Virus record (IMG/VR): IMGVR_UViG_3300032295_002548
Coordinates: 1-56,168 of that record
DNA from: a virus
Lineage: Duplodnaviria; Caudoviricetes
Reading direction: 5' to 3' (one strand)
DNA: 56,168 nucleotides
Program-made: the position numbers and the translations under genes
Part shown: positions 1 to 56,168 of the stretch, in pieces
How positions within the stretch are numbered: the first letter of the stretch is position 1
How the letters are laid out: the number at the start of each line of letters is the position of its first letter
The notes under the pieces: generated by a model
What the model saw: only the letters and a program-made list of their open reading frames with translations
What the model was told of the DNA's origin: nothing
The model's database searches: none

Positions 1-98
1 GCACCACCGCCAGCTGCACCACCGCCAGCTGCACCACCGCCAGCTGCACCACCGCCAGCTGCACCACCGCCAGCTGCACCACCGCCAGCTGCACCACC
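1..98. repeat. Perfect 15-bp tandem repeat (GCACCACCGCCAGCT) x6 plus a partial unit; encodes (AAGGG)n on the minus strand
   Basis: Read directly from the sequence; truncated by the window edge. Confidence 0.97.
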
Positions 99-779
99 AG
101 TGGTGCTGTTAGCGCCCCCAAGGTTGATGTCGGTATTGGAGGTAGGCGAAGTGATGCCGGGCTTGAAATCCGGTACGTTGCCCGTGGCTACGTTCACGCC
201 TGATTGAACCGCGCCAGCGCCAGCACCCAAGATCGTGCTAGGATCATTGGGGTCGATGGTGCCGACCTTGCCGCCAGAACCAAGCAGGCCGATACCGGTA
301 AGGATCATGCCAGTCACCGGATCAACGGGCAAAGGGAACGTGGCGATTACCCCGCTCTGAGAACCCTGTTGCCGGGGTGGAAGACCAACCCCCGCGCGTC
401 CGTAGACTTCATAGTAGACGTCTTCTATGACGCCCTTGATCTCTTCATCGGTCAACTCTCGCCTCCTCCGATTCCGCGTACTTGCGAGCCTCGCATCAAT
501 CAACTCCTCAATCGTCCCAGATTGAGCTGTCGTGGGCTCTCCAATCACATCCCTTTTGCCATCACTTGAAAAAGGGGGTATGACGGTAGCCGTATCTGGA
601 GTCGGAAATACTGCCGAGGAGCCAAAACCTCCCTCGTACCCGTACTCCGAAGGGTCGAACATGTTCCACAGCGACGGCCCCCCATAGTTAGCCCCCGACA
701 AATCCGGACCGTACGGATTTATGCTATCACTCGGACGAACCACAAACGGGTTCATTACGACTGGGGAGGCAGTGGGCAT
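1..779 (-). CDS. N-terminal part of a Gly-rich virion/internal protein, running off the left edge (probably continues at 56168)
   Basis: Not in the ORF track. ATG at 779 gives [24 protein letters not shown]...[16 protein letters not shown] with no stop to base 1; starts 4 nt after the stop of 784..1296. Confidence 0.8.
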
Positions 780-783
780 GGTA

Positions 784-1296
784 TTAACCCGCAGCGGCGG
801 TACGGCTGAGTTCGATTAAGTTCGTACCGTCCGAGACGAACACGATGGAGTAGTACTTGTTAGCCGTGGACAACGCGTACGTGTTGGTGGACTTAAAGTT
901 CGTACCGAACGTGATGACGTTGCCGCCCGTGGCGTCCGTGGTGAACGAGATGCGCAGGACATAGCCAGCCCGCGGGGCGGTGGCGGCGTTGATCGTGCAG
1001 GCGGTGCTGCCGGTGCAGACGATGCGGCGGGTGTTCCCCTCCGTCGCCGTGAACGTCATGGCGATGGGGGGCGTAAACGTCACGGTGGAGTAGGTCTCCT
1101 CCAACCGTGTCGCCTGCTGGATCGACGTGCCGTTCGCCAAGACGGCGGACTCGTACGTGTTGCCCGACGCGATCATGGCCGACGTCACCTCGTCGTTCCC
1201 AATGGCCACGGTCGGCTGGGCGATCAGGTTCAGCTTAACGAACGTGATCGGGTCCGCGGTTCCGGTGAACGTGTATCCGGGAGTGACGTTAGCCAT
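784..1296 (-). CDS. Virion structural protein (short fibre/baseplate-like, beta-rich)
   Basis: 170 aa, T/A/G-rich; the C-terminal LRISFTTDATGGNVITFGTNFK segment resembles small phage fibre beta-sandwich domains; lies in the structural operon. Confidence 0.55.
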   Translation of the reverse strand: MANVTPGYTFTGTADPITFVKLNLIAQPTVAIGNDEVTSAMIASGNTYESAVLANGTSIQQATRLEETYSTVTFTPPIAMTFTATEGNTRRIVCTGSTACTINAATAPRAGYVLRISFTTDATGGNVITFGTNFKSTNTYALSTANKYYSIVFVSDGTNLIELSRTAAAG

Positions 1297-1302
1297 GGCG
1301 GG

Positions 1303-1785
1303 TTAGAACGAGAAGAACGCGTTGGAGTTCATCGGCCGGGGAGCAACATACCCCGGGCGGTACATGGGCATCGCCTCCTCCGGAGCCTCTTCTTCCGGCT
1401 CGGGGTTGGGCAATTTTCCCGAACGAACCGCGGCCGGGTTAATCCCCGGGGGCAACGGCATCGGAGGGGGAGGCGTACCCACGATAGCCGGACCGCCCGG
1501 AGAACCCCGCGGGATCGTTACCGGGAAACTGAAGGTGGGCGCGGAAGGCATACCCCCCATGTTCGGCGTGTACGCCGGCGGCATGTACGCCTGCGGCCGA
1601 TAGTAGTTCATCAGCGAAGAGAGATCCATATCCTCCTCACCCTCTTCGGGCATACGCATCTTGCCGCCAAACATCGGCGGCGGGGAAGGGGGCGGAGGCG
1701 GCGGAGTATTCGCCACGCCGGGTCCGCCGGGGCTAAAGACGGGGCTAATGCCAATAAGATCGGAGGGAAGTCTGAATGGGCTCAT
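1303..1785 (-). CDS. Pro-rich low-complexity protein, probably virion-associated
   Basis: 160 aa with two similar halves (GGPG..TPPPPP..PP..GK.P.PEEE..M..YRP.Y..P); tightly packed in the operon. Confidence 0.6.
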   Translation of the reverse strand: MSPFRLPSDLIGISPVFSPGGPGVANTPPPPPPSPPPMFGGKMRMPEEGEEDMDLSSLMNYYRPQAYMPPAYTPNMGGMPSAPTFSFPVTIPRGSPGGPAIVGTPPPPMPLPPGINPAAVRSGKLPNPEPEEEAPEEAMPMYRPGYVAPRPMNSNAFFSF

Positions 1786-1795
1786 GATGGGTGGG

Positions 1796-4453
1796 TTAAA
1801 CTTGGACTAGGTTGGCGCGTTGGCCGGGTCGAGTCTCAAAGCCGAGTGACATGATGGAGATGAACCCCTGCGTGTTGGTCACCTTCATCCAGCTCAAACG
1901 ACCCTGCCGGCGGGTGATCAGCGGCAGTCGAAACTCTTGCGCCATCTCCGGCTCGAACCCGGTACCGCACTGCACCGACGCCGGACCAGTCGAGTAGTCC
2001 TTGCGGTACGGACGGTTGAAGTCGTTGTTGACGTTGGTCAGGTCGTACGGCGTGTCGTTGAACTTCCAGCTCTCGGAGCGGCTGTACGTCTGATCGGTGA
2101 TCACTGCCGACTCCTCGCTGGCGCCCTCGGTGTACGACGACGCCGAGAACTTCGCCCGATTGGTGGCGAGGTCGAGGTACAGCCGACGCTGGAAGTGGTT
2201 CAGGCCAGACGTGTCGTAAGCCCGGGTGATCATCTGCACCGAGATGTCGGACACGATCGTACCACTGATATCGTTCTGCCCTTCGTCGGTGACGAAGATG
2301 CGCCCGTCCTCAGTGATGGCGTGCAGCCGCTGCAGGCCCAGATAGTCGATCACCTGCCAGCTCTGGATCGCCATCGATAGCTCCGAAGCAAAGTTCCATT
2401 CGCCGAACCACTGGTCAGTGATGAAGTTGTAGACGATGACCGAGTTGCAGACCTCGCTGTTGTCCAGCGGCAGGGAGATGTAGAGCTTGTTGCTCCAGTA
2501 CCCCATGCTGATCTTGTAGCCGTAGGCCCAGTTGACCCGGCTCATGATCTTCCGCACCCGGGCCGACAACGGCAGCGTCTTGTGCTGCATCGAGTTGTTG
2601 GTGCTGGTGAGGGTCAGCAGGTTGACGTTGCCGTAGCTGACGTAGGCCAGATCCGGACCCACCGAGACGACGGCGTTGATGCCGACCAGACCGACCTGCC
2701 GCGTGATCTCGGTGGTGGTCACGTCGGACAGGCTGCCCTCGACGTTCTGCAGCAGGATGATCGACTTGTTCTTGAAGGCGATCAGGCTGTTCTGGCCGAA
2801 CGGGAAGGTCTCAAGGATGTAGTCGCTGTTACCGGTGCTAGTGCTGATCTCGTTGGCCAACGGGTCGTAGTCGGTGAATGCCAGCACGTCGGACGCGGCG
2901 ATGTTGTCCTTGCCGTTAATGACCCACAGTCGGTTCTGGTAGTACGTCGCCTGATTGCTGCGCGGGATGCTATTGAACGTGGCCGGCAACGTCGTGTTGG
3001 GGACCGGGATAAACGTGCTATTCCAGTCGCCACTCCAGTACAGCGGGGTGCTCGTATTGCCCCGGAAGATGTACACTTGGTTGTTGGCTTGGACGATGGT
3101 CGATTGCTGCAGCACCGTCTCGCCACCCAAACTAATGCTACGACTAGTTTTTCCGTTGGCGTAGAAGCCTACCGACTCGCCACCCAGTACCATGATCCAT
3201 ACGTCGGACGGGTTGGTTGGATCCGAGAAGAGCCCCGTGGCCCAGACCGAGTTGGTCGTGGCCGCCGTCATCACCTGATTGGGCGAACCGTTGGTCGAGA
3301 CCGCCACATACTGGCCCAGCCCATAGGCCACCGACGACCAAGCGTTGCCGCTGGCAGCAGCGTGGTTGGTCCAAGTGACCCCGTCGGTCGAAAGCATGGC
3401 CGAGTTGGCCGCCACGCCCGAGTTGCCGACCGCCGAGAACGACGCACCACCGAACGTGACTGACGTCCAGTCGTCGTAAGCGGTAGTACGCGCCGTCCAG
3501 ACGATGCCGTCGGTCGAACTCATCACGCCAAGGGTGCCACTCGTGCTGGTCGTGGCCACAGCGGCAAACACGCCATTGCCGTACGCGACGCTCACGCATC
3601 CAGCCGGATCCGCCGGCGTGGTCGTGGCCACCCATGTCACTCCGTCCGTGGAGTACATCGCCCGGTTCAGGGAGCCCGATCCGCCCGAGGCGACCGCGAC
3701 ATACTTGTTCCCACCGTACGCGACTCCTCGCCAGTTATGGTTGGACTGCGAGGCAGGCGTGTTCCGCAGCGTCCACGTGAACCCATCCGGCGAGGTCATC
3801 ACCTGCGTGGTGCCTCCGTTGCCGTTGGCTACGGCGACAAAGAGCCCACCGCCGTAGGTGATGGCAGACCAGTTGTAGAGCCCGGGCGCCACCTGCTGCG
3901 TCCAAGTCAGCCCGTCGTACGAAGTCATCACCCGGCAAGCGGTGTCGAAGCCGATATCGTCGGAGGTCGAGGTGATGACCGTGTCGCCAAAGCTGGTGTC
4001 GAAGAGGTAGTAGGTCGTGCCCGAAGCAAGCGCCACGTACAGACCGTTCGCGTACGTGACCGCGGACCAGTTCAGCGCCAGTCCGGTGCTAGCGGCAATC
4101 CACGTCACGCCGTCCACCGAAGTCATCAGGTCATTGACCCCAGTGCCGTCAGACTGGACCGCCACGGTGCGGTTGGCCCCCACGGCTACGGAGACCCACG
4201 CCTTGTTCTGCGGAGTGGTCTGCGCAACCCACGAGGCGCCGAGGCCGAACGGGGTCGAACCCAGTTCCGGCAGGCAGACAAATCCGCCGCGGGTCTGGGC
4301 GTCCTGCGAGGAGAAGTCCAGATTGATTGCCTGCTGCACGTTGCCCGGACGGATGTTCTCGGACGCGTTGTACTCGTCCACGCCGGTGAACGAGCCGTCC
4401 GACACCGTCACCGGTTGGTCATCAACCTCGCCATATGTACGGTACCGGTTCAT
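1796..4453 (-). CDS. Tail nozzle / head-stabilisation protein (tail tubular B-like) with an inserted beta-propeller repeat region
   Basis: 885 aa. N-term DGSFTGVD..NLD..TRGG and C-term YYQNRLWV, VIVYNFITDQW are typical of podovirus nozzle proteins; aa ~70-400 are W..V.YG.G..VAV repeats. Confidence 0.7.
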   Translation of the reverse strand: MNRYRTYGEVDDQPVTVSDGSFTGVDEYNASENIRPGNVQQAINLDFSSQDAQTRGGFVCLPELGSTPFGLGASWVAQTTPQNKAWVSVAVGANRTVAVQSDGTGVNDLMTSVDGVTWIAASTGLALNWSAVTYANGLYVALASGTTYYLFDTSFGDTVITSTSDDIGFDTACRVMTSYDGLTWTQQVAPGLYNWSAITYGGGLFVAVANGNGGTTQVMTSPDGFTWTLRNTPASQSNHNWRGVAYGGNKYVAVASGGSGSLNRAMYSTDGVTWVATTTPADPAGCVSVAYGNGVFAAVATTSTSGTLGVMSSTDGIVWTARTTAYDDWTSVTFGGASFSAVGNSGVAANSAMLSTDGVTWTNHAAASGNAWSSVAYGLGQYVAVSTNGSPNQVMTAATTNSVWATGLFSDPTNPSDVWIMVLGGESVGFYANGKTSRSISLGGETVLQQSTIVQANNQVYIFRGNTSTPLYWSGDWNSTFIPVPNTTLPATFNSIPRSNQATYYQNRLWVINGKDNIAASDVLAFTDYDPLANEISTSTGNSDYILETFPFGQNSLIAFKNKSIILLQNVEGSLSDVTTTEITRQVGLVGINAVVSVGPDLAYVSYGNVNLLTLTSTNNSMQHKTLPLSARVRKIMSRVNWAYGYKISMGYWSNKLYISLPLDNSEVCNSVIVYNFITDQWFGEWNFASELSMAIQSWQVIDYLGLQRLHAITEDGRIFVTDEGQNDISGTIVSDISVQMITRAYDTSGLNHFQRRLYLDLATNRAKFSASSYTEGASEESAVITDQTYSRSESWKFNDTPYDLTNVNNDFNRPYRKDYSTGPASVQCGTGFEPEMAQEFRLPLITRRQGRLSWMKVTNTQGFISIMSLGFETRPGQRANLVQV

Positions 4454-5211
4454 GTGGCGTTCTGGTATTTGAAACGCACGACGACAATGCCCTGATAAAA
4501 CGCTCCGCCCGCACCGCCGTTGTGGAGAGCACCGCTATCACCGCCGGCACCACCACCGCCGCCACCGCCGCCACCGTAGCCAGTAGCCGCAGCACCCGGC
4601 GACCCGTCGCCCTGAGAGGATCCACCCAGACCACCGTTGCCCGCCCCAGTGCCGCCGGCGCCGCCGGGATTTGTACCGCTAACGCCTTGATTCTTACCAT
4701 CACCGCCGCCGCCACCCGAACTGCCGTACACCACGGACGTGCCGGTAATGCTCGACGCCGTGCCGGTCGTGCCGGGGGATCCCCCACCACCGCCGCCGGC
4801 GGTGTATGCTCCTGCAGCCGTGAACGAGCCCCCATTGTACGGAAGAACGCTGCTGGCGCTATTAGTCGTGCCAACCGTGACCGCGTAGTTCGTGTTAAGG
4901 ACGAACGAACTCATGGTCAAAGTCGCCGAAGAAATAACCCGGCCACCCGCACCACCTGAACCACCGCCGCCGCCGTTCGAGCTAATTTCAGGCGGATCCC
5001 CTTCCTCATTGGTACCGCCCTCCCCGCCCGTCTCGCCCGCGCCCACCACCAACACGTCCACGACAGCCGTGGGGATGCCGGCCAACGTCACCCGAAAATT
5101 GCCCCCACTGGTGAACGTGTGGATCTGATAGTCGCCACTGTACGTGATGGTCCCCCCGGTGGCATCGTTCTGCCGCCCGCCCGCGCCGAGGAGCATCTGC
5201 ATCAGGCTCAT
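4450..5211 (-). CDS. Glycine-rich domain fibre/tip protein (253 aa; start corrected to MSLMQMLLG)
   Basis: GGTITYSGDYQIHTFTSGG, VDVLVVGAG, poly-G loops and terminal GIVVVRF match the glycine-rich phage fibre domain; the ATG overlaps the TGA of the upstream gene. Confidence 0.75.
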   Translation of the reverse strand: MSLMQMLLGAGGRQNDATGGTITYSGDYQIHTFTSGGNFRVTLAGIPTAVVDVLVVGAGETGGEGGTNEEGDPPEISSNGGGGGSGGAGGRVISSATLTMSSFVLNTNYAVTVGTTNSASSVLPYNGGSFTAAGAYTAGGGGGGSPGTTGTASSITGTSVVYGSSGGGGGDGKNQGVSGTNPGGAGGTGAGNGGLGGSSQGDGSPGAAATGYGGGGGGGGGAGGDSGALHNGGAGGAFYQGIVVVRFKYQNAT

Positions 5212-5687
5212 CAGGTGATACCCGCGCCGGTGATGACGAACGTGTTGCTGGCGACGCAGAGCAGGGTGGCCACGCCACGCTGGGCGAGCGTGCGGTTGCC
5301 GGTGGTGGCCGTGCCAGCCAAGTAGCAGGTGACCGCGGTCGTCGTGATCGTGATGCTCGACGCGCTGTTGTTGAAGATGGAGATGCAGTCGCCCGCGCTG
5401 AACAGGCCGGACGGGACGATGACCCCGGCGGTGGTCGAGATGTGCTTGCCGGTGTCGGAGGAGACCAGCGTGTACGACGTGGTCTGCGCATTCTGGGTGA
5501 TCAGCCGGACGTTGCCCTTGGAGTCCGAGACGGAGGCGAACGTCGGGCTGTCGGCGGTGCCCACGTTCTGGAACTTGGTGGCCGACCACTTGCGCGTGCC
5601 GAAGGCCGAGCCGTCCAGCGGCAGGAAGTCAGTCGCGTCCGGCGAACTGGCGGTGGACGGGAAGTTGCGGATGAGGGTGGTAGGCAT
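5211..5687 (-). CDS. Short fibre/adaptor protein
   Basis: 158 aa; NAQTTSYTLVSSDTGK fibre motif; the N-terminal TDFLPLDG..GTRK motif is shared with 6867..8276. Confidence 0.7.
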   Translation of the reverse strand: MPTTLIRNFPSTASSPDATDFLPLDGSAFGTRKWSATKFQNVGTADSPTFASVSDSKGNVRLITQNAQTTSYTLVSSDTGKHISTTAGVIVPSGLFSAGDCISIFNNSASSITITTTAVTCYLAGTATTGNRTLAQRGVATLLCVASNTFVITGAGIT

Positions 5688-5693
5688 GAGCGG

Positions 5694-5909
5694 TTAGGTC
5701 AGCACCTTGAAGAGCCACGAGACGCCGACCCCGATCACGGCGAAGACCGCGCCCCACTGCAGCAGTTTGCGGTCGTGGGAGTCCACGCGCTGTTCGATGT
5801 GCTCGACACGCTGGGCAAGGCCACGGTGACCCATTTGCGGATCACCCACGATGGCTTTCTCGATGCGATCGACGCTGGTCTGCAACTTGTCAAAGACGTC
5901 GGGAGTCAT
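5694..5909 (-). CDS. Small membrane protein (coiled coil plus C-terminal TM), lysis-cassette candidate
   Basis: 71 aa with C-terminal WGAVFAVIGVGVSWLF; next to the holin candidate. Confidence 0.6.
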   Translation of the reverse strand: MTPDVFDKLQTSVDRIEKAIVGDPQMGHRGLAQRVEHIEQRVDSHDRKLLQWGAVFAVIGVGVSWLFKVLT

Positions 5910-5915
5910 GTCGGA

Positions 5916-6350
5916 TTACTTGGAGCGGGTCAGCTGGTGACGTACTCCCAGCCAGAAGTAGACGCAGGCGAACGAGACGGTCAGGATCTCCGGCTGCAGC
6001 CCTGCAAGCTGCTCGGTCGGACGGCCCCAGATGTACCAGCAGGCGCCCGCCACCATGACCGGACGCACCATCTGGGTGGTGAATGCGGCGATGGTCATCA
6101 GCCCGTGCGTCCACGCGGGCGCGTGCGGGGGCGGCGAGTACGACGTGTTGGTCGTACCCTCAACCGCCTTGGCGAACGCCTCCACCTCGGCGATGGAGAT
6201 CGCCTTCTCCTTCAGCGCCGCGATCTCGGCGATGCGGCGCTTGGAGGCGGACCACTCCTTCAGCTCGGATACCGCGGACCCAAGGACTTGGGTCACACCG
6301 CCGAGGAGTGTACCACCGGCGGCGGAAGCGAGGAAGGAGATGAGGCTCAT
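5916..6350 (-). CDS. Holin candidate (3-TM, GTA-holin-like)
   Basis: 144 aa; amphipathic N-terminus, coiled coil, VRP motif before a TM segment, terminal FWLGVR. Confidence 0.65.
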   Translation of the reverse strand: MSLISFLASAAGGTLLGGVTQVLGSAVSELKEWSASKRRIAEIAALKEKAISIAEVEAFAKAVEGTTNTSYSPPPHAPAWTHGLMTIAAFTTQMVRPVMVAGACWYIWGRPTEQLAGLQPEILTVSFACVYFWLGVRHQLTRSK

Positions 6351-6353
6351 AAC

Positions 6354-6506
6354 TCAGCGGCAGCCGTACGCCAGCAGGGCGATGACGGCCACCACCCCGA
6401 TGGCGAGACTGAGCTTATGAGCCAGCGTCAGCAGCTCACTCTGCCTTGACGGGGGCAGGCTCGACCAGCGGAGCGAGTACCCGGATAGCTTTTTCAATAA
6501 GCTCAT
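6354..6506 (-). CDS. Possible 50-aa single-TM peptide overlapping the upstream gene
   Basis: Hand translation MSLLKKLSG...LSLAIGVVAVIALLAYGCR; fills the gap before the holin. Confidence 0.35.
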   Translation of the reverse strand: MSLLKKLSGYSLRWSSLPPSRQSELLTLAHKLSLAIGVVAVIALLAYGCR

Positions 6507-6588
6507 GGTCGGAGCGCGTACCGCGGAACTGAGCGGCGGTCTGCGCGAGGAGTTCGAGGGCTTGTTTCGGAGTCAGGTTCTGATCCAT
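6436..6588 (-). CDS. Small hypothetical protein (50 aa)
   Basis: Hand translation MDQNLTPKQALELLAQTAAQFRGTRSDHELIEKAIRVLAPLVEPAPVKAE; GGAGG upstream. Confidence 0.7.
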   Translation of the reverse strand: MDQNLTPKQALELLAQTAAQFRGTRSDHELIEKAIRVLAPLVEPAPVKAE

Positions 6589-6599
6589 AGATCCTCCAA

Positions 6600-6857
6600 T
6601 CACAGCGGGCTCAGGCCGGCGTTCTGCGCCAAGACCTTGTAGAACGCCTCGTCATCCGTCCACGCGGAGGTCTGCGCCTCGGTGGCAGTGACGAGCTGAG
6701 CCGCAACCTCCGAACCGGCAGCGTCCAGCAGGACGGTGTCGGACGTGGAGGTGCCGTCATTGTTGTAGTTGGTGTAGCGAACGCCGAACTTCACGGCCGA
6801 CTTGGTGCCGGTCGAAGTCCAGACGCTCACGGGAGTGATATCGACGATGTTTTGCAT
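6600..6857 (-). CDS. Small fibre-associated protein (85 aa)
   Basis: Directly downstream of a fibre gene; ends ..AWTDDEAFYKVLAQNAGL, like small fibre partner/chaperone proteins. Confidence 0.55.
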   Translation of the reverse strand: MQNIVDITPVSVWTSTGTKSAVKFGVRYTNYNNDGTSTSDTVLLDAAGSEVAAQLVTATEAQTSAWTDDEAFYKVLAQNAGLSPL

Positions 6858-6866
6858 GAGGGAAAA

Positions 6867-8276
6867 TTAGGTGTCGGTTGCGATGGTCTTAACGGTGCCG
6901 TCGCCAAACTTGACCTTGAGGTCTCCATCGGCGGTATCGACGTAAATGGTTGCATATCCCGCACGGGTGCTAGGTGCCGCGGTTCCATCGATGAGCGCCA
7001 TTTCGCGCATCGTGAATCCGGTGATCGTATCCGCCGCGCTAAGTCCACGGAACTCAACGCCCGCAGGACCGGCGCTATCAATTCGAATGTTGCCGGTATC
7101 CGAGCCAAGCGAAAGGCCGTTTGAACCACCGCAACGAACGATGCCACCTGTGATAATTTCCTTAGCCACTCCTACGCCACCGCCAACCACAAGCGCACCA
7201 AAAGAGGCCGAGGTTGCTGCCGCAGTCGCAGGGACTGTGATGTTTCCGGTAACGTTATCTATCGCCAGACGACTTGTGTTCGTGGATGAGGTCCGCGTGT
7301 AAAAATATGTCGCGCCACCGCTTCCGTCGCCAATAAAGAAAGCGTTGCTGGACGATCCAAGATACTGAACGCCGACACCGTAGTTGCCAGTCCACGCAGC
7401 GGGAAGTCCGCCATCGACACTATTGTTGGCGCTAAGGGCGACAACGGAACTCTGCGCCCCAATGCGTGCGTGAGTTCCAGTCGAAACGTAGCCCCCCGCA
7501 TAAATCGCCCCCGCCACTCCTAATCCGCCGGAACCCCCACTACCCACCACCAGAGCGCCGGTGATGGTGGAGCTAGAGGCAGCGGTGCCGAGCACCTGAA
7601 CCACGCTCCCGCTCGTCAACCGCATCACCTCGTTAAAGGTGCCGTTCAGAGTGGTCTGAAACGACAGGGTGGAACCGTACCCGCCACCGCTCATCACGCC
7701 GAAAGCCTTGATGTTGATCACCGATTGGGCGCCAACGCCACCGGGATAGCTGCCGTCAATCCCGAGACCTGAACTGTAGCTAGAGTTTAGACTAGGGGTG
7801 TTAACGTAGAACGAACCGCCCGTACCGGGGGCTCCAACACCAACAGCGCCGGATGCCACAGTAATTCCAGTGCTGATAGTCAGCCCGGTAGTACCGGGCA
7901 TCGTGACCAACGTATTGCTATCAACCCTTAATCCCTCGGAATAAGCGCCAACATTGTTGTTGTGTCCAAGAGATAGCCAGCGATTCCCAGTAGCGGGGTC
8001 ACCTTGGATCTGGATTGCACCGCCAGCGGTCGCAGACCGGATGTAATGCGTGTAAGCCGCGCCAGACGGACCCATCGTCAGGGTAGTATTCCCACCCGTC
8101 CCGATCGTTGCGTTCCCGGCTGTCGTCAGCGTCTGGCCCACCGTGACAGCGCCGCCAAAGCTAGGGCTAAAAGCCGACAGCTTCTTGGTTCCAGCGGTCG
8201 CCCCATCGATCGGAAGGAAGTCGTCCGTAACGGAGACGGTGGACGTCGTAAGGGCGTTGATGCGCGTGTCGGCCAT
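6867..8276 (-). CDS. Tail fibre protein
   Basis: 469 aa, G/S/T-rich; GALVVG.GG.GV repeats; MADTRINALT N-terminus; C-terminal IYVDTADGDLKVKFGDG. Confidence 0.8.
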   Translation of the reverse strand: MADTRINALTTSTVSVTDDFLPIDGATAGTKKLSAFSPSFGGAVTVGQTLTTAGNATIGTGGNTTLTMGPSGAAYTHYIRSATAGGAIQIQGDPATGNRWLSLGHNNNVGAYSEGLRVDSNTLVTMPGTTGLTISTGITVASGAVGVGAPGTGGSFYVNTPSLNSSYSSGLGIDGSYPGGVGAQSVINIKAFGVMSGGGYGSTLSFQTTLNGTFNEVMRLTSGSVVQVLGTAASSSTITGALVVGSGGSGGLGVAGAIYAGGYVSTGTHARIGAQSSVVALSANNSVDGGLPAAWTGNYGVGVQYLGSSSNAFFIGDGSGGATYFYTRTSSTNTSRLAIDNVTGNITVPATAAATSASFGALVVGGGVGVAKEIITGGIVRCGGSNGLSLGSDTGNIRIDSAGPAGVEFRGLSAADTITGFTMREMALIDGTAAPSTRAGYATIYVDTADGDLKVKFGDGTVKTIATDT

Positions 8277-8281
8277 GGCGG

Positions 8282-8470
8282 TTAGAGTTTGGGTTGGACG
8301 TACACTATCACGTCAAGAGTCGAGGTGATCAGCCGATCGGCCGTGCCACCCACCAGCAGTGCGCCCCCAACCTCGAAGAACGACGGGTTGAGGCCCGAGC
8401 CGCCGCCCTCGCCCAGTCGTTGGCCGAGGACGTTGACGTCGCTGCCGAGGTCTGAGCAGACAAGGCTCAC
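8282..8470 (-). CDS. Small structural/linker peptide (62 aa, GTG start)
   Basis: GTGA overlap with the upstream stop; ends LLVGGTADRLITSTLDVIVYVQPKL. Confidence 0.55.
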   Translation of the reverse strand: MSLVCSDLGSDVNVLGQRLGEGGGSGLNPSFFEVGGALLVGGTADRLITSTLDVIVYVQPKL

Positions 8471-8787
8471 AGCTGCAGTTCGCTGGCGTGGATGGCGGCG
8501 TCGGTGCCGGCCTGACGGATGAACTTGGCTGCGGCGGCCATCGCCGTGCTCCACGTGTACTGGCGGCCCTGATAGAGCCGGTGCCCGTTGCTGGCCGTGG
8601 GCGAACTACCATCCACCGTACACATCACGTCCGCGTCCTGAATGTCGAACATCACCATGTTCGTCGTGTCGGAGAAGGCGGCGAACTGAACGACGCTCGT
8701 GCTAACCGCAAGCCGCTGATCCGCTACCGGGTTGCTCCGGTAGATGGACGGCTTCGGAAAGATGTTGTTGAGATTCATCGTTGGCAT
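8467..8787 (-). CDS. Small virion beta-sandwich protein (106 aa)
   Basis: DVMCTVDGSSPTASNGHRL motif common in small phage structural proteins; operon position. Confidence 0.65.
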   Translation of the reverse strand: MPTMNLNNIFPKPSIYRSNPVADQRLAVSTSVVQFAAFSDTTNMVMFDIQDADVMCTVDGSSPTASNGHRLYQGRQYTWSTAMAAAAKFIRQAGTDAAIHASELQL

Positions 8788-8793
8788 GGTGGA

Positions 8794-10107
8794 TCAGAAG
8801 GTACGGGATGTGACGTGGGTCTGGAACTTGGTCGGAAGCACATCGCCCATCTGGCGCTCCAGCACCTCGACCGCGTCAGCCAGTTTCTGGTCGGCAGTTC
8901 GGGATACCCGGTCGCCCTTGTCAAGCTGTCCGTCGGACACCAGCCAATCGGCGAAGGTCCGATAGATGCAGTACTGCATGAACGACGTGTAGAGCGGGAT
9001 CAGCCTCCACGAGTTGGGCGCCGTCGAGGGGCTCTGACCGGCGACCGTCCCGCTCACGCAGCGGTAGTAGTTGCCTGCCCCGCTGGAGTCGGTGAAGTAG
9101 ATCTGGTTGCCGACCGCGTACGTGGCCGTGGCCGAGTAGGTCGAGCCGGTAAACGTGGGCGGGTACTTCCGGTAGAACAGGAACACCGGGTTGCACGGCA
9201 GGATGCCGTAGATGCTGCTCTGGTTGACCCCGTTGATGTAGGTCGCCCAAGCCCCGTTGATCATCTGGATCCCGTCCTGCGTCAGCAAGTATCCCTGCCG
9301 GCGGGGATAGTAGGCCGACGACGGCGACGCCTGATACACGTCAAACACCGCGTCGATCGTCTCCTCACCCGTCTGCTCCCACGGGATCAGCAGGTCGCTG
9401 ACCGGGACGTTGGTCGTCTGCTGCACGACGCAGCCCCAGACGTACGCGCCCTTGGACACATCGCCCGCGTAGCTGACCGTCGAGCCGTCCGTGGACAGCT
9501 TGAGCGAGTAGAACCCGGACGTGGTCGCATTGGCCGACGCCGTGAAGTTCAGCTGACAAACGTAGAACCCGTTGGGCTGAAGCGTGACGCTGGAGCCCGT
9601 CGCGTTGACCACCGTGCCGACCGTACCGGCAGCGATGTTGAAGAACGCGCTGTACGTCGTGACGCCATCGTAGGCCACGAGCTGCACGTTGTTGCGGCCG
9701 TTGGGCCGCACGTACGCGGTGACCGTGTACTGTTGGGACGGGAAGAACGAGTTGACCGTTTGCTGCACCCGGTGCTCCGAGTTGGCCGCGGTCTCCAACA
9801 GCAGGCTGGCCGTGACCGCACCATCGAGCGGGTTGGCGATCTGGTTGGCCGTGATCGTCAGCCCGGTGTTCGACCAGTACGCCGTCTTGGCTAGGTCGTT
9901 CGGGTAGGTCAGCCGGTTGCCGACGAACCGCGCCTCGCCCCGGGGGCAGGTCTCGTACCACTGGGTGGCGAGCCAGATGTCCCGAAGCGAGTTGTTGAAG
10001 AACTGGTTCAACGAGTCCGCAACCTCCGTGGTCAACCTCGACGGCGGAACACCGATCAGCTGGGAAACGCTGTCGAGGAACTCGGAGTAGTTGCGGGTCT
10101 TGGCCAT
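8794..10107 (-). CDS. Head-tail adaptor (tail tubular A-like) with an inserted carbohydrate-binding-like domain
   Basis: 437 aa; helical N-terminus (LNQFFNNSLRDIW...W) and C-terminus (IP..FMQY...ADWLVSDGQLDK) around a beta-rich insert (NRLTYPNDL..YWSNTG...GAYVWG). Confidence 0.65.
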   Translation of the reverse strand: MAKTRNYSEFLDSVSQLIGVPPSRLTTEVADSLNQFFNNSLRDIWLATQWYETCPRGEARFVGNRLTYPNDLAKTAYWSNTGLTITANQIANPLDGAVTASLLLETAANSEHRVQQTVNSFFPSQQYTVTAYVRPNGRNNVQLVAYDGVTTYSAFFNIAAGTVGTVVNATGSSVTLQPNGFYVCQLNFTASANATTSGFYSLKLSTDGSTVSYAGDVSKGAYVWGCVVQQTTNVPVSDLLIPWEQTGEETIDAVFDVYQASPSSAYYPRRQGYLLTQDGIQMINGAWATYINGVNQSSIYGILPCNPVFLFYRKYPPTFTGSTYSATATYAVGNQIYFTDSSGAGNYYRCVSGTVAGQSPSTAPNSWRLIPLYTSFMQYCIYRTFADWLVSDGQLDKGDRVSRTADQKLADAVEVLERQMGDVLPTKFQTHVTSRTF

Positions 10108-10466
10108 CAGACGGGCTTTCCGTTGACGAAGGTTTTACCGTGCCGGAGAGCGTTGGACTTGGGCTTGTAGCCCGGAGCACACAGCTCGGGGTTATCGGAC
10201 AGGAAGTCCTGCAGCCAGTTCTCCTGATCGCCGAACGCGTGCATCATCCGGAAGTACAGCCGGGCGTCGATCTCCGCGATCTTCTGGCCCACCCCGGGAA
10301 TGTACTCGCTACCCGCTTGTCGCATGATGCGGGCTAGCTTGGCCTGACGCAGTCCGGCCTCGATCTTCTCCTGCGGTACTCGACCGAGCACCTCGGCCTC
10401 GAACTCCCGGACAAACTGTTCCGGTAGCGAGGTGATCACTTCGTTACTGTCAGTGTCTTGAACCAT
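10107..10466 (-). CDS. Hypothetical protein of the head module (119 aa)
   Basis: IAEIDARLYFRM...WLQDFLSDNPE, a type often found after capsid genes; TGATG coupling to the next gene. Confidence 0.6.
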   Translation of the reverse strand: MVQDTDSNEVITSLPEQFVREFEAEVLGRVPQEKIEAGLRQAKLARIMRQAGSEYIPGVGQKIAEIDARLYFRMMHAFGDQENWLQDFLSDNPELCAPGYKPKSNALRHGKTFVNGKPV

Positions 10467-10475
10467 AAAGAGGAA

Positions 10476-10503
10476 GGGGGGAGCCGCCGAAGCGACTCCC
10501 CCC
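10476..10503 (-). terminator. Rho-independent terminator/attenuator after the capsid and decoration genes
   Basis: mRNA GGGGGGAGUCGC-UUCG-GCGGCUCCCCCC followed by UUCCUCUUU. Confidence 0.75.
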
Positions 10504-10509
10504 GATCAC

Positions 10510-10986
10510 TTACGGGAGCTGCGCGGCGTCCTGCAAGTTCAGGTAGACATCAACCGCACCCGCGGTCAAGGCGCTGGGCGAACCGCTCACGGAGTTCGTG
10601 AACAGCAGCTGCAGCGTCGCGGCCGACGTGGCGGTGGACTGGCCCGCATTGGCAACCGCGGACCCAGCGACGTTGATGATACCGGCGGTGAGGACCGACG
10701 TCGCGGCAATCATCGCGCCCGAGTTGGCCGAGGTGCCGACCGCGAGGGTCAGACCGCCCGAACCGGCGAACGCGGTGCGAACGTTGGCGAGCGCACGGTT
10801 CACGTACCACCGAGCGGGCGTGGACCCGATCGTCACCGTGACGGTGTCGGTCGTGCCGTTAGCCGCCGCGAGGGCGATGTCCGAGGAAAGGACGGTGAAC
10901 TTGTGCGAGAAGCCCGTGCCCGCCTCTTCCTGAATGGAAAGGGGCGAGATACGGTCATCGTTGATGGTGATGGTTTGGCTAGCCAT
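10510..10986 (-). CDS. Capsid decoration/cement protein candidate
   Basis: 158 aa, beta-rich; VRTAFAGSGGLTLAVG and ALTAGAVDVYL motifs; lies between the capsid gene and the terminator. Confidence 0.65.
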   Translation of the reverse strand: MASQTITINDDRISPLSIQEEAGTGFSHKFTVLSSDIALAAANGTTDTVTVTIGSTPARWYVNRALANVRTAFAGSGGLTLAVGTSANSGAMIAATSVLTAGIINVAGSAVANAGQSTATSAATLQLLFTNSVSGSPSALTAGAVDVYLNLQDAAQLP

Positions 10987-11010
10987 TGTGGTGGTCTCCT
11001 TGGTTTAGGG

Positions 11011-12018
11011 TTAGCTGGAGCCGGCGAACTTGCCGAGACCCTTCGGGTTCTTGCAGACCAGAAGGAGGGCCGTGGAGATGAAGCCACGCTTGCCGCCGCC
11101 CTGATCCTCCAGCTCGTCGGCCTGCATGCCGAGCATGGTGCCGATACCCACCAGAGCGGGATCGATCACGTAGCCGCGGGCCTTCTGCTGGTTGGTCGGG
11201 ATCGACGGATCAGCACCATCGACGAGGCCGTTGAACATGTCGGGGATGACGGTGACGACGTGGAAGTCGCCATCGTACACCGTGACGTTCAGGGTGACCT
11301 TGTTCTCGTTGGCGTCCTGCGTGACCTGATAGGTCTTGGTGGTACCAGAGGCACCCTCCTGACGCTGGAACTTGCTGATGGCGCGCTTCAGGTTCGGGCC
11401 AGCGAACAGCGTGTAGTTACGCCGACCGCCGTTGACCTGAAAGATCGACTGGAACACGTCGTTGAACAGCGACTCCGTGAGGGAGCCGGTCGCCGTGGTG
11501 TCGATGCTGGCCGAGGGCGTGAGGAACGCCGTGGGCACCGGGTTGACGGTCTGCGCGGTGGCGCGGACCCACGAACCGAGACCGCGGGTCTTCCACGGCA
11601 CAACGCCGTTGTCGGCCTGCATGTCGTTGTCCGAGCCGATGGCCGCCTCGATGCTGCGCTTGATCTCGCGCATCGCCTTGACCTTGGACTGCGCCACTTC
11701 GGAGGAGATGCCGGCGGGATCGCTGGCCTCCTGCACGCGGGACACCATCCACGGGCGACGGAACTGCTGGATGTAATTGCCGAACCGGGCGCGGTTGGCG
11801 GACTCGTTGTTGAACGCCTGCACGTCCTGACCTTCGAGGACGCCGGAGAAGTCAACAGGGGCGAGGGTATCCGCCTGCCACGTCTGGAGGGCATTGGTCA
11901 CCTTCGTCGTCTTGGCGAAGGTAGACGTTTTCGGGCAATCCTCGGGTTCGAGGATGGTGAGGAAGTTGGTGAGATCTTCACGATCCCCCGCAACGTTGTA
12001 ACTGGTAGCTTGAGCCAT
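11011..12018 (-). CDS. Major capsid protein (DUF5309/SU10-type, HK97 fold)
   Basis: 335 aa; GDREDL..I.PEDCP, WQAD.L...LEGQD, GNYIQQF..VS, K.MREIKRSIE signature. Confidence 0.9.
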   Translation of the reverse strand: MAQATSYNVAGDREDLTNFLTILEPEDCPKTSTFAKTTKVTNALQTWQADTLAPVDFSGVLEGQDVQAFNNESANRARFGNYIQQFRRPWMVSRVQEASDPAGISSEVAQSKVKAMREIKRSIEAAIGSDNDMQADNGVVPWKTRGLGSWVRATAQTVNPVPTAFLTPSASIDTTATGSLTESLFNDVFQSIFQVNGGRRNYTLFAGPNLKRAISKFQRQEGASGTTKTYQVTQDANENKVTLNVTVYDGDFHVVTVIPDMFNGLVDGADPSIPTNQQKARGYVIDPALVGIGTMLGMQADELEDQGGGKRGFISTALLLVCKNPKGLGKFAGSS

Positions 12019-12023
12019 GATGT

Positions 12024-13151
12024 TTAACGGAGATTTCTGAGTTTGGAACTACGTTCCAGCAGGGACGCCGCCTCGCTAGCCGTGATCGATCCTTTGGAGC
12101 GCAACTTCTCACGCTGACTGTCCAACGCGTTCCGGGCTACCGAGCTGGTCGGTACCCGCGGAGTGGTCGTGCCGGAAGATACAGCGGTCTGATCACTGGA
12201 CGGCTTGGTCGCAGGGATCGTCTTCGGCTTCGGTTTCTCGACCTTGGGCTGCGCTGCCGCAGCCTGCCGTGCCTTCAGGGCTTTCAGTCCCTCCACCTGC
12301 ACGCCGACGATGAAGTCTGCGTTGGGGAGATCCTGCAGCCATGGGTTCAGGCGGTAAGCCTGCACCGCGGCATGGTAGTCTTCCGACTTAGGGTCCGCGA
12401 GGAACGGGAACATCTGGACCGCCTGTTGCTGTGCCTGCTGTTTGGTCTGCAGGAACTGCATGCGGGCCGGGATGTGGTCCTCAAGGGCGACCTCTGACTT
12501 CCGCAACACCTCCCGGATCTGCTCCCGAGTGAGGGTTTGTTCCCCCACTTGGACGCCTTCACCGAGATCATCGCGGGAGAGCTGATCGCTCGCCCAGCGT
12601 TTGGCTTGTTTGGCCTGCTCTTGGTATTTAGCCAGAGACGCCATGTCGTTGTAATCCGCCAAGGGGAGATTCCCCTTGGGCATGGGGGGCAGCGCCTTCT
12701 CGGTCTCCGCCCTTTTCAGGTTGGATTCCAAATTGGCAATCCGCTCCTCCAACGCCTTGCGCTTCGCAACCTCTTCATCCACACGCTTCTGGACCTTCTC
12801 GCGGATTCGAGTCTCCTTATCCGAGGAAGTTTTCTGGGAAGGAACGTCCTCTTCGCTCTCGGCCGCCTCGGGCTCCGGAGCGGTTTGCTCCGGCTCGGGC
12901 GCGGCCTCGGGTTCCGAGGATTCGGGCGTAGTCTGTTCTGCTGTTTCCGCGGACTGTTGTGTCGTTTCGGCAGCCGGAGGCTGTTCCGTGGCAACTTCCT
13001 CCGCGGGAGGAGCCGAGGCGGGTTTAGGCTGCGCCTTCTGCGAGTTCGCAAAAAGGATCGCCGCTGCCTGCCCTAGCGATAGGTTGCCTGACTTATTTCC
13101 ATCACCCGTATTGGAAGCCGGTGAAGCCGCTTCAGTAGTATTCTCGTTCAT
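12024..13151 (-). CDS. Capsid scaffolding protein
   Basis: Acidic E/P/A-rich N-terminus, VQKRVDE...RKALEE coiled coil, located between portal and capsid; ATG at 13151 (GTG 13154 and TTG 13157 are alternatives). Confidence 0.8.
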   Translation of the reverse strand: MNENTTEAASPASNTGDGNKSGNLSLGQAAAILFANSQKAQPKPASAPPAEEVATEQPPAAETTQQSAETAEQTTPESSEPEAAPEPEQTAPEPEAAESEEDVPSQKTSSDKETRIREKVQKRVDEEVAKRKALEERIANLESNLKRAETEKALPPMPKGNLPLADYNDMASLAKYQEQAKQAKRWASDQLSRDDLGEGVQVGEQTLTREQIREVLRKSEVALEDHIPARMQFLQTKQQAQQQAVQMFPFLADPKSEDYHAAVQAYRLNPWLQDLPNADFIVGVQVEGLKALKARQAAAAQPKVEKPKPKTIPATKPSSDQTAVSSGTTTPRVPTSSVARNALDSQREKLRSKGSITASEAASLLERSSKLRNLR

Positions 13152-13265
13152 CACCAATCAAGGCCGGTGAAGCCGCCCGTCCTTAACAGTTCATCACCAA
13201 TCAAGGCCGGTGAAGCCGCCACCTAACCACTAACATCATCACCATTTATGGCCGGTGAAGCCGCC
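13099..13265 (-). repeat. Four spaced hairpin repeats in the scaffold 5' leader and early CDS
   Basis: Invariant GCCGGTGAAGCCGC at 13117, 13163, 13206 and 13251, each paired with CATCACC; mRNA UCACC...GGUGA stems. Confidence 0.9.
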
Positions 13266-13327
13266 AAGTCCGTATGAGAATCATCCGGTAAACATGAGCT
13301 GTGCATGCTACCGGGTTAAGTCAACGG

Positions 13328-13579
13328 TCAAATATGTTCCCTACGCTTGTACTCCTCGTACACAGCGATGATGCCCTTCAGGGCACGTAACTCGCCGACC
13401 AACGCCATCATAGAACGTTCGCTCTTGATGCTGTCGTCGCGGCAAAGGTCGTCGATAACCACTTCACGCTGGTCGCGCAGAACGCCAATGAACTGTTGGA
13501 AGTTGGGGTTGGGCAGCAGATCACCCATCGCGTCAGCGATGGCGCGCTGACGAAACTCCTCCTGCTCGCGGATGGTCAT
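13328..13579 (-). CDS. Small conserved protein downstream of the portal (83 aa)
   Basis: Helical; position and G.L.AL..I motif typical of the post-portal small gene. Confidence 0.7.
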   Translation of the reverse strand: MTIREQEEFRQRAIADAMGDLLPNPNFQQFIGVLRDQREVVIDDLCRDDSIKSERSMMALVGELRALKGIIAVYEEYKRREHI

Positions 13580-13580
13580 G

Positions 13581-15704
13581 TTAGGCTCCTAGCCGCCCGA
13601 TCTGGGCGTTGTTGCGTTGCGTTATCTGGAACTGCAGCTGCTTGGCCAGCTTCTCGATGCGCTTACCAAACGGATCCTGCTGGTTCTGCATGCGCTGCTG
13701 CACCACCGGGTCGCCCTGTATGTAGCCCTGCAGGATCTGCAGGCCCAGCTCGGGCGGCGTACCCAACTTAACGTCCTGATCCTGACCCGCGTAGATCTTG
13801 GCCAACATGTCCTGCATGTCCGCCACGACTCTCTGCTGACCGACATCCTTGGGCTGGATGATGCGCTCGGCGATAGTGGGATCGATCGCCTCGATCATCG
13901 CCTGCAGCCACTCGCTGTAATCAACGACGCCCTCACGGTCAGCCGTCGCAACGATCTGGGCGATCTGCTTGATCTTCTCGAACGTCTTCTCGACGTCCAT
14001 CGACTCGATCTGGTAGTTGAGCACGAAGTCGTACTCCTCATCCTGACCGCCCTTGATGAACTGCACCGGCTCCTGCTGACGCAGGCCGACGACCCGGAAG
14101 TAGACCTGCTCCGACCCGTACTGTTGATAGAGCGACCAGATCTGACGGAACGCCTTCGACCAGCTCGTCATGAACTTGTCGGTCTCGAACTGGTTCTTCA
14201 TCAGCGCGAACTGCTGATCGCCAGCCGCGGAGGCAAAACCAAGGTACCGGTTGAAGTCGTTGCGTAGCTGCTGCTCGCTCGCCTCGGTATTGCCGTCCGG
14301 CATGGGCCGGTCGAGGAAGTGGTACTCGTTCGGGCGACGCTCCGGGATCCGGGCGCCCGCGCCCCAACGGGCGGGCGGGCGACCTACGGGGTAGCCCATG
14401 GGCGGCAGGATCGCGAGGGATGCCGCGTCGATGCGGCTGTCCTTGTGGACCTTGATCTGGTCCTGCAAGGGCTTGCCCACCTCGGGGATGCCGCGGCTGT
14501 CGTGCAGCCGGCGAGACAGGAACTCGCGCCGGTGAATGACGAACGGGTACTGCCCATGGGCATAACCCAGCAACCCGTACTTGGCGTACCCCTTGTGCTC
14601 GTAGTCGTCCGAGCCCATCAGCGGGGTGAAGATCGTCAGGTAGATGCCGGGGATGCCGTCTTCGTCGGAGAGCCGCTGGTAGGCATAGACCACCCCGATC
14701 AGGTCGGTCATCTCCTCTTGGATGTAGTTGAACGAGCGGGAGTGAACCCGCATGTACTCGTTCACCGTAGGGGTGAGGAACTTGCCGCGGCAGGTCTCGA
14801 TCGCCGCGTTCACCCACGCCTCGTCCCACCCGTCCGAGATGACGAACGACCGGAGCTGCTCGGCCGAGAAGTACTGCACCCGGAACACCGAAGGCGCAGT
14901 CTCAAGGTCGGTAGCCGAACCCGGGATGAACAGGTTCTCGTCGAGGTTGAACGCCCGCACCACTGGGCGGGACTTCTCCTTACCCACCACCGGGACCGTC
15001 GTCTTGCCCATCTGCTGCAGGTCACGGAGCATCTTCCGCGCCTTCTTGGCTGGGCAGGCGTACAACTCCTCGAACAAGGCGGCCAGCGTCTCGGACATCG
15101 TCGGGTCCGTGAGGAGCACCGTCACGTCCGCATCCGGGAACTGGGTTTGCAGGTCGGACAGTTTGAGCGTCAGCAGGGTCTTCTCCCGAACGACCTCCCA
15201 GAACTGCCCGGTCGCGGCGATACCCTTCTCACACAAGTAGTTGCTGAGCAGCTCCACCTCCCGGTCGATCTCCGGGATCTGGGTCTGCACCAACCACTTC
15301 ATGAAGTTACTCACAATCTTGGCGCGCTTCAGGTCGTTGCCCTCGACCGGAACCGCCACCAACTGGGCCTTGCGGAAGGCCATGCAAAGCATCGCGACCT
15401 TGGCGTTGATCGCCTCGTCGGTCAGGAACACCCGCAAGTCAGACGCCCCGTCCCAAGGGGTCGGGTCGATCTTTGACCCTTCACGGGAGTGCTTGCGGCC
15501 GTCGGCCGACTGCCCGTCCCAGAGGGCAAACCGGGTGTCGTAGTTCTCCCGGCACTGGTCAACGTAGGGCTGCAGGTTGGCAATGCAGTCCTCGAAGTCG
15601 CGCTTGAGCGACGGATAGTCAGGCCCGGTCTCACCGACAGGTGCCTGTTGCAGGCCCGGGTCTGTGGGCTCCGCGTCTACATTTGTCCCCGTGTAGGAAC
15701 TCAC
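13581..15704 (-). CDS. Portal protein
   Basis: 707 aa directly after TerL; PWDGASD, YPFV..RRE....L.DSRGIPE motifs; Q-rich C-terminus. Confidence 0.88.
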   Translation of the reverse strand: MSSYTGTNVDAEPTDPGLQQAPVGETGPDYPSLKRDFEDCIANLQPYVDQCRENYDTRFALWDGQSADGRKHSREGSKIDPTPWDGASDLRVFLTDEAINAKVAMLCMAFRKAQLVAVPVEGNDLKRAKIVSNFMKWLVQTQIPEIDREVELLSNYLCEKGIAATGQFWEVVREKTLLTLKLSDLQTQFPDADVTVLLTDPTMSETLAALFEELYACPAKKARKMLRDLQQMGKTTVPVVGKEKSRPVVRAFNLDENLFIPGSATDLETAPSVFRVQYFSAEQLRSFVISDGWDEAWVNAAIETCRGKFLTPTVNEYMRVHSRSFNYIQEEMTDLIGVVYAYQRLSDEDGIPGIYLTIFTPLMGSDDYEHKGYAKYGLLGYAHGQYPFVIHRREFLSRRLHDSRGIPEVGKPLQDQIKVHKDSRIDAASLAILPPMGYPVGRPPARWGAGARIPERRPNEYHFLDRPMPDGNTEASEQQLRNDFNRYLGFASAAGDQQFALMKNQFETDKFMTSWSKAFRQIWSLYQQYGSEQVYFRVVGLRQQEPVQFIKGGQDEEYDFVLNYQIESMDVEKTFEKIKQIAQIVATADREGVVDYSEWLQAMIEAIDPTIAERIIQPKDVGQQRVVADMQDMLAKIYAGQDQDVKLGTPPELGLQILQGYIQGDPVVQQRMQNQQDPFGKRIEKLAKQLQFQITQRNNAQIGRLGA

Positions 15705-15720
15705 GGAGCGACCCTTGGGG

Positions 15721-15846
15721 TCAGCCCCCGATTGTCAAACTTGTTTTCCTCTTGTACTGGGTGTTGCGCTTAGCGGCTAGGCGCAACGACTTCTGCCAGC
15801 TATGGCGGGAAATGTTCTTGGGCTTCGATTCGGTGACGCCTTTCAT
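15721..15846 (-). CDS. Possible 41-aa basic peptide
   Basis: TGATG-coupled to TerL; MKGVTESKPKNISRHSWQKSLRLAAKRNTQYKRKTSLTIGG. Confidence 0.35.
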   Translation of the reverse strand: MKGVTESKPKNISRHSWQKSLRLAAKRNTQYKRKTSLTIGG

Positions 15847-17483
15847 CAATACACTCCGGTACGGTTATTGGGATCGATCAGGTCTGACTCTTCGTAGAAC
15901 TGCGGGTTCGATACCGCAATGTACCGGAGCGCGTCAATCGGATCCTTCGTCGCCTCGTCTTTGCCGCCCTTGGCCGTGTACTCCTGCATGGCGAAGATGA
16001 AGTTGGCGCAACGCTCGCTGACGAACAAGTGCGGTGCGTTCACGCTGCTGATCTCCTTGCTCTCGTCGTAGGCCAGCTTGTTTGAGATCAGCTGCAGCCC
16101 ATTGTCGATGTCCACGCCCGGAGCGGGGATGACGGTCATCTCCTCGTCGTCCAACTGGCTGATGATGGTAACGGCACCGTCAGCCGACTGCTTCTCGGCC
16201 GCACCCAGCCGCGGATCGATGAACCGCTCGAAGATCTCCTCCCCGTCCTCGGAGGTAAGGATCAGCTCCACGTAGTCCTTGATCCCCTTGCGGGAGCCCT
16301 TCTGCGCCGGACCTGCCTTGCCCTCCGGCCCACTGCCGGGGAGCGCCCAGTCGTCGTAGTCGGGCCACTCGCGGTACACCCACCACGTGCCGTCGGCGTC
16401 CACCGCCACCCACAGCATGAACCAGTTCTTGGAGCCCGCCGGGTCGATCGCCATGTAACGGGTGACCGGGTAGTCCGGATTCTTGACGAAGGGCAGCATG
16501 TCGTGCGGCACGACGTTGACCTCCTTGTTGAACGCAGGGAACGCGCCACCGATCGACTTGGTGGGCACACCATGGGCACGGGCCAAGATCTCGTCCCGGG
16601 ACCGGCCACGTACCTTGCGCAGGAAGTCGGACGTATCGATAAACGGATTGTCCTCGGTCCAGAAGTAGAAGATCGCTGCACCCGGGCGGGACAGCGACTC
16701 CTGCATGATGGGCAGGTCGATGTTCAGCAGGCTCGACCGCCGCTTGTGGATCGTCTTGGTCTTGCCGAGGATGTCCTGAATCAGGGGCGTCCAGCCCTGC
16801 AGGGTGGTGAAGGTGAGCAGCACCCGGCCATGGTAGTCAGGCGTACGATAGATCAGCGTCTCGAACATCTTGGGCGGAACCTCCTCGTCGGCCCAGATCA
16901 GGTGCGCCTTGAACCCTTCCGTCACCTGCGCGTCCTGCTGGTACTGGCGGTAGTTGCCGAAGCGGATGGCGCCACCGCTCTTGGCCCCGGGCAACGGAGG
17001 CAGGATGCACACGTTACCGGTGAACCCGTTCTTCTGCGTGTACTGGAGGCTGTGATACATACCCTTCTTGGAAGGCATGGTCTTCAGGCTATGCGGCAGG
17101 TTGTCCCAGATGAACCGCTGCTGGTCCTCGATCGACCGGGTTTCGTTCACGTGGTACGCCCGCACTTCCGCATCGGGAATCGTGGCCGCGGCCCACACGC
17201 ATAGGCGGGAGGCAAAGCTGGACTTGGTACTGCGCTGCCCGCCGAGGATCACGACGATCGGGTACTTCTTCCACGCATCCATCACCATCCGCCACGACGG
17301 TAGCGTCCACCCGGCTCCGACCGGATTGGCCTCGGCCCGCTGATCCGCGTACTTCCGGGCATTGGCGTAGGCGGCCAGCTTGTCGTGCGGGAGCTGGGTC
17401 AGCTGCTCGCGGGTCAGCGGTGGGATCCAGTTGATCCCGAAGTCCGGCTGGTAGTTGTCGGCGAGTAAACGTGCGGGGATCAT
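15846..17483 (-). CDS. terL: Terminase large subunit
   Basis: Walker A variant GGQRSTKS, Walker B IWADEE, coupling motif LLTFT, RNase H-like MAIDPAG and terminal KDPIDALRY. Confidence 0.92.
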   Translation of the reverse strand: MIPARLLADNYQPDFGINWIPPLTREQLTQLPHDKLAAYANARKYADQRAEANPVGAGWTLPSWRMVMDAWKKYPIVVILGGQRSTKSSFASRLCVWAAATIPDAEVRAYHVNETRSIEDQQRFIWDNLPHSLKTMPSKKGMYHSLQYTQKNGFTGNVCILPPLPGAKSGGAIRFGNYRQYQQDAQVTEGFKAHLIWADEEVPPKMFETLIYRTPDYHGRVLLTFTTLQGWTPLIQDILGKTKTIHKRRSSLLNIDLPIMQESLSRPGAAIFYFWTEDNPFIDTSDFLRKVRGRSRDEILARAHGVPTKSIGGAFPAFNKEVNVVPHDMLPFVKNPDYPVTRYMAIDPAGSKNWFMLWVAVDADGTWWVYREWPDYDDWALPGSGPEGKAGPAQKGSRKGIKDYVELILTSEDGEEIFERFIDPRLGAAEKQSADGAVTIISQLDDEEMTVIPAPGVDIDNGLQLISNKLAYDESKEISSVNAPHLFVSERCANFIFAMQEYTAKGGKDEATKDPIDALRYIAVSNPQFYEESDLIDPNNRTGVY

Positions 17484-17489
17484 TGCGTA

Positions 17490-17520
17490 TTGACAATGGG
17501 GAAAAGATCCCCATCGTCAA
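17490..17520. promoter_or_regulatory. Palindromic divergent promoter/operator between terL and the Arc-like gene
   Basis: TTGACAATGGGGA-AAAGA-TCCCCATCGTCAA (13-bp arms, 1 mismatch); a -35-like hexamer at each end. Confidence 0.7.
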
Positions 17521-17523
17521 GAC

Positions 17524-17673
17524 ATGGCTCGCAAGCTCCCATTGCAGATCCGCGTTGACCCTCGGCTGGAGTCCGGCTTGAAAAAGCTCGCCCGAAAGAG
17601 CCGTCGCTCGATCACCGCCGAGGTGAACCACATCATCGAGTCCTTCCTGTCCATTCACTACAAACCCGAATAA
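17524..17673 (+). CDS. Arc/Mnt-like ribbon-helix-helix DNA-binding protein (49 aa)
   Basis: Not in the ORF track. MARKLPLQIRVDPRLESGLKKLARKSRRSITAEVNHIIESFL fits the Arc pattern. Confidence 0.8.
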   Translation: MARKLPLQIRVDPRLESGLKKLARKSRRSITAEVNHIIESFLSIHYKPE

Positions 17674-17677
17674 CGCC

Positions 17678-17827
17678 ATGCCGTTCAAATCCGAAGCGCA
17701 GATGCGCTACCTGTACGCCAAGGAACCTTCCGTCGCCAAGCGGTTCACCGAGGAAATGAAGAGCGAAGGTAAGTCCTTCAAGGCGCTGCCCGAGAAGGTG
17801 GCCAAGAAGAAGAAAAAGAAGTACTGA
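17678..17827 (+). CDS. Small basic protein (49 aa)
   Basis: Not in the ORF track. MPFKSEAQMRYLYAKEPSVAKRF...LPEKVAKKKKKKY. Confidence 0.75.
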   Translation: MPFKSEAQMRYLYAKEPSVAKRFTEEMKSEGKSFKALPEKVAKKKKKKY

Positions 17828-17829
17828 CC

Positions 17830-18120
17830 ATGAACAAGGGCGTACGTGACTACATCCTGAAGAACGCGGGCGTGGAGGGCTACAACCGCCCGAAGCGCAC
17901 GCCGGGGCACCCGAAAAAGTCCCACATCGTCGTGGCCAAGGAAGGCTCGCAGGTGAAGACCCTCCGCTTCGGCCAGCAGGGCGTGTCCGGGTCGCCCAAA
18001 AAGTCGGGCGAAAGCGCCTCCTACGCCGCCCGGCGCAAGTCGTTCAAGGCGCGTCACGCGAAGAACATCGCCAAGGGCAAGATGTCGGCCGCCTACTGGG
18101 CCGACAAGGTAAAATGGTGA
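17830..18120 (+). CDS. Basic protein of unknown function (96 aa), nucleic-acid-binding candidate
   Basis: VK..RFGQ.G...RRKSFKARH...SAAYWA..V.W motif, widespread in aquatic viruses. Confidence 0.75.
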   Translation: MNKGVRDYILKNAGVEGYNRPKRTPGHPKKSHIVVAKEGSQVKTLRFGQQGVSGSPKKSGESASYAARRKSFKARHAKNIAKGKMSAAYWADKVKW

Positions 18121-18128
18121 GGTGATGC

Positions 18129-18320
18129 TTGTTTCCTGAAAGCCCTGTCAGCCGGAAGATCGACGAACTGGTTCGCCAGTTCCGGCCCATGAAGGAGATC
18201 TGCGCCACCCTGCGCGTGCAGCGGGCGCAGGTGGCTGCCCGCATCGCCCGAGGCGGCTACGTCCGGCACTACATCACGGCGGACGAGCTGCGCCTGCTCA
18301 AGGAGCGGCGGAAACTTTGA
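18129..18320 (+). CDS. Small HTH-like protein (paralog of 19444..19656)
   Basis: MKEICATLRVQRAQVAARI helix-turn-helix pattern; ungapped alignment to the paralog. Confidence 0.6.
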   Translation: MFPESPVSRKIDELVRQFRPMKEICATLRVQRAQVAARIARGGYVRHYITADELRLLKERRKL

Positions 18321-18322
18321 CC

Positions 18323-18568
18323 ATGACAACACTGATCAACCGACTGCTGCAGCCGTTCGGCCTGCAGCTTTACACCGTGGACCGCCTGACCGAGTTCGGA
18401 AAGGCTTGGGCTCGCGACCAAGAGACCAAGCAGCTGGCCGAGATGGAAGAGAAGCTCTTCGCCCTGCAGGTGCGCCTCTCCCGGTCGCACTCCAAGCTGC
18501 ACTACTACAAGAAGCGGGCCGGCTGCTCCCGGGTAAACAACTCGCGCCACCCGCAGGAGGCGATCTGA
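18323..18568 (+). CDS. Hypothetical coiled-coil protein
   Basis: Tightly packed plus-strand ORF with phage-like codon use. Confidence 0.55.
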   Translation: MTTLINRLLQPFGLQLYTVDRLTEFGKAWARDQETKQLAEMEEKLFALQVRLSRSHSKLHYYKKRAGCSRVNNSRHPQEAI

Positions 18569-18570
18569 CC

Positions 18571-18933
18571 ATGGGCTACTCGTTCAACCCCATGCCGGAT
18601 CCCCAGACCAACGAGCATGGGGACATGGTATCGCTCCGCGACTACCTCTCCCTGCAAGCCCAAGCCCATAATCTGGCTAGGCTCCTGATGGAGGGCAGGG
18701 ATCTGGTCGAGGAGTACAGCCGGGCGAACGCCGCAGGCATCGCCCGCGAAGAGGCGTTGCGCGCCACGATCGCCGAACTGCAACGCGAGAACCTTGAGCT
18801 GCGGAGTGCAGCAGTTGAGGTATGCGCCCTTGCTCGGGTATGGGTAACGGTATGGGGTGACAAGCTGTCAGCCGGAAGCATCAAGCGGTTAGGGGAGTTG
18901 GAGAAAAAAATCCTGAAGGAAACGCAGCCGTGA
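18571..18933 (+). CDS. Hypothetical coiled-coil protein (120 aa; start corrected)
   Basis: MGYSFNPMPDP...HGDMVSLRDY then heptads; starts 2 nt after the upstream stop. Confidence 0.6.
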   Translation: MGYSFNPMPDPQTNEHGDMVSLRDYLSLQAQAHNLARLLMEGRDLVEEYSRANAAGIAREEALRATIAELQRENLELRSAAVEVCALARVWVTVWGDKLSAGSIKRLGELEKKILKETQP

Positions 18934-19241
18934 GCGCCGACATCGCCCAATCCAAACTCGAAGAGTACCGAACGGACGCCTTGGCATTCCGCTATTTGTG
19001 GAGCATGCTGCGGATGAAGTACTCGGTGGCTTGGTTCCTGTTGACGCCACAAAATCGGCAGCTAGCGGACTTCTTGGAGGATCACCTGCCGGAAGGGTTT
19101 GAGGACATGCGGAAGGATCAGATGGAACGGCACCTCGTTGCCATGATGCAGAGAATCAGTCGGGAATGCGCCCGCAGCATGCGTCGGACGATGAAGAAGA
19201 GACCGGCAACGAAGCGTGCGCGCAAGGGGGAGAAGTCATGA
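18930..19241 (+). CDS. Hypothetical protein
   Basis: GTGA overlap with the previous gene; 103 aa with a basic tail. Confidence 0.55.
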   Translation: MSADIAQSKLEEYRTDALAFRYLWSMLRMKYSVAWFLLTPQNRQLADFLEDHLPEGFEDMRKDQMERHLVAMMQRISRECARSMRRTMKKRPATKRARKGEKS

Positions 19242-19438
19242 GCGAAGACGCCCACCTCACCCCGGACCTGAACAAGGCGCTCGACGCCCTGTTCGTTTCC
19301 ACCGGCAAGACGCCGGAGCTGATCTACGACCCCGACGACAAAGTCCTCGTGGAGATGGTCAACCAAGTGCGCGATAAGTTGGCGGAAGAGGCCAAGCGTA
19401 AGCATGAACTCGTCTGGAAATACCGGAACCATAAATAA
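19238..19438 (+). CDS. Hypothetical protein (66 aa; start corrected)
   Basis: ATGA overlap; MSEDAHLTPDLNKALDALF. Confidence 0.55.
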   Translation: MSEDAHLTPDLNKALDALFVSTGKTPELIYDPDDKVLVEMVNQVRDKLAEEAKRKHELVWKYRNHK

Positions 19439-19443
19439 ACGCC

Positions 19444-19656
19444 GTGAGCTATCCTCGTAACCCCAAGGGTGAAGCAATTTGCCGAATGCTGATGGAGATG
19501 CAGCCCACAAAGGTGATCTGTCAGCAGCTGAAAGTGGACGGCAGCGTGGTCCGGGGCCAGATGAGGCGACTTGGAATGCTGCGCGTCAGCCTGACTGCTG
19601 AGGAGCGCAACAAGATCGCGGGCTGGAGAGGCATTGACCGAAGGTTCGTACCTTGA
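19444..19656 (+). CDS. Small HTH-like protein (paralog of 18129..18320)
   Basis: PTKVICQQLKVDGSVVRGQM helix-turn-helix pattern. Confidence 0.6.
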   Translation: MSYPRNPKGEAICRMLMEMQPTKVICQQLKVDGSVVRGQMRRLGMLRVSLTAEERNKIAGWRGIDRRFVP

Positions 19657-20129
19657 TCCACGCCTACACCACCCACACCGGGCAGCTGGCGATCCGACGG
19701 CGGAACCAGACCGCGGAGTTCTACGCCTTCGTCCACGGGTTCGGCCTGAAGGTCGATCCCAACGACCTCTGTCCGATCGCGATCACCTTCACGCGGCAGG
19801 GCCGCCCGGAGGCGGTGGCCATCGTGCGCAACCGCAACGAGACGCTGGAGGAGTTCAACTACCCGACGCTCATGGTGACCGCGGCCAAGGTCCACCAGCT
19901 GGTGGAGACGGCGCAGGCGCGGAAGACCCGCGGCATCATGATCGCCGGCATGGCCGACGGGGCGATGCTCACGTGGGAGGTCGTGAACCGGGACGGCACC
20001 TACCACCTGCACGACACGCGGAACAGCGAGACCATGGCCGACTGCCTCCGGTCCGGACTGGTCGTCCGGGAAAACATGTACTTCCCCCTCGACGCCGCCA
20101 CGGTCATCCCGGCCACGGTGCTGATCTGA
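19653..20129 (+). CDS. Hypothetical protein, possibly a degenerate PD-(D/E)xK fold
   Basis: 158 aa; PIA.....AVAIVRNR....YPTLMV..AK pattern lacking the acidic catalytic residues. Confidence 0.45.
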   Translation: MIHAYTTHTGQLAIRRRNQTAEFYAFVHGFGLKVDPNDLCPIAITFTRQGRPEAVAIVRNRNETLEEFNYPTLMVTAAKVHQLVETAQARKTRGIMIAGMADGAMLTWEVVNRDGTYHLHDTRNSETMADCLRSGLVVRENMYFPLDAATVIPATVLI

Positions 20130-20135
20130 CCGCGG

Positions 20136-20786
20136 TCAGACCTGATTGACCGTCAGGATCACGCTGGGCGTCTCCGGGCGGGTGGGCGACGTAAGGGCGT
20201 TAACGTGCTGCAGCGATACCGCTAGGTCGCTGGAACTCCACACCAACTGGACGTAGTCGCCTGCGGCCATCTTCTCGAAGATGTTCACGTAGAAGATCAG
20301 GGCGCCCGCAGTGCCGCCGTGGCTCTGCGGCACCGAGATCTGCGAGCAGCTGGCCGGAATGTCGGTGCCGTTCTTGCGGAACCAGAACCACGCGTCGTGG
20401 ATCTGCACGTTGGTCGAGGTGACCTGCACCGACACCGCGATGTTGTACACCCCGGCGTGGGCGACGGTGACGCGGTTGCCCGAGACCACGCTCACCCCAT
20501 TGTTATCGGCGTTGGCGTTGCCGAGGTTGACGACGTAGGCGGTCGTCGTGCTGGCAATCGTCTGGTCGGTCATGTCCCAGAACGCACCCCAGTAGCCGAT
20601 CGACCCGTTGTCCCCGGTAGTGGACACGGTCAGCGTGGACACGTCCTTCGTCTCCAGCTGGGTGAACTTGATCCCCTGACCGGCGACCAGATCCAGCTGG
20701 CTCTGGGTCTTCCAAAGCGACCCGTTCAGGAACAGCTTCAGGCTATCGGCGATCCGCGTCAGCGTCTGGGTGCGCAAGAAGTTCAT
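20136..20786 (-). CDS. Orphan structural-like protein with a C1q/TNF-like beta-sandwich (216 aa)
   Basis: YWGAFWDMTDQT...AGVYNIAVSVQ...WFRKNGTDI...AGDYVQLVW; a lone minus-strand gene in a plus-strand block. Confidence 0.7.
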   Translation of the reverse strand: MNFLRTQTLTRIADSLKLFLNGSLWKTQSQLDLVAGQGIKFTQLETKDVSTLTVSTTGDNGSIGYWGAFWDMTDQTIASTTTAYVVNLGNANADNNGVSVVSGNRVTVAHAGVYNIAVSVQVTSTNVQIHDAWFWFRKNGTDIPASCSQISVPQSHGGTAGALIFYVNIFEKMAAGDYVQLVWSSSDLAVSLQHVNALTSPTRPETPSVILTVNQV

Positions 20787-20870
20787 CGCCGGGGCAGTCT
20801 GGGGGTGGGCTTGACACGTGGTCAACAGGTTATTGGAATCCCCGACGTGCCAACGGGTTTTGGAGCCAAC

Positions 20871-21362
20871 ATGAAGGGCGGACGCCCCAAGGGGAGTTAC
20901 AACAAACCGCGCCCTATCGACGTCGAGGCGGCGATCGAGGCGGCAGCCGACAACGCCCTGACCGGCAAGCCGATCGTGCCCGGCATGCTCAAGGGGCGGA
21001 AGAGATCCATACCATCCAAGGCCGACTGCGAACGGCTGACCCGCTCGCTGGGGGTCTCCATGGAAGAGTTCAACCAGCGGTTGGGCGAGAAGCTGGCCCT
21101 GATCTCCGACAAGATCGCCACCCGGATCGAGGAGAAGCTGGACAACGACGAGTTCAAGGCAGGTGAACTTGGGTTCATCTTCTCGGTGTCCGAGGACAAA
21201 CGCCGCGCACTGGACGTCCGAGCCCAGATGGGGGCGTCGCAGGTCAACATTCAGGTCAACAACTACGGCGACAAGAGCCGGGACGAGATCATTGCCGCCC
21301 TCACCCCTGAGTCCATGCGCCCGGCGGAGAAGGCGGAGATCGACCCGAACGACGTCATATGA
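20871..21362 (+). CDS. Terminase small subunit candidate (163 aa; start corrected)
   Basis: GRPKGSYNK N-terminus, helical core and VNIQVNN C-terminal strand, all typical of TerS. Confidence 0.55.
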   Translation: MKGGRPKGSYNKPRPIDVEAAIEAAADNALTGKPIVPGMLKGRKRSIPSKADCERLTRSLGVSMEEFNQRLGEKLALISDKIATRIEEKLDNDEFKAGELGFIFSVSEDKRRALDVRAQMGASQVNIQVNNYGDKSRDEIIAALTPESMRPAEKAEIDPNDVI

Positions 21363-21823
21363 GCAAGAAAGCCCAGAACAAGCTGATCATCTCCAGAAAA
21401 CATCTTCTCCGGAAGATGCTAGTCAATGGCGAGATCGAGGAAGCGGGGATGCGGGCAGCCGAATGGGGAATCGAGCTTTCAGACGTGCGAATTAACGCTT
21501 TTCACAATGCTCCGGCCGAAGTCATCGACCCGGATAGCCTGAAAACCATGCAGGAAGAGCTGATGCCCGCTACTCCACCCCCGCCTGCCGCATTACCATC
21601 TCCAGAGGTGGTAGTAGAGCTGAAGGAAAAGTGGCCGCCGCTGGTAGATCTGGTGATTACCGCCCACCCCATCAATGCCCGGTTGGTGACTGCCAAGCTG
21701 CCAGATCAAAGAAAGGCGTTAATGTGGCGTAGAGGCGGGCGTTTCCCCGTTGGCTGCATGGTTCGCGCCCGTTTATGCGATCAAGTAGGCCCGGAAGCCT
21801 ACTACGAGCCGGCCTACGAGTAA
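21359..21823 (+). CDS. Hypothetical protein (154 aa)
   Basis: ATGA overlap; Pro linker followed by a small beta-rich domain. Confidence 0.6.
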   Translation: MSKKAQNKLIISRKHLLRKMLVNGEIEEAGMRAAEWGIELSDVRINAFHNAPAEVIDPDSLKTMQEELMPATPPPPAALPSPEVVVELKEKWPPLVDLVITAHPINARLVTAKLPDQRKALMWRRGGRFPVGCMVRARLCDQVGPEAYYEPAYE

Positions 21824-22139
21824 GGAAGTGTTTGGCTGGTAGGCGGTTAGTGCGGCAGAAGTTGTAAAGTCGCACTGTAAAAAATCACATGGGGGGCTGG
21901 ATTGATAATATGCGCGCCCACCGCCGCTGGTGCGACCCCCTCCCCCCCTCTAAGTCGTTGATGGTGAGGGGGTTACGCACGTGTGATGCCACAATCCCTA
22001 TTATGTTAAGCAGCCTCGCATATGCCTGTGTGTGAAGGACTTACATAAAAACCGCGGTCGTCGCCGCGTCCCTCTGCCAGAGGTGGGGTGGCAGGTGCAA
22101 CCGATCGCCCTGCACCCCTTCATCACCTACCGGCCAGCC

Positions 22140-22253
22140 CTGCCACACTGCCACACTGCCGGGCTCCTTCAACCTCTTATCCTCCGGCCCTTCGCCTTCA
22201 TCGTCTCTTCCCCTACCTCTTGAAACCAGTGTGGTAGTGTGGCAGTGTGGCAG
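22140..22253. repeat. Inverted 8-bp iteron arrays; candidate replication origin
   Basis: CTG(CCACACTG)x2CC at 22140-22160 faces CAGTGTGG-TAGTGTGG-CAGTGTGG-CAG at 22227-22253 across a pyrimidine-rich spacer. Confidence 0.6.
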
Positions 22254-22299
22254 AAAGACGTTTTCCCCCTCTGAAGTGACACTTTTCGTCAAGTTGAGC

Positions 22300-22328
22300 T
22301 TGACCGGAGAACCTGTTTCGGCGATGAT
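22300..22328 (+). promoter_or_regulatory. Sigma70-like early promoter candidate
   Basis: TTGACC-17 nt-GATGAT; a further TTGACA at 22341. Confidence 0.5.
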
Positions 22329-22375
22329 GCTGGCCGTTCTTTGACATACCCACGACAAGCCCACCGGGCAGAACG

Positions 22376-22797
22376 GCGATGCCGGCGAAACGCCTGCCGC
22401 CCGACCCGGTGCCAGCTTGCGGTGGACCCCCGACCAGCCGGTGCCTTGAGGGCGACCGGCACGGATCGGCCGCCGGCGGCGCAGGGATGCGCCCCGGGCA
22501 AGACGGCCGGACGACCGGAGTGAGTAGCTCCGGAAATCACGTAGGGGGAGGACGGCGACGCGGTGCCAGCCTGCAGGGGGGTGCCGCTTCCGTTCCCGAT
22601 AAGGGGTGCCAGCCGCGAGAGCGACCGCGCCCCGTCCTGTGGTTCCTGCGATGCCGACGACACGTCTGCCGCAGGGAGGCCGAGAGAGGCGATGCCGACG
22701 ACACGTCTGCCGCCTGAGCGCCGACCATACCCGCGATGCCGACGACACGTCTGCCGTGGAGCCGACCGCCCTGCGATGCCGACGAAACGTCTGCCGC
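22376..22797 (+). repeat. 25-bp hairpin direct repeat: four clustered copies plus one isolated copy
   Basis: GCGATGCCGACGACACGTCTGCCGC consensus at 22648, 22689, 22733 and 22773; variant at 22376. Confidence 0.92.
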
Positions 22798-23006
22798 AAT
22801 GCGGAGAGGGGACGGGGGGCAGGGTAGCGGATTGGCCCCACGGTCCCCCTCGGAAGCGGGGAGCGGATGGAAGCGGGGAGTGCCCCGCGAGGGTGCAGGG
22901 TCGCCAGACGACGCTGCACCCGCCGCCTTGACCGTTGCGCCCTCGGCACCGAGGGACGCAGAACGACGCACCTTCCCCTGCCGGGCGTGAATGCCACACG
23001 CCCGGA

Positions 23007-23090
23007 GGAGTCAATGCAGCCATCGCCGCACCCTGCGGCGATGCCGGTTCCAAGCCCGGGCCGCCCTGTCGGGCGATGCAGAGGAACTCC
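23007..23090 (+). ncRNA. Twister self-cleaving ribozyme, type P1 with P3 and P5 stems
   Basis: P1 GGAGU/ACUCC; C^AA; P2 UGCA/UGCA; GC; P3 CAUCGCCGCA/UGCGGCGAUG; P4 CCGG-UUCCAAGC-CCGG; P5 CGCCC/GGGCG; GAGGA. Both pseudoknots (GC/GC, UCC/GGA) can form. Confidence 0.88.
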
Positions 23091-23112
23091 AACCCGCCAA
23101 CACGTCCCCACG

Positions 23113-23340
23113 ATGAACGCCACCCTGTCCCGCTCCGCCTCGTACCGCCTCGCCGTCTCCGCCAAGGCCGACCTCTGGCTCCCCGCCAACGGCGGCACCG
23201 AGGAGCCCTTCACGACCCGCAACGGGGTCCGCCTGCTCTACTGCTTCAACCCGCGCCTCGGCCGGCACGCTTACCTCGACCTCTCCTGCGACCACATCCT
23301 CGACGACGACGACGCCTTCCGCGCCCTCGGCCTGATCTAA
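23113..23340 (+). CDS. First early protein, hypothetical (75 aa; start corrected)
   Basis: MNATLSRS...W.PANGGTEEPF..R.G.RLLYCFNP..GRHAYLDL..D.IL; preceded by the leader motif. Confidence 0.75.
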   Translation: MNATLSRSASYRLAVSAKADLWLPANGGTEEPFTTRNGVRLLYCFNPRLGRHAYLDLSCDHILDDDDAFRALGLI

Positions 23341-23391
23341 CCCACCAACCCGTTTTCCCGTTAGTATCCAAACCAACAACACGTCATCCAC

Positions 23392-24438
23392 ATGTCCTCG
23401 TCCACTGCCTCGTACCTCGCCTCCCTCATCGCGGCCAAGCGCCGCGTCCTGTTCGTCGGCCCGCCGGGCTGCGCCAAGACCGCCCGCATCGCGGCGGCTG
23501 CCGCCGCCGCCGGTCACGACCTCGTCGTGATTCGCCTCTCGCTCGCCGAGCGGGTGGACCTCGGCGGCTGCTTGGTCCCCGACGCCGCCGGCGGCGTGAC
23601 CCGCGCCCTGCCGCTGGAGACCCTGCACCGCCTGCGCACCACCACCCGGCCGACCATCCTGCTGCTGGACGACCTCGGCCAAGCGCCCATCGACGTGCAG
23701 GCCAGCGCGATGGCGCTCTTCGACAGCGGCGCGCTGCCGGCTCACGTCCTGATCTGGGGCGCGACCAATCGGCCGGGCGACAAGTCCGGCGTGACCGGCC
23801 TGTGCGAACCGCTCCGGTCCCGGTATCACGTCGCCTTCAGCGTCGCCACGCCGGAGTCCGAGGAGAAGTCCGACGGCTCCACCTTCATCGCGCCGTGGGC
23901 CGACGAGGTCGCCGCGTGGTGCGACTGGGCCAGCGGCGAGGACTTCGCGCCGGAGATCATCGCGTGGCACCGCAGCACGACGGGCCGCACGCTGTACGCT
24001 TGGAAGCCGGTCAGCGACCCCGCGCTGCGGCTGCCCGACTTCCGCTCGTGGGAGACGGTCGGCCGCTTGTGGTCGGCCGGCCTGCGTGACCTGCGCACCG
24101 TCGGCGCGGCGATTGGCAAGCCTGCCGCCGCTGAGTTCCTCGCGTTCGCTGCGCTGGCCGATCAGCTGCCCACGCCGCAACAGGTGTGGCTCGATCCCGA
24201 CGGCGCGACGGTGCCGACCGATCCCGCTGCGCAGTACTTGATCGCGGCGATGCTCGGCCGCGCTGCGGAGCCGAAGTTCGCGACGCAGCTCGTCACCTAC
24301 TTCTCGCGGCTGCCGCGAGTGATGGGCGCTTACTGCGCCCGGGACGCTTACAAGCGGCTCGGCGCGAAGCTCGCCGGCAACGGCGCGTGGCAGCAGTGGT
24401 TCCTCGCGAACCGCCAGCTGTTCGAGACCGGCACCTAA
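23392..24438 (+). CDS. AAA+ ATPase (MoxR/dynein-related type)
   Basis: Walker A GPPGCAKT, Walker B LLLDD, sensor GATNRPGD, Arg finger PLRSR, RSWE motif. Confidence 0.88.
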   Translation: MSSSTASYLASLIAAKRRVLFVGPPGCAKTARIAAAAAAAGHDLVVIRLSLAERVDLGGCLVPDAAGGVTRALPLETLHRLRTTTRPTILLLDDLGQAPIDVQASAMALFDSGALPAHVLIWGATNRPGDKSGVTGLCEPLRSRYHVAFSVATPESEEKSDGSTFIAPWADEVAAWCDWASGEDFAPEIIAWHRSTTGRTLYAWKPVSDPALRLPDFRSWETVGRLWSAGLRDLRTVGAAIGKPAAAEFLAFAALADQLPTPQQVWLDPDGATVPTDPAAQYLIAAMLGRAAEPKFATQLVTYFSRLPRVMGAYCARDAYKRLGAKLAGNGAWQQWFLANRQLFETGT

Positions 24439-24440
24439 CA

Positions 24441-24492
24441 GGCCGAAACGCCCGCAAGGGCTTCGCACCGTCACGCGGTGCCTGATGAGGCC
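24441..24492 (+). ncRNA. Hammerhead ribozyme, type II
   Basis: GGCC-GAAA-C-GCCC(GCAA)GGGC-UUC^-GCACCG(UCACG)CGGUGC-CUGAUGA-GGCC; complete catalytic core with one C.U mismatch at the base of stem III. Confidence 0.85.
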
Positions 24493-24530
24493 AGATTGCC
24501 CCGTATCCAAACCAACAACACGTCCAACAG

Positions 24531-25343
24531 ATGAAGACCAAGACCACCACCACCGCTCCGTCCCTGATCGCCCGCAAGGCGGTCATCGCCTCGTTCACGT
24601 CGTCGCAGTGGCGCACCGTGCGCCGCCACGCCGCCGAGACCAAGGCCGAGAATGCCCGGCACGGCCTCACCGACGAGGCCCGCGTCGATGTCAAAGTGTG
24701 CAACGACCCCGCGCTCGAAGAGGCGGCGCGGATCATCACCGCAGCCCGCGCCGATCATTACCGGCTCACCGTGCCGGCCGCCGACCGCGGGATGAGGCTG
24801 CTCCCCGGCGCTCGCCAGCTGGAGCACGCCGACACCCTGCAGGCGCACGGCGTGAAGTTCCAAGCCGCTGTCGCGCAGTTCCTCGCTCGGTACGAGACGC
24901 TCCGCGCCGACGCTCCGGCCCGGCTCAACGGCCTGTACATCGCGAGCCACTGGCCCGACCTCGACCGCGTGCGCGGTTCGTTCGCGCTCTCGTGCCGCTA
25001 CCTCCCGGTGCCGGCGCTCGGTCAATGGGACGAGTGGATCGCCGAGTCGGCGAGCAACGCGACCGAGGAGATTCGCACGCGGATCGGCGAGGCGCTGCGC
25101 GCCGCTGCCGAAAAGCTGGCCGATCCCAAGGCGATCTTCCGCGACTCCCTCGTGGGCAACCTCGTCGATATCCTCAACCTCGCCGACGATCTCAACATCG
25201 CCGGCGACCCGGCGGTCGCCGACCTCGTCGCGCAAGCCAAGGCGCTCGCCAACGTCGAGCCCGACCAGCTGCGCGAGGACAAGACGCTGCGCGCCAACAC
25301 CGCCGCCCGGGCGGCCGACCTGTGCTCCCTGTTCAGCCTGTAA
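24531..25343 (+). CDS. DUF3150-like helical protein of the AAA+/vWA module
   Basis: 270 aa; HY.LTVP..DRG.RLLP, F..RY, A..RLNGLY....WP, IFRDSLV.N motifs; lies between the ATPase and vWA genes. Confidence 0.65.
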   Translation: MKTKTTTTAPSLIARKAVIASFTSSQWRTVRRHAAETKAENARHGLTDEARVDVKVCNDPALEEAARIITAARADHYRLTVPAADRGMRLLPGARQLEHADTLQAHGVKFQAAVAQFLARYETLRADAPARLNGLYIASHWPDLDRVRGSFALSCRYLPVPALGQWDEWIAESASNATEEIRTRIGEALRAAAEKLADPKAIFRDSLVGNLVDILNLADDLNIAGDPAVADLVAQAKALANVEPDQLREDKTLRANTAARAADLCSLFSL

Positions 25344-25368
25344 TCCAAACCATCAACACGTTTCCCGT

Positions 25369-26586
25369 ATGAACCCGATCAACAAAGCAACCCTGCTCCG
25401 CATCGACCGCGCCCGCTGGTGGGCGCTGTCCTCTCCCGCCGCCGTGTTTTACGGCAGCCTCGCCACCCACCTCGTCGATGTCATCGACGAGTCCATCCCG
25501 ACCGCCGCGACCGACGGCAAGCGCATCCTCTGGAACCCGACGTTCGTCGCCGGGCTCACCGACGAGGAGGTGCGGTTCGTCCTGCTCCACGAGACGTTGC
25601 ACTGCGCACACGCCCACTTCGACCGGCTCCCGCTCAATGAGCAGGGCAACAAGGCGGGCGACTACGCCATCAACCGCGTGCTGCAGGGCATCGCCGGCAT
25701 CGCGATGCCCAAGGACGGCCTGCTCGACCCGCGCTTCGACAACCTCGCCGAGGAGGAAATCCTCGCCGCCCTCGGTCGCGAGGCGCAGCCGCAGCCCGGC
25801 AACGGCAAGCCCTCGCCCGGTGCGGGTGGTGGCAAGCCGCAGCCCCAGCCCGGCAAGGGCCAGCCTGACGACGGACAAACTGGTTCGCCCGATCCCGGCG
25901 GCTGCGGTGGCTTCGTCGCCCCCGATAAGACGCCCAACCCGCAGGGCAAGACGCTCGCCGAGAAGTGGGAGCAGGCCGTGATCCAAGCCGAGTTCACGGC
26001 GAAGACCCTCGGCAAGGGCAACGCGCCGGCCGACCTCAAGCGCATCCTCGACCGCATCCGCGCCACCGACGTGGACTGGAAGCGCGAGGTCGCCGACTTC
26101 GCTCGGACCGCCATCAGCGCCAGCGCCGACTGGTCCCGCTCGACCCGCCGGATGGCGACCGCGCCGGTGATCTACCCGCGCCGCAAGCGCGACCGCGTGG
26201 GCTGCCTGCTCGTGGTGCGCGACACGTCGGGCAGCATCGACAACAAGCTGTGCGCCGAGTTCTCGGCGCAGGTCACGCAGGTCATCGCCGACCTGCAGTG
26301 CCGGGCCATCGTGCTCGACGTGGACACCCGGCTGCACGCCGAGTACCGCCTTGAGCCGGGCGACGAGTGCCCCAGCAACGCACGCGGCGGTGGCGGCACC
26401 GCCTTCACCCCGGCGTTCGACCGGCTGGCCGAGTTGCAGGACGAGGGCGAGGACATCGCCGGCGTGCTGTACCTGACCGACCTCGACGGTGAGTTCCCCG
26501 ACAACCCGCCCGACGTGCCCACCCTGTGGGTGGCGTACGGCACGACGCGCGCCGCCCCGTTCGGCCGCACGCTGCACGTGAAGTGA
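25369..26586 (+). CDS. DUF2201-type putative metallopeptidase plus vWA domain protein
   Basis: TAATDG, HETLH (HExxH), NKAGDYAIN, G/P/Q linker, MIDAS DTSGS, GGGGTAF, YLTDLDG. Confidence 0.88.
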   Translation: MNPINKATLLRIDRARWWALSSPAAVFYGSLATHLVDVIDESIPTAATDGKRILWNPTFVAGLTDEEVRFVLLHETLHCAHAHFDRLPLNEQGNKAGDYAINRVLQGIAGIAMPKDGLLDPRFDNLAEEEILAALGREAQPQPGNGKPSPGAGGGKPQPQPGKGQPDDGQTGSPDPGGCGGFVAPDKTPNPQGKTLAEKWEQAVIQAEFTAKTLGKGNAPADLKRILDRIRATDVDWKREVADFARTAISASADWSRSTRRMATAPVIYPRRKRDRVGCLLVVRDTSGSIDNKLCAEFSAQVTQVIADLQCRAIVLDVDTRLHAEYRLEPGDECPSNARGGGGTAFTPAFDRLAELQDEGEDIAGVLYLTDLDGEFPDNPPDVPTLWVAYGTTRAAPFGRTLHVK

Positions 26587-26635
26587 GGTTTCCCACCCTG
26601 CCCATCCGCCCCGTGCGGGTGGGCAGTAGGGAGCC
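26587..26635 (+). other. Long intergenic stem-loop (processing or stability element)
   Basis: CTGCCCATCCGC/GCGGGTGGGCAG 12-bp stem plus a lower GGTTTCCC/GGGAGCC stem; no U tract. Confidence 0.55.
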
Positions 26636-26671
26636 CTGACTCCATCAACAACACAACAACACGTATCCACA

Positions 26672-26785
26672 ATGAAACGCTCCGACTACATCACCACCGC
26701 CCTCTGGCTGCTCGCCTGTGCGGTGTTCGCCATCTGGTCCGCCGCCCTCGTCATCAACTCCCTGATCAACTCGTTCTCCCGATGA
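26672..26785 (+). CDS. 37-aa single-TM peptide
   Basis: Not in the ORF track. MKRSDYITTALWLLACAVFAIWSAALVINSLINSFSR; leader motif upstream and ATGA coupling downstream. Confidence 0.7.
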   Translation: MKRSDYITTALWLLACAVFAIWSAALVINSLINSFSR

Positions 26786-27459
26786 GCACCACCCCATTCG
26801 ACCTCGACGCCCACCTCGCCGCCGCCGATCCAGTCCACGCCCGCGAAGCCCGCTTCGGCTGGCACGAGAATGCCCTGCGCATCCTGCTGCCCCTCGGCTG
26901 GACGGTCGAAGACCTCGCCGAGCAAAGCCGTCCTCGCTGCGCGGCGTGCCCGCTCCTCCGCGTGACGCGCCGCAAGCGTAACGACCACGATCTACGTGCC
27001 AAGTCTACCCGGCTGCGGTTCTGGGCGGATGCCGAGGGGCGGAAGCTCCATTACAGCGACGCAGGCATCGCCGAGACGTGGGTGGAGCTGGTCATCGACG
27101 TGACTTCACCCCGCGCTCAATGGTCCGCGAATCGCTGGGTCACCCACGCCACGTTCGGCTTGGCCGAGATCATCGCCAAGGCGCAGGCCATCAAGGAGCG
27201 GGAGGAGCGGGAGGAGCGGGAGTCCGAGGCTTACCTCGCGTCCCTGCTGGTCGGCACCGGCTACACCAAGGAGGACATCGCCAATCAATTCGGCGGGTTC
27301 CACGCACGCGTCGGCACCGATGATCACGGCAAGCAATTCTTCCGTCTCAACGTGGGCAACAAGTTTCTCAGCCCGCGTTCCCGCTGGTCGAACGAGGAGA
27401 AGACGCGGAAGGTGTGCAACCTGCTCACGTTCCTACAGCAAGAAGGATGGAACGAGTGA
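26782..27459 (+). CDS. Hypothetical early protein (225 aa)
   Basis: Coupled ORF; no recognisable motif. Confidence 0.65.
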   Translation: MSTTPFDLDAHLAAADPVHAREARFGWHENALRILLPLGWTVEDLAEQSRPRCAACPLLRVTRRKRNDHDLRAKSTRLRFWADAEGRKLHYSDAGIAETWVELVIDVTSPRAQWSANRWVTHATFGLAEIIAKAQAIKEREEREERESEAYLASLLVGTGYTKEDIANQFGGFHARVGTDDHGKQFFRLNVGNKFLSPRSRWSNEEKTRKVCNLLTFLQQEGWNE

Positions 27460-27827
27460 AGTTCCAGCTGCTGCAAATCGGGATGACCTTCAACCGGGAA
27501 CAGAACCGGCACGAGTTTACCACGATCACGACCACGCCGTTGCGAAACCTCGATGATCCTAACCGCCCCAAGGTGTCCGAGGTGTCGATGATTTTCGATA
27601 CCTCCAGCCCGATCCCGCAGCTGGTCTACGCCAGTCACTTGTTCAGGCTCGACCCCACGGATCCCGACGGGGTGATGGGGATACCGTGGGATCTGGAAGC
27701 GTTCCGAGTGCGGCTGCCGCATTCGTTTTGGACGGACTTGAAAGGCAACCTGCGCGACGCCGGCTTCGCCATCGTGATGGAAGCACCCGACAACGTGTTG
27801 CCGCATCAAACTACGGCGCAGGATTGA
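27456..27827 (+). CDS. Hypothetical early protein (~123 aa)
   Basis: GTGA overlap with the previous stop; exact start uncertain. Confidence 0.55.
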   Translation: MKFQLLQIGMTFNREQNRHEFTTITTTPLRNLDDPNRPKVSEVSMIFDTSSPIPQLVYASHLFRLDPTDPDGVMGIPWDLEAFRVRLPHSFWTDLKGNLRDAGFAIVMEAPDNVLPHQTTAQD

Positions 27828-27857
27828 CATCCACCGTTCGTCCGTACCTCCCTTGGT

Positions 27858-27929
27858 CTGGTCTCAGCGGAGTGGATAACCGCTGACGTGTTGTAACCCT
27901 CGCCATTCTTCGGAGTGGCGAGGGTTTTC
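27858..27929 (+). ncRNA. Candidate antisense sRNA (hairpin, single-stranded seed, terminator)
   Basis: TTGACA at 27824; UCAGCGG(AGUGGAUAA)CCGCUGA hairpin; seed UGACGUGUUGUA complementary to the early leaders; 5' end is estimated. Confidence 0.6.
27895..27928 (+). terminator. Rho-independent terminator ending the early operon/sRNA
   Basis: AACCCUCGCCAUUC-UUCG-GAGUGGCGAGGGUUUU. Confidence 0.85.
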
Positions 27930-28007
27930 GCTTTACACGTGGCCGCTTGAGAGGGAGACGAGGGAATCCATCCTCGCCGTGTGGCGCGGTAAATCTACAA
28001 CACGTTT

Positions 28008-30440
28008 ATGAAAACCCGGTACTTCGGGGGCACTCCCGACAACCTCGGCGTCGTCCGTGCGCTGCCCGCCGAGACGTTCACCGACCTCGTATCCACCCAC
28101 CTGAGACAGCCCGTGTCCCTTGGCGTGACCAAGGCGCAGCTGCTGGCGATGCCTCCCGCCGAGGCGACCAAGGCCAAGGCCACCGACTACCTTGTCCCCG
28201 CCACGTTCAAGACCGACACGTCGCAGCGCCGCACTGAGCTGGCCGTCGTCGCGAACCTCATCTTCATCGACATCGACGACGCCATCGACGCCCGTCGTCT
28301 GCTCGCCACTGGCTTCGGCTCCCTGCTGGGCCGACTCGACTCGGTCGTCTACCACACTGCCCGCTCCACGCCGGCCGCGCCCCGGCTGCGGGTGGTGGTG
28401 TCCGCCGAGGAGGTGCCCATCGCCCGTTACGCCGAGGCCGTGCGCCTGATCGCCGCCCTGCTGGGGATGGAGGACGTATCACGGGAGTCGCTCGTCCCGG
28501 TGCAGCCGATGTTCCTGCCAACCAGTTTTGCCGATGATACCACCGACCCGGTGGTGCATTGCTCGACCAAGGGGGAAGCGTTCGTCCTGCCTCTCGCCTC
28601 CACCCTGTCGGAACTCCCCGCTGGCGAGGCCGACGCGGGTGACGTGTCCCCGCTGGAGAACCTGCGCCCTCGGATGGAGGGCGTGAACCCCGAGGATATC
28701 CGCCCCGCCCTGCAGGTCATCGACCCCGATTGTGCGATGAAGCGGTGGGTGGAGATCGGGATGGCGCTGAAGCACCAGTTCGGGGACGAGGGCTACGCCC
28801 TGTGGGACGACTGGTCCGCCCGGGGCAAGGCCAAGTACCCCGGCTCCGATGCAACCCGCCGCCGGTGGGATTCGTTCGCCGGCCAGACTTCCAACCGCGT
28901 GCCCGTCACGCTGCGCACCGTCCTCCGCATTGCCGAGGAGTCAGGATGGGACAACAAGTTGGCCGGTGAGAACGTCTACTCCCGCACCGTGGACTGGATC
29001 ACGTCGTCAACCCGTTCGACGGAAGAGCTGCTCGACCACGCGGCCGGCCGCATCTCGGCGATCTCCCCGCTGATCGGTCCCCTCAAGCAAGCTGCGCTGG
29101 TGGGCACGCTCGCCCGCACCCTGAAGAACCGCGGCATCCAAGGCGTGACCGCCACCAGCCTGACGCAGGTGGTGAAGGACAACATCAGCGAGAGTACCAA
29201 GCCAACGCAGCCTCCGACGTGGGCATCTGGGGTGGTGTTCGTCACAGCGAGCAACCTGTTTTACCGTTACGTGGACAACCGCAAGCTGAAGCCGGAGGTG
29301 GTGGACCTGATCTATCGTTCACCCGATCCAGAGAAGCGGCCCCGTGAGTGGCTGATCCACGACGCCAACATCAAGGTGGTGGAGAACCTGCGCTACGACC
29401 CCGAGACCAAGGCCCGGGTGGTGATGTACGATGGCGTGCCCTTCTGCAACACGTACCGCCCGACGTACCCAGCGCCCGACTACGGCCAGCTGCAGGAGGT
29501 GCTCGACTTCTTCAGCGCGCACGCCGACCACGTGTTCACCTCGCAATGGAGCCGCACGATGTTCGACTTCGGCGCGTATCTGGTGCAGCACCCGGGCAAG
29601 AAGATCAGGTGGGCACCGCTGGTGCAGAGCGGGGTGGGTGCGGGCAAGGGGTTGTGGGCTGGCCTGCTCACCCGGGCGCTGGGCTTCAGCAACGTGCAGC
29701 GTTTGTCTGCTGAACACGTTCTTGAGGCGACGTACAACTCGTGGGCCAGCGGCTATCAACTCACGGTGATGGACGAGGTGTACAACGTGGGGGCCAACAG
29801 CCACCGCACGATGAGCAAGCTGAAGCCCAGCATCTCGGACGACTTCGTGTCGGTGCGTTCATTGTACGAACCTGTTCAGACGGTGCCGAACATAATGAAC
29901 TTCCTGATGTTCACGAACTACCACAACTCGCTGGCCGTACACGACAGCGACCGCCGGTACTTCGTGATCAAGTCCCCGCTTCAAACCAAGGACGACATCC
30001 TCGCCCTTGGTGGGCCGGCCTACTTCGAGCACGCGTACAAGCTGTTGTCCTCTCACGCCGCCGGGATCCGCGCCCTGTTCGAGAGCTGGCCCATCTCCAA
30101 GGACTTCCCCGCTGATGGGCGTGCCCCCATCACGCCGTTCCTCGGTGAGCTGGCTGCGGCCACAGCCTCCCCGCTGGCAGCCGCCGTGCAGGACGCGCTC
30201 GACGACCGGCCGCACGCCCTGCTGCAGCCCGACCTCCTGTCGCTGCCCGTGCTGCGCGCTCATCTCCCCGCTGATAGGTTGTCCCACTTCACCGATCAGG
30301 GTCTGGCCTCGGTGCTACGGGAGAAGGGGTTCGTCTCCGCTGGTCGGCACTCGTTCGACGGGGTGCGTCACGCCCTGTGGGTGCGGGGATTCAAGGGTGA
30401 TCCGGTGGCTGAGGCGAATGCCCGGCGTGAAGTTTTGTGA
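28008..30440 (+). CDS. Primase-helicase (AEP prim-pol, PriCT-2, SF3/DUF5906-type helicase)
   Basis: IFIDID, YHT..S....PRLRVV, WVEIGMALK..G..LWDDWS, Walker A GVGAGKG, Walker B VMDE, FTNY, DRRY. Confidence 0.9.
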   Translation: MKTRYFGGTPDNLGVVRALPAETFTDLVSTHLRQPVSLGVTKAQLLAMPPAEATKAKATDYLVPATFKTDTSQRRTELAVVANLIFIDIDDAIDARRLLATGFGSLLGRLDSVVYHTARSTPAAPRLRVVVSAEEVPIARYAEAVRLIAALLGMEDVSRESLVPVQPMFLPTSFADDTTDPVVHCSTKGEAFVLPLASTLSELPAGEADAGDVSPLENLRPRMEGVNPEDIRPALQVIDPDCAMKRWVEIGMALKHQFGDEGYALWDDWSARGKAKYPGSDATRRRWDSFAGQTSNRVPVTLRTVLRIAEESGWDNKLAGENVYSRTVDWITSSTRSTEELLDHAAGRISAISPLIGPLKQAALVGTLARTLKNRGIQGVTATSLTQVVKDNISESTKPTQPPTWASGVVFVTASNLFYRYVDNRKLKPEVVDLIYRSPDPEKRPREWLIHDANIKVVENLRYDPETKARVVMYDGVPFCNTYRPTYPAPDYGQLQEVLDFFSAHADHVFTSQWSRTMFDFGAYLVQHPGKKIRWAPLVQSGVGAGKGLWAGLLTRALGFSNVQRLSAEHVLEATYNSWASGYQLTVMDEVYNVGANSHRTMSKLKPSISDDFVSVRSLYEPVQTVPNIMNFLMFTNYHNSLAVHDSDRRYFVIKSPLQTKDDILALGGPAYFEHAYKLLSSHAAGIRALFESWPISKDFPADGRAPITPFLGELAAATASPLAAAVQDALDDRPHALLQPDLLSLPVLRAHLPADRLSHFTDQGLASVLREKGFVSAGRHSFDGVRHALWVRGFKGDPVAEANARREVL

Positions 30441-30485
30441 AGAAAGGTGTTGACTGCTGAACAGAAACTGTATCTGTTCAGAGCC

Positions 30486-30590
30486 ATGACAATCTTTCTC
30501 TCCATCTGCGCCGTCGTCATCGTGATCGCCGTTGCTTATGCCCTGCTCGCCGTGATCGGGGCCGAGGACAACGACGAGGACATGGACTGA
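30486..30590 (+). CDS. 34-aa single-TM peptide with an acidic tail
   Basis: Not in the ORF track. MTIFLSICAVVIVIAVAYALLAVIGAEDNDEDMD; TTGACT 30 nt upstream. Confidence 0.6.
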   Translation: MTIFLSICAVVIVIAVAYALLAVIGAEDNDEDMD

Positions 30591-30600
30591 ACTTTCCCCC

Positions 30601-30780
30601 ATGAAAAAGAAATCAACTGTTAACTCGGCTGGTAACTACACCAAGCCATCGATGCGCAAGCGTCTCGTCGCGAAGGTCAAGGCCAGCAGCAAGGGCGGCA
30701 AGCCCGGCCAATGGTCCGCCCGCAAGGCGCAGATGGTAGCCAAGGAATACAAGGCGAAGGGCGGAGGCTACACGTCATGA
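30601..30780 (+). CDS. DUF5872-like basic protein, N-terminal half (59 aa)
   Basis: Not in the ORF track. NYTKPSMRKRL...KGGKPGQWSARKAQMVAKEYKAKGGGY. Confidence 0.75.
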   Translation: MKKKSTVNSAGNYTKPSMRKRLVAKVKASSKGGKPGQWSARKAQMVAKEYKAKGGGYTS

Positions 30781-31010
30781 AGAAGCAACAGAAGAGCCTC
30801 AAGGATTGGACCGACCAGAAGTGGCGTACGTCCAGCGGGAAGCCCAGCCTCAAGACTGGCGAGCGTTACCTCCCGGACAAGGCGTGGGCCAACCTGACCG
30901 CCGCCGAGAAGGCCGCGACCAACGCCGCCAAGAAGAAGGGGATGCGTGCCGGCAAGCAGTTCGTCGCGCAGCCCAAGTCCATCGCCAAGAAGACTGCCCG
31001 CTTCCGTTAA
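30777..31010 (+). CDS. DUF5872-like basic protein, C-terminal half (77 aa)
   Basis: QKSLKDWTDQKWRT..G...ERYLP.KAW..LT..EK.ATN..K......GKQFV; ATGA overlap. Confidence 0.75.
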   Translation: MKKQQKSLKDWTDQKWRTSSGKPSLKTGERYLPDKAWANLTAAEKAATNAAKKKGMRAGKQFVAQPKSIAKKTARFR

Positions 31011-31023
31011 ACCTGTTTTACCC

Positions 31024-31419
31024 ATGATCGAAACAACACTGAAGGAACTGACCACTGCCATCCGTGAACTCACGGTGGCCCTCAACAATCGCAGCACCAC
31101 GACCACGGTGGTGCCCGAGCCGAAGCCGGCGAGCGTGACCGTGACGCCGACCCTGACCCCGACTCCGACCGCGACTCCGACCCCGACGCCCGAGCCGACC
31201 CAACCCGTCGAGGCGAAGGTCACCATCCCTGCGGGCAAGGTGACGCAGGCCGACCTCCGTGACGCGGCCAGCCAGTTGCTCATGGCCAAGCGCCTGCCCG
31301 ATATCCTCGCCATCAACCAGCAGTTCGGGATCAAGCGCATCACCGAGTGCCCCGAGGACAAGTACGAGCAGGTCTTCGCCGCCCTCAACGCCGCCCTTGC
31401 CAATGCCAAGGGATCCTAA
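31024..31419 (+). CDS. Small replication-module protein with a (TP)n linker (131 aa)
   Basis: Coiled N-terminus, PT repeats, VT..DLR...I.....FG.KRITE.PE.KY domain typical upstream of DUF2800 genes. Confidence 0.7.
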   Translation: MIETTLKELTTAIRELTVALNNRSTTTTVVPEPKPASVTVTPTLTPTPTATPTPTPEPTQPVEAKVTIPAGKVTQADLRDAASQLLMAKRLPDILAINQQFGIKRITECPEDKYEQVFAALNAALANAKGS

Positions 31420-32563
31420 GCTCATCGACGTTGGCCCCTCGGCCAGCGGTCGGTGGTCGGTATGCACTGCGTCCCCGCAGTTCATCGTCGATCACGCCGA
31501 ACAGCTGCCGAAGGAGGACAAGGAGTACGCCGACGAGGGTAGCGTCGCACACCACGTGGCCAGCCAGTTGCTGGAAGGCAAAGACCCCGGCGTCGTGGCT
31601 GCTCCGATGATGGACGCGGTCAAGGTGTACGTGGGCTACGTCCGCCAGCAGATCAAGCCGGGCGACACGTTGCTCGTGGAGAAGGCGCTGAACCTGTTCT
31701 ACCTGCCGCATCGCAGCGGCATCGTGGACGCGGCGGTCTTCCAACCGCACGGCGTGTACATCAACGACCTGAAGTATGGACAGGGCGTGAGCGTCGAGGC
31801 CGAGGGCAATACCCAGCTGGCCATCTACGCCGAGTCCCTGCTGCAGGCGTGGGAACAGATCATGGATATCCCGGATAACTTCCGGGTCGTGATGTCCATC
31901 ATCCAGCCCCGTGACCGGAACAATCCCGAGCCCGTCCGGGCGTGGGAGTTGAACCGCGCCGAGCTGCGTGAGTTCACGAGCGACCTGCGGGTTGCGGCGG
32001 AGCTGGCGCTGGCGGGCAAGGGTGAGTTTCACCCCAGCCCGAAGGCGTGCCAGTTCTGCCCGGCCAAGGGGCTGTGTGCAGCGTACGCTCACCAAGGTCT
32101 GGTCGCCCTGCCCGAGGAGGCCCGCGTCATCGAGCTGCCCCATCCGGGCGCGCTTACCCGGGAACAACGGGTGAAGGTGTTGCGTGCGAAGACCGTGCTT
32201 CGTGACTGGATCGATGCGCTGGAGGTGCAAGAGATCGACGCCCTGATGAAGGGCGAAGAGCCGGTCGGCATGAAGCTGGTCGCCGGCAAGACCAACCGCC
32301 AGTGGCGTGACGTGGAGGAAGCACAGAAGCTGTTGTCCAACCATCTTGCGATGGACGATATGCGCCCCCGCGCGGATCTGATTTCGCCCGCAGCAGCCGA
32401 GCGTGCGCTGAAGGGCATCCAACTCTCGACGAGGTTCGCCAATCGGATGGCCTCGTTGATCACCAAACCCGAGGGCAAACCGACACTGGTGACGGCGGAC
32501 GATCCTCGTCCCGCGCTCTCGTTTGATAGCGATCCCAACAATGGCCTGAAACAACTAGACTGA
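31403..32563 (+). CDS. DUF2800 PD-(D/E)xK (Cas4-like) exonuclease
   Basis: PS.S.RW..C, A.EG..AH, GIVDA, INDLKYG.G..V, QLAIYA, CQFCPAKGLC. Confidence 0.88.
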   Translation: MPRDPKLIDVGPSASGRWSVCTASPQFIVDHAEQLPKEDKEYADEGSVAHHVASQLLEGKDPGVVAAPMMDAVKVYVGYVRQQIKPGDTLLVEKALNLFYLPHRSGIVDAAVFQPHGVYINDLKYGQGVSVEAEGNTQLAIYAESLLQAWEQIMDIPDNFRVVMSIIQPRDRNNPEPVRAWELNRAELREFTSDLRVAAELALAGKGEFHPSPKACQFCPAKGLCAAYAHQGLVALPEEARVIELPHPGALTREQRVKVLRAKTVLRDWIDALEVQEIDALMKGEEPVGMKLVAGKTNRQWRDVEEAQKLLSNHLAMDDMRPRADLISPAAAERALKGIQLSTRFANRMASLITKPEGKPTLVTADDPRPALSFDSDPNNGLKQLD

Positions 32564-32568
32564 ACATC

Positions 32569-33105
32569 ATGGAAACCCACATCATCAAGCTGAACAACGT
32601 CCGCCTCTCGTTCCCTGCCCTCTGGCAGGCGCGCACCGGCCCGGACGCGAACTCGAAGCCGTCCTTTCAGGCGGCCTTCATCCTCGACAAGAAAGACAAC
32701 GCGAAGGACATCGAGACTGTCCGCGCCACGATCGCCGCGATCGGCAAGGAGTCCTTCAAGGGCAAGCTCCCGCCGAAGGTGTGCCTCCGTGAGGGCACCG
32801 AGAAGGGCGACGTGGACGGCTACGGTGAGGGCGTGATGTTCATCAACGCCCGGTCCGACAAGCGCCCGCACGTGGTCGGCCGCAAGCTGGAGGTGCTGAC
32901 CGAGGACGACGGCAAGCCCTACGCGGGCTGCTACGTCAACGCCACCATCCGCCTGTGGGCACAGGACAATCAGTACGGTAAGCGGATCAACGCCCAGCTG
33001 CGCGCCGTGCAGTACGTCAAGGACGGTGCGGCGTTCGGCGAGGGCTCGGTGGACGTGAACAAGGAGTTCGCCGCTCTGCCCGACGACGAACAGGGAGCGA
33101 TCTGA
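32569..33105 (+). CDS. Single-stranded DNA-binding protein (DUF2815, gp2.5-like)
   Basis: NVRLSFP.L, YAGCYVNA, L.AVQ.VKDG..FG and an acidic tail. Confidence 0.88.
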   Translation: METHIIKLNNVRLSFPALWQARTGPDANSKPSFQAAFILDKKDNAKDIETVRATIAAIGKESFKGKLPPKVCLREGTEKGDVDGYGEGVMFINARSDKRPHVVGRKLEVLTEDDGKPYAGCYVNATIRLWAQDNQYGKRINAQLRAVQYVKDGAAFGEGSVDVNKEFAALPDDEQGAI

Positions 33106-33281
33106 TGAACATTCCCAACATCCCCCCGATGGATGTGGCCTACGATCTGGCCGAGGTGATGCGGCGTGACCGCATTGCCGCCGGCATGATCCGTGAGTAC
33201 ATTCCCGTGGATCAGTTGATCGAGATCCTCGACCTCAAGGACGAGGAGCTGAAGGAGTACCTCGGTCTGGATAAGGAATGA
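33105..33281 (+). CDS. Small acidic hypothetical protein (58 aa)
   Basis: Not in the ORF track; coupled at both ends. MNIPNIPPMDVAYDLAEVM...LGLDKE. Confidence 0.65.
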   Translation: MNIPNIPPMDVAYDLAEVMRRDRIAAGMIREYIPVDQLIEILDLKDEELKEYLGLDKE

Positions 33282-35251
33282 CCATCCTGCTGGACATTGA
33301 AACGCGGTCACGTGCCGATCTCCCCGAGGTCGGTGCGTACCGCTACGGCTGCGACCCCTCCACCGAGGTGATGCTGATGGGCGTCACGACGGAGGAGGAG
33401 TCGCAGCCTGTCCGGCTTTGGGTAAACCCCAAGTTCGAGGCGGCCGGGATCAAGTCGGATCCCGAGGCGATCGAGTTGCTCAAGTCGGGGACCAAGTTCG
33501 TGGCGCACAACGCGCCGTTCGAGATCGCCGTGCTCGACAACAAGACCGACCTGTTCCCGTGGATCCCGCTGAACCAGTGGCACTGCACGCAGGCCATGGC
33601 CCGGATCGCTGGCGTGGCTGAGAGCTTGGAGAAGTGCGCGGCGATGCTGCAGTTGGGGGTGGACAAGGATGCGAAGGGCAAGGCGCTGATCCGCCGCTTC
33701 AGTATCCCAAAGGAGGACGGCACGTTCAACGAGCCAATCGATTTTCCGGATGAGTGGCGTCAGTTCTGTGAGTACTGCCGGCAGGACGTGGTGGTGGAGC
33801 GCAAGATCTGGCACAAGCTGAAGAGGTTCCGCATCGAAGGCGTGAACTGGGACACGTGGCAGCTGACGCTGCGGATGAACGAGGCTGGCATCCCGGTCAA
33901 CACGACCGCGCTGCGCAACGCGCAGGCCATCCTCGACGAGGTGACCCGGGAATCCGGCGTCGAGTTCACGCGGCTGACAGGTTTGCAGATTACCCAGCGG
34001 GAGAAGGTGCGTCAGTGGTTGGGCGCCAACGGCGTAGCCTTGGAAGATATGCAGGCCGAGACCCTGCAGTCCTTGGACAAGAGCAAGCTGCCCGCACCGG
34101 CGGCCCGGGTCATTGAGTTGTATTCCCAGATGTCCTTCGCCGCGGCGAAGAAGGTATCAACCATGCTGCAATGGGTGATGCCCGACGACCGGATGCGTGG
34201 GGTGTTCAAGTTCCACGGCACGGGCACGGGGAGGTGGAGTGCAGGCGGGCCGCAGATCCAGAACGCGAAGAAGGCGACGCCGGCCATGCGCCCGGTCACC
34301 AAGGAGGCATACGCCGCGATCTGCCGGGGCGCCTCGGCCAAGGAGATCGACGCGGTGTATGGCAACCCGGTCGAGGTGATCTCCTCCTGCATCCGACACT
34401 TTGTCCACAAACCGGATGCCCGGATGTTGGATGCGGACTACAACGCCATCGAGGCACGCATCGCCTGCTGGCTATGCGATGACAAAGTGGCGCTCGACGA
34501 GTACCGCAAGGGCGTGGACCGCTACCGCCGCATGGCTGCGCTGATCTTCAGCGTGGCTGAGTCGGCCGTGACCCCCGATCAGCGTGATCTAGGAAAGCAG
34601 GCGATCCTCGGTCTGTCGTACGGCATGGGGGCGGACAAGTTCCGAACCAGTTGCCAGCTCAAGGGCATCGAGATCAGCGAGGAGCTGGCCGAGCGGGCGA
34701 AGGTTGCGTTCCGAACGAAGCATTCGCGGATGACCGAGCTATGGTCGAAGCTGGATAACGCGCTGAGAGCGTCGATTGATTCGGTGGTATGGGCCCCCAA
34801 CTTCGGCCCCAAATCCCTGATCACGGTAAGTCCTAGGGTCACGTCCGACTATTGGACCCGGTACGTGGAGGTCAAACTGCCGTCGGGTCGGAGGCTGAAC
34901 TATCCGTCACCGAAGCTGAGCGAGGAGCCGGGGTTCCCGGGCCGCAAGCAGTTCACCTACTACGGACAGATCCCGATGTCCCAGCAGTGGGGGCAGATCA
35001 AGTTGTACGGGGCCAAGCTGTTCGAGAACATCTGTCAGGCTGTCGCCGCAGACCTGATGTCCTATGGGGCACAGAAGGCGGAGGAGCGGTGGATGGCCCC
35101 GTTCGCCTTGATCCACGACCAAGCCCTAGCCATACAGCAAGAAGGTCAGACGGCTGACCAGTTCGCCGCCGCCCTACAAGAGCTTCCGCCGTGGGCTGCC
35201 GGACTTCCCCTCAAGGCGGAGGCAAAGTCAGTAAACTACTACAGCAAATGA
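33278..35251 (+). CDS. Family A DNA polymerase with 3'-5' exonuclease (APSE-like)
   Basis: Exo I DIETRS, Exo II AHNAPFE, Exo III YCRQDV, TGRWS, motif A DYNAIEAR, motif B R..GKQAILGLSYG, motif C IHDQ. Confidence 0.93.
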   Translation: MTILLDIETRSRADLPEVGAYRYGCDPSTEVMLMGVTTEEESQPVRLWVNPKFEAAGIKSDPEAIELLKSGTKFVAHNAPFEIAVLDNKTDLFPWIPLNQWHCTQAMARIAGVAESLEKCAAMLQLGVDKDAKGKALIRRFSIPKEDGTFNEPIDFPDEWRQFCEYCRQDVVVERKIWHKLKRFRIEGVNWDTWQLTLRMNEAGIPVNTTALRNAQAILDEVTRESGVEFTRLTGLQITQREKVRQWLGANGVALEDMQAETLQSLDKSKLPAPAARVIELYSQMSFAAAKKVSTMLQWVMPDDRMRGVFKFHGTGTGRWSAGGPQIQNAKKATPAMRPVTKEAYAAICRGASAKEIDAVYGNPVEVISSCIRHFVHKPDARMLDADYNAIEARIACWLCDDKVALDEYRKGVDRYRRMAALIFSVAESAVTPDQRDLGKQAILGLSYGMGADKFRTSCQLKGIEISEELAERAKVAFRTKHSRMTELWSKLDNALRASIDSVVWAPNFGPKSLITVSPRVTSDYWTRYVEVKLPSGRRLNYPSPKLSEEPGFPGRKQFTYYGQIPMSQQWGQIKLYGAKLFENICQAVAADLMSYGAQKAEERWMAPFALIHDQALAIQQEGQTADQFAAALQELPPWAAGLPLKAEAKSVNYYSK

Positions 35252-35541
35252 GCACCGACGGCAACGATCCCACCTATCCTGACCGCAACAACGCCGGCCT
35301 GACCAAGCGCGAGTACTTCGCCGCGCTGGCCATGCAGGCCATCCTCTCGGACCCCAAGGACATGGAGTCCGAGGACGAAGCCAACGAGGGTGAGGAGATG
35401 GACGAGATGGAAGGCGGCGAAGAGATGGAAGGCGGTGGCAAGAAGTACTACGGCCGGCGCGACGGTGAGTCGTGCATGGAGTGCTGCTGCCGCATCGCCG
35501 TCGAGCACGCCGACGAACTGATCAAGGCTTTGAACCGATGA
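35248..35541 (+). CDS. Conserved small phage protein with an acidic insert (97 aa)
   Basis: GLTKREYFAALAMQAIL...AVEHADELIKAL family motif. Confidence 0.75.
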   Translation: MSTDGNDPTYPDRNNAGLTKREYFAALAMQAILSDPKDMESEDEANEGEEMDEMEGGEEMEGGGKKYYGRRDGESCMECCCRIAVEHADELIKALNR

Positions 35542-35810
35542 CCATCCACGCCCGACACCAGATCTTCGACCGGCCGGTCAACGTATCCGACAAGGATGTT
35601 GAACGGTTGCAGGTTCACCTATGCAACTGGCAGAAGCTCCACGAGATCATGCTGCTGGGGGTGAACGAGGAGGATCTGCGTCGGCTGGTGATCATGGAGT
35701 TGGCCAGCCACGACCGGGAGCGGATCATCTCCCGGTTGCTTGGCCGGCTCGCCAAGGTGCAGCGTCAGTCCATCAACGAGCGGATCGCCAAGTTGAGGGC
35801 GCGTCGATGA
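35538..35810 (+). CDS. Hypothetical helical protein (90 aa)
   Basis: ATGA overlaps on both sides. Confidence 0.65.
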   Translation: MTIHARHQIFDRPVNVSDKDVERLQVHLCNWQKLHEIMLLGVNEEDLRRLVIMELASHDRERIISRLLGRLAKVQRQSINERIAKLRARR

Positions 35811-36100
35811 CGGAGGCTGCAGTCGAGCGCAGCGTCGTGGAGTACTGCCGTAAGAAGGGGCTCCTGACCTACAAGTTTACCTCTCCGGCGCACCGGGGCG
35901 TGCCTGATCGTATCATCATTGGGCCGAACCGGGTGCTCCTGCTTGAACTCAAACAGGCGGGGAGAACAATCACGTTGCTCCAGCACCACGAGCTGACGCG
36001 GATCAACCAGTACTCCGGGCCAAACCTGTTGGCCCTGTGGGCAGCGGGGAAAGACAGTGCCATCCAGATCATCGACGATGTCTTCTTCCCTGTCCCTTGA
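35807..36100 (+). CDS. VRR-NUC domain nuclease (97 aa)
   Basis: E..VE, KFTSP.HRGVPDR, LELK..G....LQ. Confidence 0.88.
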   Translation: MTEAAVERSVVEYCRKKGLLTYKFTSPAHRGVPDRIIIGPNRVLLLELKQAGRTITLLQHHELTRINQYSGPNLLALWAAGKDSAIQIIDDVFFPVP

Positions 36101-37409
36101 GCCGTACCAGATGGTGATGAGGGACTTCCTCACCACCCACAAGCAGGCGTACTGCACGGTTGGTCTGGGGTTGGGCAAGACGGCGACCACCCTGTCCGCC
36201 CTGAACGAGTTGTTCATGGACGGGGCGATCCGCTCGGCGCTGATCGTGGCCCCGCTGCGGGTAGCCCGCATCACGTGGCCCAACGAGATCGCCAAGTGGA
36301 GACAGTTTAACTGGATGCAGGTCGAGCACCTGTACAACCAGCCGCCCTCGGGCAAGGCGCAGATCTACCTGATCAACTACGAGCGCCTGCCCCAGCTGAA
36401 GTCGCTCAAGGAGTTCGACGTGCTGGTGTTCGACGAGGTGACCAAGGCGAAGAACCCGACAAGCCGGCGCATCATGGCGCTCCGCCCGCTGCTCAAGCCC
36501 CGGCATATCCGATGGGGTTTGACTGGTACGCCTCGCCCGAACGGGCTGATGGATATCTTCGGGCAAATCCGTTTGCTGGATGACGGCGAAAGGCTGGGGG
36601 CTAGGCACAGTTGTTTCCGCGAACGCTGGTTCTACCCGACCGACTACATGCGGTACAACTGGGCGCCCCGCCCGGGTGCGGAGGAGGCGATCTACAAGAA
36701 GATCTCCGACATCACCCTGACCCTACGCAGCAGCGACTACCTCGGCATCCCCGACCTCGACGTAGAGGACGTGATGGTTGGGATGAACGACGCGGGCGGG
36801 CGGGCGTACGAGCAGCTGGAGAAGGAGTTCCTCACCGTCATCAACCAGCGTGACATCGTCGCCGCCAACGCGGCGGTGCTGGTGAACAAGTTGCTGCAGG
36901 TGTGCAGTGGCTCCATCTACAGCGAGGACGGCAAGACCTACGAGAAGATCCACGAGGAGAAGATCATCGCGCTCAAGACCTTGGTCCGTCAGGTGGGGGA
37001 GCCCATGCTGGTGGCGTCCCAGTTCCGGCACGAGGCCGAGCAGATCTGCCAGCTGGTGCCGGGCGCGGTCCACATCTCCCAGATCAAGGGCAACGTGGAG
37101 GACGAGTGGAACTCGGGCCGCATCAAGATGCTGGTCGCTCATCCCCAGTCCCTTGGCCATGGGCTAAACCTACAACAGGGTGGCCGGATAGTGGTGTGGT
37201 TCTCGCCCACGTGGAGCCGGGAACTCTACGACCAGTTCAACGCCCGCGTCGCCCGCAAGGGGCAGGAGAAGGTGCCCAAGGTGTACCGCCTGCTGGTGCC
37301 GGAGACCATCGACGAGGTGGTGGTCGAGACCCTGCGCGAGAAGGGCGACGGCCAGAACTCCATGCTTCAGATCATGCACAACTACCAGAAGATGAAGGGG
37401 GTCGCGTGA
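36078..37409 (+). CDS. SNF2-like superfamily 2 helicase
   Basis: L.PYQ, GLGKT, APLRVA..TW..E, FDEVT, LTGTP, HPQSLGHGLNLQ, QFNARVARKGQ. Confidence 0.9.
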   Translation: MSSSLSLEPYQMVMRDFLTTHKQAYCTVGLGLGKTATTLSALNELFMDGAIRSALIVAPLRVARITWPNEIAKWRQFNWMQVEHLYNQPPSGKAQIYLINYERLPQLKSLKEFDVLVFDEVTKAKNPTSRRIMALRPLLKPRHIRWGLTGTPRPNGLMDIFGQIRLLDDGERLGARHSCFRERWFYPTDYMRYNWAPRPGAEEAIYKKISDITLTLRSSDYLGIPDLDVEDVMVGMNDAGGRAYEQLEKEFLTVINQRDIVAANAAVLVNKLLQVCSGSIYSEDGKTYEKIHEEKIIALKTLVRQVGEPMLVASQFRHEAEQICQLVPGAVHISQIKGNVEDEWNSGRIKMLVAHPQSLGHGLNLQQGGRIVVWFSPTWSRELYDQFNARVARKGQEKVPKVYRLLVPETIDEVVVETLREKGDGQNSMLQIMHNYQKMKGVA

Positions 37410-37834
37410 CCTTCGCTACCCTGACCGCTACCGCCACGATCCTGTTGGCCCCGGCTGTGCCGGGCATCGAACGACTCGACACCCCGGAGGCTACCGGAAC
37501 CGAACTACTGTCGGCCATGATCATGGTCGAGAGCAGCGGCAACGACCGGGCAGTGGGGGCCAAGGGTGAAACCGGCAGCCTGCAAATCTCTAAGGTACTC
37601 CTTAGAGATTTAACCCGCATCACCGGCCGGACCTACCCGGTGCGGGATACGTTTAACCGGGCAAGCTCTTGTCAGATCGCGGTTACCTACCTCACCTACT
37701 ACGTCAACGAGGCCCGGCTTAAACGGCCGCCGACCGCCCGTGACTACGCCTTGGTCTGGAACCGCGGCCCGAACGGCTGGAAGAAGGTCGGCTATGACCC
37801 GTACTGGGCCAAGGTGCAGCAACATCTCCCATGA
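37406..37834 (+). CDS. Lysozyme-like lytic transglycosylase with a hydrophobic N-terminus (142 aa); endolysin candidate
   Basis: AMIMVESSG (catalytic Glu), G.LQI, WNRGP.G, YWAKV; GTGA overlap. Confidence 0.8.
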   Translation: MTFATLTATATILLAPAVPGIERLDTPEATGTELLSAMIMVESSGNDRAVGAKGETGSLQISKVLLRDLTRITGRTYPVRDTFNRASSCQIAVTYLTYYVNEARLKRPPTARDYALVWNRGPNGWKKVGYDPYWAKVQQHLP

Positions 37835-38079
37835 AAACCAACTACCCGAAGTGTATGGAAGACACGCCCAGTGAATGCCGCTTCGTGGAGGGCACGCGCA
37901 ACGCCACCTCCATGCACAGCCCCATCATCCGATCACGTACCGGCGAACCGGTTGCTGGCGGCAGCAACCAGATCAACTGCACGCTCAGCTGCGTCACCTG
38001 CGGCCGAAGCTGGTCGGCTAGCATGACCGAACTCGATGTGGCCCGGGGCATCCTGCCCCAATGGAAACTCAATCGATGA
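37831..38079 (+). CDS. Small Cys-containing (zinc ribbon-like) protein
   Basis: C-x7-C...C-x3-CVTCGRSW. Confidence 0.55.
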   Translation: MKTNYPKCMEDTPSECRFVEGTRNATSMHSPIIRSRTGEPVAGGSNQINCTLSCVTCGRSWSASMTELDVARGILPQWKLNR

Positions 38080-38266
38080 TCTCCAGCATCCGCCGGATGA
38101 CCGACATCACCTCGTCGTCGTCCTGCGGAATGGTCAGGGACCGGCGACGCTTCTTCGCCGGTCCGCCCCCACCCCCGCCGGCGACTACCCCCTCGGTCAG
38201 GATCAGTCGGTCCGCCCCGTCGAGGAGGAAGTAGTCCGACCCATCGAGCAGGAGGAAGTCGTTCAC
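38069..38266 (-). CDS. Small protein with LLLDG repeats (65 aa), last gene of the late operon
   Basis: MNDFLLLDGSDYFLLDGADRLILTEG, Gly linker, DDDEV..VI terminal helix. Confidence 0.6.
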   Translation of the reverse strand: MNDFLLLDGSDYFLLDGADRLILTEGVVAGGGGGGPAKKRRRSLTIPQDDDEVMSVIRRMLEIID

Positions 38267-38267
38267 G

Positions 38268-38654
38268 TTAGTCCTTGGGCGAACGCGGGCGAGATCCCGA
38301 ATTGCCCCCCTGCGTGGGGGTCGTCACAACCACACTCGCCACGACATTCTTCGGCGCGATCACCGGCACGACGACGTTGATCGTCAGTGCGTTTGATTCG
38401 GCGTTGCCGGCCGAATTGGTGGCCTTGGCCCGATAGGTGCCGGAATCGGTGGTCGCGGCAGACGCGATGGTGTAGCTGGCATTCGTGGCGCCAGCAATCG
38501 CCACTCCGTTCTTGCTCCACTGCCACGTCAGCGGCGGCGTACCTTCCGCCGTGGCGGAGAACGCCATCTGTTGGCCGGTGTTGACGGTGAGCGTGTCGCC
38601 AGTCTGAGCGACAGAGGGGACTGCGAGCAGGAGTAGAGCGAGGATGCGTTTCAT
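38268..38654 (-). CDS. Secreted single Ig-like (I-set) domain protein
   Basis: Signal peptide MKRILALLLLAVPSVA; GTPPLTWQWSKNG..IAGAT.ASYTI...DSGTY...TNSAG. Confidence 0.8.
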   Translation of the reverse strand: MKRILALLLLAVPSVAQTGDTLTVNTGQQMAFSATAEGTPPLTWQWSKNGVAIAGATNASYTIASAATTDSGTYRAKATNSAGNAESNALTINVVVPVIAPKNVVASVVVTTPTQGGNSGSRPRSPKD

Positions 38655-38676
38655 TTTAGGTCAGGTGAGGTACGGA

Positions 38677-39117
38677 TCAGGCAGGCGGAGTAGGCCAGAC
38701 AACCACCCACGGGAATCCCGGCTGTTGAGGCACATCCCGCAACTCCTGCCGGTAGGTACGCCACGGCAGGGGGTCAACCGGCGAGTCTGCAAGCTGGGTC
38801 CAGTCGCACGCCAGTAGGAGCTGATCGCGTTGGGCGCGGACGTTGGAAGCCTGTGACTCGTTGCGGGCAGTGATCTCCTCCGGGGTTAATGGGACAACCT
38901 GTACGGTGTACACCCAGTCGCCGTCGATGTACGGCGGGCAGGCAGCGAGCTTCTCCGTCATCTGGTCATACGGCAGCCAGACATTCACCTTCATCGCGGA
39001 GTTCTCGGAAAGGAACTCGTCGGAAGGGCCGGACGGCGGGAAGGAGGTTTGCGGGAATAGGGCGCGGTAATCACCCACGTCGGTCACCTGTCCGTTGTCT
39101 ACTAGGGCGATGTTCAT
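38677..39117 (-). CDS. Tail fibre assembly chaperone
   Basis: VRAQRDQLL..CDWTQLADSP..W.TYRQELRDVPQQ.GFP..V.WP..P. Confidence 0.85.
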   Translation of the reverse strand: MNIALVDNGQVTDVGDYRALFPQTSFPPSGPSDEFLSENSAMKVNVWLPYDQMTEKLAACPPYIDGDWVYTVQVVPLTPEEITARNESQASNVRAQRDQLLLACDWTQLADSPVDPLPWRTYRQELRDVPQQPGFPWVVVWPTPPA

Positions 39118-41147
39118 AGGTCAGGGAAGGCTGCGGTAGGCGGGGTGAAGTTGGCGGTGTAACGGGCGACCCCCTTGGTGATGCGGAGATCGTCAATGTA
39201 GCCGTTAAGCGGCCAGTATGGGCTCCCGCCGTCAATGTTTGCGCCGACGTAAACTGGGTTACCTGAGTTTGTGGGCGAATTGGTGGTGGTCACACGGGAA
39301 GTTCCGCCGAGGTAAAGTGTGGTTGTCGCCCCGCTTTTGCAGATCGCAAGATGAGTCCAAGTATTGAAACTGAAAGCTCCGGTGGACGTTTGGATTGAAT
39401 TGGCGCCTACTTCGTAGCGCATCACGCCGCTGCTTGTGTAGGAAATGCGCCAATCGGTCGTGCCCTGCTGAACGATGGCGGACGTTCCCGTCGATACCGC
39501 ATAGAACCAGCACTCAATTGTGAAGTCACCCGTGCTTAAATTAAATAGGTTGGGCGTACCTTGCACTCTGAGCCAGTCGCCCGACCCATCAAACTTCAGC
39601 GACCCCGTGCCGAACTTCTTGATGGTCGTGTCAATCTGCGCGTTCCCCACCGTCTCCGGCACGGCCATCATCGCGTTGTCAAGGATGGCGGCGTTGGTGA
39701 AGTTGAGCAGAAAGGAGGTGTTGGTTACGGCGGTCAACGGCGCAGTTGGCACCGGGATGTTTGCCGCGGATGTAGGGTCGTAAAGCGCCTGCCCCTTGAG
39801 TATCCGCATATCGGATAAATACCCATTAACAAACCCAGCATTGGATGTATTATTTGATCCTATGTAAGTAGCTGCTGTATTGAAAGCAAAAGTATCTGTT
39901 GTTGAAGATGCAACACTCACCCCATTAATCCACATCCGAGTTCTATTTGAGGTATCGCGGCAGAGCGTGCAATGCGTCCAAGCGCCAATCGGAGCCGAGC
40001 CAACACCAAAAAATACATCCCCAACTCCCGGTTTTGAGTACCTCCAGCCTCCTCCGCTCGAATTAACCGACACTTGAAACGTATTCGCGCCGCCTTGAAT
40101 AAACAGCATTTCAGCCGTTGATAGACGATACAACCATACTTGAAACGTGAACGCGCCTCCAGATGGAAAATCGCACAAGCCTGTGGCCGATGAAACGTAA
40201 ATGTTATCGCCCGTCCCATCAAAATACCCACTCCCCCCAATCGTTCCCGCCGCATAAGCCGCCGTCGGGGAGAACGGGGAGAACCGCTGCACGCTGACAT
40301 CGCCGTTGCGGGTTAGGGTGAAGTTGTTGGTAGATGCGTCGCGGAAGCGGTTAGACTGACAGGTCAGCAGCGAGGTGTTCGTTATGGCGGTAAGCGGGGC
40401 GGTCGGGATGCTGTAGCTCCCTGTGTAAAGCGCCGTTCCCTTGAGCACGCGGACGTTAGAGATGTAACCATTCAGCTCTTGTATGTACCCCGGATACCCC
40501 AAACGTCCGATGGCAATAGCTTGCCCGCTGTCTATTGTCTGAAGTGAAAGCGTGCCACTAGCAACCTCGGCCCCGTTCAAAAACAACTTCGTCGTTGTTC
40601 CTGACCTAGCAACCGCAATGTGATTCCAACTGCTTTGAGGGACGGTAACGGTTGCTGAAAGGAATGAATTAGAGCCCGACTGCCAGTTGCTGAAACCGAT
40701 CCCTGTGCCCGTAGTTGTTCCGTTGCCCGAAATACTTAACCCCCAAGAGTTTGTAAGGGTTTGAATTGTTGTTGGAAACGATGCGACAACGGTCGCCTCT
40801 CGCACCGAGTTGCCATTCAGCGACGAATTGCCAGCAATGTAAACCCACGCCTCGATTGTGAAGTCGCCCGTCCCAAAATCAAACGCCGCATTGTCTGGAA
40901 TTGATAGGAAGTCGCCGCTCCCGTCAAAGTAGTTGCTCCAGTTGTCTCCATACGGCGAGAACGTCCCCTGCGTCGTGTTCCCGTTGCGTGTGATGGTGAA
41001 GTTGTTCGTGCTCCCATCCACGAACGTGTTGTTCTGCCCGCCGTTCGTGCCGTCCCCGTGCAGGAGCAGGGTGACGTTCTCGAAGTTGGGGTCGGTAGCT
41101 GCTGGCGCAGCCGACCCCGCCAGAGTCCTTAAAAATGGGTGTCTCAC
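39114..41147 (-). CDS. LamG/ConA-like lectin fibre protein with three LamG domains (677 aa; start corrected to GTG 41147)
   Basis: DPNFENVTLLLHGDG; repeated GDFTIE.W, W.H.A.....T..L..NG, GYI.D.RI.KG.A.Y; GTGA overlap. Confidence 0.85.
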   Translation of the reverse strand: MRHPFLRTLAGSAAPAATDPNFENVTLLLHGDGTNGGQNNTFVDGSTNNFTITRNGNTTQGTFSPYGDNWSNYFDGSGDFLSIPDNAAFDFGTGDFTIEAWVYIAGNSSLNGNSVREATVVASFPTTIQTLTNSWGLSISGNGTTTGTGIGFSNWQSGSNSFLSATVTVPQSSWNHIAVARSGTTTKLFLNGAEVASGTLSLQTIDSGQAIAIGRLGYPGYIQELNGYISNVRVLKGTALYTGSYSIPTAPLTAITNTSLLTCQSNRFRDASTNNFTLTRNGDVSVQRFSPFSPTAAYAAGTIGGSGYFDGTGDNIYVSSATGLCDFPSGGAFTFQVWLYRLSTAEMLFIQGGANTFQVSVNSSGGGWRYSKPGVGDVFFGVGSAPIGAWTHCTLCRDTSNRTRMWINGVSVASSTTDTFAFNTAATYIGSNNTSNAGFVNGYLSDMRILKGQALYDPTSAANIPVPTAPLTAVTNTSFLLNFTNAAILDNAMMAVPETVGNAQIDTTIKKFGTGSLKFDGSGDWLRVQGTPNLFNLSTGDFTIECWFYAVSTGTSAIVQQGTTDWRISYTSSGVMRYEVGANSIQTSTGAFSFNTWTHLAICKSGATTTLYLGGTSRVTTTNSPTNSGNPVYVGANIDGGSPYWPLNGYIDDLRITKGVARYTANFTPPTAAFPDL

Positions 41148-44100
41148 GCGACATCGCCCACTCGGGCGCCATAGACTTGCGTGCCAACCTTCCAGAACTG
41201 GATCACCGTGTAGCCCGACGTTGCCAGCGTCGGGGCCGTACCACCCACCCAGACCACACCACCCGTGCCCCACGTCGCGTCGGTCCACGTCAGCGTGTAG
41301 GCCGTGCCGTCATTGACCATCAAGGTGATCGACTCACCGGCCGCGAAGTTCGTAGCCTTCGGCGTACGGGAGGCGCCGAGGGTGATGAGCTGGATGGAGC
41401 CATTGCCCGGGTCCACCTCAAACGCCGCGCCATCAGTAATGGTGAAGATGTCCTCTAGGATCGTGCCGATGATGGGGGGATCTATGATGCCTCCGGTAGC
41501 CGTCAGCGTGCCAGCGATTGTGGTGTTGCCCGCCGCCGAAATGCTGAACGCCGTAGTTGATCCAAGAGCCTTGATCGACAGTAAGTCCGTGGAGTCTACC
41601 TCCATCGTCCAGCGATTCGTCGTCGCACGTTGGAACGATAGCTTCGAGGTGAAGCCCGAGTCGGCGTTGATCTCCAACGTGGACCCGGCACCACTCTTGG
41701 AGATGTTGATCAGCCCTACTGGTGTCGTAACCGCCGACGCCGAGATGCTCAGTCCGAGCACACCAGACGGGACAAAGTCCATCTGACCATTCGGCGTGCC
41801 GAACCGCAGGCGACCGGGGAACGTTGCGTGCCCATTGCTGTACGCCTCGATGGTGCTGGTGTTCGTCCCTGCCGTCAGCGTGTGGCGCATCGTCGCCGCC
41901 GTGCCCGCGTTCACGTTGGCGAAGTTCGTCGCGGTGACGATGGCGTTGCTGTTCTGCTGGCTGAACAGCGCGCCGCCGAAGCTAGCGCCGCCGCCAACGA
42001 CCAACGCGCCGGTGCCGAATGCGGAGGAGGGGGTCGTAAAATACACCGTTGCCGCACCCGTACTGATCGAAGGGCCGTAGATGTTAAAGCCCTCGTAAGC
42101 GGTCGAGTTATCTAGCGCGGCTCCGCCGCCGCCGAACCAAAACTTGTATTGGCCGGAAAGAAAATTGATATCAAACGCACCGTACAAAAGTCCTCGGTTT
42201 GCGCGGTAGGCGTTTACTTGGGTAAAGCTGTTGCCGAAGTAACGCAGTCCGACGCCGTAGAAAGTGCCGAACTCGTTCTGTAGATCGATAGCCGAAACCG
42301 CCGCGTTGCCCTGACTATTGTTGCGGGCAAGGAACCCCAAGCTGCCGTTCACCGACGCCTCCTGCGGGTTGTAACCGCCGGTAGGCGTGTCCCACTTTAC
42401 GCCGCTGGCTGGCAATGTGGTGGTCCGCGCATTGCCCGAGGTGTCGTACCACAGGTTGCTGCCCCCCGGCTGAGCGGCGTCGGGGGCTAGGGTCAGACCC
42501 AGTCGCACGACGCTAAAGCCACTGATGGCGTACGACGTGTTGCCAGCACTCTGGAAAACCACGCCGCCTGAGTTCGCGGAGTTTTCGGTGGTAAACGCGC
42601 TGGTCAGCGTTAAGATATGACTGTTCGCCCCAGCAACTACGGTGGCAAACGCCGAGGCCGTTCCGACACCCGACTTACCCATCGCCACCAGCGGTACTGC
42701 ACCGCTGGTAAGGGTCGCGGTAAAGGTAACCAGATAGCGTGCGCCAATCGGAGCCAATCCGAGGAACGTCCCGCTCACTACGCCGGTGTTAGCTTGGCAA
42801 GTCTGGCCTCCGGTTTCCGCAGCGGTGAACCCTGATGCGCTAGCTCCAGTAAACGTGTCGTACTGAAAGTTGGTAAACGCAGCCCCGGTCAAACCCGTGT
42901 TGCTGGCGTTGTTGTAGTCCGTACGATCTGGATCCCCATCACGGAACAGCTGCGCGACTTCCGCCGCGCTAAGGGCGCGGTTGTAGAACCCGATCACGGA
43001 GCCGGTGCCGATGAAGGCTGCGGAACCTGCGCTATCCGCAGCGAACAGCGTGGCCGCTGCCGCCGTGTACGTCTGGCTATCGGTGATCGAACCGACGCTG
43101 ACCCCGTCCGCGTAGCAGGTCTGGGTGGTGCCAGACTTGGTCACCACGATGTGCTGGGTAACGCCCACGACGTTGCCCAGATTCATGTCGGTGTTGGCGC
43201 TGCCGAGCGCCTTACCGCTGAACAAGTTTCCGTTGGTCCGAAACCCAAGGTAGAAGCACCCGCTTACGTCATTGCCGATCAGGTACTGCTGAACGGCCGC
43301 ACTCTGACGGTTGACGACGAACGCTACCGTCCAATCGCCCGACAGGATCGGCGTCGAACAGGCCACGCCCCTAGTTCCATCGAACGCCAGCTTCTGCCGG
43401 ATCGCCCGATCTGCGGCCACGCTCCGCATCGAGAGGTCGGTGGTGCCGAGCAGGAAGTTGTTGGCGGTGACGGTGCCTGACGCGAGCAAGCTTCCGCCTG
43501 CGACCGCGCCAATCCCGCCGATGTTTACGCCAGCGCCACCGGACTGATTGAACGAAATCGTCTTCTCGGTGCCCGCAGCATTGGTGTATGCTTTGATTGC
43601 GGCATAAGCCGAGCCTCCGTTTCCAGCTAGCGAGATGCCTCCGTTTGCATCGAATACGGTCGGACCACCAGTAGACTCAAACGCCTTCGAGTTTACTTGC
43701 TCAGCAAAGTAGCTGCGTCCCGATACGCCGATGCCACCGTTTGTGCCGTTGCCGACGATCAGCGCGCCGGTGATGGCGCTCGTCGAGTTGGTAGTCGCCG
43801 GCACCTGTACCTGTTGCGCCGAAGTGATGTTTAGTGCTATGGTACCTGCGGTTCCGAATCCGAGACCACTGTTGCCGTGAATGAAAGGGCGGCTTGTTCC
43901 TGATGGAGTCTGTAAACCGAAAGCCAACGTCGTCGTTGACTCGTCGGACAGGCGAATGCCGTAGAGATACCCCGCGTCGGCAGGAGTGGCATACACGTTG
44001 AGCTTCGCGCCACCAAAGGTCGCCGTTCCGATTGTCAGCGGTCCGTTGATCTTGCCGCTCGTCCGCACGTTCCAGCTCACGCCGCTGGCTGGGAGCGTGA

Positions 44101-46090
44101 GGGTCGCGTTGTTCCCAGAGGTGTCGTACCACGCGAGTCCGCTTCCCGGCTGGTTCGCGTCAGGAGCGAACAGGAGTCCGAGCGGCACGATGGTGATGTC
44201 ATCGACAACCGCACCGCCGCCTTCAGTCCGCAGGAACACGGGAGCGTCGGCCGCCATCGTGTAGTCGAGCGTCTTCGTTCCTGCCGTGCTCCCAATAATG
44301 CCGGTGTAATTGACACCGTCGTAGACCCTGAGAGTCCCTCCGGTAATCGAGTCGATGGTGATCGTTAGACGGTAACGATATCCTTTCCGTAGGTTGGTGT
44401 TATTGCACAGCGCGTAGGCAAGGTTTATTAAATTCAGTTTCCCGCCGCTGATACTATTGCCGACCTCCAGCGTCCAACCCGTGCCTGCCGAGAAATTGGA
44501 GTTTGCGCCATTGATGATTTGCTGCCCTGAATAAACCGTTACGGAGCTGTCGTTAGTGGCGAATCCGTAATCCGTCTGTGCAGGCGCGCCAGCCTCGTAC
44601 AGCGACACAACCTCCGCAGCGGACAGCGCGCGGTTGTAGATCAGCGGCGTTCCGATGAACCCAGAAGACGGCATCACCGTCAGTCCGCCGATTGCGTTGG
44701 TGTAGTTGGTTGCTAGCGTTCCCGATCCATTCGATACGCCATTGAGATAGATGGTCGTGACACCGGACGCGCGAACCGCAGTCACGCAATACACGGTATT
44801 CGCCTGCAATATCGTGCTGCCGAAAAGCTGTGCCGTAGCATCGCCGTTCCGCACGCACAACCGTCCTGCCGGTGACGAGTCGGTAGTGCCAAATTCCCAC
44901 GACTGAGCGACGCCGCCCTGACCGATCCGCAGAAAGACGTTCGGCGCAGTCGGCGTAGTAAGCCGCACCCAAACCTGTGCCGTGTAATCTCCCGTGCCGA
45001 ACGCGGCGAAAGTTCCGACATTGGCGCTCGACGTTCCTTGCGAGATCAATCCCTGCCGCGACGCGCGCGCGTTCTCGGTCGAAGCGATAGACGGACCGCC
45101 GGTGCCGAGCGCAAAGTTGCTGGCGGTGACGGTGCCCGTGCTGTTGATGCCACCCGATACCGCGATACCAGACCCAGCTACGTCGGCAATCGACCCAAGG
45201 TTTGCATTGTAGACCCGAACGATTTCCGAGCCGTTAGACAGGATGCGTCCCCAAGTGTACGACGCCGCCGTATCCGAGGCGAACGAAAGTTGAGGCTGCG
45301 AGACCGCTCCGATCAGCGACACGGAAGACGGCGACGTTCCTAGACGTTCCGCAGCCACCGACGCATTTGCATTTGTCGCGCTGGATTTGACCGTCCCGTT
45401 CGACTTAGTGCTTACGATGTCGCCACCAGCGTAGATGTTTTGGCTGACGCCCAAGCCACCGTTGGTGCCGTTGCCGACGATCAGCGCGCCGGTGATGGCG
45501 CTCGTCGAGTTGGTGCTCGGCAGAACTTGAACCTGCGTGTTGGCGAGATTGAGGATGCCGGTGTCTCCAGCCGTCGTCGTCGTCCCTAGGAACCGCAGAT
45601 TGGCCGAGGTGCCGCCATCCAAGAAAACGTAATTGAATGAGTTGCGTGAAAAATGGATTTCGTTCCCGGTGAGCGTTTGGGTGAAGCCACTAGTGGTGAC
45701 GTTTATGCCTCCGTTAGCTGTCAACAGATTAGGCACCGTCAGCGTACCGGGCAGGATCAGCGTGCTAGGCAGCGACAGCGTGACCGCACCTGTGGCGGCG
45801 GAGACCGAGATCTGGTTGGCCGTGCCGGCGAGCGACGTCACCCCACCACCGCCACCACCAGTCAAGCGGGAGTCGTTCGCCTGCACCACCGTCCCCGCCG
45901 TGGTCCCACCGTTGGGCGCCAGCAGCACCACACCATACGCCGTCGTCGTCGCCGCGAGCGCCGCCGAGTTGAGCGCGTCGCTCATCGCCACCTTGTTGGG
46001 CCGGGCCGTGCCGCGTCCCACCAGCAGGAGATCCGTTGCCTGCGAGGGCAACGTCAGTGACGTCAGGTTTGATAGTGTGGAGTCGGCCAT
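41144..46090 (-). CDS. Long tail fibre/adhesin with two duplicated LamG-containing modules
   Basis: 1648 aa; YNRALSAAEV and APDA.QPG...WYDTSGN each occur twice; C-terminal fibre domain. Confidence 0.85.
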   Translation of the reverse strand: MADSTLSNLTSLTLPSQATDLLLVGRGTARPNKVAMSDALNSAALAATTTAYGVVLLAPNGGTTAGTVVQANDSRLTGGGGGGVTSLAGTANQISVSAATGAVTLSLPSTLILPGTLTVPNLLTANGGINVTTSGFTQTLTGNEIHFSRNSFNYVFLDGGTSANLRFLGTTTTAGDTGILNLANTQVQVLPSTNSTSAITGALIVGNGTNGGLGVSQNIYAGGDIVSTKSNGTVKSSATNANASVAAERLGTSPSSVSLIGAVSQPQLSFASDTAASYTWGRILSNGSEIVRVYNANLGSIADVAGSGIAVSGGINSTGTVTASNFALGTGGPSIASTENARASRQGLISQGTSSANVGTFAAFGTGDYTAQVWVRLTTPTAPNVFLRIGQGGVAQSWEFGTTDSSPAGRLCVRNGDATAQLFGSTILQANTVYCVTAVRASGVTTIYLNGVSNGSGTLATNYTNAIGGLTVMPSSGFIGTPLIYNRALSAAEVVSLYEAGAPAQTDYGFATNDSSVTVYSGQQIINGANSNFSAGTGWTLEVGNSISGGKLNLINLAYALCNNTNLRKGYRYRLTITIDSITGGTLRVYDGVNYTGIIGSTAGTKTLDYTMAADAPVFLRTEGGGAVVDDITIVPLGLLFAPDANQPGSGLAWYDTSGNNATLTLPASGVSWNVRTSGKINGPLTIGTATFGGAKLNVYATPADAGYLYGIRLSDESTTTLAFGLQTPSGTSRPFIHGNSGLGFGTAGTIALNITSAQQVQVPATTNSTSAITGALIVGNGTNGGIGVSGRSYFAEQVNSKAFESTGGPTVFDANGGISLAGNGGSAYAAIKAYTNAAGTEKTISFNQSGGAGVNIGGIGAVAGGSLLASGTVTANNFLLGTTDLSMRSVAADRAIRQKLAFDGTRGVACSTPILSGDWTVAFVVNRQSAAVQQYLIGNDVSGCFYLGFRTNGNLFSGKALGSANTDMNLGNVVGVTQHIVVTKSGTTQTCYADGVSVGSITDSQTYTAAAATLFAADSAGSAAFIGTGSVIGFYNRALSAAEVAQLFRDGDPDRTDYNNASNTGLTGAAFTNFQYDTFTGASASGFTAAETGGQTCQANTGVVSGTFLGLAPIGARYLVTFTATLTSGAVPLVAMGKSGVGTASAFATVVAGANSHILTLTSAFTTENSANSGGVVFQSAGNTSYAISGFSVVRLGLTLAPDAAQPGGSNLWYDTSGNARTTTLPASGVKWDTPTGGYNPQEASVNGSLGFLARNNSQGNAAVSAIDLQNEFGTFYGVGLRYFGNSFTQVNAYRANRGLLYGAFDINFLSGQYKFWFGGGGAALDNSTAYEGFNIYGPSISTGAATVYFTTPSSAFGTGALVVGGGASFGGALFSQQNSNAIVTATNFANVNAGTAATMRHTLTAGTNTSTIEAYSNGHATFPGRLRFGTPNGQMDFVPSGVLGLSISASAVTTPVGLINISKSGAGSTLEINADSGFTSKLSFQRATTNRWTMEVDSTDLLSIKALGSTTAFSISAAGNTTIAGTLTATGGIIDPPIIGTILEDIFTITDGAAFEVDPGNGSIQLITLGASRTPKATNFAAGESITLMVNDGTAYTLTWTDATWGTGGVVWVGGTAPTLATSGYTVIQFWKVGTQVYGARVGDVA
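43733..45514. repeat. 60-bp direct repeat (1 mismatch) inside the long fibre gene
   Basis: Copies at 43733-43792 and 45455-45514; encodes TNSTSAITGALIVGNGTNGG. Confidence 0.9.
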
Positions 46091-46092
46091 GG

Positions 46093-46719
46093 TCAGGCGC
46101 TGGTCGCGGTCACGTTCTTGATCCGGGAGAAGTCATCACGCTCGATGGCGAACGCCCACGACTTCTTCTGGGGAACAGCTTCTTTCATCGACTTCACCAT
46201 GTCGATCAGGATCGACACCTTGTCCTCACGCGGGGCGTCCATCTGGGCGCGCAGCGCCGCCACCTCGGACAGCAGCGTACGGATGGAGGCGTTGTCCGGC
46301 TCCACTCCCTTCGGCGCGGAGGCCATGTCCTTGACCAGCTTCTCCACCCGGCCCACCGCGGTGGACAGGGTGTCGGTGCGGTTCATGATCCGGTCAAACG
46401 ATCCGCTGACCGACTTGGTGATCGACGCCTCGATCGCCCCCACCTTGGTCTCGGTCTTGTCCAGCGACTCCTTGAGCGCGTCGTCGAGCATCGTCTCCAG
46501 CAGCTCGTCGCGCCGCTTCACCAGCTCGTCGAACTCGTCCTTGTACTTGGCCAGCAGTTTGTCCGAGTCGCTGCGGGTCATCTCCAGCAGGACGCGCAGG
46601 GAGTCCGCCACCTGCTGCAGCTGCTTCGACTGCGAGCGGGCGTTCATCTGCTCCATGAACCGGTCGAGGATATCGTCCTCGACCTCCACCGCCTTGTCCG
46701 GATCAAATCTGGGTTTCAT
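46093..46719 (-). CDS. Coiled-coil protein (208 aa)
   Basis: Heptad-rich; C-terminal W.F.IERD...RI..V beta-hairpin motif. Confidence 0.65.
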   Translation of the reverse strand: MKPRFDPDKAVEVEDDILDRFMEQMNARSQSKQLQQVADSLRVLLEMTRSDSDKLLAKYKDEFDELVKRRDELLETMLDDALKESLDKTETKVGAIEASITKSVSGSFDRIMNRTDTLSTAVGRVEKLVKDMASAPKGVEPDNASIRTLLSEVAALRAQMDAPREDKVSILIDMVKSMKEAVPQKKSWAFAIERDDFSRIKNVTATSA

Positions 46720-49700
46720 ACGAATTGGCCGTTACGGTACATCCGGATGGTTCCGGTAGTGGGATCCTTGTAAAGCCTTCCCTCCTTGAAGGAAGTCTTC
46801 TGGCCGGGGGTGGGCGGCGGAGGCGGCGGATTGATCGGCACGAACCCCGCCGGGGGACGCATGCTGGCACCCGGGTTGGTCGGCGGGGTGGAGTTTGCCT
46901 CCGGCACCGGCAGGTACTCCGGCATCTGACCCTTGGCGGTCAATGACCTAGCCTCCGCCCAGATGCGGGTGGCCTTGGTCGGATCACCGAACAGCCACTG
47001 CGACGTCTCGCCCCGCGCCATGCCCCGACTTACCAGCTCCCGGTACTTCAGGTTCTGCAGGGTGGGATCGGGCTGCGACAGCGAGATCATGGCGATCATG
47101 CGCGCCCGGGAACCATCGCTGCTGTTGACGCTGAGCAGCATGCGCTCCTCCTCCGTGCGGCCCATCGCCGCCTCCTTCATCATGGGGATCAGCGACTTGG
47201 CCGTCGTCGGATCCGTGGCGATGAGCTGCGCCCACGTCCGATCCCGCTCCGCCTGCGGCATGCTCATCAGCGCCTCGAACGTGGTGCGGGCGGATATGGC
47301 CTTCTCCTTCTTTCCGGGGATGTACACCCCGTTGAGGGCTCCCAGTAGGAAGTCGGACGAGATGCCGGACTCGCGGAGGTTGGCGAGGATCTTCTCCTTG
47401 GGCTGCAGCAGCACCTCACCATCGCGCAGGTACTCGACCAGATCTCGGAAGATGATCTTCCGCCCCTGCTCCGACATCTGGTATGCCTGTTCAATGCTAT
47501 CCGGCGTAGCGTCCTTGCGGTTGCGCGCCCGACCAAACTCGGTCTGAATACTGTTAAGACGACCGAACAGCGCACCAGCCTGACGCTCGAACTGCAGGGG
47601 TAGGTCGATGCGTTGAACACGCACACCTATCAACCGGTTGGCCAGATCCCCCACCTGATAGATCTGCCCATCCGGTCCGACTTCTTCCCGTGCCGCCTTG
47701 TACCACCTCATCCCCTCGGTAATGGAACCGGGGTTCAGGTTCTTCATGAGGTGGGCGGCCCCGATCACGAAGTTCTGCCCAACAGTGGCGTTGTTCCGTA
47801 CTTGGGCGGACTCGATGCCCGACACATCCACGAACTTGCCACCCTCACTGGGGAAGATCTTGCGGCCGTATTCGTTGTAGCCGCTGACCAGTTCCGCCAG
47901 CGGCTTGAAGAACAGCCCACCGTCGGATACCATGGAGCCGGCAGTTTCCGCCATGAACGCGGAGGCCGCTTCGACGGGGGTCTTACCTTCCAGCGCCGCC
48001 TTGATGGCCGCGACCGGCGTAGACTGCGGGAACAAGTAGCTCTGGTTGGCGTAAGCGACTTGATCCTTGTCGAAGTCCGTGACGATCAGCAGGCCCGTGC
48101 GGTCCCACTCCGGCAGTCGGCGGCGAAGAGCTTTGTCCTGTTCGCCGGACACACCCTTGGTTTCGTTCATCGCCTCGTTCAGGGCGTACAGCGCATAGGC
48201 GGTCCCGATCAGGCTGGTGAGTCGGACGGTCGCAGAGGTGATAAACCGCTTGTTCCCGGTCTGCTGGGCCTCTTGGAACTCCGTCACCGCCCTCCGCATG
48301 GTTGTGTAGAACGTACGGAAGGTCTCGTACTTGAAGGCCACGAACGGTTCCAGAACGCCGAGCGTGGAGAACTTCTTCACCACTTCCGGCACGTTTTGCG
48401 AGTTGGGGTACACCTCCTTGGTGACCGCGATAGCTCGCTGATACACCACCGCCTCTTCCTGCGGGGTGAGGTTATCCATCGACTTGCCGAACAGAACTTT
48501 GGCGTACCGGCCAACTTCGGCGTAGAAGCTGATCACCCGGGGAAACTCTTCCAACTTGCCATAGACCGACAAGGCGCCTTCGGCCACACCTTTGACGACT
48601 TTCCCGGCTTTGGGCGGCAGCCACGTGACGATGCGGTTGCCGAGCGAAGTCGCGCCGGAAGCCCGAGCGGTCTCCAGCATATCCTGCGTGTTCACGCCTT
48701 GACGCAGAATGCCTTCGCGAATCAGCACTGGGATGTCGCGCTCGATCTTGGCGACGTTGGAAGGGAACGGCGTGTTGAACACCACGCTGATGGCGTCCCG
48801 GTGGATCTTCGGGTTCATCACCATCTGCACGGCATGACCCTGCACAATAGGCTGAGTCAGCGAACTCAAGAAGTTGGGCGCATAGGTGACCGGATGAAAA
48901 ACGGTCTTGGCCAACTTCATGTTGCCCGTAACCGTAGCCAGCCAGCGGTACGGGGCGCTGTGACTCTGATACGCCGCCATCGTGCGCAGTCCGTCGGCCG
49001 CCTCGGGCGTCGTCCACAGTTTGGCTAACGGGTCCGCCCCCTTCGGGGTCATGCCCGGATAGGCGCTTAGCGCCGTCGAATCGAGGCCCGGGTAAATACC
49101 GAGCCCATCCGGAGTCGTCAGCGGTACGGTGTGCGTCGAGGTGGCGTTAGGGGTAAAGATGCCGATCTGTTTCCCGATATCCGCCATCTTCTGCCGGGTC
49201 TTTGCCGCCGCCAACAAGTTGCCCATGCGATCCACCGTGAGGATGCCCGCCCGCACGGGGTCGGTAATCTCGCCCAGCATGTCGCGCCACGCATCCGACA
49301 GCTCCTTACGGGGCTTGAGCACGGAGCCATCCGGGCGGGCAATGCCCTGACCCGTCGCAAACGAACGGGCGTTGGGCGCCATCGCCGTCGTGCCCTTGGC
49401 TTTCGCGATCTGGTACAGGGTCAGCTCGATGCCCTCCTGCCACAACTGGTCTAGGGTTTTGGTGCTCTTATCCAGCTGCTGTTGTTTAACGTACTCCGCC
49501 ACAGCCCGATCCCGCAGCACCGGGTCGTACTGGAAGTCCGGGTTAGTGAAGACCTCGTACGTGCGGTACAGGTACTTGCCCTGATTCCGCAGCATCGTGG
49601 CTTCAAGGTCGCTACCGGGCTCGACCAACCCGGCGGCGATAAGTTGCTCAGTGAAGTCGTCAACGGTCTGACGCGCCTTCATGGCTGAAACCCTGAGCTT

Positions 49701-52700
49701 CTCGTCGAGGATCAGGTCGAAGTCGCCACGGTTGGCCAAAGAGTCCATGGCCGCGTGCCAGTCGGTCGTGGCCACCTTGCCCCGCATCAACTCCAGCTCC
49801 TTCAACGCCCGCATGGCCCCATCCTTGTACGACTCGGCAAGCGGAGCCTGCCCTTTGATGACGTCGTACACCTTACCAATGACCGACTGCGGGAAGACGA
49901 TCCAGTTGTCGGAGACCTCGAAGTACTTGCTCATCCCCAACCGGCGGACTGGGAGCTTGGCGTTGACGATGCCATTGAGCACCGCGTTCCGCAGGAACGG
50001 GTTGCCAAAAGCCATGCCGAACACCGCGAACTGCATGCCCAAGGAGACACGGTCCGCGAGCGAAGCGTCCGGATCCTTGTTGTACCCGTAGACAAACCCG
50101 ATCCCGCCGCCCAGCGCCGTCTGCCCGAACTGGTGCAGCAGCTGGAGGTTGATGGCGCCACGACGAGCCTTGCTCATGCTGCGGCGTCCCTTCTCCCGGA
50201 CATACTCCGGCTTCGGCATCTTATCGATATCGTCCATCTGCTTGTCCAGCAGTGGATCTCCCGTCTTGGCGTACTCGATCGGAAGCAGGTCGGTCTTCTG
50301 CGGCGCGAACTTGGTGTCCTTGGGGTTGGCTCGGTTCCGAGCCCCGTCCGGCCCGAAGTTCACGTAGCTGTTCTGGCCCCGCGTCTCGCTCGACAGCGCC
50401 CACCGCGCCCAAGGCGACCGGGTCATGGCCATGTGATTCCGCCACGCAGCCTCTTCACCCAGAACGCCGAACTGCACCGGGCTCATGGTGTGGGCGTAGT
50501 AGTCGTGGACCGCCCGGAGCAGATCGTTAAACAAAAGCGGCTTATCGTTGATGTCCTTCAGCCCGGAGTCCTGCAGCAACGGGTGATCGGTGTAGTCAAC
50601 GCCCTTGGGTCCGAAGGTATCCGCGTCGGTGCCGAAGATGAACAGGTGGTTGTTACCGAGCACGTCGGAACGCATCTCCATGCTGTTCTTGTAGGGCTCC
50701 CCCTTGCCGGACAGGATCTCGACCTTTACCGGCAGAGCCTCGTACTGCTCCATCAGCTCATCCGCCAGCTCGGAGTAACTGCGGTCAACCTTCCAGTCAT
50801 CCTTGAGCGCATTCATGCGCATGCGACCATACGCGTCCGCGATCTTGGTCTGGAGCTTGGTCTGGGGCGCCGTGAGTTTGGCGGCCTGTGGTACGGGTTG
50901 GACCTCGCGAGCAGCCAGCCGTGCGGCTATGCGCCGGGCCGTGTGGTTGAACTTGGTGCCCGCAATGGGAAGTTCACCTGTAACCTTTGGGTAAGGGATT
51001 CCTCCTTCCCCATAGATCCAGAGGCGCTCAACTCGGGGAACGCTTCGGCCAAGAGATTCCGAGACTTTGGCTCCAGAGGCTTTGAAACGCTCGATGGCTT
51101 TGGCGTTGCTGGGATCATCGGTGTAGTAGGCTAAGAGTTCGTTTTCCGTGGCAGTAAACCCCGAAAGCCCGGACTTCTTGGCGAGCTTCTCGATGTCCGG
51201 GCGAGACATGCCTTTGGTCTTCCAACTGTAGACCACGGTGTTGGAAGATCCATCCGGGTACTTGTGGCCCGGCTTGGTGCCCGCATCCGCCATACCCCGG
51301 ACATGGATCTGTTCCTGAAAGAAGTTCTGGGCGAACCTCGACAAAGCCGACATCACGGTATCCCGATCAGCGGCGTTAAAGGACAGGGACAACCGGATGC
51401 TACCTTCCAGAGATCCACCGTACAACCCCTTCGCCGGATAATGGATCAGCTTTACCGACGGTATGTCTTGAACGAGGTACGTGATGCTATCGGCAGCGAT
51501 GTCGCTAAGCAGGCGGGCAGCTGAAGGGTCGGTCTGGGAAACCTTGTGCAGTTTGGCCAGACCGGGGATGTTGCTCTGTTTTGCCGTGGAGGGAACCGCC
51601 GACAACGCAACTTCGATCAGCGAAGCCTCGGTATCCAGACCGGGCATCGGAGTTACTTCGGCAGCGACACTCGCCGGGATTTCCGGAGCCTTGGCTTCCG
51701 TGGTCTTGGGAATGATGCCTCGGTCTTGAGCGACCTTACGGATCAACTGCAGGCGAATCCGTTTGATCGTATCTTCCTCGGCCTTGATCAGGGCGATCCA
51801 GTTCTGCTCATTGGTGACTAAGTTTTCAATCGCCGCGGCCTTGGTCTCCGTAGACAGCACCCGCCGAGAATGATGCCCCACAGCATCCAGATACCACCAA
51901 CGATCTTCCGGATCCCGGAAGATGCGGTATTGGTTCGGCCCAATCTGCACATCCCACCCACCAATGGTCGAGTCCTTGACCTTGGTGATGATGGGCTTCT
52001 GGGGATTGGCCTTGGCCGCTGCTTCCGCTTCCGTGACGATGGTGGTGTTAGGCACCTCCACCGTACCCACCTGCGTGGCAACCGCGGACTTACCGTTGCG
52101 CGTCTTGCGTACGAACTTAGCCGGAATCGGCGCCGGAAGTTCCGGGCTGCTGACTATCACCGCCTCGTCCGGCTTGATCTGGTCGGTCTTCTCTGCGGCG
52201 GCGATGTCCTTCTCCCGCTGCACGTCATCGGCCAACTGCTTCTGGTGGACCTCGTTCTCCACCGCCGTGCGCTTCCGCTTGGGCAACTTAACCGGTATGC
52301 CCTCGTTGTTAACGAGGATGGGATTATCCTGACCATCTACCAGACCGGAGTCGTAGATGGTCGGCTCCGGCTTAGGGGCACGGAGTGTACGGCGCTTGGG
52401 CTTAGACGGCGCAACGGGCGCCGCTTCCGGTGCCGGCTGAATGCCCACCATCTCCGGGGTCAGTTCGCCAAACCCCTTCAGCAGCCCTTGACGCGGCGCT
52501 GCTGGCGCTCCCGGGTCACGGGGGGTGTGGATGTCCAGCAGGGTCTGGCGGTACAGCGAGTACTCCCTCGGGTCCGTCACCTTGGCCAACTCGACGGCAT
52601 GCCAACGCTTCAGCTGGATGCCGTCTTCTAGGAACGTGTTGGTGATACGCTTGACCCGAGCGTTGAACTCGCCGGCTTTGGCCATGCGCCGCTCGGCTTC

Positions 52701-53870
52701 GATGGGTAGTTCCGGAGCGCGAAGGGGGATGGTCTCGCCAGAAGGAATGTCGGTACGAATCGTACCCTCCGGGAGAACCGGCGCTTCGGGCAGCGGCAAC
52801 GGGGCGCGGGGCACCGGCATTTCCACGGCCGCGCCTTTTGGCTGAACCGGCGCTTCGGGCAGCGGCAACGGGGCGCGAGGCGCCGGCGCTTCCGCAACGG
52901 CTCCCGGCAACTCCAAAGGCCGGCGAACCCCCAGCTCCATCTCGCTGAGGGTTTGCGCCATCCCCGTGGTCTCGGCCTCCGACATGACTGACCGGACATT
53001 ATCTTTGATCTGATTCCAGTCGGCATCAGAGACCACCGTTGTCCGCGCAGCCCGGGGCTTGATCGGGGTCGCCGCCCCCTTGACGTCGAGGGCAGTTGCC
53101 GCCGTGCCCAACGCCGTCAGCAGGCCGGCACCCACCGCCGCACCCACCGTGCCGGGCGTCGGGTTCTCAATGGCTGCCGCTATGGCTTCATTGGTGGCCT
53201 GAATGGCTGGAGCCGTACCGGCGGCATTAACTGCAGCACCCACCCCGTGGATGGTTCGGGCGGTACCAGAGGACACCTTACCCGCCTGCGCCAACGTAGT
53301 AGCTTTGGCAGCAGCACCGGAGAGGCCGAAGCCGGCGATGTTGATGGGATTAGCCATCTGCTCCAAGACGGACTTGGCGAACAGATCAACCGCCGCGAGA
53401 TTGGCAGTTCCAGTACCCGGGGGCGCTTCCATCAGCGCCTTGTCCGCCTCTTCCCGTATCTTGGTTACAAAGCCAACCGGCGCGTTGGCCCAGTCCCATA
53501 CCGGCGCGACGACAGGCGAGACGACATCCACGACCTTCTCCGCGCCCAGCCCCATGAACTTCTCAACCGCGTCAGGCACCACCGCACCAATGGCAAGACC
53601 AGCCTTCTCGACCATGGTCGGCGGCTTGATCGGGACGAACATGTAGTCCTTGCCCACAAACCCACCTTTGGGGAGGGGTACGAACTGCGCGTCGGAGGGC
53701 TCCTCGTCCGGCCCAACTTCCGGGGGCGGGACACCCTCCAGCATGCTTAGCTCTTCCTCGGTGTAGGCTTGAAGAGGGTCTCTGGATCCCGGAGGGACGA
53801 ACAGGGGGCCACCTACGGGGGGCAAAGGCACGCCCTCCATAGCCTTCAGCTCTTCTTGGGTGTAAGCCAT
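46716..53870 (-). CDS. Very large internal virion (ejection) protein, polyvalent-like
   Basis: 2384 aa; last of three consecutive internal-protein-like genes; central NDLLRAVHDYYAH..GEE..W..H..ETRGQNS domain, hydrophobic segments, helical C-terminal half. Confidence 0.75.
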   Translation of the reverse strand: MAYTQEELKAMEGVPLPPVGGPLFVPPGSRDPLQAYTEEELSMLEGVPPPEVGPDEEPSDAQFVPLPKGGFVGKDYMFVPIKPPTMVEKAGLAIGAVVPDAVEKFMGLGAEKVVDVVSPVVAPVWDWANAPVGFVTKIREEADKALMEAPPGTGTANLAAVDLFAKSVLEQMANPINIAGFGLSGAAAKATTLAQAGKVSSGTARTIHGVGAAVNAAGTAPAIQATNEAIAAAIENPTPGTVGAAVGAGLLTALGTAATALDVKGAATPIKPRAARTTVVSDADWNQIKDNVRSVMSEAETTGMAQTLSEMELGVRRPLELPGAVAEAPAPRAPLPLPEAPVQPKGAAVEMPVPRAPLPLPEAPVLPEGTIRTDIPSGETIPLRAPELPIEAERRMAKAGEFNARVKRITNTFLEDGIQLKRWHAVELAKVTDPREYSLYRQTLLDIHTPRDPGAPAAPRQGLLKGFGELTPEMVGIQPAPEAAPVAPSKPKRRTLRAPKPEPTIYDSGLVDGQDNPILVNNEGIPVKLPKRKRTAVENEVHQKQLADDVQREKDIAAAEKTDQIKPDEAVIVSSPELPAPIPAKFVRKTRNGKSAVATQVGTVEVPNTTIVTEAEAAAKANPQKPIITKVKDSTIGGWDVQIGPNQYRIFRDPEDRWWYLDAVGHHSRRVLSTETKAAAIENLVTNEQNWIALIKAEEDTIKRIRLQLIRKVAQDRGIIPKTTEAKAPEIPASVAAEVTPMPGLDTEASLIEVALSAVPSTAKQSNIPGLAKLHKVSQTDPSAARLLSDIAADSITYLVQDIPSVKLIHYPAKGLYGGSLEGSIRLSLSFNAADRDTVMSALSRFAQNFFQEQIHVRGMADAGTKPGHKYPDGSSNTVVYSWKTKGMSRPDIEKLAKKSGLSGFTATENELLAYYTDDPSNAKAIERFKASGAKVSESLGRSVPRVERLWIYGEGGIPYPKVTGELPIAGTKFNHTARRIAARLAAREVQPVPQAAKLTAPQTKLQTKIADAYGRMRMNALKDDWKVDRSYSELADELMEQYEALPVKVEILSGKGEPYKNSMEMRSDVLGNNHLFIFGTDADTFGPKGVDYTDHPLLQDSGLKDINDKPLLFNDLLRAVHDYYAHTMSPVQFGVLGEEAAWRNHMAMTRSPWARWALSSETRGQNSYVNFGPDGARNRANPKDTKFAPQKTDLLPIEYAKTGDPLLDKQMDDIDKMPKPEYVREKGRRSMSKARRGAINLQLLHQFGQTALGGGIGFVYGYNKDPDASLADRVSLGMQFAVFGMAFGNPFLRNAVLNGIVNAKLPVRRLGMSKYFEVSDNWIVFPQSVIGKVYDVIKGQAPLAESYKDGAMRALKELELMRGKVATTDWHAAMDSLANRGDFDLILDEKLRVSAMKARQTVDDFTEQLIAAGLVEPGSDLEATMLRNQGKYLYRTYEVFTNPDFQYDPVLRDRAVAEYVKQQQLDKSTKTLDQLWQEGIELTLYQIAKAKGTTAMAPNARSFATGQGIARPDGSVLKPRKELSDAWRDMLGEITDPVRAGILTVDRMGNLLAAAKTRQKMADIGKQIGIFTPNATSTHTVPLTTPDGLGIYPGLDSTALSAYPGMTPKGADPLAKLWTTPEAADGLRTMAAYQSHSAPYRWLATVTGNMKLAKTVFHPVTYAPNFLSSLTQPIVQGHAVQMVMNPKIHRDAISVVFNTPFPSNVAKIERDIPVLIREGILRQGVNTQDMLETARASGATSLGNRIVTWLPPKAGKVVKGVAEGALSVYGKLEEFPRVISFYAEVGRYAKVLFGKSMDNLTPQEEAVVYQRAIAVTKEVYPNSQNVPEVVKKFSTLGVLEPFVAFKYETFRTFYTTMRRAVTEFQEAQQTGNKRFITSATVRLTSLIGTAYALYALNEAMNETKGVSGEQDKALRRRLPEWDRTGLLIVTDFDKDQVAYANQSYLFPQSTPVAAIKAALEGKTPVEAASAFMAETAGSMVSDGGLFFKPLAELVSGYNEYGRKIFPSEGGKFVDVSGIESAQVRNNATVGQNFVIGAAHLMKNLNPGSITEGMRWYKAAREEVGPDGQIYQVGDLANRLIGVRVQRIDLPLQFERQAGALFGRLNSIQTEFGRARNRKDATPDSIEQAYQMSEQGRKIIFRDLVEYLRDGEVLLQPKEKILANLRESGISSDFLLGALNGVYIPGKKEKAISARTTFEALMSMPQAERDRTWAQLIATDPTTAKSLIPMMKEAAMGRTEEERMLLSVNSSDGSRARMIAMISLSQPDPTLQNLKYRELVSRGMARGETSQWLFGDPTKATRIWAEARSLTAKGQMPEYLPVPEANSTPPTNPGASMRPPAGFVPINPPPPPPTPGQKTSFKEGRLYKDPTTGTIRMYRNGQFV

Positions 53871-53879
53871 GATGAGCTG

Positions 53880-55064
53880 TTACTGAGGGGACCGACGCTG
53901 CCAAAAACCTTGTAGTCCACCAACAGTTATCAGGTCTCCTGCCTTGATCTTACCGGCACGATAAGCTGCCTCGGCCTCTTGTTCGGTCTTGAAGGTCTTG
54001 GTGGCCGCCGGCGGCGGGGGAGCACCAGCGGCGGGCGTACCACCAGCAGAGGGCATACCGCCGAAACTGGGCATGCCGCCAGCGCCGGGCATATCCCCGC
54101 CACCGCCGCCAGCACCCATCGCGGTGTTCAACCCGGGAACCGTCCCGAACAAAGCGGGGTTGGGGACGTTGGAGTACATCAGGCGACCATACTGATCGGT
54201 CGTTGCTCGCAGGTTGATCGGCATGCCGGTCTGGTCGTCAACCCAGTCCTCACCGTCCCATGTGGCGGTGACCGTTCGGTCGTTGATCCGGTAGGTCTTC
54301 TTGGCTCCGTACGCAGGCTTAGAACCTGCAGCCCGCTTGGCCTCTGCCTCGGCATTTCGCCGCGCCCGCTCGGCGTCTTCGGCCGTCTGCTTCAGGCGTT
54401 CGATCTCCCCACGCTGGGTTATGACGTCCTGATTCTGGAACAGCTTAATGGACTCTTCCGCACCCAAGCCAAGCTCTTCGCCCTGTGCTACGGACTGGAT
54501 GAGCTGGTTATTTTTGAGCTGCTTGTACCGATCCGCCTGCTCGATGGTCATCGGCGCGCCCTCACGATCCATCGTCAGCAGGTCGCGGTACTCCTTGGTC
54601 ACCCCCCGCATGCGGTCGAACATCTGGGTCTGCTTCTGTCGGTCCAGCGTCGCCGCATCGGACGCCGCCTTGGCCGCCACAGCCTGTTCACGGAGGGCGT
54701 CGGTGTAGCCCCGCTGAGCCTTGGCCTGCTCCATCTCCCGGTTCATCTTGCCGGTGGTGATGGTCTGTTCGAGGAAGCCGCCCAGACGATTGGCATACTG
54801 CTTGGTGCTCTCGTCGTTGCTGCGCTTCATGAACGCCTCGACGTCCGCGGGGGTGAGCCCGAACTCCGCGGCCTTCGGCTTGATGAACGTGTTGATCGCG
54901 GCCTCGGTGACCTTGAGCTTGGTGCCGAAGTCCTTCTCCTCTTCCTGCCGACGATATCCCTCGTCGATGAACTGATTGACCGCACCCGCGATGCCGCGGG
55001 CACGATCCATCGTGCCTTGGTAAAGGATACGACCGGCTTCCCGGTTGGGTGCGACAAAGGCCAT
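53880..55064 (-). CDS. Internal virion protein candidate (394 aa)
   Basis: A/Q/E-rich helical protein with a G/P linker; lies upstream of the giant protein. Confidence 0.65.
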   Translation of the reverse strand: MAFVAPNREAGRILYQGTMDRARGIAGAVNQFIDEGYRRQEEEKDFGTKLKVTEAAINTFIKPKAAEFGLTPADVEAFMKRSNDESTKQYANRLGGFLEQTITTGKMNREMEQAKAQRGYTDALREQAVAAKAASDAATLDRQKQTQMFDRMRGVTKEYRDLLTMDREGAPMTIEQADRYKQLKNNQLIQSVAQGEELGLGAEESIKLFQNQDVITQRGEIERLKQTAEDAERARRNAEAEAKRAAGSKPAYGAKKTYRINDRTVTATWDGEDWVDDQTGMPINLRATTDQYGRLMYSNVPNPALFGTVPGLNTAMGAGGGGGDMPGAGGMPSFGGMPSAGGTPAAGAPPPPAATKTFKTEQEAEAAYRAGKIKAGDLITVGGLQGFWQRRSPQ

Positions 55065-55076
55065 GGTGAGTAAGGG

Positions 55077-56168
55077 TTAAGTGTCGCCACCGAGAAGATC
55101 GAAGATGTCCTTGATCCCCTTCGCGGTGCTTTGAATGCCGTTCTTCGTGAGGAACCCCGCGAAGGTTTGCAAGAACTGAGCTTCCTGTCCTTTGGACGCA
55201 GCCTCCTTGTAGGCCGCAAGGTTCTCCTTCGCAGCTTGATACTCGTTGTACGCGTTGACGTTGTAGTCGTAGACCGCGTTGCTGTACGAGCTGTAGGGGT
55301 TGAACGTGCCCGAGATCAAACTGGCGATGGGCTGGAAGAGGTTGCCGGTCTTCAGCTGAACCGCGTTAGCCACGTTCTGCATCGACTGCTGGTACGTGTT
55401 GCGCGCCTCCTGCTCACGCTGACGGCGGAGGCTATCGCGACCAAGGATCTCAGCACCAACCGCACCGGGGGCGAACGCTTGACCACGAGCGGCGTACGCC
55501 TCCCGGGCCGCCTGCTGAGCCGCACGCACGTCTTCAGCGGAAAGTTCACCTTGCTCAGCCGCACGCAGCGCAGCTAGGTCAGCCTGCAGGCGATCGGTCG
55601 CGGTGGCGGCGTAGCCCGTACCCGCCGGACCCATCAACTCCGCCGGAGCGAAGGCGTTGTACAGGTCCGTGTACATCTTCAGGATGGGCTCTTGCAGCTG
55701 CTTCAGAGCCCCCGACGAGGTCTCACCCTCCTTCAGGAAATCACGTACGATTAAGTTGTTCGCCGTAGGAAGAACGAACGTAGTCCCGGGAATAGTAGGC
55801 ATACCAGTAGTTGTTGAAGATCCGCCGCCACCGCCACCGCCGCCAGTGAAGATACTGCTGCCGCCGCCAGTGGATCCGCTATCGGTACCTCCCCCACCAC
55901 CGCCACCGCCAGCACCACCGCCCCCGCCGCCACCACCGCCACCACCGCCACCGCCAGCACCACCGCCCCCGCCGCCACCGCCGCTACCAGCCCCCCCGGT
56001 GCCGGCCCCAGCGGACCCAGTGCCAGTGCCAGTGGATCCTCCACCCGTAAAGACAGATCCCCCGGGAGTGGTGTTGCCTTCATTGGGGCTACCACCGCCA
56101 AAGATGTTGCCCGGGCCACGCAGCTGCTGGCCATTTGCGTCGGTACGGGTGCCAACGAAAATGCCTGC
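55077..56168 (-). CDS. C-terminal part of the Gly-rich internal virion protein (open to the right edge)
   Basis: The frame of the 241-aa ORF stays open to 56168 (AGIFVGTRTDANGQQLRGPGNIFGGG...poly-G...MPTIPG); the A/Q-rich C-terminus resembles pilot/ejection proteins. Confidence 0.8.
   Translation of the reverse strand, partial: AGIFVGTRTDANGQQLRGPGNIFGGGSPNEGNTTPGGSVFTGGGSTGTGTGSAGAGTGGAGSGGGGGGGGAGGGGGGGGGGGGGGAGGGGGGGGTDSGSTGGGSSIFTGGGGGGGGSSTTTGMPTIPGTTFVLPTANNLIVRDFLKEGETSSGALKQLQEPILKMYTDLYNAFAPAELMGPAGTGYAATATDRLQADLAALRAAEQGELSAEDVRAAQQAAREAYAARGQAFAPGAVGAEILGRDSLRRQREQEARNTYQQSMQNVANAVQLKTGNLFQPIASLISGTFNPYSSYSNAVYDYNVNAYNEYQAAKENLAAYKEAASKGQEAQFLQTFAGFLTKNGIQSTAKGIKDIFDLLGGDT

Follow-up and report, generated by a model that had tools for sequence, protein, structure and literature searches.

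Do two different self-cleaving ribozymes that bracket a pair of phage genes release a circular two-gene mRNA, or do they cut a long transcript into linear pieces? The question arises from a 56,168-nucleotide stretch of viral DNA (the window, meaning the whole stretch that was analysed), in which a twister and a hammerhead flank a short open reading frame and an AAA ATPase gene. Self-cleaving twisters and hammerheads leave a 5′-OH and a 2′,3′-cyclic phosphate, the substrate pair of RtcB, and the original prediction was that the ribozymes partition a polycistron to tune AAA+:vWA stoichiometry, possibly with a natural circular mRNA as the product. Ribozymes flanking phage genes, and both the processing and the circle hypotheses, were already published in 2011.

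Genome context and the two-gene segment

The ~56-kb window represents a complete phage genome, from a lineage known from metagenomes alone; a tblastn search with the ATPase against 50,697 GenBank phage records gave no matches. A related contig was found in a Phycisphaerales metagenome-assembled genome (MAG), and the host is possibly a Phycisphaerales bacterium. Both ribozymes lie at the head of the phage replication-gene block, which codes for a primase, a PD-(D/E)XK nuclease, SSB, DNA polymerase A, and an SNF2 helicase.

All of the features described here are on the + strand. The first bracketed gene is a 75-aa ORF of no known family (23113..23340) that is conserved in relatives; it matched no Pfam or PHROG family, and we consider it a real gene because it shares 58% identity (E 1e-32) with its counterpart in relative L004. 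The second codes for a 348-aa AAA ATPase (23392..24438; PF00004, E 7.6e-5; phrog_1297, E 1.4e-37), which also has homologues in the relatives, and each of the two genes has its own CA-rich leader. The first gene 3′ of the hammerhead cut codes for a 270-aa protein of no known family (24531..25343; third-position GC 0.91), and it is followed by a 405-aa protein (25369..26586) with a DUF2201_N metallopeptidase-like and a DUF2201 vWA-like part (E 9e-28 and 4e-19, respectively), which matches phrog_1314 (E 4.5e-72). The 270-aa gene thus intervenes between the hammerhead cut and the vWA gene, which leaves the proposed tuning of AAA+:vWA stoichiometry unsupported.

Upstream of the twister is a 1.1-kb non-coding region in which a 22-nt repeat (GATGCCGRCGAMAYGYCTGCCG) occurs five times between 22378 and 22796 (five matches, none expected). 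Twister-bearing relatives carry 1–7 copies, on the + strand in every case, and a single unit folds at −13.6 kcal/mol (z −2.6); the repeats could be DNA elements resembling iterons, or else hairpins repeated in the RNA. A consensus scan also gave one sigma-70-like promoter match (22300..22328; TTGACC, 17 nt, GATGAT) against 0.2 expected in shuffled sequences, using a consensus that may not be the host's.

A type-P1 twister precedes the 75-aa ORF

At Rfam gathering thresholds the window has no matches, and in E-value mode it has exactly two ribozyme matches. A search for other ribozyme classes in the same mode, covering the window and 46 related loci, returned only Twister-P1 and Hammerhead_II; matches to Rfam miRNA, CRISPR-DR, sRNA, and snoRNA families fell far under their thresholds and were treated as chance.

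The upstream match (RF03160; 23008-23089, full-length) scores 41.9 bits (E 7e-6 for the whole window), which is below the gathering score of 67.2, at least partly because of a 13-nt P5 insertion and of junction letters. It corresponds to a four-way-junction twister (23004..23093), with predicted pairing of P1 (23007-23011 with 23086-23090) and of two pseudoknots, T1 (23019-23020 with 23054-23055) and T2 (23049-23051 with 23083-23085); the optional stems P3 and P5 are both there. The core letters (AA, GCC, GCCGGU, CCAAGCCCGG, GAGG) are all retained, the minimum free energy (MFE) fold yields P1–P5 (z −3.1), and the predicted cut is C23012|A23013. We accept the C at position −1 because PMC11662667 gives the cleavage site as 'NA' and describes imperfections at −1 as tolerated.

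Relatives carry the same structure. Among 11 homologues (nine distinct), 95.9% of alignment cells are paired and 11 of 25 pairs show compensatory changes; across the nine distinct sequences, pairing is 97.7% in P1 and 100% in both P2 and P4. The pseudoknots are also 100% paired, with compensatory changes at alignment columns 16:58, 52:88, and 53:87: T2 occurs as UCC/GGA, CCC/GGG, CAC/GUG, or UAC/GUA, and T1 as G:C or A:U. This is a genuine member of the type-P1 family, and it is predicted to self-cleave. The 75-aa ORF shares its frame with an AUG in the twister core (23014-23016), which would make the cleaved mRNA near-leaderless; however, the AUG is in frame in just five of ten twister loci (three of the five from one lineage), and we therefore take the frame match as chance.

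A type II hammerhead follows the ATPase gene

As originally described, the second ribozyme begins 2 nt past the ATPase stop codon (24436-24438). This type II hammerhead (24438..24504) has an open stem II (24441-24444 with 24489-24492), with GAAA (24445-24448) and CUGAUGA (24482-24488) as its core elements, and hairpins closed by loops as stem III (24449-24463) and stem I (24465-24481); C17 is at 24464 and the predicted cut is C24464|G24465. The match to Rfam Hammerhead_II (RF02276; 24441-24496, full-length) scores 25 bits against a gathering score of 37, with an E-value of 0.87 for the whole window and 0.05 for a 3.3-kb region, and by itself is no better than chance. We accept the hammerhead despite this low score because of its homologues and covarying pairs in the relatives. 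With model R1, built from the window and its relatives, the window copy scores 78.9 bits, and in the 12 aligned family members (11 distinct) 99.4% of cells are paired, with compensatory changes in seven of 16 pairs, comprising all six of stem I and one of stem II. The core (CUGANGA, GAAA, and A15.1-U16.1) is invariant in all 12, and C17 is present in the window. We conclude that it is a genuine type II family member, for which self-cleavage is predicted.

The window copy has one blemish, a C15.2·U16.2 mismatch (24449/24462) adjoining the cleavage site. This is the sole unpaired cell among the 176 of the family alignment, and it is absent from a 97%-identical relative; the hammerhead of L013, the closest relative that has one at this site, carries G16.2, and its MFE structure is the hammerhead fold. 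In the window, the MFE structure is a misfold, and the hammerhead fold is the ensemble centroid, 0.2 kcal/mol above it. Together with this folding result, general knowledge of hammerheads suggests that the mismatch may weaken the window copy, and cleavage at the second site may be inefficient in this genome. Contig L011, which was assembled independently, also has the U16.2 variant.

Most type II hammerheads cleave fast with the help of a pseudoknot that joins loop I to the 3′ tail (PMC3088659). No such pseudoknot was found by eye in the 12 aligned hammerheads, where loop I and the tail share at most three complementary bases, and those inconsistently; loop I of the window copy is 5 nt long. 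The loop I pseudoknot is common among type II hammerheads, not obligatory. A pairing of the stem III GCAA loop with UUGC in the tail, seen in the window, was set aside as it is retained in neither L006 nor L003.

Ribozymes and their substitutes at the same boundaries

Models of our own, built from the window and its relatives, were searched across 87 sources and identified 13 hammerheads (62–90 bits) and 11 twisters, and all 13 strong hammerhead and all 11 twister matches are on the gene-sense strand. Weak matches (≤17 bits for R1, ≤19 bits for R2), including those at 54438-54486, 17952-18024, and 9589-9669 in the window, were regarded as noise. Each hammerhead abuts or closely trails an upstream stop codon, with the next ATG ~15–25 nt downstream, and three of four related whole phage records carry one ribozyme each, always at the replication block.

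The two-ribozyme bracket is present in three of 64 loci, or three of the 48 with sufficient downstream flank, and in the three relatives that have it, ATPase identity is never below 97%. One relative with 98% identity, L012, does not have the ~60-nt hammerhead cassette, which must thus be dispensable. At the 3′ boundary of the ATPase gene, 22 of 41 folded relatives have a strong GC hairpin instead (counted by eye). Upstream of the gene, where 42 relatives have 1 kb or more of flank, ten carry a twister, eight a hammerhead, and 24 neither; some of these 24 have, by eye, a sigma-70-like promoter or a large hairpin directly 5′ of the gene.

Probable cutting of a polycistron into linear pieces

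The predicted cuts at 23012|23013 and 24464|24465 place the two ribozymes exactly around the 75-aa ORF and the ATPase gene, as the original prediction had it, and the distance between them gives an excised RNA of 1452 nt. Likewise, 5′-OH and 2′,3′-cyclic phosphate ends follow from the established chemistry of two genuine family members.

We favour, with a probability of about 0.6, a reading in which the twister and the hammerhead are two independent cis-acting mRNA-processing modules that cut a long mRNA into linear pieces. The twister would take off the long repeat-rich 5′ leader (~680 nt, if transcription starts from the promoter-like site at 22300..22328), and the remaining mRNA would have a 5′-OH and, as its first ~80 nt, the folded twister body. 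The hammerhead would cleave the operon RNA just past the ATPase stop codon, such that the upstream piece has the stem III hairpin and a 2′,3′-cyclic phosphate at its 3′ end, and the downstream piece begins with a 5′-OH and the stem I hairpin, ~65 nt ahead of the next AUG. The products would remain linear, and the fate of the two-gene piece would be uncoupled from those of the leader and the downstream genes. Sequence, fold, covariation, positions, and the exchange of ribozymes for hairpins or promoters among relatives are observed; cleavage in vivo and any effect on RNA stability or translation are predictions, with the stability consequences drawn from general knowledge of RNA decay. The partition of a polycistron, as first proposed, fits the hairpins, promoters, and ribozymes seen in the relatives.

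Processing of this kind has precedents. As described in PMC3088659, clustered prophage hammerheads flank genes and cleave both in vitro and in E. coli; processing into gene-length mRNAs was proposed for them there in 2011, and circular or spliced products were considered. A 2019 review also gives a polycistron-processing reading, in its section 13 (PMC6765202).

Competing explanations

In one alternative, a host RtcB-type ligase joins the 5′-OH at 23013 to the 2′,3′-cyclic phosphate at 24464 in a 1452-nt circular two-gene mRNA. The end chemistry is correct, the CA-rich leaders on both genes make internal initiation conceivable, and RtcB is encoded (284 bits) in the Phycisphaerales MAG that holds the related contig. 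However, the bracket is confined to three of 48 relatives, all close ones, and the hammerhead is dispensed with in L012; the first and last 30, 50, and 80 nt form duplexes with energies within the shuffle distribution, with a fraction of 0.23–0.51 of shuffles pairing as well or better; and a search of the phage for the RtcB, Rnl2-type, and 2′-5′ ligase families found none. The weakened hammerhead copy speaks against a circle too, as do two reports: the 5′ end of the twister 3′ fragment is buried and poorly ligatable (PMC8782182), and Perreault et al. sought circular or spliced products of phage hammerhead clusters and detected none (PMC3088659). We find no support for the natural circular mRNA and regard it as highly improbable; a circle translated from its internal CA-rich leaders in RtcB-containing infected cells is similarly improbable. 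Less bold than the circle is the idea that these phages may use ribozymes, GC hairpins, and promoters as interchangeable cassettes that set mRNA ends, exchanging them by recombination within a few percent of divergence.

A second alternative accepts only the twister: the hammerhead would be decaying or strongly attenuated, the 1452-nt piece would form rarely or never, and the ATPase would share a single RNA with the downstream genes. The C15.2·U16.2 mismatch, where L013 has G16.2, the non-hammerhead MFE structure, the lack of any tertiary contact found in the hammerhead, and the absence of the cassette from L012 all point this way; against it, apart from the mismatch nothing is disturbed in the catalytic core, A15.1-U16.1, or the three stems, the ensemble centroid is the hammerhead fold, just 0.2 kcal/mol over the MFE, and the recurrence of U16.2 in L011 implies that the variant persists in the population. 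We consider this a possible but rather unlikely outcome. It is improbable, by our assessment, that the ribozymes are selfish or passenger cassettes moving among intergenic sites with no part in phage gene expression. Their presence does differ between near-identical genomes, similar positions hold different ribozyme classes, many relatives have none, and the twister variant of L011 differs from that of the window although the ATPases are 99% identical, which points to recombination. However, every match is sense-oriented and at a gene boundary, no target-site duplication or mobility gene is seen by eye at the cassette borders, and compensatory changes preserve both folds in relatives whose ATPase identity falls as low as 68%, suggesting that activity is under selection. 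Processing into linear pieces by two cis-acting modules remains the reading that we prefer.

Significance and relation to known systems

Section 13 of PMC6765202 notes that what most self-cleaving ribozymes of bacteria and phages do biologically has yet to be established. This phage group provides a compact natural experiment, with near-identical genomes distinguished by whether they carry a ~60-nt hammerhead cassette. One and the same gene boundary can hold a hammerhead, a GC hairpin, or nothing, and the operon head a twister, a hammerhead, or a promoter-like site; because relatives differ in the elements at these sites, the hypothesis that ribozymes define mRNA ends is directly testable. The locus also illustrates that genuine ribozymes can score well under Rfam thresholds.

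A circle, if true, would be the natural counterpart of engineered ribozyme-made circles. In the Tornado system (Litke and Jaffrey 2019), the ends reportedly lie in a designed stem and most of each ribozyme is removed. The window shares with Tornado two flanking ribozymes that leave 5′-OH and 2′,3′-cyclic phosphate ends, the substrates of RtcB, but here the pairing of the ends is at chance, and the excised RNA would retain the entire twister body together with half of the hammerhead.

The type-P1 twister class is said to have been described by Roth et al. in 2014. The window copy resembles RF03160 members in P1, P2, P4, both pseudoknots, the core letters, the N|A site, and a phage-gene neighbourhood near a hammerhead; it differs in scoring below the gathering score, in having both P3 and P5, and in its C at −1 and UCC/GGA T2. 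Similarly, the hammerhead has the open stem II, closed stems I and III, full core, and intergenic phage context of type II hammerheads (RF02276), but has no loop I/tail pseudoknot that we could find, a 5-nt loop I, a 4-bp stem II, a score of 25 bits against 37, and the C15.2·U16.2 mismatch.

The bracket adds no new kind of system, as arrangements of this kind are already described in phages. As in the prophage hammerhead clusters of PMC3088659, sense-oriented ribozymes flank one gene or a short gene block. Unlike those clusters, the phage here has no ATPase match among the 50,697 GenBank phage records, its 5′ member is a twister rather than a hammerhead, and the orthologous sites in its relatives hold a GC hairpin, a promoter-like site, or the other ribozyme class.

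The replication gene block and its ribozymes

The 56,168-base IMG/VR record is estimated by CheckV to be 100% complete, with a GC content of 62% and no tRNA genes found in the window. Its replication module is a plus-strand block, from ~23.1 to 37.4 kb, coding for an AAA ATPase (PF00004, phrog_1297; 23392-24438), a DUF2201_N/DUF2201 vWA-like protein (phrog_1314), a PriCT_2/DUF5906 primase-like protein, a DUF2800 PD-(D/E)XK nuclease, an Enc34-type SSB, DNA polymerase A, and a SNF2 helicase; the ATPase has zero matches among 50,697 GenBank phage records. The ~1.1 kb 5′ of the block is without a convincing gene. The 75-aa ORF at 23113-23340 matches no known family, and we regard it as a real gene because the equivalent ORF of one relative shares 58% identity with it. 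Mutually similar CA-rich leaders lie 5′ of each block gene (23364-23391, 24503-24530, and 25341-25368), with a consensus near ATCCAAACCAACAACACGTC and no Shine-Dalgarno-like purine run; comparable leaders are also present in relatives.

At Rfam gathering thresholds the window contains no RNA families, and E-value mode returns exactly two ribozyme matches, each spanning its entire model: twister-P1 (23008-23089; 41.9 bits versus a gathering score of 67.2, E = 7e-6) and Hammerhead_II (24441-24496; 25 bits versus 37, E = 0.87). The Rfam score alone would not set the hammerhead apart from chance. The twister (23004-23093, plus strand) has its cleavage position between C23012 and A23013, and the type II hammerhead (24438-24504, plus strand) after C24464, 1452 nt apart; the ATPase stop codon occupies 24436-24438, and hammerhead stem II starts at 24441. 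The matches and cut positions confirm the ribozyme coordinates, flanked genes, and 1452-nt piece of the original prediction.

Relatives gathered via the ATPase comprise four viral records, two genome contigs (one in a Phycisphaerales MAG), and 80 metagenome loci. A hammerhead covariance model built from three sequences (the window and related loci L003 and L006) and run on 87 sources gives 13 matches at 62-90 bits, every one on the gene-sense strand; 11 further matches at ≤17 bits were discarded. In the resulting alignment (12 sequences, 11 distinct), standard pairs fill 99.4% of 176 cells, both-sided changes occur in 7 of 16 pairs, stem I covaries at 6/6 pairs, and stem II varies among GGCC/GGCC, GGAC/GUCC, and GGUC/GACC. 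The twister model, built from two sequences (the window and L004), has 11 matches, every one sense-strand, which Rfam independently scores at 37.5-55 bits. Among nine distinct twisters, 95.9% of 222 cells are paired, with compensatory changes in 11 of 25 pairs; pseudoknot T2 varies (UCC/GGA, CCC/GGG, CAC/GUG, UAC/GUA) and T1 is G:C or A:U. At its MFE, the window twister forms P1 to P5 as a four-way junction. Homologues in relatives and their compensatory pairing show that both motifs are genuine ribozyme family members, below the reach of Rfam thresholds. We consider the C at twister position -1 unproblematic, because, in the available part of the CHiTA study, the cleavage site is given as 'NA' and imperfections at -1 proved broadly tolerated (PMC11662667).

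The sole unpaired cell of the hammerhead alignment is C15.2·U16.2 (24449/24462), in stem III beside the cleavage site, in the window and the identical L011 copy; L013, with a 97% identical ATPase, has G16.2 there. The window hammerhead has a non-hammerhead MFE fold (-25.7 kcal/mol) and a hammerhead centroid (-25.5), and the L013 version has the hammerhead as its MFE fold (-28.9). Most type II hammerheads, as described in the accessible text of PMC3088659, carry a loop I/3′ tail pseudoknot that aids fast cleavage, whereas by eye we found no consistent pairing of this type in this group, in which loop I is 5 nt. We regard the mismatch as a weakness of the window copy, whose cleavage may be inefficient.

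Variation at the ATPase boundaries

We compared 64 loci, including the window, after dropping duplicates (L005, L007, and L021) and 23 loci with ATPase identity ≤35%; near-duplicates (e.g., L029/L030 and L027/L028) are counted separately. In the 42 loci with at least 1 kb of flank 5′ of the ATPase, a twister is present in 10, a type II hammerhead in eight, and neither in 24. The upstream element tracks relatedness, with twisters at 76-100% ATPase identity, hammerheads at 68-74%, and none below 68%. On the 3′ side, where 48 loci extend for 120 nt or more, a hammerhead is present in only three: the window, L011, and L013. In the 98% identical L012 the ~60-nt hammerhead cassette is cleanly absent, and L014, L004, and L009 have a 10-bp GC hairpin at its position; by our own count, stems of 10 bp or more begin within ~25 nt past the ATPase stop in 22 of 41 folded loci. 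Every hammerhead abuts or closely trails the upstream stop, with the next ATG ~15-25 nt beyond. Among whole related phage records, three of four have a single ribozyme, with none elsewhere in those genomes.

By eye, ribozyme-less L022, L023, L040, and L033 have a sigma-70-like promoter sequence immediately 5′ of the ATPase (for example, TTGACT, 17 nt, TAGATT), and L025, L028, and L048 a ~20-bp hairpin directly 5′ of its start. The L011 twister (1012-1101) is a different variant from that at 23004-23093, with P1 GGAAC/GUUCC, T2 CCC/GGG, and other P3 and P5, and it resembles that of L014. Since the L011 ATPase is 99% identical to that of the window and its hammerhead identical, this suggests a recombination event with its breakpoint between twister and ATPase.

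The non-coding region upstream of the twister

A 22-nt repeat, GATGCCGRCGAMAYGYCTGCCG, is present in five plus-strand copies (22378-22796), ~40-44 nt apart except for one that stands 272 nt farther upstream. It also occurs in L004, L011, L013, L014, L017, L018, and L050; relatives have one to seven copies 5′ of the twister, without exception on the plus strand, and its palindromic core covaries (GGCG..CGCC versus GACG..CGTC). The repeats could be replication-origin iterons beside the replication genes, operators, or hairpins in a twister-released leader RNA. A ~40-nt conserved stretch (22925-22967) with a 7-bp hairpin (CCCTCGG..CCGAGGG) has equivalents 40-130 nt 5′ of the twister in most relatives that carry one (seen in L004, L011, L012, L013, L014, L017, and L018), with a second conserved GC-rich block further 5′. 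There is also a non-coding 21-nt inverted repeat of CTGCCACA units (22140-22160 and 22233-22253), 95% complementary with arms 72 nt apart. An AUG in the twister core (23014-23016), one base past the cut, shares the reading frame of the 75-aa ORF and is preceded by GGAGG in P1; the framing looks like chance, because it holds at only 5 of 10 twister loci, three of them from one lineage.

Probable processing of the replication mRNA

Most likely, to judge from sequence comparison, each ribozyme is an independent module that defines ends of the replication-operon mRNA; in relatives, the counterpart boundaries are occupied by a ribozyme of the other class, a hairpin, or a promoter. Established ribozyme chemistry dictates the end groups of the cut pieces, and on this the original prediction is sound. 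Twister cleavage would detach a long 5′ leader, which may begin at a promoter-like site (22300-22328) and carries the five 22-nt repeats, leaving an mRNA with a 5′-OH and a compact folded 5′ end. Hammerhead cleavage would give the ATPase mRNA a 3′ end with a hairpin and cyclic phosphate, and the downstream mRNA a 5′-OH and hairpin. We infer that such ends alter RNA decay or translation.

The original interpretation is partly supported. The proposed processing of a polycistron is plausible, and in the available text of PMC3088659 and PMC6765202 (section 13) the idea of processing by gene-flanking phage ribozymes is already published. Tuning of AAA+:vWA stoichiometry by such processing is speculative. 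The further proposal that the 1452-nt piece is ligated by RtcB (24464 to 23013) into a natural circular mRNA is unsupported, and we think it very improbable. The end chemistry is suitable, the sole finding in its favour, and a host ligase may be available, since the MAG holding L009 has an RtcB gene; however, the twister-hammerhead bracket arose recently and is dispensable, the terminal 30-80 nt at the two ends of the piece pair no better than shuffles, and the phage has no member of the RtcB, Rnl2-type, or 2′-5′ ligase families (the T4 Rnl1 search was without a working control). Twister 3′ fragments also have a buried, poorly ligated 5′ end according to the accessible portion of PMC8782182, and Perreault et al., in the part available, report that circular or spliced RNAs from phage hammerhead clusters escaped detection (PMC3088659). 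Among the literature matches listed, no title describes a circular mRNA made naturally by ribozymes in a bacterium or phage.

What is new here is the swapping of one ribozyme class for the other, for a hairpin, or for a promoter at fixed gene boundaries, the hammerhead cassette polymorphism between near-identical phages, and two ribozyme variants scoring under Rfam thresholds. A loose parallel to these phage ribozymes is found in some RNA viruses, in which self-cleavage enables translation initiation, as described in the available text of a 2026 paper (PMC13725137).

Follow-up and report, generated by a model that had tools for sequence, protein, structure and literature searches.

A predicted type-P1 twister ribozyme ahead of the replication module of an environmental phage, and its putative hammerhead partner

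What self-cleaving ribozymes accomplish in the vicinity of phage genes is a question that the literature acknowledges as open (PMC6765202), and the locus described here poses it in a concrete form: does the RNA that precedes a phage replication module cut its own transcript, and what would such a cut achieve? The DNA under study, hereafter called the window, is a 56,168-bp IMG/VR virus record that looks complete (CheckV 100%) and has a G+C content of 58–70%; most sequencing runs containing it carry the label of a freshwater or lake metagenome. Its replication module consists of plus-strand genes from 23113 to about 37800, namely those for a 75-aa ORF, AAA ATPase, 270-aa ORF, DUF2201 metallopeptidase/VWA protein, primase, DUF2800 exonuclease, Enc34-type ssDNA-binding protein, family A DNA polymerase, and SNF2 helicase. 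The 75-aa ORF (23113–23340, plus strand, ATG at 23113) matched no Pfam or PHROG entry. The AAA ATPase gene (23392–24438, plus strand; phrog_1297 at 1.4e-37; PF00004) was used as the anchor for fetching relatives from IMG/VR, metagenomes and MAGs. No cultured relative was matched when positions 22700–23700 (blastn) and the ATPase (tblastn) were compared with 50,697 phage records. The contig of one relative (L086) is binned in a Phycisphaerales MAG.

The segment between 21824 and 23112 comprises some 1.2–1.3 kb without a convincing gene, and at its 3′ end lies a predicted type-P1 twister ribozyme with the optional stems P3 and P5 (23007–23090, plus strand). The first-pass annotation had described all of its elements, P1 to P5, loop L4 and both pseudoknots; the sequence, the Rfam alignment and the minimum free energy (MFE) fold place them at the same positions, and the predicted ribozyme ends 22 nt before the first ATG, as that annotation held. 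P1 (23007–23011 with 23086–23090; 5 bp) is found in both the Rfam alignment and the MFE fold. It is followed by C(−1), A1 and A2 of loop L1 (23012–23014), which align to U-A-A of the Rfam consensus. P2 (23015–23018 with 23077–23080) and P4 (23044–23047 with 23056–23059) have 4 bp each, P3 is formed by 23021–23030 with 23034–23043, and P5 is an optional stem-loop with a 5-bp stem (23062–23066 with 23071–23075) and the loop UGUC. Loop L4 (23048–23055), which reads UUCCAAGC, is engaged in both pseudoknots: T1 joins 23049–23051 to the 3′ strand of L1 at 23083–23085 (3 bp), T2 joins 23054–23055 to the GC of L2 at 23019–23020 (2 bp), and both are fully complementary in the window.

The AA after the cut, the GAGG motif, U..AAGC, and the GC of L2 all fall on upper-case consensus positions of RF03160, from which the window departs only at U23049 and A23085. 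The 3′ strand of L1 (23081–23085) thus reads GAGGA where the consensus has GAGGG; the two deviating bases are paired with each other and therefore represent one compensated pair, T1 being a covarying helix among the relatives. G23081 is aligned to the first G of the conserved GAGGG in L1, and we take it to be the candidate active-site guanine. Alignment to the family model puts the scissile bond between C23012 and A23013, bearing out the earlier prediction, and we consider this cut site highly likely. For the 84 nt alone, MFE folding recovers P1–P5 at −42.1 kcal/mol (z −2.8; two of 200 shuffles were equally stable). In the MFE fold of 319 nt, calculated without pseudoknots and with an ensemble frequency of 0.002, P3–P5 are retained and P1 and P2 are lost.

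A covariance-model search, which the first-pass annotation had named as a check, matched RF03160 over its full length (model positions 1–68) at 23008–23089 with 41.9 bits, corresponding to E values of 5.1e-8 on 401 nt, 7.1e-6 on the whole window, and 1.7e-9 per genome. This score is 25 bits short of the RF03160 gathering score of 67.2, and an Rfam scan of the whole window at the gathering threshold returned no match. The shortfall is due mainly to the 13-nt P5 insertion, and also to the divergent P3. The twister of the related locus L003 reached 45.2 bits with RF03160, and the window twister reached 110.9 bits with R1, a covariance model of our own that was derived from five copies and leaves out T1 and T2. 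At E < 0.001, R1 detected 14 plus-strand copies upstream of the ATPase in 87 sources, namely in the window, L003, L006–L013, L036, and L058/59/61. The last three are relatives with 37% G+C which carry a minimal twister without P5 (147–208); the ATPases of L058/L059/L061 and of L081 are 29–30% identical, and in these loci, too, ribozymes are found near the gene. In ten related loci, a related twister is found ahead of the same AAA-ATPase gene, the twister of L036 being the same as that of L013. In L162, found by pattern, the ATPase is 44% identical and the twister is positioned about 21 nt before the ATPase start. A minus-strand R1 match at 17952–18024 (21.7 bits, E 0.011) was discarded as a candidate second twister, as it lacks L4 and P4 and resembles a plain hairpin.

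Conservation of the fold was assessed with an alignment of nine distinct sequences (A4). In A4, which was fitted to the nested helices and thus favours them and whose model does not contain the pseudoknots, 96.1% of 254 pair cells hold standard pairs, and both-side changes occur in 14 of 30 pairs, pairs of both pseudoknots included. None of 500 shuffles reached the observed pairing or covariation score, and slid partner columns paired at only 27–43%. P1 is 97.7% paired, with three of its five pairs changed on both sides; P2 and P4 are 100% paired; and P5 likewise shows both-side changes in three of five pairs. All lettered cells of T1 and T2 pair, with changes on both sides in two of three T1 pairs and one of two T2 pairs. 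The T1 triplets are UCC/GGA (window), CCC/GGG, CAC/GUG, UAC/GUA and UCA/UGA, and the T2 pairs GC/GC or AC/GU. Nine T1 triplet combinations were counted among 71 distinct twister-like sequences from the fetched loci; false matches of a loose descriptor mostly have 0–2 T1 pairs. Judged by these exchanges, the predicted twister structure is conserved by selection on pairing. The full-length RF03160 match together with covariation in the relatives upholds the type-P1 assignment, and we regard 23007–23090 as a genuine type-P1 twister with high confidence.

The AA following the cut is invariant in A4, and A23013 is kept in all orthologs. The C at position −1, to which the first-pass annotation had drawn attention, is tolerated, since orthologs show C, G, U or A; the 71 distinct twister-like sequences have U in 59 cases, C in eight, G in three, and A in one. 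The uridine at this position is termed ‘less conserved’ in PMC5408937. Only an A, or GA, separates P5 from P2 where UAAA is usual, which counts against the assignment; the short linkers listed, like all eight P5-bearing ones, nevertheless end in A. Among the fetched twisters, P5 is confined to the ATPase-linked clade, L162 included. The twister keeps a conserved place at the head of the gene module, 3–33 nt ahead of a start codon throughout, and the ORF behind it varies: close relatives carry members of a 75-aa family, of a 111/95-aa family, or others at this position, the 75-aa ORF of the window being 58% identical to the ORF behind the L003 twister.

A second ribozyme is predicted three bases past the stop codon of the ATPase gene. 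This type II hammerhead (24441–24492, plus strand; predicted cut after C24464) was recognized by means of RF02276 and homologs. Its score of 25.0 bits (E 0.0028 on 181 nt, 0.87 on the window) stays below the RF02276 cut-off of 37. The core motifs CUGANGA and GAAA and an H at position 17 are present at 24441–24492. Among seven hammerhead homologs, 99.1% of the cells are paired and seven of 16 pairs covary, all six stem I pairs being changed on both sides. The sole unpaired cell in this set is a C.U mismatch of the window at T24462, that is, in the 15.2–16.2 pair beside the cleavage triplet UUC. L006 has the same T; G takes its place in L008 and in a contig from one DNA run. Owing to this mismatch, the window hammerhead may be slow or reduced in activity. 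The ribozyme pair brackets the ORF plus ATPase unit in the window, in L006 and in L008. Immediately 3′ of the hammerhead, long plus-strand ORFs overlap in different frames (24485–25372 and 24531–25343). The 270-aa frame 24531–25343 is the real gene of this pair, because a 44% identical homolog is present in L162; the ATG at 24485, at which the competing ORF starts, falls within the hammerhead core.

Forty-eight relatives whose ATPase identity is 43% or higher were tabulated. The twister is present in ten of them, seven possess a type II hammerhead upstream of the ATPase in its stead, and 31 show neither. Two of the seven hammerhead loci (L004 and L014) are the same contig. In L004/L014, L016 and L022, 20–25 nt separate the hammerhead from the ATPase start; in L002, L044 and L047 it is 520–1036 nt away from it. 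A scan of 20 of the 31 ribozyme-less relatives with all Rfam families, at the lower sensitivity of a 69-kb input, gave no ribozyme at E ≤ 10. In the distant, AT-rich L081, two predicted type II hammerheads (7–75 and 3547–3614) bracket the ATPase block. Because 31 of the tabulated relatives show no ribozyme, the twister is evidently dispensable. Since a hammerhead replaces the twister at the same locus in relatives, cleavage itself appears to be the selected activity, and the distribution argues for selection on the cut itself, not on any one RNA.

What such a cut would yield can be outlined from the chemistry of the class. Three reviews (PMC5408937, PMC6765202, PMC8782182) state that twisters cleave 5′ of a conserved A, leaving a 2′,3′-cyclic phosphate and a 5′-OH, and that P1 is not required for the chemistry. 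PMC5408937 classes P1, P2 and P4 as essential, with P0, P3 and P5 being optional, and PMC8782182 describes the 5′ end of the 3′ fragment as buried in the fold. We propose that the plus-strand transcript folds into P1–P5 with T1 and T2 and would cut itself between C23012 and A23013. The upstream product would be an iteron-containing and structured leader RNA ending in a 2′,3′-cyclic phosphate, and the downstream product would start with a 5′-OH enclosed in the compact twister fold and reach the first start codon after 100 nt. In this way, the cut would sever a long structured leader from the replication-module mRNA, with the twister fold left as a cap. The hammerhead would cut the same transcript after C24464, so that the ATPase unit would carry the stem III hairpin at its 3′ end and the downstream RNA would begin with the stem I hairpin. 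Together, the cuts would detach a 1452-nt unit, with the 75-aa ORF and the AAA ATPase gene, from the remainder of the replication operon. The mRNA segments would be uncoupled and protected, and leader, ATPase unit and downstream genes could differ in stability or translation.

We consider it fairly probable that the best overall explanation is a splitting of the early transcript into separate units by twister self-cleavage and the hammerhead. That twister cleavage as such has a processing or stabilizing role is put forward more tentatively, falling somewhat short of probable. Stabilization of the mRNA through the 5′-OH, as suggested by the first-pass annotation, is plausible; by analogy, the effect may also run in the opposite direction, as in the glmS ribozyme, where cleavage lowers expression and a 5′-OH can destabilize mRNA (PMC6765202). 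According to PMC3088659, prophage hammerheads flank genes and may process long phage transcripts, and in the haloviruses HF1/HF2 the 5′ end mapped for the early transcript is no more than 3 nt away from a hammerhead cut site. The annotation had also let the twister head the early operon. This is correct insofar as it precedes the replication module; however, about 1.2 kb of non-coding DNA with a conserved block and iterons as well as two plus-strand ORFs (20319–21823) lie 5′ of it, and a predicted hammerhead follows the ATPase gene.

The DNA directly 5′ of the twister suggests a different emphasis. A conserved, structured non-coding block of about 180 nt occupies 22812–22975 on the plus strand (22818–22999 by nhmmer). 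An nhmmer search of 183 loci found it nowhere but directly beside twisters: in the window, L003/L140 (L003, 2296–2484), L006–L009 (L006, 749–924; L009, 353–513), L012 (516–704), L013 (795–980) and L036 (479–664). It is present in eight of ten twister loci upstream of a 77–99% identical ATPase. RNAalifold predicts a multi-hairpin domain of 43 pairs, eight of which show changes on both sides, with highly conserved loops. The block may function as a new non-coding RNA of the phage or else at the level of DNA. Between block and ribozyme, a hairpin with a 9-bp stem and the loop AAUGCCA (22981–23005, plus strand) adjoins P1; its stems are altered in L003, L012 and L013, and the loop is enlarged in L006 and L009 by an inserted stretch of about 85 nt that contains two iterons. 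In twisters, P0 sits 5′ of P1, and the hairpin may be such an optional P0.

Further upstream, five iteron-like direct repeats of 25–36 nt (repeat family D1; 22376–22808, plus strand) precede the block, at 22376–22411, 22648–22683, 22689–22724, 22733–22768 and 22773–22808. The repeats contain a small internal palindrome, four copies are spaced 40–44 nt apart, and similar iterons occur upstream of the L003 twister; the array may be an origin or a regulator-binding array. Two 21-nt inverted repeats, 95% complementary and 72 nt apart (22140–22160 and 22233–22253), are built from a tandem CTGCCACA unit and appear operator-like. A consensus promoter scan gave no promoter just upstream of the twister, the sole sigma-70-like site being at 22300–22328. 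The sequence TTGACC at 22929 was rejected as a promoter element: it forms one side of a predicted long-range helix, and neither L006 nor L012 keeps it.

These features are the basis of the alternative that the twister mainly makes the 3′ end, with its 2′,3′-cyclic phosphate, of a functional RNA of about 180–200 nt (22812–23012), any effect on the mRNA being secondary; such an RNA might serve a regulatory purpose, for instance, or work at a replication origin with iterons. The restriction of the block to the 5′ side of twisters, its very conserved loops, the both-side changes in its predicted pairs and the five iterons just 5′ of it all fit this proposal. One of the 20 listed runs with the stretch is an RNA library, and its single contig over 22743–22892 weakly points the same way; it is an assembled contig, not read-level evidence, lies off the cut site, and could be DNA. 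However, the twisters of L010, L011, L058 and L162 have no block, hammerheads substitute for the twister in relatives without such a block, and the conservation of the block could be due to a DNA-level role as origin or operator. Moreover, no Rfam family matched the block, and it was found on only one IMG/VR contig besides the window. Altogether we consider this alternative unlikely. Its extension, that block and P0-like hairpin constitute a new class of phage non-coding RNA whose 3′ end is made by a fused twister, seems rather improbable; if true, it would provide a natural ribozyme acting as 3′-end maturase for a functional RNA, possibly tied to replication control.

Cleavage could also work as a translational switch, P1 and the compact fold being 2–33 nt away from the start codon, in that release of the 5′ fragment would free the 3′ strand of P1 and open the ribosome landing site of the first ORF. 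In L003, L013 and L036 the gap between twister and ATG is just 3–4 nt (counted from the end of a 4-bp P1), and leaders rich in C and A without a Shine-Dalgarno sequence were seen at 23090–23112, at 24493–24530 and in L002 (2955–2997), which suggests a host that initiates translation without Shine-Dalgarno pairing. PMC13725137 reports that self-cleavage in the 5′ UTR of fungal and plant RNA viruses enables translation initiation. This precedent is eukaryotic and cap-related, however, and in the window the gap of 22 nt (22–33 nt elsewhere) leaves room for a ribosome without unfolding, which makes a translational switch quite improbable.

According to a third proposal, the ribozyme pair excises 23013–24464 (1452 nt) and a host RtcB-type ligase circularizes the mRNA, or the cassette is a mobile unit. 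The bracketing of ORF and ATPase in the window, L006 and L008, the two hammerheads around the ATPase block of the distant L081, the swapping of the ORF behind the twister among close relatives, and the end chemistry, which suits RtcB according to PMC8782182, would be in line with excision. In a pattern scan, the twister core pattern was present in 96 IMG/VR stretches, with the same ATPase nearby only in L140 and L162. Two same-strand copies, 0.3–3.2 kb apart, occur in 19 of 80 listed stretches, and ribozyme-bracketed cassettes seem common in phage contigs. Against circularization, no phage-encoded RtcB was found, no back-joined contigs were seen (contigs being poor evidence for such joins), and the window hammerhead has a mismatch that would weaken it; furthermore, Perreault et al. 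sought circular or spliced products of hammerhead clusters and found none (PMC3088659). Excision followed by ligation or mobility is therefore very improbable. That 23007–23090 is a chance look-alike or a decayed relic without cleavage activity, as its score under the Rfam cut-off and the lack of a twister in most relatives might imply, is scarcely credible in view of compensatory changes in every varying helix and both pseudoknots across ATPases 44–99% identical, and of invariant core nucleotides.

Compared with known systems, the element shares with the type-P1 twister family (RF03160) the helices P1, P2 and P4, the optional P3 and P5, the L4/L1 core with T1 and T2, and the conserved A 3′ of the scissile bond, and with the class as a whole the setting near phage genes and hammerheads (PMC6765202). 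It differs in having C at −1 and one T1 pair that is U-A and not C-G, and in combining P3 with P5, where A or GA is all that separates P5 from P2. Most copies are moreover fused to the conserved 5′ block of about 180 nt, and the one studied here belongs to high-GC phages from freshwater metagenomes. The splitting of the early transcript that we favour resembles what Perreault et al. 2011 (PMC3088659) describe for clustered prophage hammerheads, where ribozymes bracket single genes or short gene blocks of varying identity and cutting of long phage transcripts into gene-length mRNAs was proposed. Type II hammerheads of that architecture are present in the phages studied here, too; in contrast to these clusters, the predicted pair is mixed, with a twister 5′ and a hammerhead 3′, and the two classes interchange in related phages. 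The HF1/HF2 hammerhead, as presented in the same source, is likewise located ahead of the first ORF of an early/replication operon of a dsDNA virus; it belongs to another ribozyme class, its host is archaeal, and the 5′ end is mapped there, whereas the cut is predicted here. Like the twister, the glmS ribozyme is a cis-cleaving element of a bacterial 5′ leader whose 5′-OH product sets the fate of the mRNA (PMC6765202), but glmS requires a metabolite cofactor and its cleavage lowers expression, while neither a ligand pocket nor regulation is evident in the phage element.

Twisters near phage genes and neighbouring hammerheads are already in print (PMC6765202). The present locus adds a P3- and P5-containing subgroup below the Rfam cut-off, and informative in its setting are the mixed ribozyme pair, the replacement of one class by the other, and the fused RNA block. 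The supplements of Roth 2014, Weinberg 2015 and Felletti 2017 reportedly list ribozyme-associated gene classes and may already include the ATPase/VWA neighbourhood.

The Rfam gathering cut-off misses a whole covarying subgroup of predicted twisters in environmental phages. Members of the clade carry either a twister or a type II hammerhead at the head of one orthologous gene module, both ribozymes around the ATPase unit, or none, and thereby offer a natural comparison of four states. In the phage studied here, RNA elements of the early transcript itself probably divide it into separate pieces.

Follow-up and report, generated by a model that had tools for sequence, protein, structure and literature searches.

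A G-poor, bipartite CAAC leader ahead of non-structural genes in a family of uncultured lake phages

The octamer CAACACGT, which stands at a fixed distance ahead of five start codons in the 56,168-nt stretch of phage DNA analysed here (the window), is judged from sequence comparison to be one lineage's variant of a broader bipartite leader, in which a CAAC-N-Y-GT core follows an upstream YCAACC box. The leader, of ∼24 nt, is found in a clade of freshwater siphophage-like viruses, ahead of those non-structural genes whose translation is not coupled to that of the gene upstream; the phages that bear it constitute a family of uncultured lake phages. The description of the octamer in the original prediction as regulon-wide was in this respect overstated. 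As to function, the leader may quite possibly serve as a Shine-Dalgarno (SD)-independent, unstructured translation-initiation region on polycistronic mRNA, a reading that is put forward tentatively.

The octamer and its gene starts in the window

Pattern searching located CAACACGT-N7-ATG at 23098, 23377, 24516, 25354 and 26657, exactly where it had been predicted, with five matches on the forward strand, none on the reverse strand and none to a backwards control pattern. [quoted passage not shown] The generalised pattern CAACNNGT-N7-ATG has eight matches in the window, where 0.32 are expected; six of these are at gene starts of the 23–28-kb cluster, and all six N7 leaders of the window have an NCGT core. 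The leaders and associated features are as follows.

22300..22328, + strand: sigma-70-like promoter candidate, TTGACC-17-GATGAT, in a 1.3-kb non-coding region
23085..23115, + strand: leader 1; core CAACACGT at 23098-23105, N7, ATG 23113 of a 75-aa ORF
23338..23356, + strand: second leader type, CAACCCGT at 23346-23353; single copy with no gene behind it, from the 1-mismatch list
23364..23394, + strand: leader 2; core 23377-23384, N7, ATG 23392 of an AAA ATPase (phrog_1297)
24503..24533, + strand: leader 3; core 24516-24523, N7, ATG 24531 of a 270-aa ORF
25341..25371, + strand: leader 4; core 25354-25361, N7, ATG 25369 of a DUF2201_N + DUF2201 (VWA-like) protein
26635..26674, + strand: leader 5; core 26657-26664, N7, ATG 26672 of a 37-aa hydrophobic ORF
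26767..26784, + strand: variant core CAACTCGT, N7, ATG 26782 of a 225-aa ORF
27895..27926, + strand: intrinsic terminator, 14-pair stem with a T-rich tail, closing the cluster before the primase gene
27990..28010, + strand: primase copy; TAAATCTA, then CAACACGT (27998-28005), N2 and ATG 28008

Homology to related locus L091 ends at 23116, immediately after the ATG of leader 1, which supports 23113 as a true start. The first 22 nt of leader 3 repeat those of leader 2 exactly, such that the predicted identity of GTATCCAAACCAACAACACGTC at 23364 and 24503 (repeat family D4) was borne out, as was the sixth octamer copy at 27998, 2 nt ahead of a gene identified as a primase by its PriCT_2 and DUF5906 domains; TAAATC lies 2 nt upstream of this copy. 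The claim that overlap-coupled genes are devoid of the motif, conversely, did not hold, since the 225-aa gene, which has an ATGA overlap with the 37-aa ORF, carries CAACTCGT-N7-ATG from 26767, within the coding sequence of that ORF. Leader 4 contains the TAA stop codon of the gene upstream. No strong intrinsic terminator other than that at 27895-27926 lies on the + strand between 17000 and 31000; of the leaders, only 3 and 5 have hairpins, devoid of T-tracts, in the spacer ahead of them, and L082 and a run X6 contig lack the IG2 hairpin. The spacer of the 22300 promoter candidate contains AACCTGT-N7-ATG and a mini-ORF of six codons, and the candidate is matched by pattern in L083, L084 and L125. 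Tandem 25-mers at 22648-22797 have ACACGTC in common.

The five genes do lack an SD, as had been noted, although this is not a special trait, since C/A-rich upstream regions without an SD are found at most ORF starts of the phage. The motif-bearing genes belong to the non-structural/replication module, and the structural module has no gene-start copy in the window; the label 'early' that they had been given is an assumption. A further ten octamer copies lie within ORFs in the sense orientation, nine of which are read as xxC-AAC-ACG-Txx (Asn-Thr). Expectations for such copies are 1.58 by codon permutation and 2.70 by synonymous resampling, with the observed number reached in 0 of 300 simulations of each kind, an excess that is unexplained by a role purely in translation initiation.

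The wider leader and gene exchange among relatives

The leader was compared across 75 related loci (634 kb). Here CAACNNGT precedes ATG at N7 on 53 occasions (48 of them opening an ORF of 40 codons or more) and at N6 on 20, as opposed to between 0 and 11 at other spacings from N0 to N13, and at most six on the reverse strand. In 32 of 206 dereplicated contexts the N7 spacer is followed by ATG; the runner-up triplet has 10, and neither GTG nor TTG is among the top eight. A consensus drawn from 27 dereplicated contexts comprises YCAACC at -24 to -19, CAAC-N-Y-GT at -15 to -8, a T/C-rich 7-mer and ATG.

The exact octamer is present at every covered orthologous leader in L082 (5), L083 (5), L091 (4) and L109 (5, one of them at N6), and at leader 1 only in L084. 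The N7 sequence is altered in leader 4 of L083 and leader 1 of L084 while the core is kept, and the core and its spacing persist at 59–74% DUF2201 identity (L084, L085 and L129). In loci at ∼50% identity, where spacer and flanks diverge, the generalised form is still present. Cores are mostly YTGT in L033, L087, L088, L090 and L124, as opposed to NCGT in the window, and L033 carries the 21-nt leader farther upstream, with a 22-nt spacer to the ATG. The N2 arrangement at the primase gene is retained in L083, L109 and L129, and as CAACACAT in L092. Other genes in the same phage group are preceded by GGAGG-type SDs. A search of IMG/VR with the extended pattern returned ten chance-like matches, none of which was in a G-poor leader.

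The suggestion that the repeats act as recombination points was supported by the relatives, in which gene swaps were found at the leaders. Seven gene-scale differences set the window apart from close relatives or natural variants between 23000 and 28000, and in six of them at least one junction falls at a leader. One insertion is bordered by 39-nt leader duplicates; insertions in L083 are bordered by leader duplicates, and the CAACCCGT-type leader is present twice in L083, as a 22-nt direct repeat on either side of an extra ORF. Leader 5 is an insertion hotspot among relatives. These alignments support the view that the leaders mark points of gene exchange between phages, with near-identical copies between genes probably providing homology patches for gene insertion, loss and replacement.

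Possible roles of the leader

Several properties of the leader are those expected of an RNA signal. Among the 27 dereplicated contexts G makes up no more than 11% at all but one of the 16 positions between -25 and -10, the exception being -18 (22%), and climbs back to 20–30% upstream of -30; the leaders of the window contain one to three G residues between -25 and -1, and no AGGAG. The leader, being G-poor, is expected to be unstructured, and the predicted unpaired probability over -20 to +5 was 0.66 for six motif genes versus 0.51 for 38 others (Mann–Whitney p=0.015), a modest gap. A set of 81 dereplicated G-poor leaders shows peaks of A at -14 (65%), -13 (74%), -6 (47%) and -3 (49%), and ACA motifs are present (CAACAACACGT). 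C at -1/-2 stands at 52%/64% in phage leaders and 67%/53% in genes of the candidate host. The coupling to ATG at N7 or N6, the restriction to the sense strand, the G depletion, the accessibility and the A peaks fit a role in translation initiation, in keeping with that part of the original prediction. The operon context, with one terminator after the cluster, the 26767 variant inside an upstream ORF and leader 4 over a stop codon, is counted on the same side.

If so, we infer that the leader is transcribed and read by the ribosome as follows. A polycistronic transcript would begin at a promoter near 22300 and end at the 27895-27926 terminator, and in it the G-poor, ACA/CAAC-rich leader would hold the 30S subunit, probably by contact with bS1 or the platform as opposed to the 16S tail. 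The AUG 7 nt downstream of the leader core would thereby be set in the P site, permitting internal cistrons to initiate independently, and the leader copies would serve additionally as recombination homology patches. Other observations sit less comfortably with a translation-initiation region. The primase copy is at N2 and is conserved down to 59% DUF2201 identity, such that the same geometry is impossible there. The 22-nt spacer in L033 is similarly at odds with it, as is the strict spacing in general, whereas known ACA enhancers tolerate shifts. The leader is also unlike the start regions of the candidate host, where only two of 96 starts are G-poor.

The candidate host is a Phycisphaerales MAG of 3.6 Mb, an assignment that rests on one binned 3.7-kb phage-like contig. 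Its ribosomal-protein genes have purine-rich, SD-like leaders, and its 16S rRNA ends in the canonical GGATCACCTCCTTTCTA (CCTCC anti-SD tail). The motif's place in the SD position, with 7 nt between its 3' end and the AUG of genes that have no SD, invites the idea of an alternative SD that pairs with 16S rRNA. Comparison with the 16S sequence gave no motif complement, however; the octamer complement is absent from all 1484 nt and the 6-mer complement occurs at position 393 only, indicating that the motif does not act as an alternative SD through pairing with this rRNA. Pairing is therefore contradicted for this candidate host and, given also the GGAGG-type SDs used elsewhere in the phage group, is extremely improbable. 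A stricter proposal, which we consider rather unlikely, is that the bipartite leader is a sequence-specific SD substitute that positions the ribosome in fixed geometry and is recognised not by the 16S tail but by a protein, which could be bS1, a platform protein or an adaptor encoded by the phage. Were this true, these phages would possess a private translational channel for their non-structural genes, inside a host that relies on SD or unstructured leaders for the rest, and the same repeats would double as a recombination substrate for shuffling those genes.

T4 translational repressors and Hfq/Crc control through CA motifs provide models for a different arrangement, in which a specific trans-acting factor binds the motif and switches a set of non-structural genes on or off jointly, making them a true regulon; the factor could be a small RNA or a protein that binds RNA or DNA, either encoded by the phage or hijacked. 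The motif is lineage-restricted, being not enriched above chance in the candidate host MAG and represented in IMG/VR by the chance-like matches alone. Its core is homogeneous within each genome, a motif-like sequence lies in the spacer of the conserved 22300 promoter candidate, ACACGTC recurs through the tandem 25-mers, and the conserved N2 copy at the primase suits an operator better than a ribosome-positioning signal. An operator, however, has no need of a fixed 7-nt distance to ATG, and the 8-nt interval between the two CAAC boxes is not a helical repeat and would be unusual for a dimer bound to duplex DNA. The 25-mers are kept in L086 despite a leader core of CCTGT or CCCGT, so that repeats and leaders do not co-vary, and Pfam and PHROGs searches of ∼40 ORFs gave no candidate factor, turning up only an Arc-like RHH protein beside its own palindrome (17484-17523). 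A regulon of this kind is a minority possibility.

A transcription signal, either an alternative-holoenzyme promoter for leaderless mRNAs that begin at the A of the ATG or a fixed 5' end, whether primary or generated by processing, of mRNAs with short leaders, would account for the excess of N7 over N6, which resembles a -10-to-start-site distance, for the exclusive use of ATG, which leaderless mRNAs require, and for the absence of an SD. The hairpins ahead of leaders 3 and 5 and the primase gene, as the first gene past the terminator and with TAAATC by its motif copy, point the same way. Yet the 81 leaders show no -10-like signal (T at -12, 6%; A at -11, 30%; T at -7, 41%) of TANNNT type, no -35 conservation is evident in the profile of the 27 contexts, and a consensus promoter scan gave no promoter-like site at any leader; canonical hexamers do occur at 22300-22328 and upstream of the candidate host 16S gene. 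The -10-like TAGTAT upstream of leader 2 is mutated at key positions, to CAGCAT or AAGTAC, in the closest relatives (88–97% DUF2201 protein identity), the IG2 hairpin is dispensed with in some, and a start 7 nt past the primase motif copy would be inside the ORF. Strand-asymmetric G depletion over ∼16 nt and the C-2/A-3 context are expected of RNA, a single terminator serves the whole cluster, and Pfam and PHROGs searches of the ∼40 ORFs revealed neither a sigma factor nor an RNA polymerase gene, all of which makes a transcription signal unlikely. Finally, the 22 nt shared by two leaders, the duplicates that border the L083 insertions and the clustering of junctions at leaders could reflect functionless repeats, one leader having been copied by cassette duplication and gene conversion and homogenised by concerted evolution. 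Survival of the core and spacing at 59–74% DUF2201 identity, and of the generalised form at ∼50% while spacer and flanks diverge, argues against this, as do the unchanged N7 length despite multiple substitutions and the position-specific profile that recurs in 27 contexts; it is quite improbable.

Comparison with known systems

By analogy, the closest counterparts of the CAAC leader are the start-associated sequences (SAS) of Cluster K mycobacteriophages, which have the consensus GGGATAGGAGCCC with an AGGAG Shine-Dalgarno core, 3–7 bp from the start (Pope et al. 2011, PMC3203893), and whose function was described in 2025 as still needing experimental verification (PMC12699233). Each is a short asymmetric repeat that lies a few bases ahead of start codons in a subset of genes, in one orientation, in the non-structural half of the genome and with a strong bias to ATG, and SAS too are described as having conserved positions that rRNA pairing does not explain (PMC3203893). 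The SAS host genome is described as being without the motif; CAACNNGT-N7-ATG has 12 matches in the 3.6-Mb candidate MAG, three of them on the 3.7-kb phage-like contig through which the host was assigned. The CAAC leader differs from SAS as described in having no SD, no rRNA complementarity and no similarity to the SAS consensus, and in being G-poor and bipartite, with two CAAC boxes, at N7 or N6. ESAS-like inverted repeats were not seen with the CAAC leaders.

ACA motifs enhance translation, ACAA repeats are reported to be able to drive initiation in the absence of an SD, and ACA is found in S1 SELEX ligands (Yang et al. 2014, PMC3879156). The CAAC leader is comparably A/C-rich, with an ACA sequence just upstream of the initiation region. 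The enterobacterial ACA or CA-rich enhancers, however, are described as acting alongside an SD and tolerating shifts in position (PMC3879156), whereas the CAAC leader has no SD and keeps strictly to N7 or N6. A parallel in base composition is provided by Flavobacterium johnsoniae, in which A at -3, -6, -12 and -13 is an experimentally supported positive determinant of SD-less initiation (Baez et al. 2019, PMC6847099). Bacteroidetes start regions and the CAAC leader share enrichment of A at -3, -6 and -12 to -14, low structure and absence of an SD, although in the Bacteroidetes SD-less initiation is described as genome-wide in the host, with the anti-SD sequestered (PMC6847099). The CAAC leader, by contrast, is specific to the phages, and SD-like leaders occur as well, in the candidate host and in the phage group alike.

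The promoter-early stem-loop (PeSL) cassettes of T4-type phages were reportedly a subject of work by Comeau et al. in 2014 (PMC4122927). PeSLs are described as combining sigma-70-like promoters with terminator stem-loops (Arbiol et al. 2010, PMC2839356), whereas the CAAC leaders contain no promoter hexamers, and hairpins accompany only two of the five, without T-tracts and dispensably, as L082 and a run X6 contig demonstrate. The two systems are alike in placing repeated regulatory sequences between small non-essential genes, and in the insertion, deletion and replacement of genes between close relatives at those repeats, as seen here in six of seven differences.

The leader cluster and its octamer copies

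The 56,168-bp window comprises the entire IMG/VR virus record and has a CheckV completeness of 100%. Genes were called with an ad hoc caller, which missed some real genes and retained some shadow ORFs, and the window gene lists used for the Shine-Dalgarno (SD) survey and the accessibility comparison were curated by hand from the ORF list. The arrangement, including the cluster in which copies of the octamer CAACACGT precede start codons (the leader cluster), is as follows.

Gene arrangement in the window
Both window ends, minus strand: structural and packaging ORFs, including large virion and baseplate proteins
15846-17483, minus strand: terminase large subunit
~17524 to 38380, plus strand: non-structural genes
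Leader cluster, gene 1: 75-aa ORF
Leader cluster, gene 2: AAA ATPase (phrog_1297)
Leader cluster, gene 3: 270-aa ORF
Leader cluster, gene 4: DUF2201_N + DUF2201 (VWA-like) protein
Leader cluster, gene 5: 37-aa hydrophobic ORF
Leader cluster, last genes: 225-aa and 123-aa ORFs
3' of the leader cluster: PriCT_2/DUF5906 primase, DUF2800 nuclease, Enc34-type SSB, family A polymerase and SNF2 helicase

Known phages in the phage database matched only remotely, through the primase at 24-28% identity. A scan of ~40 window ORFs revealed neither an RNA polymerase nor a sigma factor, the sole regulator-like match being a weak Arc-like RHH protein (17524-17673). Across the whole window no Rfam family reached its gathering score, and no tRNA genes were found. 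Separately, a near-perfect palindrome with TTGACA lies at 17484-17523 between the divergent terminase gene and the 49-aa Arc-like RHH ORF; it probably serves as an operator and as a region of divergent promoters. The plus-strand block contains a single minus-strand ORF (20136-20825; 229 aa, with a weak BclA_C-like match), and since two related loci, L083 and L091, carry ~1.3 kb of additional DNA at 20134/20135, this is a variable, moron-like site.

The octamer followed by a seven-base spacer (N7) and ATG occurs at 23098, 23377, 24516, 25354 and 26657 (leaders 1 to 5), exactly as originally predicted, with five forward occurrences against none on the reverse strand and none for the control pattern; no two of the five spacers are alike. 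The repeat identity claimed for leaders 2 and 3 extends to 22 nt, and the sixth copy does lie 2 nt upstream of the primase ATG. The original prediction was wrong, however, in holding that the motif is missing from the overlap-coupled 225-aa gene (26782), which has CAACTCGT at N7, while the reported lack of an SD is true of the five genes but is not peculiar to them, as most of the phage ORFs have none. In total the window holds 19 octamers versus 2.12 expected, and CAACNNGT-N7-ATG is found eight times versus 0.32 expected, six of the eight being gene starts in the leader cluster. Octamers are also in excess inside ORFs in the sense orientation, with 10 observed versus 1.58 under codon permutation or 2.70 under synonymous resampling with the protein sequence kept, a count matched by none of 300 simulations under either null model. 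In nine of these 10 the encoded residues are Asn-Thr and then Tyr, Phe or Ser, and 16 of all 19 copies are oriented along transcription.

Conservation of the leader and gene exchange among related phages

Homologues of the DUF2201 protein, used as the marker, number 691 at E<=1e-20. Searches for related viral loci with single proteins (the DUF2201 protein or the primase) gave no matches, whereas alignment-based searches succeeded; these alignment-seeded searches supplied the relatives, namely 26 loci from IMG/VR, 34 from genomes and, of 227 confirmed in metagenomes, 80. The DNA runs containing the region carry freshwater or lake labels, and no RNA run is listed for 22600-28100. In the closest relatives (L082, L083, L091 and L109; marker identity 88-97%) the octamer is retained at all orthologous leaders covered, with one L109 copy at N6, while the spacer and the bases 5' of the leader vary. 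L084 (74%) and L085 (71%) have one exact octamer at N7 apiece, and more distant relatives have CAACCTGT, CAACTTGT, CAACTAGT or CAACCCGT at the octamer position. The N2 copy before the primase, 2 nt from its ATG, is kept in L129 (59%) and reads CAACACAT in L092. The start-associated leader is real, conserved and lineage-wide, and it has a broader form of which the octamer represents one variant.

The shape of that broader leader was defined from 75 loci (634 kb), in which CAACNNGT precedes ATG 53 times with the N7 spacing and 20 times with N6, the remaining spacings from N0 to N13 giving 0-11 and the reverse strand at most 6. The triplet at N7 in 206 dereplicated contexts is ATG in 32 cases, the next commonest triplet reaching 10. 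Among 27 dereplicated N7 contexts the upstream box is C-23 (74%) followed by A-22, A-21, C-20 and C-19 (78% each); in the spacer T-7 reaches 74%, positions -6 to -2 are C-rich and A-3 is present in 41%. Between -25 and -10, all but one of the 16 positions have no more than 11% G, the exception being -18 with 22%; 5' of -30 the share of G is 20-30%. This conserved position profile indicates a bipartite leader of ~24 nt with two CAAC boxes 8 nt apart. Another 81 dereplicated G-poor leaders, an independent set selected by G content alone, have A-14 at 65%, A-13 at 74%, C-12 at 58%, A-6 at 47% and A-3 at 49%, with G confined to -9 and -8 (27% and 15%). The core is uniform within a genome, being NCGT in the six N7 leaders of the window and mostly YTGT in L033, L087, L088, L090 and L124.

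Several candidate occurrences were set aside. The one IMG/VR match (L006) to an exact 18-nt leader search is unrelated, with no blastn or tblastx similarity, and lies inside a coding region; it is attributed to chance. CAACC-N3-CAACCTGT-N7-ATG has 10 IMG/VR matches, approximately as chance would give: all are in unrelated contexts, their spacers contain G, and they have 0-1 other motif copies. Copies of CAACACGTCTCACCATG in L010, L026, L028 and L132 encode Q-H-V in tandem paralogous small genes, and were excluded as independent support. These four loci have shorter versions of an array seen in L012 (7933-9456) and L013 (8234-10546), where between 4 and 8 small paralogous ORFs (~80-120 aa) stand in tandem, and each of them begins ATGAC(A/C/G)ACC and overlaps the preceding stop; the L012 and L013 arrays look like a fast-expanding gene family in a common genomic slot.

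The original prediction also proposed the leaders as recombination points. Comparison of 23000-28000 with L082, L083, L084, L091, L109 and contigs of four DNA runs (X2 and X6 among them) revealed seven gene-scale differences.

Gene-scale differences from the window
Event 1, L083: additional ORF behind the 75-aa gene, with the CAACCCGT-type leader as a 22-nt direct repeat on either side; the window has one copy, at 23338-23356
Event 2, L083: additional ORF before the 37-aa gene; flanking 39-nt leader duplicates differ by one base
Event 3, L109: two additional ORFs at the site of event 2 (before the 37-aa gene), each with its own variant leader
Event 4, L091 and an X2 contig: 75-aa gene replaced; homology breaks at 23116 and 23347
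Event 5, L084: both alternative first genes in tandem, a leader variant before each
Event 6, L082 and an X6 contig: hairpin spacer 24437-24498 exchanged for 7 nt, the exchange ending at the edge of leader 3
Event 7, L083 and an X6 contig: 123-aa gene missing, away from leaders; left junction 27459, right junction 27813 (L083) or 27859 (X6)

Six of the seven have a junction at a leader, which supports the proposal. Part of the pattern could stem from selection for intact gene-plus-leader units, but the flanking duplicates of events 1 and 2 are the trace expected of recombination between leader copies.

Transcription signals and the candidate host

A consensus scan found no sigma-70-like site at any leader. 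A sigma-70-like element, TTGACC-17-GATGAT, is present at 22300-22328 within the 1.3-kb upstream non-coding region, and also in L083, L084 and L125, while a single strong intrinsic terminator (27895-27926) separates the leader cluster from the primase. The TAGTAT 5' of leader 2 was considered as a -10 element, being identical to that of the canonical pair TTGACG-18-TAGTAT 5' of the 16S gene in a Phycisphaerales MAG, the candidate host; yet the closest relatives have CAGCAT or AAGTAC instead, and so it is not under selection as a -10. An ECF-type promoter (-35/-10 consensus) was likewise rejected, since GGAAC, on a reading of the sequence by eye, lies upstream of leader 1 only. In place of the hairpins before leader 3, L082 and one X6 contig have just 7 nt. 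The leaders without sigma-70 sites, the promoter-like element at 22300, the one terminator, the unconserved TAGTAT and the dispensable hairpins together favour one polycistronic transcript with internal leaders.

The upstream non-coding region has other features. At 22300-22346, the spacer of the sigma-70-like element contains AACCTGT-N7-ATG, opening a six-codon mini-ORF (MMLAVL in the window, MMWAVL in L083 and MVWAVL in L084); the site may serve as a promoter or encode a leader peptide. Four tandem 25-mers, GCGATGCCGACGACACGTCTGCCGC, the final copy with GAAACGTC, occupy 22648-22797 at spacings of 41, 44 and 40 nt, with a degenerate copy at 22377; they resemble iterons or an array of protein-binding sites, and may mark an origin. 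L086 (68% marker identity) has three copies of the 25-mer, and other relatives have different dense repeats at the same position. Co-variation of the 25-mer with the leader core was sought and not found, L086 retaining the former with a different core. A 21-nt inverted repeat, CTGCCACACTGCCACACTGCC, is also present (22140-22160 and 22233-22253; 95% complementary, arms 72 nt apart).

The best genome match is a 3.7-kb contig in the Phycisphaerales MAG (66% identity), and this one binned contig points weakly to a Planctomycetota host. At 3223-3272 the phage-like contig (L033) has GTATCCAAACCAACAACACGT, in which 21 nt are identical to the window leader and the octamer is 22 nt from the ATG; those 22 nt form another leader unit, which has diverged, so L033 has leaders in tandem. 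CAACNNGT-N7-ATG occurs 12 times in the 3.6-Mb MAG, three of them on the phage-like contig. MAG ribosomal-protein genes have purine-rich, SD-like leaders, and among 96 starts chosen conservatively (filter GC1>GC2) an SD-like 4-mer is present at -18..-5 in 35, versus 14 in a control window, G-poor leaders being present at two. GGAGG-type SDs also precede some genes of the phage group, for example the primase of L010 and L026. C at -1 and -2 is common to phage leaders and MAG genes; the latter (L070-L079, L081 and L174-L193) have a strong CC-ATG context, with C at 67% and 53% at these positions, T at 2% at -1 and SD-like 4-mers in about one third. Planctomycetes are among the phyla with low SD-gene fractions (Nakagawa et al. 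2017, PMC5397173).

Possible functions and known systems

A translational role for the leader is plausible, and its use as an SD-independent translation-initiation leader is rated the most likely explanation, at a little under an even chance. Consistent with this are the fixed distance to ATG, the use of ATG only, the CAAC boxes 8 nt apart and a strand-specific depletion of G that would leave the RNA unable to fold, the predicted unpaired probability being higher for motif genes than for others (0.66 vs 0.51, p=0.015). Moreover, the variant at 26767 lies within the upstream coding sequence and leader 4 overlaps the stop codon of the gene before it. ACA enhancer motifs are present, and the A peaks fit the experimentally supported initiation determinants of F. 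johnsoniae (A at -3, -6, -12 and -13). Counting against initiation are the apparent absence of the motif from candidate-host genes, a spacing stricter than known CA-rich enhancers require, the conserved N2 primase copy and the more distant L033 copy. The last two, together with the homogeneity of the core within genomes, would suit a phage-specific trans-acting factor that reads the leader, which is nevertheless rather unlikely.

That the leader is a promoter or a fixed 5' end is judged unlikely, and functionless concerted evolution of its copies quite improbable. Pairing with rRNA is almost certainly not the explanation: the 16S rRNA of the MAG has a canonical anti-SD tail, and the complement of the octamer was not found in it. 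Comparison of the MAG with the phage group indicates that the leader does not act as an alternative SD through pairing and is not a host-wide initiation signal, but belongs to the phage lineage. Its start-codon-fixed anatomy lacks complementarity to rRNA, and the uncultured freshwater phages that have it form a large, widespread clade. Should ribosomes or an adaptor prove to read the leader, this would be a naturally occurring case of strictly spaced, SD-independent start-site selection, and a usable expression part for Planctomycetota-like hosts. In these phages the motif also offers a rule by which start codons can be called and module boundaries placed.

Literature searches listed nothing relevant on the leader motif or on Phycisphaerae phages. 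Of the known systems, the nearest is the start-associated sequence (SAS) of Cluster K mycobacteriophages, an asymmetric 13-bp repeat lying 3-7 bp ahead of non-structural gene starts, which is described as biased to ATG, absent from host genomes, inclusive of an SD and still unverified in function. The leader shares its start-codon-fixed anatomy, with no rRNA complementarity, but it lacks the sequence-defining AGGAG core and similarity to the SAS consensus, and is therefore not classed as an SAS member. The shuffling of genes at promoter-early stem-loops (PeSL) in T4-type phages (PMC2839356) parallels the leader events, although a PeSL comprises a promoter and a terminator that are missing from the present leaders. 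Leader-mediated cassette exchange is thereby documented beyond the T4 group.

Follow-up and report, generated by a model that had tools for sequence, protein, structure and literature searches.

A type II hammerhead ribozyme lies two bases downstream of an AAA ATPase gene in the genome of a complete freshwater phage (56,168 bases; this whole stretch of DNA is referred to as the window below), and at position 16.2, within its cleavage triplet, it carries a U in place of the canonical G. The hammerhead itself is an ordinary and well-known kind of element, and it is the allele that makes it interesting: U and G occur as natural variants of each other at the same site in related contigs. The best explanation, to which we give a probability of roughly 0.68, is that of a working type II hammerhead in an early or replication operon, which splits the transcript together with a twister-P1 ribozyme further upstream and in which the U allele attenuates cutting.

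The layout of the element can be read from the plus strand, with core positions numbered by the standard hammerhead nomenclature:

24441-24499, plus strand: type II hammerhead (minimal motif 24441-24492; the model match reaches 24499)
24441-24444 with 24489-24492, plus strand: stem II, GGCC with GGCC, 4 bp, from the sequence
24445-24447 and 24448, plus strand: first part of the core, G12 A13 A14 followed by A15.1, from the sequence
24449-24462, plus strand: stem III hairpin, with C15.2 (24449) opposite U16.2 (24462), four G-C pairs and a GCAA loop
24450-24453, 24454-24457 and 24458-24461, plus strand: letters of stem III, GCCC, GCAA loop and GGGC, from the sequence
24462, 24463 and 24464, plus strand: cleavage triplet U16.2, U16.1 and C17, from the sequence
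24464..24465, plus strand: predicted cleavage site 3′ of C17, placed by hammerhead numbering
24465-24481, plus strand: stem I hairpin, GCACCG-UCACG-CGGUGC, 6 bp plus a U.G pair
24482-24488, plus strand: second part of the core, C3 to A9, CUGAUGA, from the sequence

Along the strand, one side of stem II is followed by GAAA, hairpin III, UUC, hairpin I, CUGAUGA and the other side of stem II, i.e. loops cap stems I and III and stem II is open, as in the type II permutation. The conserved core is complete (C3-A9, G12 A13 A14, the A15.1-U16.1 pair formed by A24448 and U24463, and C at 17) and is surrounded by three helices, of which stem III comprises four G-C pairs plus an A-U pair past the mismatch. 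Direct reading of the sequence thereby confirms the original prediction of a type II hammerhead with a full CUGAUGA/GAAA core and three stems, and the position that it proposed for the cut, after C24464 (UUC), agrees with the core numbering. The C15.2.U16.2 mismatch that it pointed out is likewise real: the Watson-Crick 15.2-16.2 pair is missing, C24449 standing opposite U24462, and a check by hand found no alternative register that avoids the mismatch without breaking stem III. Stem II does have the length of 4 bp given for it; calling this ‘only 4 bp’, however, is wrong for the family, in which stem II measures at least 4 bp in 51 of the 137 listed copies, 3 bp in 64 and 2 bp in 22. Stems II as short as two pairs are also described as common by Perreault et al. 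2011 (PMC3088659).

With regard to family membership, generic evidence for the window's hammerhead is weak and subfamily-specific evidence is strong. The search with Hammerhead_II (RF02276) that had been suggested for this element does return it, at 25.0 bits, although this lies under the gathering cut-off of 37; the E-value is 0.0054 over 351 nt and 0.87 over the whole window, in which Rfam has no match at gathering level. Canonical short-loop relatives also fall below the RF02276 cut-off (27.9-33.1 bits), as does the G allele of L247, a related contig described below (28.9 bits). As a control, the same model at E-values up to 10 found matches in 11 of 14 control genomes, none of them above the cut-off, and the bare core pattern gives four matches in the window versus 2.46 expected, which is not significant. 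A pattern for the subfamily (GCCC/GGGC stem III), in turn, finds more than 120 stretches with G at 16.2 in viral contigs and none in genome contigs. Its non-G version returned three stretches in the genome contigs (U 2, A 1), which by eye have no convincing stems I and II and were set aside as chance matches.

Phage type II hammerheads with G at 16.2, 124 distinct copies in all and none of them from the window, were used to make an alignment (A2) and a covariance model (R1). With filters off, R1 matches the window's hammerhead over its full length (1-66 of 66) at 49.9 bits and an E-value of 4.4e-13, a rough figure given the shortened calibration; the runner-up match anywhere in the window reaches 13.2 bits. 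The invariant columns of R1 are those of the collecting pattern, meaning that the score partly restates the pattern; the pattern has no bearing on the spacing or on stems I and II. It is in these stems that selection on pairing can be seen: 93% of the cells of stems I and II are paired in A2 versus 70.9% in shuffles, none of 500 shuffles being as high. In stem I, 94% of cells are paired and all seven pairs show changes on both sides, as do three of the four pairs of stem II; pairing in stem III is fixed by the pattern and hence uninformative. That the motif could be a chance resemblance to a hammerhead core is an idea to which the Rfam E-value of 0.87, the loose core pattern being no commoner than in shuffles and the matches in 11 of 14 control genomes might lend some credit. 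It is rejected on the R1 score and on the presence of the same element at the same site in three related contigs; with this orthologous conservation and a twister-P1 partner upstream also standing against it, we consider it next to impossible.

Natural hammerheads need a tertiary contact at low Mg. In the window, loop I and the 3′ tail share no complementarity longer than 2 nt, and therefore no tertiary contact that would serve at low Mg was recognised in this hammerhead. Of the copies listed for the family, 39 of the 49 with a long loop I and 12 of the 88 with a short one reach at least 4 nt here, and most type II hammerheads are reported to have a pseudoknot of at least 4 bp, formed by loop I with the tail that follows stem II on its 3′ side (PMC3088659).

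Other members of the viral set have features of their own. L090, L100, L117, L121, L132 and others form a subclass ending in ...CUGACGAG-GCC-GUCAGAG, in which the tail GUCAG exactly complements the core CUGAC. Position 7 is always C in that CUGACGAG subclass, and the GUCAG tail may form an alternative hairpin that masks its core. Four type II hammerheads each are packed into 1.1-5 kb in L092 (7848-12875) and L248 (3057-4182), and two of those in L248 have a ribosome-binding site and start codon about 10-20 nt downstream.

The hammerhead of the window is embedded in a compact group of genes and elements:

23008-23089, plus strand: probable twister-P1 self-cleaving ribozyme (RF03160, 41.9 bits), 5′ boundary of the bracketed segment
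23113-23340, plus strand: small ORF of 75 aa without a known family, read from the sequence, between the twister and the ATPase gene
23392-24438, plus strand: AAA ATPase gene, 348 aa (phrog_1297 ‘ATPase’, E 1.4e-37; Pfam AAA PF00004, E 7.6e-5)
24503-24533, 23364-23394 and 25341-25371, with a weaker copy at 23085-23115, plus strand: A/C-rich leader, the copy at 24503-24533 ending at the ATG of the 270-aa ORF
24531-25343, plus strand: ORF of 270 aa without a known family, the first gene 3′ of the predicted cut
25369-26586, plus strand: DUF2201 gene (PF13203, E 9e-28, metallopeptidase-like N-terminal; PF09967, E 4e-19, VWA-like)
28008-30440: primase gene, further downstream

The ATPase stop codon, TAA, occupies 24436-24438 and the hammerhead starts two bases later, an arrangement typical of the family: 121 of 137 listed copies have a stop triplet in the 9 nt that precede the motif, compared to 39% of shuffled 9-mers. 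Because no terminator-like site was found on the plus strand between 22400 and 27400, a single transcript is likely, and the genes from the twister to DUF2201 are likely to be co-transcribed. Twister and hammerhead, with 1.35 kb between them, bracket the small ORF and the ATPase gene in what we infer to be one operon. Neither the small ORF nor the 270-aa protein has a family in Pfam (E up to 1) or NCBIfam, the 270-aa protein has no PHROG match, NCBIfam offers no name for the ATPase and DUF2201 proteins, and blastn of 23392-26586 against deposited phage genomes returned no match. The 270-aa protein has 167 confirmed relatives in viral contigs, the best 80 of which were retrieved.

The A/C-rich leader gives three matches at up to three mismatches where none is expected. 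Its sequence, TATCCAAACCAACAACACGTC, is followed by 5-7 nt and then ATG, and it precedes four consecutive genes of the operon with no obvious Shine-Dalgarno sequence. Upstream of the twister, within about 1.2 kb lacking an assigned gene, a repeat of 35-36 nt (GCGATGCCGACGACACGTCTGCCGC...) occurs in five direct copies (22370-22808), four of which are spaced 40-44 nt; these repeats could be iterons or operator sites.

The twister was found by searching the whole window at a relaxed threshold, where it scores 41.9 bits with an E-value of 7.1e-6; RF03160 has its cut-off at 67.2. The match is full-length, spanning positions 1-68 of 68, and departs from the consensus in two places: the P4 loop reads UUCC where the consensus has UCCC, and GAGGA replaces GAGGG. 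Parsing by the P2 helix worked for 31 of 39 distinct viral-contig copies collected for a covariation analysis, and in these 31 the two positions covary without exception (C with G 22, U with A 9, mixed 0). One of the two belongs to the P4 loop and the other to the GAGGR segment, and they presumably pair in the solved structure. As there are no mixed cases among the 31 parsable copies, the window's twister represents a compensated and common U-A variant. In comparison with Rfam twister-P1 it is thus full-length and consistent with the covariation, although below the cut-off and with a C instead of a U before the cleavage-site A. The related contigs L246, L247 and L249 have a twister upstream as well, and L004 has one on the 5′ side of its ATPase gene. 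Indels make the four-way alignment unreliable to the left of 23350, and twisters were compared by direct alignment; that of L246 shows compensatory changes in the P1 helix relative to the window. In L246, positions 2739-3270 (minus strand) correspond to 22992-23346 of the window and hold a different twister (47.8 bits) together with an unrelated ORF of about 110 aa, with flanks about 95% identical to the window on both sides. Twister and small ORF appear to have been exchanged there as one ribozyme-headed cassette.

Taken together, this organization suggests how the operon might be expressed. A single left-to-right transcript would contain the twister-P1, the small ORF, the AAA ATPase gene, the hammerhead, the 270-aa gene and DUF2201 (VWA-like). 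Cutting after C24464 would give the ATPase message a 3′ end consisting of the stem III hairpin and a 2′,3′-cyclic phosphate, and the downstream message a 5′ end with a 5′-hydroxyl, the stem I hairpin and the conserved A/C-rich leader. Cuts by both twister and hammerhead would release the small ORF and ATPase message as a separate RNA, and the two halves of the operon could then differ in stability and yield. In this scheme, U16.2 would be a natural allele of the canonical G, under purifying selection, that leads to slower or partial cutting.

In viral copies of this subfamily, U is the usual exception at this position. Of 138 listed family matches, 133 have G at 16.2 and five have U, and the subfamily pattern applied to all viral contigs finds nine non-G stretches (U 8, A 1, C 0), the window not being among these nine; all of these counts cover only copies with a GCCC/GGGC stem III and C at 17. 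By reading, the U copies amount to seven lineages including the window's, L178 and L207 being identical over 1260 nt and L088 and L204 sharing 97% identity from the ribozyme on. Were the three letters equiprobable, the chance of at least seven of eight lineages having U would be 0.0026 according to a hand calculation. L088 and L204 both have U, and the sixth pair of their stem III differs (C-G vs G-C); with U kept next to this compensatory change, stem III is therefore still maintained in a U lineage. The sole viral subfamily copy with A16.2, and thus a C.A mismatch, is L205 4031-4085, which has otherwise good stems and a loop I-tail pseudoknot. A literature search for a natural C15.2.U16.2 or a G/U polymorphism at 16.2 found none; weak stems III are very common among type II hammerheads according to Perreault et al. 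(PMC3088659), and the alignments of Dataset S1 and Figure S8 (weak stems III) of that paper may hold such cases.

The most direct view of the allele comes from the closest relatives. Scanning metagenome contigs with a pattern specific to the window's hammerhead, in which 16.2 was left free, yielded three collinear contigs, L246, L247 and L249. Together with the window these show 92.6-95.7% mutual identity in the two flanking genes, and all three have a twister upstream and a hammerhead downstream of the ATPase gene. When the relatives were checked for the allele, as the original prediction had proposed, 24462 turned out to be U in the window, L246 and L249 and G in L247 (letters T, T, G, T); from 24418 to 24570, the four genomes differ at no other column. 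In the flanking coding sequence, 181 of 1757 columns vary, and 25% of third-codon positions, as opposed to 1 of 59 columns of the hammerhead (P 0.013) and 1 of 92 of the spacer (P 0.0005); these and the following P values are binomial, with columns taken as independent and shared ancestry ignored. Limited to the three genomes with the U allele, the flanking coding sequence varies at 129 of 1757 columns and at 18.8% of third-codon positions, compared to 0 of 59 in the hammerhead (P 0.011) and 0 of 92 in the spacer (P 0.0009) at the coding rate, or P 5e-6 for the hammerhead at the third-codon rate. Among the four genomes, the unpaired bases of the core are as conserved as the stems, which would not be expected of a ribozyme that is no longer functional. 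Since the hammerhead is invariant beside variable flanks, the alternative offered in the original prediction, a decaying copy, is not supported. Judging from these alignments, purifying selection maintains U as a natural allele at 16.2, and the mismatch does not point to decay.

Maintenance in these phages does not extend to all genomes with the same genes. R1 finds a hammerhead in four of 82 viral loci coding for relatives of the ATPase or the 270-aa protein (L003, L009, L010 and L084), and those of L003, L009/L010 and L084 are all located 5′ of the ATPase gene; between the ATPase and 270-aa genes, none was found among those 82 loci. At the junction occupied by the window's hammerhead, L003 (4033-4124) and L004 (4045-4130) instead have long, GC-rich perfect hairpins without a U tract. 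Furthermore, a contig from run X6 (depth 41) joins 24436 to 24499 via GATCCAA, replacing 24437-24498; the shorter side of this joint is only 30 letters long and the likeness threshold was 88. The X6 contig would represent a closely related phage that lacks the hammerhead and has TGA as the stop codon. From the L003 and L004 hairpins and the X6 contig, the hammerhead is apparently dispensable at the ATPase/270-aa junction.

How the mismatch might affect the ribozyme was addressed by folding the two natural 52-nt alleles in ViennaRNA, with the tertiary structure of the core ignored and the size of the effect uncertain:

G allele (L247): hammerhead fold -27.4 kcal/mol, which is the minimum-energy fold; ensemble share 0.49; P(A15.1-U16.1) 0.84
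U allele (window): hammerhead fold -21.6 kcal/mol, minimum-energy fold -24.1 kcal/mol; ensemble share 0.004; P(A15.1-U16.1) 0.007
24429-24445, plus strand: predicted competing hairpin in which the end of the ATPase gene pairs with stem II's GGCC strand plus G12, the minimum-energy fold in context

The predicted cost of U compared to G at 16.2 is about 6 kcal/mol. Stems I and III are present in the minimum-energy fold of the window's hammerhead. For the 52-nt U allele, G12-C17, A13-U16.1 and A14-U16.2 are predicted to form a decoy helix stacked on stem II. In the model, U16.2 would hence both remove a pair and create a decoy in which general base and cleavage-site nucleotide are concealed. Because U removes the C-G pair and allows the decoy helix, slower or partial cutting is the most likely outcome: a lowered fraction of actively folding molecules is predicted and seems somewhat more probable than no effect in vivo. 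The slowed ribozyme of the original prediction is accordingly a plausible reading of the folding results. When 152 nt of native sequence are folded, stem II is predicted to form with a probability of just 0.02-0.03 in both alleles, as it is outcompeted by the hairpin at 24429-24445, and it is speculation that terminating ribosomes relieve this hairpin. The one RNA contig from this region (run X19, depth 2.9) covers 24264-24444 only and bears no information on cleavage. A published precedent comes from Carbonell et al. 2006 (PMC1636495), in whose work co-transcriptional cleavage depends, by way of metastable folds, on the trinucleotide that precedes the cut. Pairing at the innermost arm positions of minimal hammerheads, where the recognition nucleotide lies, is described as highly sensitive for cleavage by Fukuda et al. 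2014 (PMC3923133), with reference to Werner and Uhlenbeck 1995.

Carried one step further, the prediction leads to the tentative and rather doubtful idea that U16.2 is a selected ‘dimmer’ allele, which would make a constitutive ribozyme partial or conditional via the decoy helix. If this were true, the cut fraction would set the ratio of ATPase to 270-aa/VWA-like message, cutting could be coupled to ribosomes that end two bases upstream and melt the hairpin at 24429-24445, and the repeated, independent occurrence of U, almost never A or C, would represent convergent tuning.

Three other explanations of the U allele need to be weighed against that of an attenuated, working ribozyme. A recently broken copy heading to decay would account for the loss of a pair that is C-G in 133 of the 138 listed family matches, and for a related phage variant without the element such as the X6 contig. 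It is difficult to reconcile, however, with 0 of 59 variable columns in the trio, where 129 of 1757 flanking columns and 18.8% of third-codon positions vary, or with the U allele being found in separate metagenome contigs besides the window, and we hold it to be highly improbable. A more serious contender is that the U allele is inactive, or nearly so, and is kept as a structured spacer, with two stable hairpins that protect RNA ends or bind a protein, or as part of the conserved translation leader. The entire 92-nt spacer is invariant, beyond the ribozyme itself, and the constraint could therefore partly be non-catalytic. Plain GC-rich hairpins at the same junction in L003 and L004, the predicted occupancy of 0.004 for the active fold and the critical role reported for the innermost pairing in minimal hammerheads (PMC3923133) all point in the same direction. 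A hairpin needs neither CUGAUGA nor GAAA, though, and these unpaired segments are intact in four genomes despite 25% third-codon variation. Loss of function, moreover, predicts no bias of the kind seen, in which U is favoured over A and C (8, 1 and 0 stretches), and L088 and L204 keep U and yet repair stem III by a compensatory change. On balance, we regard an inactive spacer as unlikely.

Finally, the conserved island might act chiefly as DNA, i.e. as a recombination boundary or mobile cassette, with RNA cleavage being incidental. Homology between L088 and L204 begins exactly at the hammerhead, with 97% identity downstream and none upstream. L208 shares with L086, L094 and L153 only a hammerhead island of 77-84 nt (95-97%) and a stretch of 53-73 nt about 200 nt downstream (87-90%). 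In both cases, hammerheads mark mosaic boundaries. The X6 contig, which suggests presence or absence of the element, and the swap of twister and small ORF as a unit in L246 fit a DNA-level role, too. The covariation in stems I and II, on the other hand, reflects selection on RNA pairing rather than DNA sequence, and the roles of module boundary and ribozyme are compatible with each other. We thus consider a role chiefly as DNA very unlikely and favour the working hammerhead with an attenuating U allele.

Viewed this way, the locus constitutes a natural experiment, in which two alleles one base apart beside the catalytic core occur in otherwise identical ribozymes, within a conserved two-ribozyme bracket around an ATPase gene. 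The junction even provides an allelic series of U allele, G allele, plain hairpin and no insert. Comparing these natural variants bears on gene dosage in operons as well as on the importance of the 15.2-16.2 pairing in its natural context, at a time when there is no settled answer yet as to what hammerhead and twister ribozymes do in bacteria and phages (PMC6155905).

Much of the setting is familiar from earlier work. In three publications (PMC3088659, PMC6155905, PMC8782182), type II hammerheads are described in phage-related polycistronic units, several ribozymes around small unconserved ORFs are known, and hammerheads occur alongside other self-cleaving classes. Compared to the type II hammerheads of RF02276 and PMC3088659, the window's copy shows the same permutation, a full core, a short stem II and the same placement between polycistronic phage genes near another self-cleaving ribozyme; it differs in having no loop I-tail pseudoknot, a short loop I, C.U for C-G and a sub-cut-off Rfam score. 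The type II hammerheads of Desulfovibrio vulgaris are likewise near phage-like genes and are active in vivo by cyPhyRNA-seq (PMC8782182); these copies have been shown to cleave, whereas cleavage by the window's hammerhead is a prediction. In the hammerheads of eggplant latent viroid, the identity of 16.2, 16.1 and 17 affects cutting via inactive folds, as is predicted here for UUC. The viroid variants are of type III, however, and keep the 15.2-16.2 pair by changing both sides; UUC has 0 occurrences in the paper (PMC1636495). A parallel to the bracket itself is the triple hammerhead around ardA of Agrobacterium tumefaciens, in which ribozymes also bracket one or two genes in a longer transcript (PMC3088659). 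Such multi-ribozyme arrangements (PMC3088659; De la Pena review, PMC6155905) share with the window a phage-related setting and unconserved, bracketed small ORFs, but the bracket described here is made of a twister on the 5′ side and a hammerhead on the 3′ side, and its cargo includes a conserved AAA ATPase gene.

Follow-up and report, generated by a model that had tools for sequence, protein, structure and literature searches.

A small number of temperate coliphage systems, such as P1 c4 and P4 CI, are known in which a phage-encoded RNA controls the phage's own programme by base-pairing. The c4 RNA of P1 and P7, ~77 nt long, pairs through its exposed loops with short sites that lie farther along its own operon, at a ribosome-binding region downstream. 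The alpha gene of P4 encodes a primase. Coordinated shut-off of several early mRNAs is also achieved by a protein repressor, RegA of T4, which occludes their start regions, and the temperate Cluster A mycobacteriophages carry stoperators, DNA sites that are distributed genome-wide and are bound by the immunity repressor. The c4 RNA is processed by RNase P (PMC5499578). The CI RNA of P4 is described as short and untranslated, and it has the orientation of its targets, seqA and seqC, short complementary sites found on either side of it within one transcription unit; it governs the replication genes (PMC4825925). It is cut from a longer transcript and acts by premature transcription termination in the lysogen. 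Two further kinds of site appear in a mycobacteriophage study (PMC3203893): the SAS of Cluster K, an asymmetric motif a few bases 5' of the ATGs of non-structural genes, for which an RNA or protein partner encoded by host or phage was suggested, and the stoperators of Cluster A, numerous short, asymmetric sites that follow the direction of transcription and occupy short intergenic gaps. The function of the SAS was still called unverified in 2025 (PMC12699233).

The locus described here occupies positions 27793 to 27937, on the + strand, of the window, the whole 56,168-nt stretch of phage DNA that was analysed. An initial annotation had described TTGACA, a 7-bp hairpin, a seed and a UUCG terminator at 27824-27929, and all four are present in the sequence. 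TTGACA (27824-27829), the candidate -35 box of a small RNA, overlaps the end of the ORF at 27414-27827, whose stop codon is its TGA. It has no recognisable -10; no sigma-70-type promoter was called at 27824 because no -10 was found, and the host promoter consensus may differ. Hairpin H2 (27864-27886) consists of 7 pairs, UCAGCGG/CCGCUGA, closing the loop AGUGGAUAA at 27871-27879. It is followed by the anti-leader seed ACGUGUUGUA at 27886-27895 (the letters at these positions are ACGTGTTGTA) and then by an intrinsic terminator at 27897-27929, with a 12-bp GC-rich stem (27897-27908 and 27913-27924), a UUCG loop and the U-tract UUUUCGCUUU. This terminator, for which the program counts 14 pairs, is the strongest terminator-like site between 22000 and 31000. 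Directly 3' of it lies TTTACA (27932-27937), the candidate -35 box of a primase transcript and a putative promoter element. A further antisense copy, ACGTGTTG at 27793-27800, is found within the final codons (D-N-V-L-P) of the ORF at 27414-27827, 23 nt 5' of TTGACA. Two other interpretations of the region were rejected. An antisense 31-aa ORF at 27811-27906 is shifted in frame by a 1-nt indel between relatives L095 and L098, and for the UGGAUA loop as a mimic of the 16S tail, ATCCA fell outside the 15 most enriched 4-mers listed before starts.

The seed had been proposed to match sites at 23376, 24515, 27996, 23098, 26656 and 25354, and it is indeed perfectly complementary, over 8-11 nt, to six start-proximal leaders in the same orientation, five located 5' and one 3' of the element. 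The downstream site, TACAACACGT at 27996-28005 (+), is part of the primase leader and lies 2 nt 5' of the ATG at 28008. In the five upstream leaders, also on the + strand, a CAACACGT core lies 7 nt 5' of the start codon. These are CAACACGT(C) at 23098-23105, recorded as the seed-complementary site CAACACGTC at 23098, before a 75-aa ORF (ATG 23113; seed energy -14.2 kcal/mol); the 11-nt ACAACACGTCA at 23376-23386, before an AAA ATPase gene (ATG 23392; -17.5 kcal/mol, the best among 51 start regions); ACAACACGTC at 24515-24524 (ATG 24531; -15.9 kcal/mol); CAACACGT at 25354-25361, before an HNH-endonuclease-like gene (ATG 25369; -12.0 kcal/mol); and ACAACACGT at 26656-26664, before a 37-aa ORF (ATG 26672; -13.3 kcal/mol). 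The 8-mer core is identical among the five early leaders and the flanking bases vary. ATCCAC, which the annotation had correctly placed directly 5' of the ATGs at 23392 and 26672, is complementary to GUGGAU of the H2 loop. The regions upstream of starts are poor in G (119 of 720 bases), and no Shine-Dalgarno (SD) consensus was seen in them.

The reading that we favour, at a little less than an even chance, is that 27859-27929 specifies an anti-leader RNA that would pair with and occlude these SD-less, CA-rich start leaders. Such an RNA might exist as a discrete ~70-nt transcript starting ~35 nt 3' of TTGACA, as the 3' end of the mRNA of the early operon, which stops at this same terminator, or as both. 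A search for RNA sequencing runs covering 26600-29000 listed none. By base-pairing with start regions that are otherwise open, namely the primase leader abutting its AUG and, in five early genes in a row, the CAACACGU core located 7 nt 5' of the AUG, it would block 30S loading, and the outcome would be feedback shut-off of the early genes together with limited primase synthesis.

Such an RNA would resemble known systems in part. Short complementary sites of 8-11 nt in the same unit and orientation are a trait of the C4 class, and the proposed bipartite pairing of loop and linker, GUGGAU plus GACGUGUUGU against 23376-23391, is C4-like in spirit. However, the context of c4 is an antirepressor, whereas the element described here lies in a primase module and, as far as can be told, is ended by a terminator rather than processed by RNase P. 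The Rfam C4 model RF01695 gave 0 matches against the whole record (E <= 10; 15 scored candidates), and an Rfam covariance-model scan of 22000-28100 (E <= 5) yielded no match at the element and neither C4 nor isrK. P4 CI shares with the element the short same-orientation sites up- and downstream and the control of genes that include a primase; it differs in that the targets here abut start codons, and no Rfam similarity was found at E <= 5. Since the targets adjoin start codons, translational occlusion is suggested.

The CAACACGT motif occurs 19 times in the window, whereas dinucleotide shuffles contain it 2.12 times on average and never more than 6 times (0/100 reached 19), and it is the most over-represented 8-mer there (19 vs 2.68 expected from an order-3 Markov model). 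Of these copies, ten fall inside genes, which exceeds synonymous resampling (10 vs 2.9; maximum 8 in 300 resamplings). As extra targets these copies were ruled out, given that all ten share one codon frame, xxC-AAC-ACG-Txx (Asn-Thr), and that the relative G001 has 7 CAACACGT copies though its leaders carry another motif. They represent a codon-context background, and the true signal therefore comprises the six leader copies and the two antisense copies, at 27793 and 27886. Within the window, intergenic copies are confined to 23098-28005.

Folding predictions are compatible with pairing at the seed. The initial annotation had called UGACGUGUUGUA largely exposed, and the seed is predicted to be unpaired in the isolated 72-nt RNA, with probabilities mostly of 0.7-0.99, but the first three bases of that stretch belong to the hairpin stem. 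The primase leader is likewise predicted to be accessible and mostly unpaired in a model of the 5'UTR. When start regions were ranked with a 15-nt seed, the six leaders took the top 6 places among 51, but energies for the whole RNA were no better than those of shuffles (z from -1.09 to +0.97 for its whole 5' part paired to the primase UTR against shuffled targets). Across the genome, 107 of 11226 windows had a seed energy at least as good as that of the third-best leader (-15 kcal/mol or better), and whole-genome duplexfold with a 16-nt seed did not single out the leaders, GC-rich coding windows ranking above them. The leaders were thus singled out only by seed-only ranking restricted to start regions.

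Such unremarkable naive duplex statistics would fit an ordinary 3'UTR, terminator and next promoter with no regulatory pairing, in which GU-rich linkers meet CA-rich leaders that were spread by duplication and recombination. The leaders of the phage group share a common frame, CAAC-N3-T-N7-ATG, so the complementarity is partly a matter of GU-rich versus CA-rich composition; with CAAC at -15 generic in the group, any GUUG linker finds partners. Comparisons among relatives bear on this explanation from both sides.

The comparative set consisted of loci from a related-loci search and represents three to four independent lineages. We refer to the phage described here as W and to its close variants as W-type; the lineage of L095 and L098 has 59% primase identity. 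Primases P0002-P0014 (Logan/ENA) are 60-71% identical, and their contigs lie outside the set. A single-protein scan of viral contigs and megablast against INPHARED returned no relatives. Pattern scans of viral contigs for the terminator/TTTACA junction and for the loop together with the seed, with tblastn and genomic context as filters, gave chance hits among the matches listed, except for G001/G002.

The 59%-identity relatives share the hairpin-seed-terminator architecture. TTGACA is present in 11/11 of the relatives' rows examined, at a distance from CTTTACA of 114-115 nt in W- and L095-type, 118 nt in L088 and 122-131 nt in G1-type loci, and CTTTAC(A/T) lies directly 3' of the terminator in every lineage seen. 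Two of the 7 pairs of H2 are changed on both sides around an invariant UGGAUA loop (alignment A3), as are 3/12 pairs of the terminator, where 100% of cells are paired. Overall, 96% of 174 stem cells are paired, versus 33-48% with partners slid, and the covariation score was matched by 0/500 shuffles. The element is a conserved structured unit, with compensatory changes in hairpin and terminator. In W- and L095-type loci it also has the general traits of a terminator-ended sRNA, an intrinsic terminator and a conserved, predicted single-stranded seed facing conserved starts. That loop and seed form conserved islands flanked by covarying stems argues against the absence of regulatory pairing.

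Co-variation of seed and leader, named as a check in the initial annotation, was seen at a single position. All 6/6 distinct sequences share the seed core GUGUUGU and the primase-leader core ACAACAC. The single variable seed:leader pair is C:G in 3, U:G in 2 and U:A in 1 but never C:A; by itself this position is weak, with one A-target and a chance of 0.5 that it faces a U-seed. Complementarity between seed and primase leader in L095/L098 reaches 14 nt counting G.U and runs through the AUG, as read from the sequences and in agreement with the fold. L091 and L098 have an antisense copy, ATGTGTTG, whose difference from the sense sites CAACACGT is exactly one that G.U wobble tolerates, and antisense copies that match their leaders occur in two other lineages (see below). 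On the other hand, variant L088 breaks the pairing twice, the final C of its primase leader facing a seed A and its early leader CAACACAT facing a seed C. The upstream antisense copy (27793 in W) is missing from L088 and L094, whose upstream gene differs. The notion of one RNA for six sites stands for the closest variants of W, to which the six-target set is limited, but not farther afield: the seed of the L095/L098 lineage matches just two leaders, those of the primase and the ATPase, and in the 50%-identity lineages, which retain the structure, the match to the primase leader is 6 nt or none was found.

Among the targets, the complement in the primase leader is conserved most widely. This agrees with a structure that acts in cis only, whereby on read-through transcripts the seed would hide the primase start ~100 nt downstream, and only transcripts from the TTTACA promoter would be translated. 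MFE folds of read-through RNA point the same way: 5/6 sequences form a helix of the linker with the primase region, seed:leader in W, L091, L095 and L098 and linker:UTR in G1, and L088 folds otherwise. However, the terminator is very strong (12-14 bp, GC-rich), and read-through should therefore be rare. A cis-only structure also leaves unexplained the five upstream leader copies of W, the ATPase-leader match of L098 and the anti-leader of L092-type loci, and we regard it as distinctly unlikely. For the anti-leader RNA itself, we somewhat favour a role in trans over pairing in cis within read-through transcripts.

G1-type and L092-type loci have other leaders, and each carries a matching antisense copy of its own within ~50-135 nt 5' of the same terminator. 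In the G1-type, ATAGGTTG, located 16-24 nt 5' of TTGACA (16 nt in G001), is the antisense of the leader core CAACCTAT, and the linker AGGUUGAG, 1 nt 5' of the terminator, matches CUCAACCU, which is present twice in the primase 5'UTR. In the L092-type, GTTGTTGTGTT lies 48 nt 5' of the terminator and is perfectly complementary over 11 nt to AACACAACAAC, a sequence that adjoins two early ATGs; these targets lie 2.4 kb upstream. The L092 copy encodes V-V-V-F in rare codons (GTT in 17/289 Val and TTT in 13/141 Phe codons; product ~2e-4). Among the 50%-identity lineages, TTGACA, two hairpins, a GU-rich linker and the terminator are all still present in L099/L100/L101 and L031, with a match between linker and primase leader of only 6 nt or none found; in L031 no conserved seed complementary to target starts was found, and no convincing further targets of loop or linker were found in L099/L100/L031.

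Retention of the structure without primase complementarity in these distant relatives is what an ordinary 3'UTR and terminator would predict. Against it, four lineages that differ in sequence all show perfect matches of 8-12 nt (14 nt with G.U in L095/L098), always within ~135 nt of the same terminator, and the L092 copy is kept at the cost of rare codons. We consider it improbable that no regulatory pairing occurs. From these alignments it seems general in the group that each lineage has an antisense counterpart of its own leader within the final 50-135 nt 5' of the terminator.

All copies of the motif change together by lineage, from CAACACGT to CAACCTAT, as would also be seen with altered specificity of a protein. 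Under this explanation, which takes in the orientation-independent DNA operator that the initial annotation had named as a refuter, a lineage-specific DNA- or RNA-binding protein reads CAACACGT, the sense and inverted copies are its binding sites, and the hairpin and terminator do no more than close the early operon. Preservation of the exact 8-mer core amid variable flanks is consistent with such sites; a motif-specific protein that binds double-stranded DNA would account equally well for inverted copies, and those found 16-23 nt 5' of TTGACA in W and the G1-type are placed as activator or repressor sites might be. Cluster A and Cluster K mycobacteriophages provide known examples of asymmetric sites that lie near gene starts and are oriented with transcription (PMC3203893).

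The motif is SAS-like in that it is asymmetric, lies near the ATG in one orientation (+) within the early/replication block, five copies at 7 nt and one at 2 nt, and has two inverted copies. The SAS, however, is a 13-bp sequence, GGGATAGGAGCCC, with a Shine-Dalgarno core, whereas the motif here is CA-rich and without SD; it is an analogue of the SAS, not a member. In Anaya (Cluster K) an inverted SAS lies in a non-coding gap, where it overlaps a TTGACC-17-TATCCC box with no adjoining terminator. In contrast to stoperators, the sites here are confined to one early operon and keep a constant distance to the ATG, and no repressor candidate was found among ten ORFs scanned. Pfam detected no DNA-binding domain in the 9 uncharacterised of these ten early-region ORFs; the tenth is a single-stranded-DNA-binding protein. 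Four other observations speak against a protein site: the constant 7-nt gap to the ATG suggests a role at the level of RNA or translation, the antisense copy falls within a linker that is predicted to be single-stranded and is flanked by two covarying hairpins, the L091/L098 copy ATGTGTTG departs from CAACACGT just as wobble allows, and the spacing of the inverted copy to TTGACA varies by lineage (23 nt vs 16 or 24 nt). A protein reading the motif is unlikely in our estimation, though the most probable of the alternatives to the anti-leader RNA. If a protein does so, the locus would still constitute a compact regulon.

The coordinated early shut-off proposed here resembles that by T4 RegA, with the difference that the proposed effector is RNA. 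A role of this RNA in immunity would be purely inferential. The initial annotation saw no integrase, and a search of the whole record for PF00589 likewise found none, which argues against a classical lysogenic context without settling the matter. MAG matches hint at Verrucomicrobiota as hosts. Extended to the phage group, the model would be that early genes are translated from SD-less, CA-rich, start-associated leaders, which are silenced in each lineage by an RNA anti-leader carried in the last ~50-135 nt of the early transcript and elaborated in W into a ~70-nt hairpin-seed-terminator sRNA, an all-RNA counterpart of T4 RegA that gates primase. We offer this wider model tentatively, as a possibility that is more doubtful than likely.

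To our knowledge, little is understood of how gene expression is timed in phages whose hosts dispense with Shine-Dalgarno pairing. If the anti-leader reading is true, RNA alone would provide early shut-off and a primase gate in an apparently integrase-less phage, and conserved start-associated leader motifs would acquire a function. It would also supply a searchable rule, that a leader core is mirrored near the operon terminator even at a cost in rare codons. If the reading holds for the group as a whole, it would offer a testable mechanism for the SAS of Cluster K and their lone inverted copy.

The 56,168-bp window is a complete IMG/VR phage record, for which megablast found no close relative in INPHARED. 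Its minus strand carries structural genes (terminase, major head and baseplate-like proteins), and on the plus strand a gene block (about 17.8-37.4 kb) encodes an AAA ATPase, an HNH-like protein, a primase-helicase (28008-30440), an exonuclease, an SSB, a DNA polymerase and a helicase. No tRNA genes and no Rfam families at gathering score were found in the window, and a PF00589 search of the record was negative, in agreement with the initial annotation, which saw no integrase. In the 20 nt upstream of 36 ATG starts, C and A predominate and G is scarce (119 of 720 bases), with no Shine-Dalgarno consensus seen among them. Two ribozyme-like matches lie on the plus strand near the early operon. 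A sub-threshold match to the type-P1 twister (RF03160; 23008-23089; 41.9 bits where the gathering score is 67.2, E = 7.7e-7) spans the full model and directly precedes the first early ORF, and a weak Hammerhead_II match (RF02276; 24441-24496; 25 bits against 37, E = 0.094) falls after the ATPase stop codon, ahead of the leader that follows.

Every component of the candidate antisense element annotated upstream of the primase gene was found in place on the plus strand: TTGACA at 27824, a 7-bp hairpin (H2) with loop AGUGGAUAA at 27864-27886, the GU-rich seed ACGTGTTGTA at 27886-27895, and a terminator with a 12-14-bp GC-rich stem and UUCG loop, ending at about 27929, which is the top terminator-like site within 22-31 kb. 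Fold prediction leaves the seed unpaired in the isolated 72-nt RNA. No -10 follows the TTGACA box, and the promoter scan calls nothing there. Other intergenic TTGAC(A/G/T) boxes in the window (17490, 17520, 15738, 8316 and 30450) lie 34-40 nt upstream of start codons, or 34-45 nt once the primase upstream regions of relatives are counted, and they too lack a TATAAT-like -10. This arrangement suggests that mRNAs in this host may be nearly leaderless and -35-driven, from an unusual host promoter. Because the other boxes sit 34-40 nt before starts, the 5' end of the RNA would lie near 27859.

The leader 8-mer CAACACGT occurs 19 times in the window, against about 2 expected. Six sense copies precede plus-strand genes, exactly 7 nt before the ATGs at 23113, 23392, 24531, 25369 and 26672, and 2 nt before the primase ATG at 28008. 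Three are antisense to local transcription, at 5050 (within a late gene), 27793 (the 3'-terminal codons of the preceding ORF) and 27886 (the seed). The inverted copies alone are equally compatible with one main rival to RNA pairing, recognition of the 8-mer in DNA by a lineage-specific protein. A further ten copies lie in genes on the sense strand (879-55401), all framed xxC-AAC-ACG-Txx and encoding Asn-Thr with Tyr, Phe or Ser as the next residue. They exceed synonymous-codon resampling (10 versus 2.9 +/- 1.6), likely a codon-context effect; since the relative G001 has 7 in-gene copies yet uses a different core in its own leaders, we set them aside as background. A second string, C-AAC-CTG-TT (AACCTGTT / CAACCTGT), is also enriched in the window (8 copies versus 0.94 expected, mostly transcription-oriented) and in the relatives G001 and G002, with several copies at conserved coding positions.

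When start regions were ranked by duplex energy with the seed only, the six leaders took the top 6 of 51 places (-17.5 to -12.0 kcal/mol). The ranking is not specific genome-wide, however: 107 of 11,226 genome windows score -15 kcal/mol or better with the seed, and longer queries gave energies no better than shuffled targets. Coincidence of composition is another main rival. Leaders across the group share the CA-rich frame CAAC-N3-T-N7-ATG with varying cores (ACG, CTA, CCG, CTG, TCG), and part of the seed match is therefore compositional. The proposal that one RNA serves six starts holds for the window and its close variants (W-type) but not beyond them. In the relative L098 only the ATPase and primase leaders match; its ATPase leader, AACAACACAT, is perfect over 10 nt against its own seed, and its remaining early leaders are merely CA-rich. 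Separately, three repeat copies at 22641-22755 (+), within the extended non-coding region that precedes the early operon, hold GACGACACGTC, conceivably a decoy or sponge, which could pair with the seed over 10 bp (one G.U), with a predicted duplex energy of -18.7 kcal/mol for the 16-nt seed.

Primase homologues are numerous in metagenomes, and related loci were drawn from IMG/VR, JGI metagenomes and MAGs. By primase identity these comprise W-type variants L088, L091 and L094 (99-100%); L095 and L098, with L118 the same as L098 (59%); G1-type G001 (L002), G002 (L003), L108 and L109 (62-68%); L092, L124, L126 and L351 (58-67%), with a small basic ORF between terminator and primase; and L099, L100, L101 and L031 (49-50%). 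A very basic ORF of about 45 aa (consensus like MTPSQLAAALGRLSKGKKKTL...RKRRW) lies between promoter and primase in L004-L013, L045, L049, L090, L092 and L096; the window and the L095-type, G1-type, L099-type and L031 loci are without it and have instead a long untranslated leader and structured element. Four of six MAG contigs with primase relatives (L350-L355) are labeled Verrucomicrobiota (Opitutaceae, Akkermansia, Prosthecobacter, Verrucomicrobiales), a weak hint at the hosts of the wider group, given that binning of phage contigs is unreliable.

W-type and L095-type loci share the layout TTGACA, 114-118 nt, CTTTACA, 71-72 nt, ATG. In an alignment of six distinct sequences of the element, 96% of 174 cells are paired under the named structure, against 33-48% with partners slid; 2 of 7 H2 pairs and 3 of 12 terminator pairs are altered on both sides, and the loop UGGAUA is invariant. 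The covariation score was reached by 0 of 500 shuffles, a count that is not a probability and reflects effectively two clades only. Searching with a covariance model of the element gave matches solely upstream of primase genes, with weak ones (19-32 bits) in G1-type, L092-type, L107 and L099-type loci. Inspected by eye, L099, L100, L101 and L031 likewise have TTGACA, a pair of hairpins and a terminator, and their GU-rich linkers read AGUUGUU or CGUGUU.

All six sequences keep GUGUUGU in the seed and ACAACAC in the primase leader unchanged. A single pair varies: it is C:G in the window, L088 and L094, U:G in L091 and L098, and U:A in L095, states that trace the classical compensatory path via a wobble. 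With one A-target only, this covariation is not significant alone. In L088, moreover, the pairing with the primase leader is mismatched at its end, and one leader reads CAACACAT, facing a seed C. In L095 and L098, read by eye, complementarity reaches 14 nt and extends through the AUG. The primase leader is predicted to be mostly open in the model 5'UTR. The seed:leader helix also appears in MFE folds of the read-through RNA of the window, L091, L095 and L098, as the remaining main rival, a structure acting only in cis on read-through transcripts, would have it; because the terminator is strong, most seed-bearing transcripts would end at about 27929.

Other lineages mirror their own leaders. 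G1-type leaders read CAACCTAT-N7-ATG, and their exact antisense, ATAGGTTG, is found 16-24 nt ahead of TTGACA, where an unrelated small ORF stops; the G1-type linker AGGUUGAG, 1 nt upstream of the terminator, is the perfect complement of CUCAACCU, present twice in the primase 5'UTR. L092-type phages have neither TTGACA nor H2, and carry, 48 nt upstream of the same terminator, GTTGTTGTGTT, perfectly complementary over 11 nt to AACACAACAAC, which adjoins the ATG of two early genes. GTTGTTGTGTT encodes V-V-V-F using GTT, GTT and TTT; at the L092 locus GTT makes up 5.9% of Val codons and TTT 9.2% of Phe codons (four-codon product about 2e-4), and these rare codons point to selection on nucleotides, not protein. 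The L099-type linker matches its own primase leader over 6 nt only, and no linker match to the primase leader was found in L031. In all, four lineages, of which three have independent sequences, carry a mirror of their own leader no more than about 135 nt upstream of a single conserved terminator; by hand estimate, the chance of an 8-mer match in 150 nt is about 0.002 per lineage.

The P1 and P7 c4 RNAs act through bipartite loop pairing, and in this respect they are the nearest known system; a covariance-model search did not place the element in the Rfam C4 family. In layout the nearest is the P4 CI RNA, which, according to PMC4825925, is encoded in the orientation of its targets, is flanked by them on either side and controls replication genes; c4 is cited in PMC5499578. 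The leaders resemble the Start-Associated Sequences (SAS) of Cluster K mycobacteriophages, for which PMC3203893 and PMC12699233 describe one inverted copy per genome and a function not established. The inverted SAS of Anaya (34871-34883 of L356; 59870-59882 of the record) lies within the 385-nt non-coding gap gp96-gp97, after a terminator. The parallel is only suggestive, because no terminator follows this copy and it overlaps a TTGACC-17-TATCCC box, seen by eye and not called by the promoter scan.

The best-supported model, to which we give slightly less than an even chance, is that an anti-leader RNA would base-pair with open, SD-less start regions and occlude them. The free 3'-terminal RNA may be an sRNA initiated from TTGACA, or else the early mRNA may supply it as its 3' end; the L092-type phages favor the latter over a discrete sRNA. 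The interpretation of the element as a self-regulating antisense RNA of the phage, coupled to SAS-like leaders, is partly supported.
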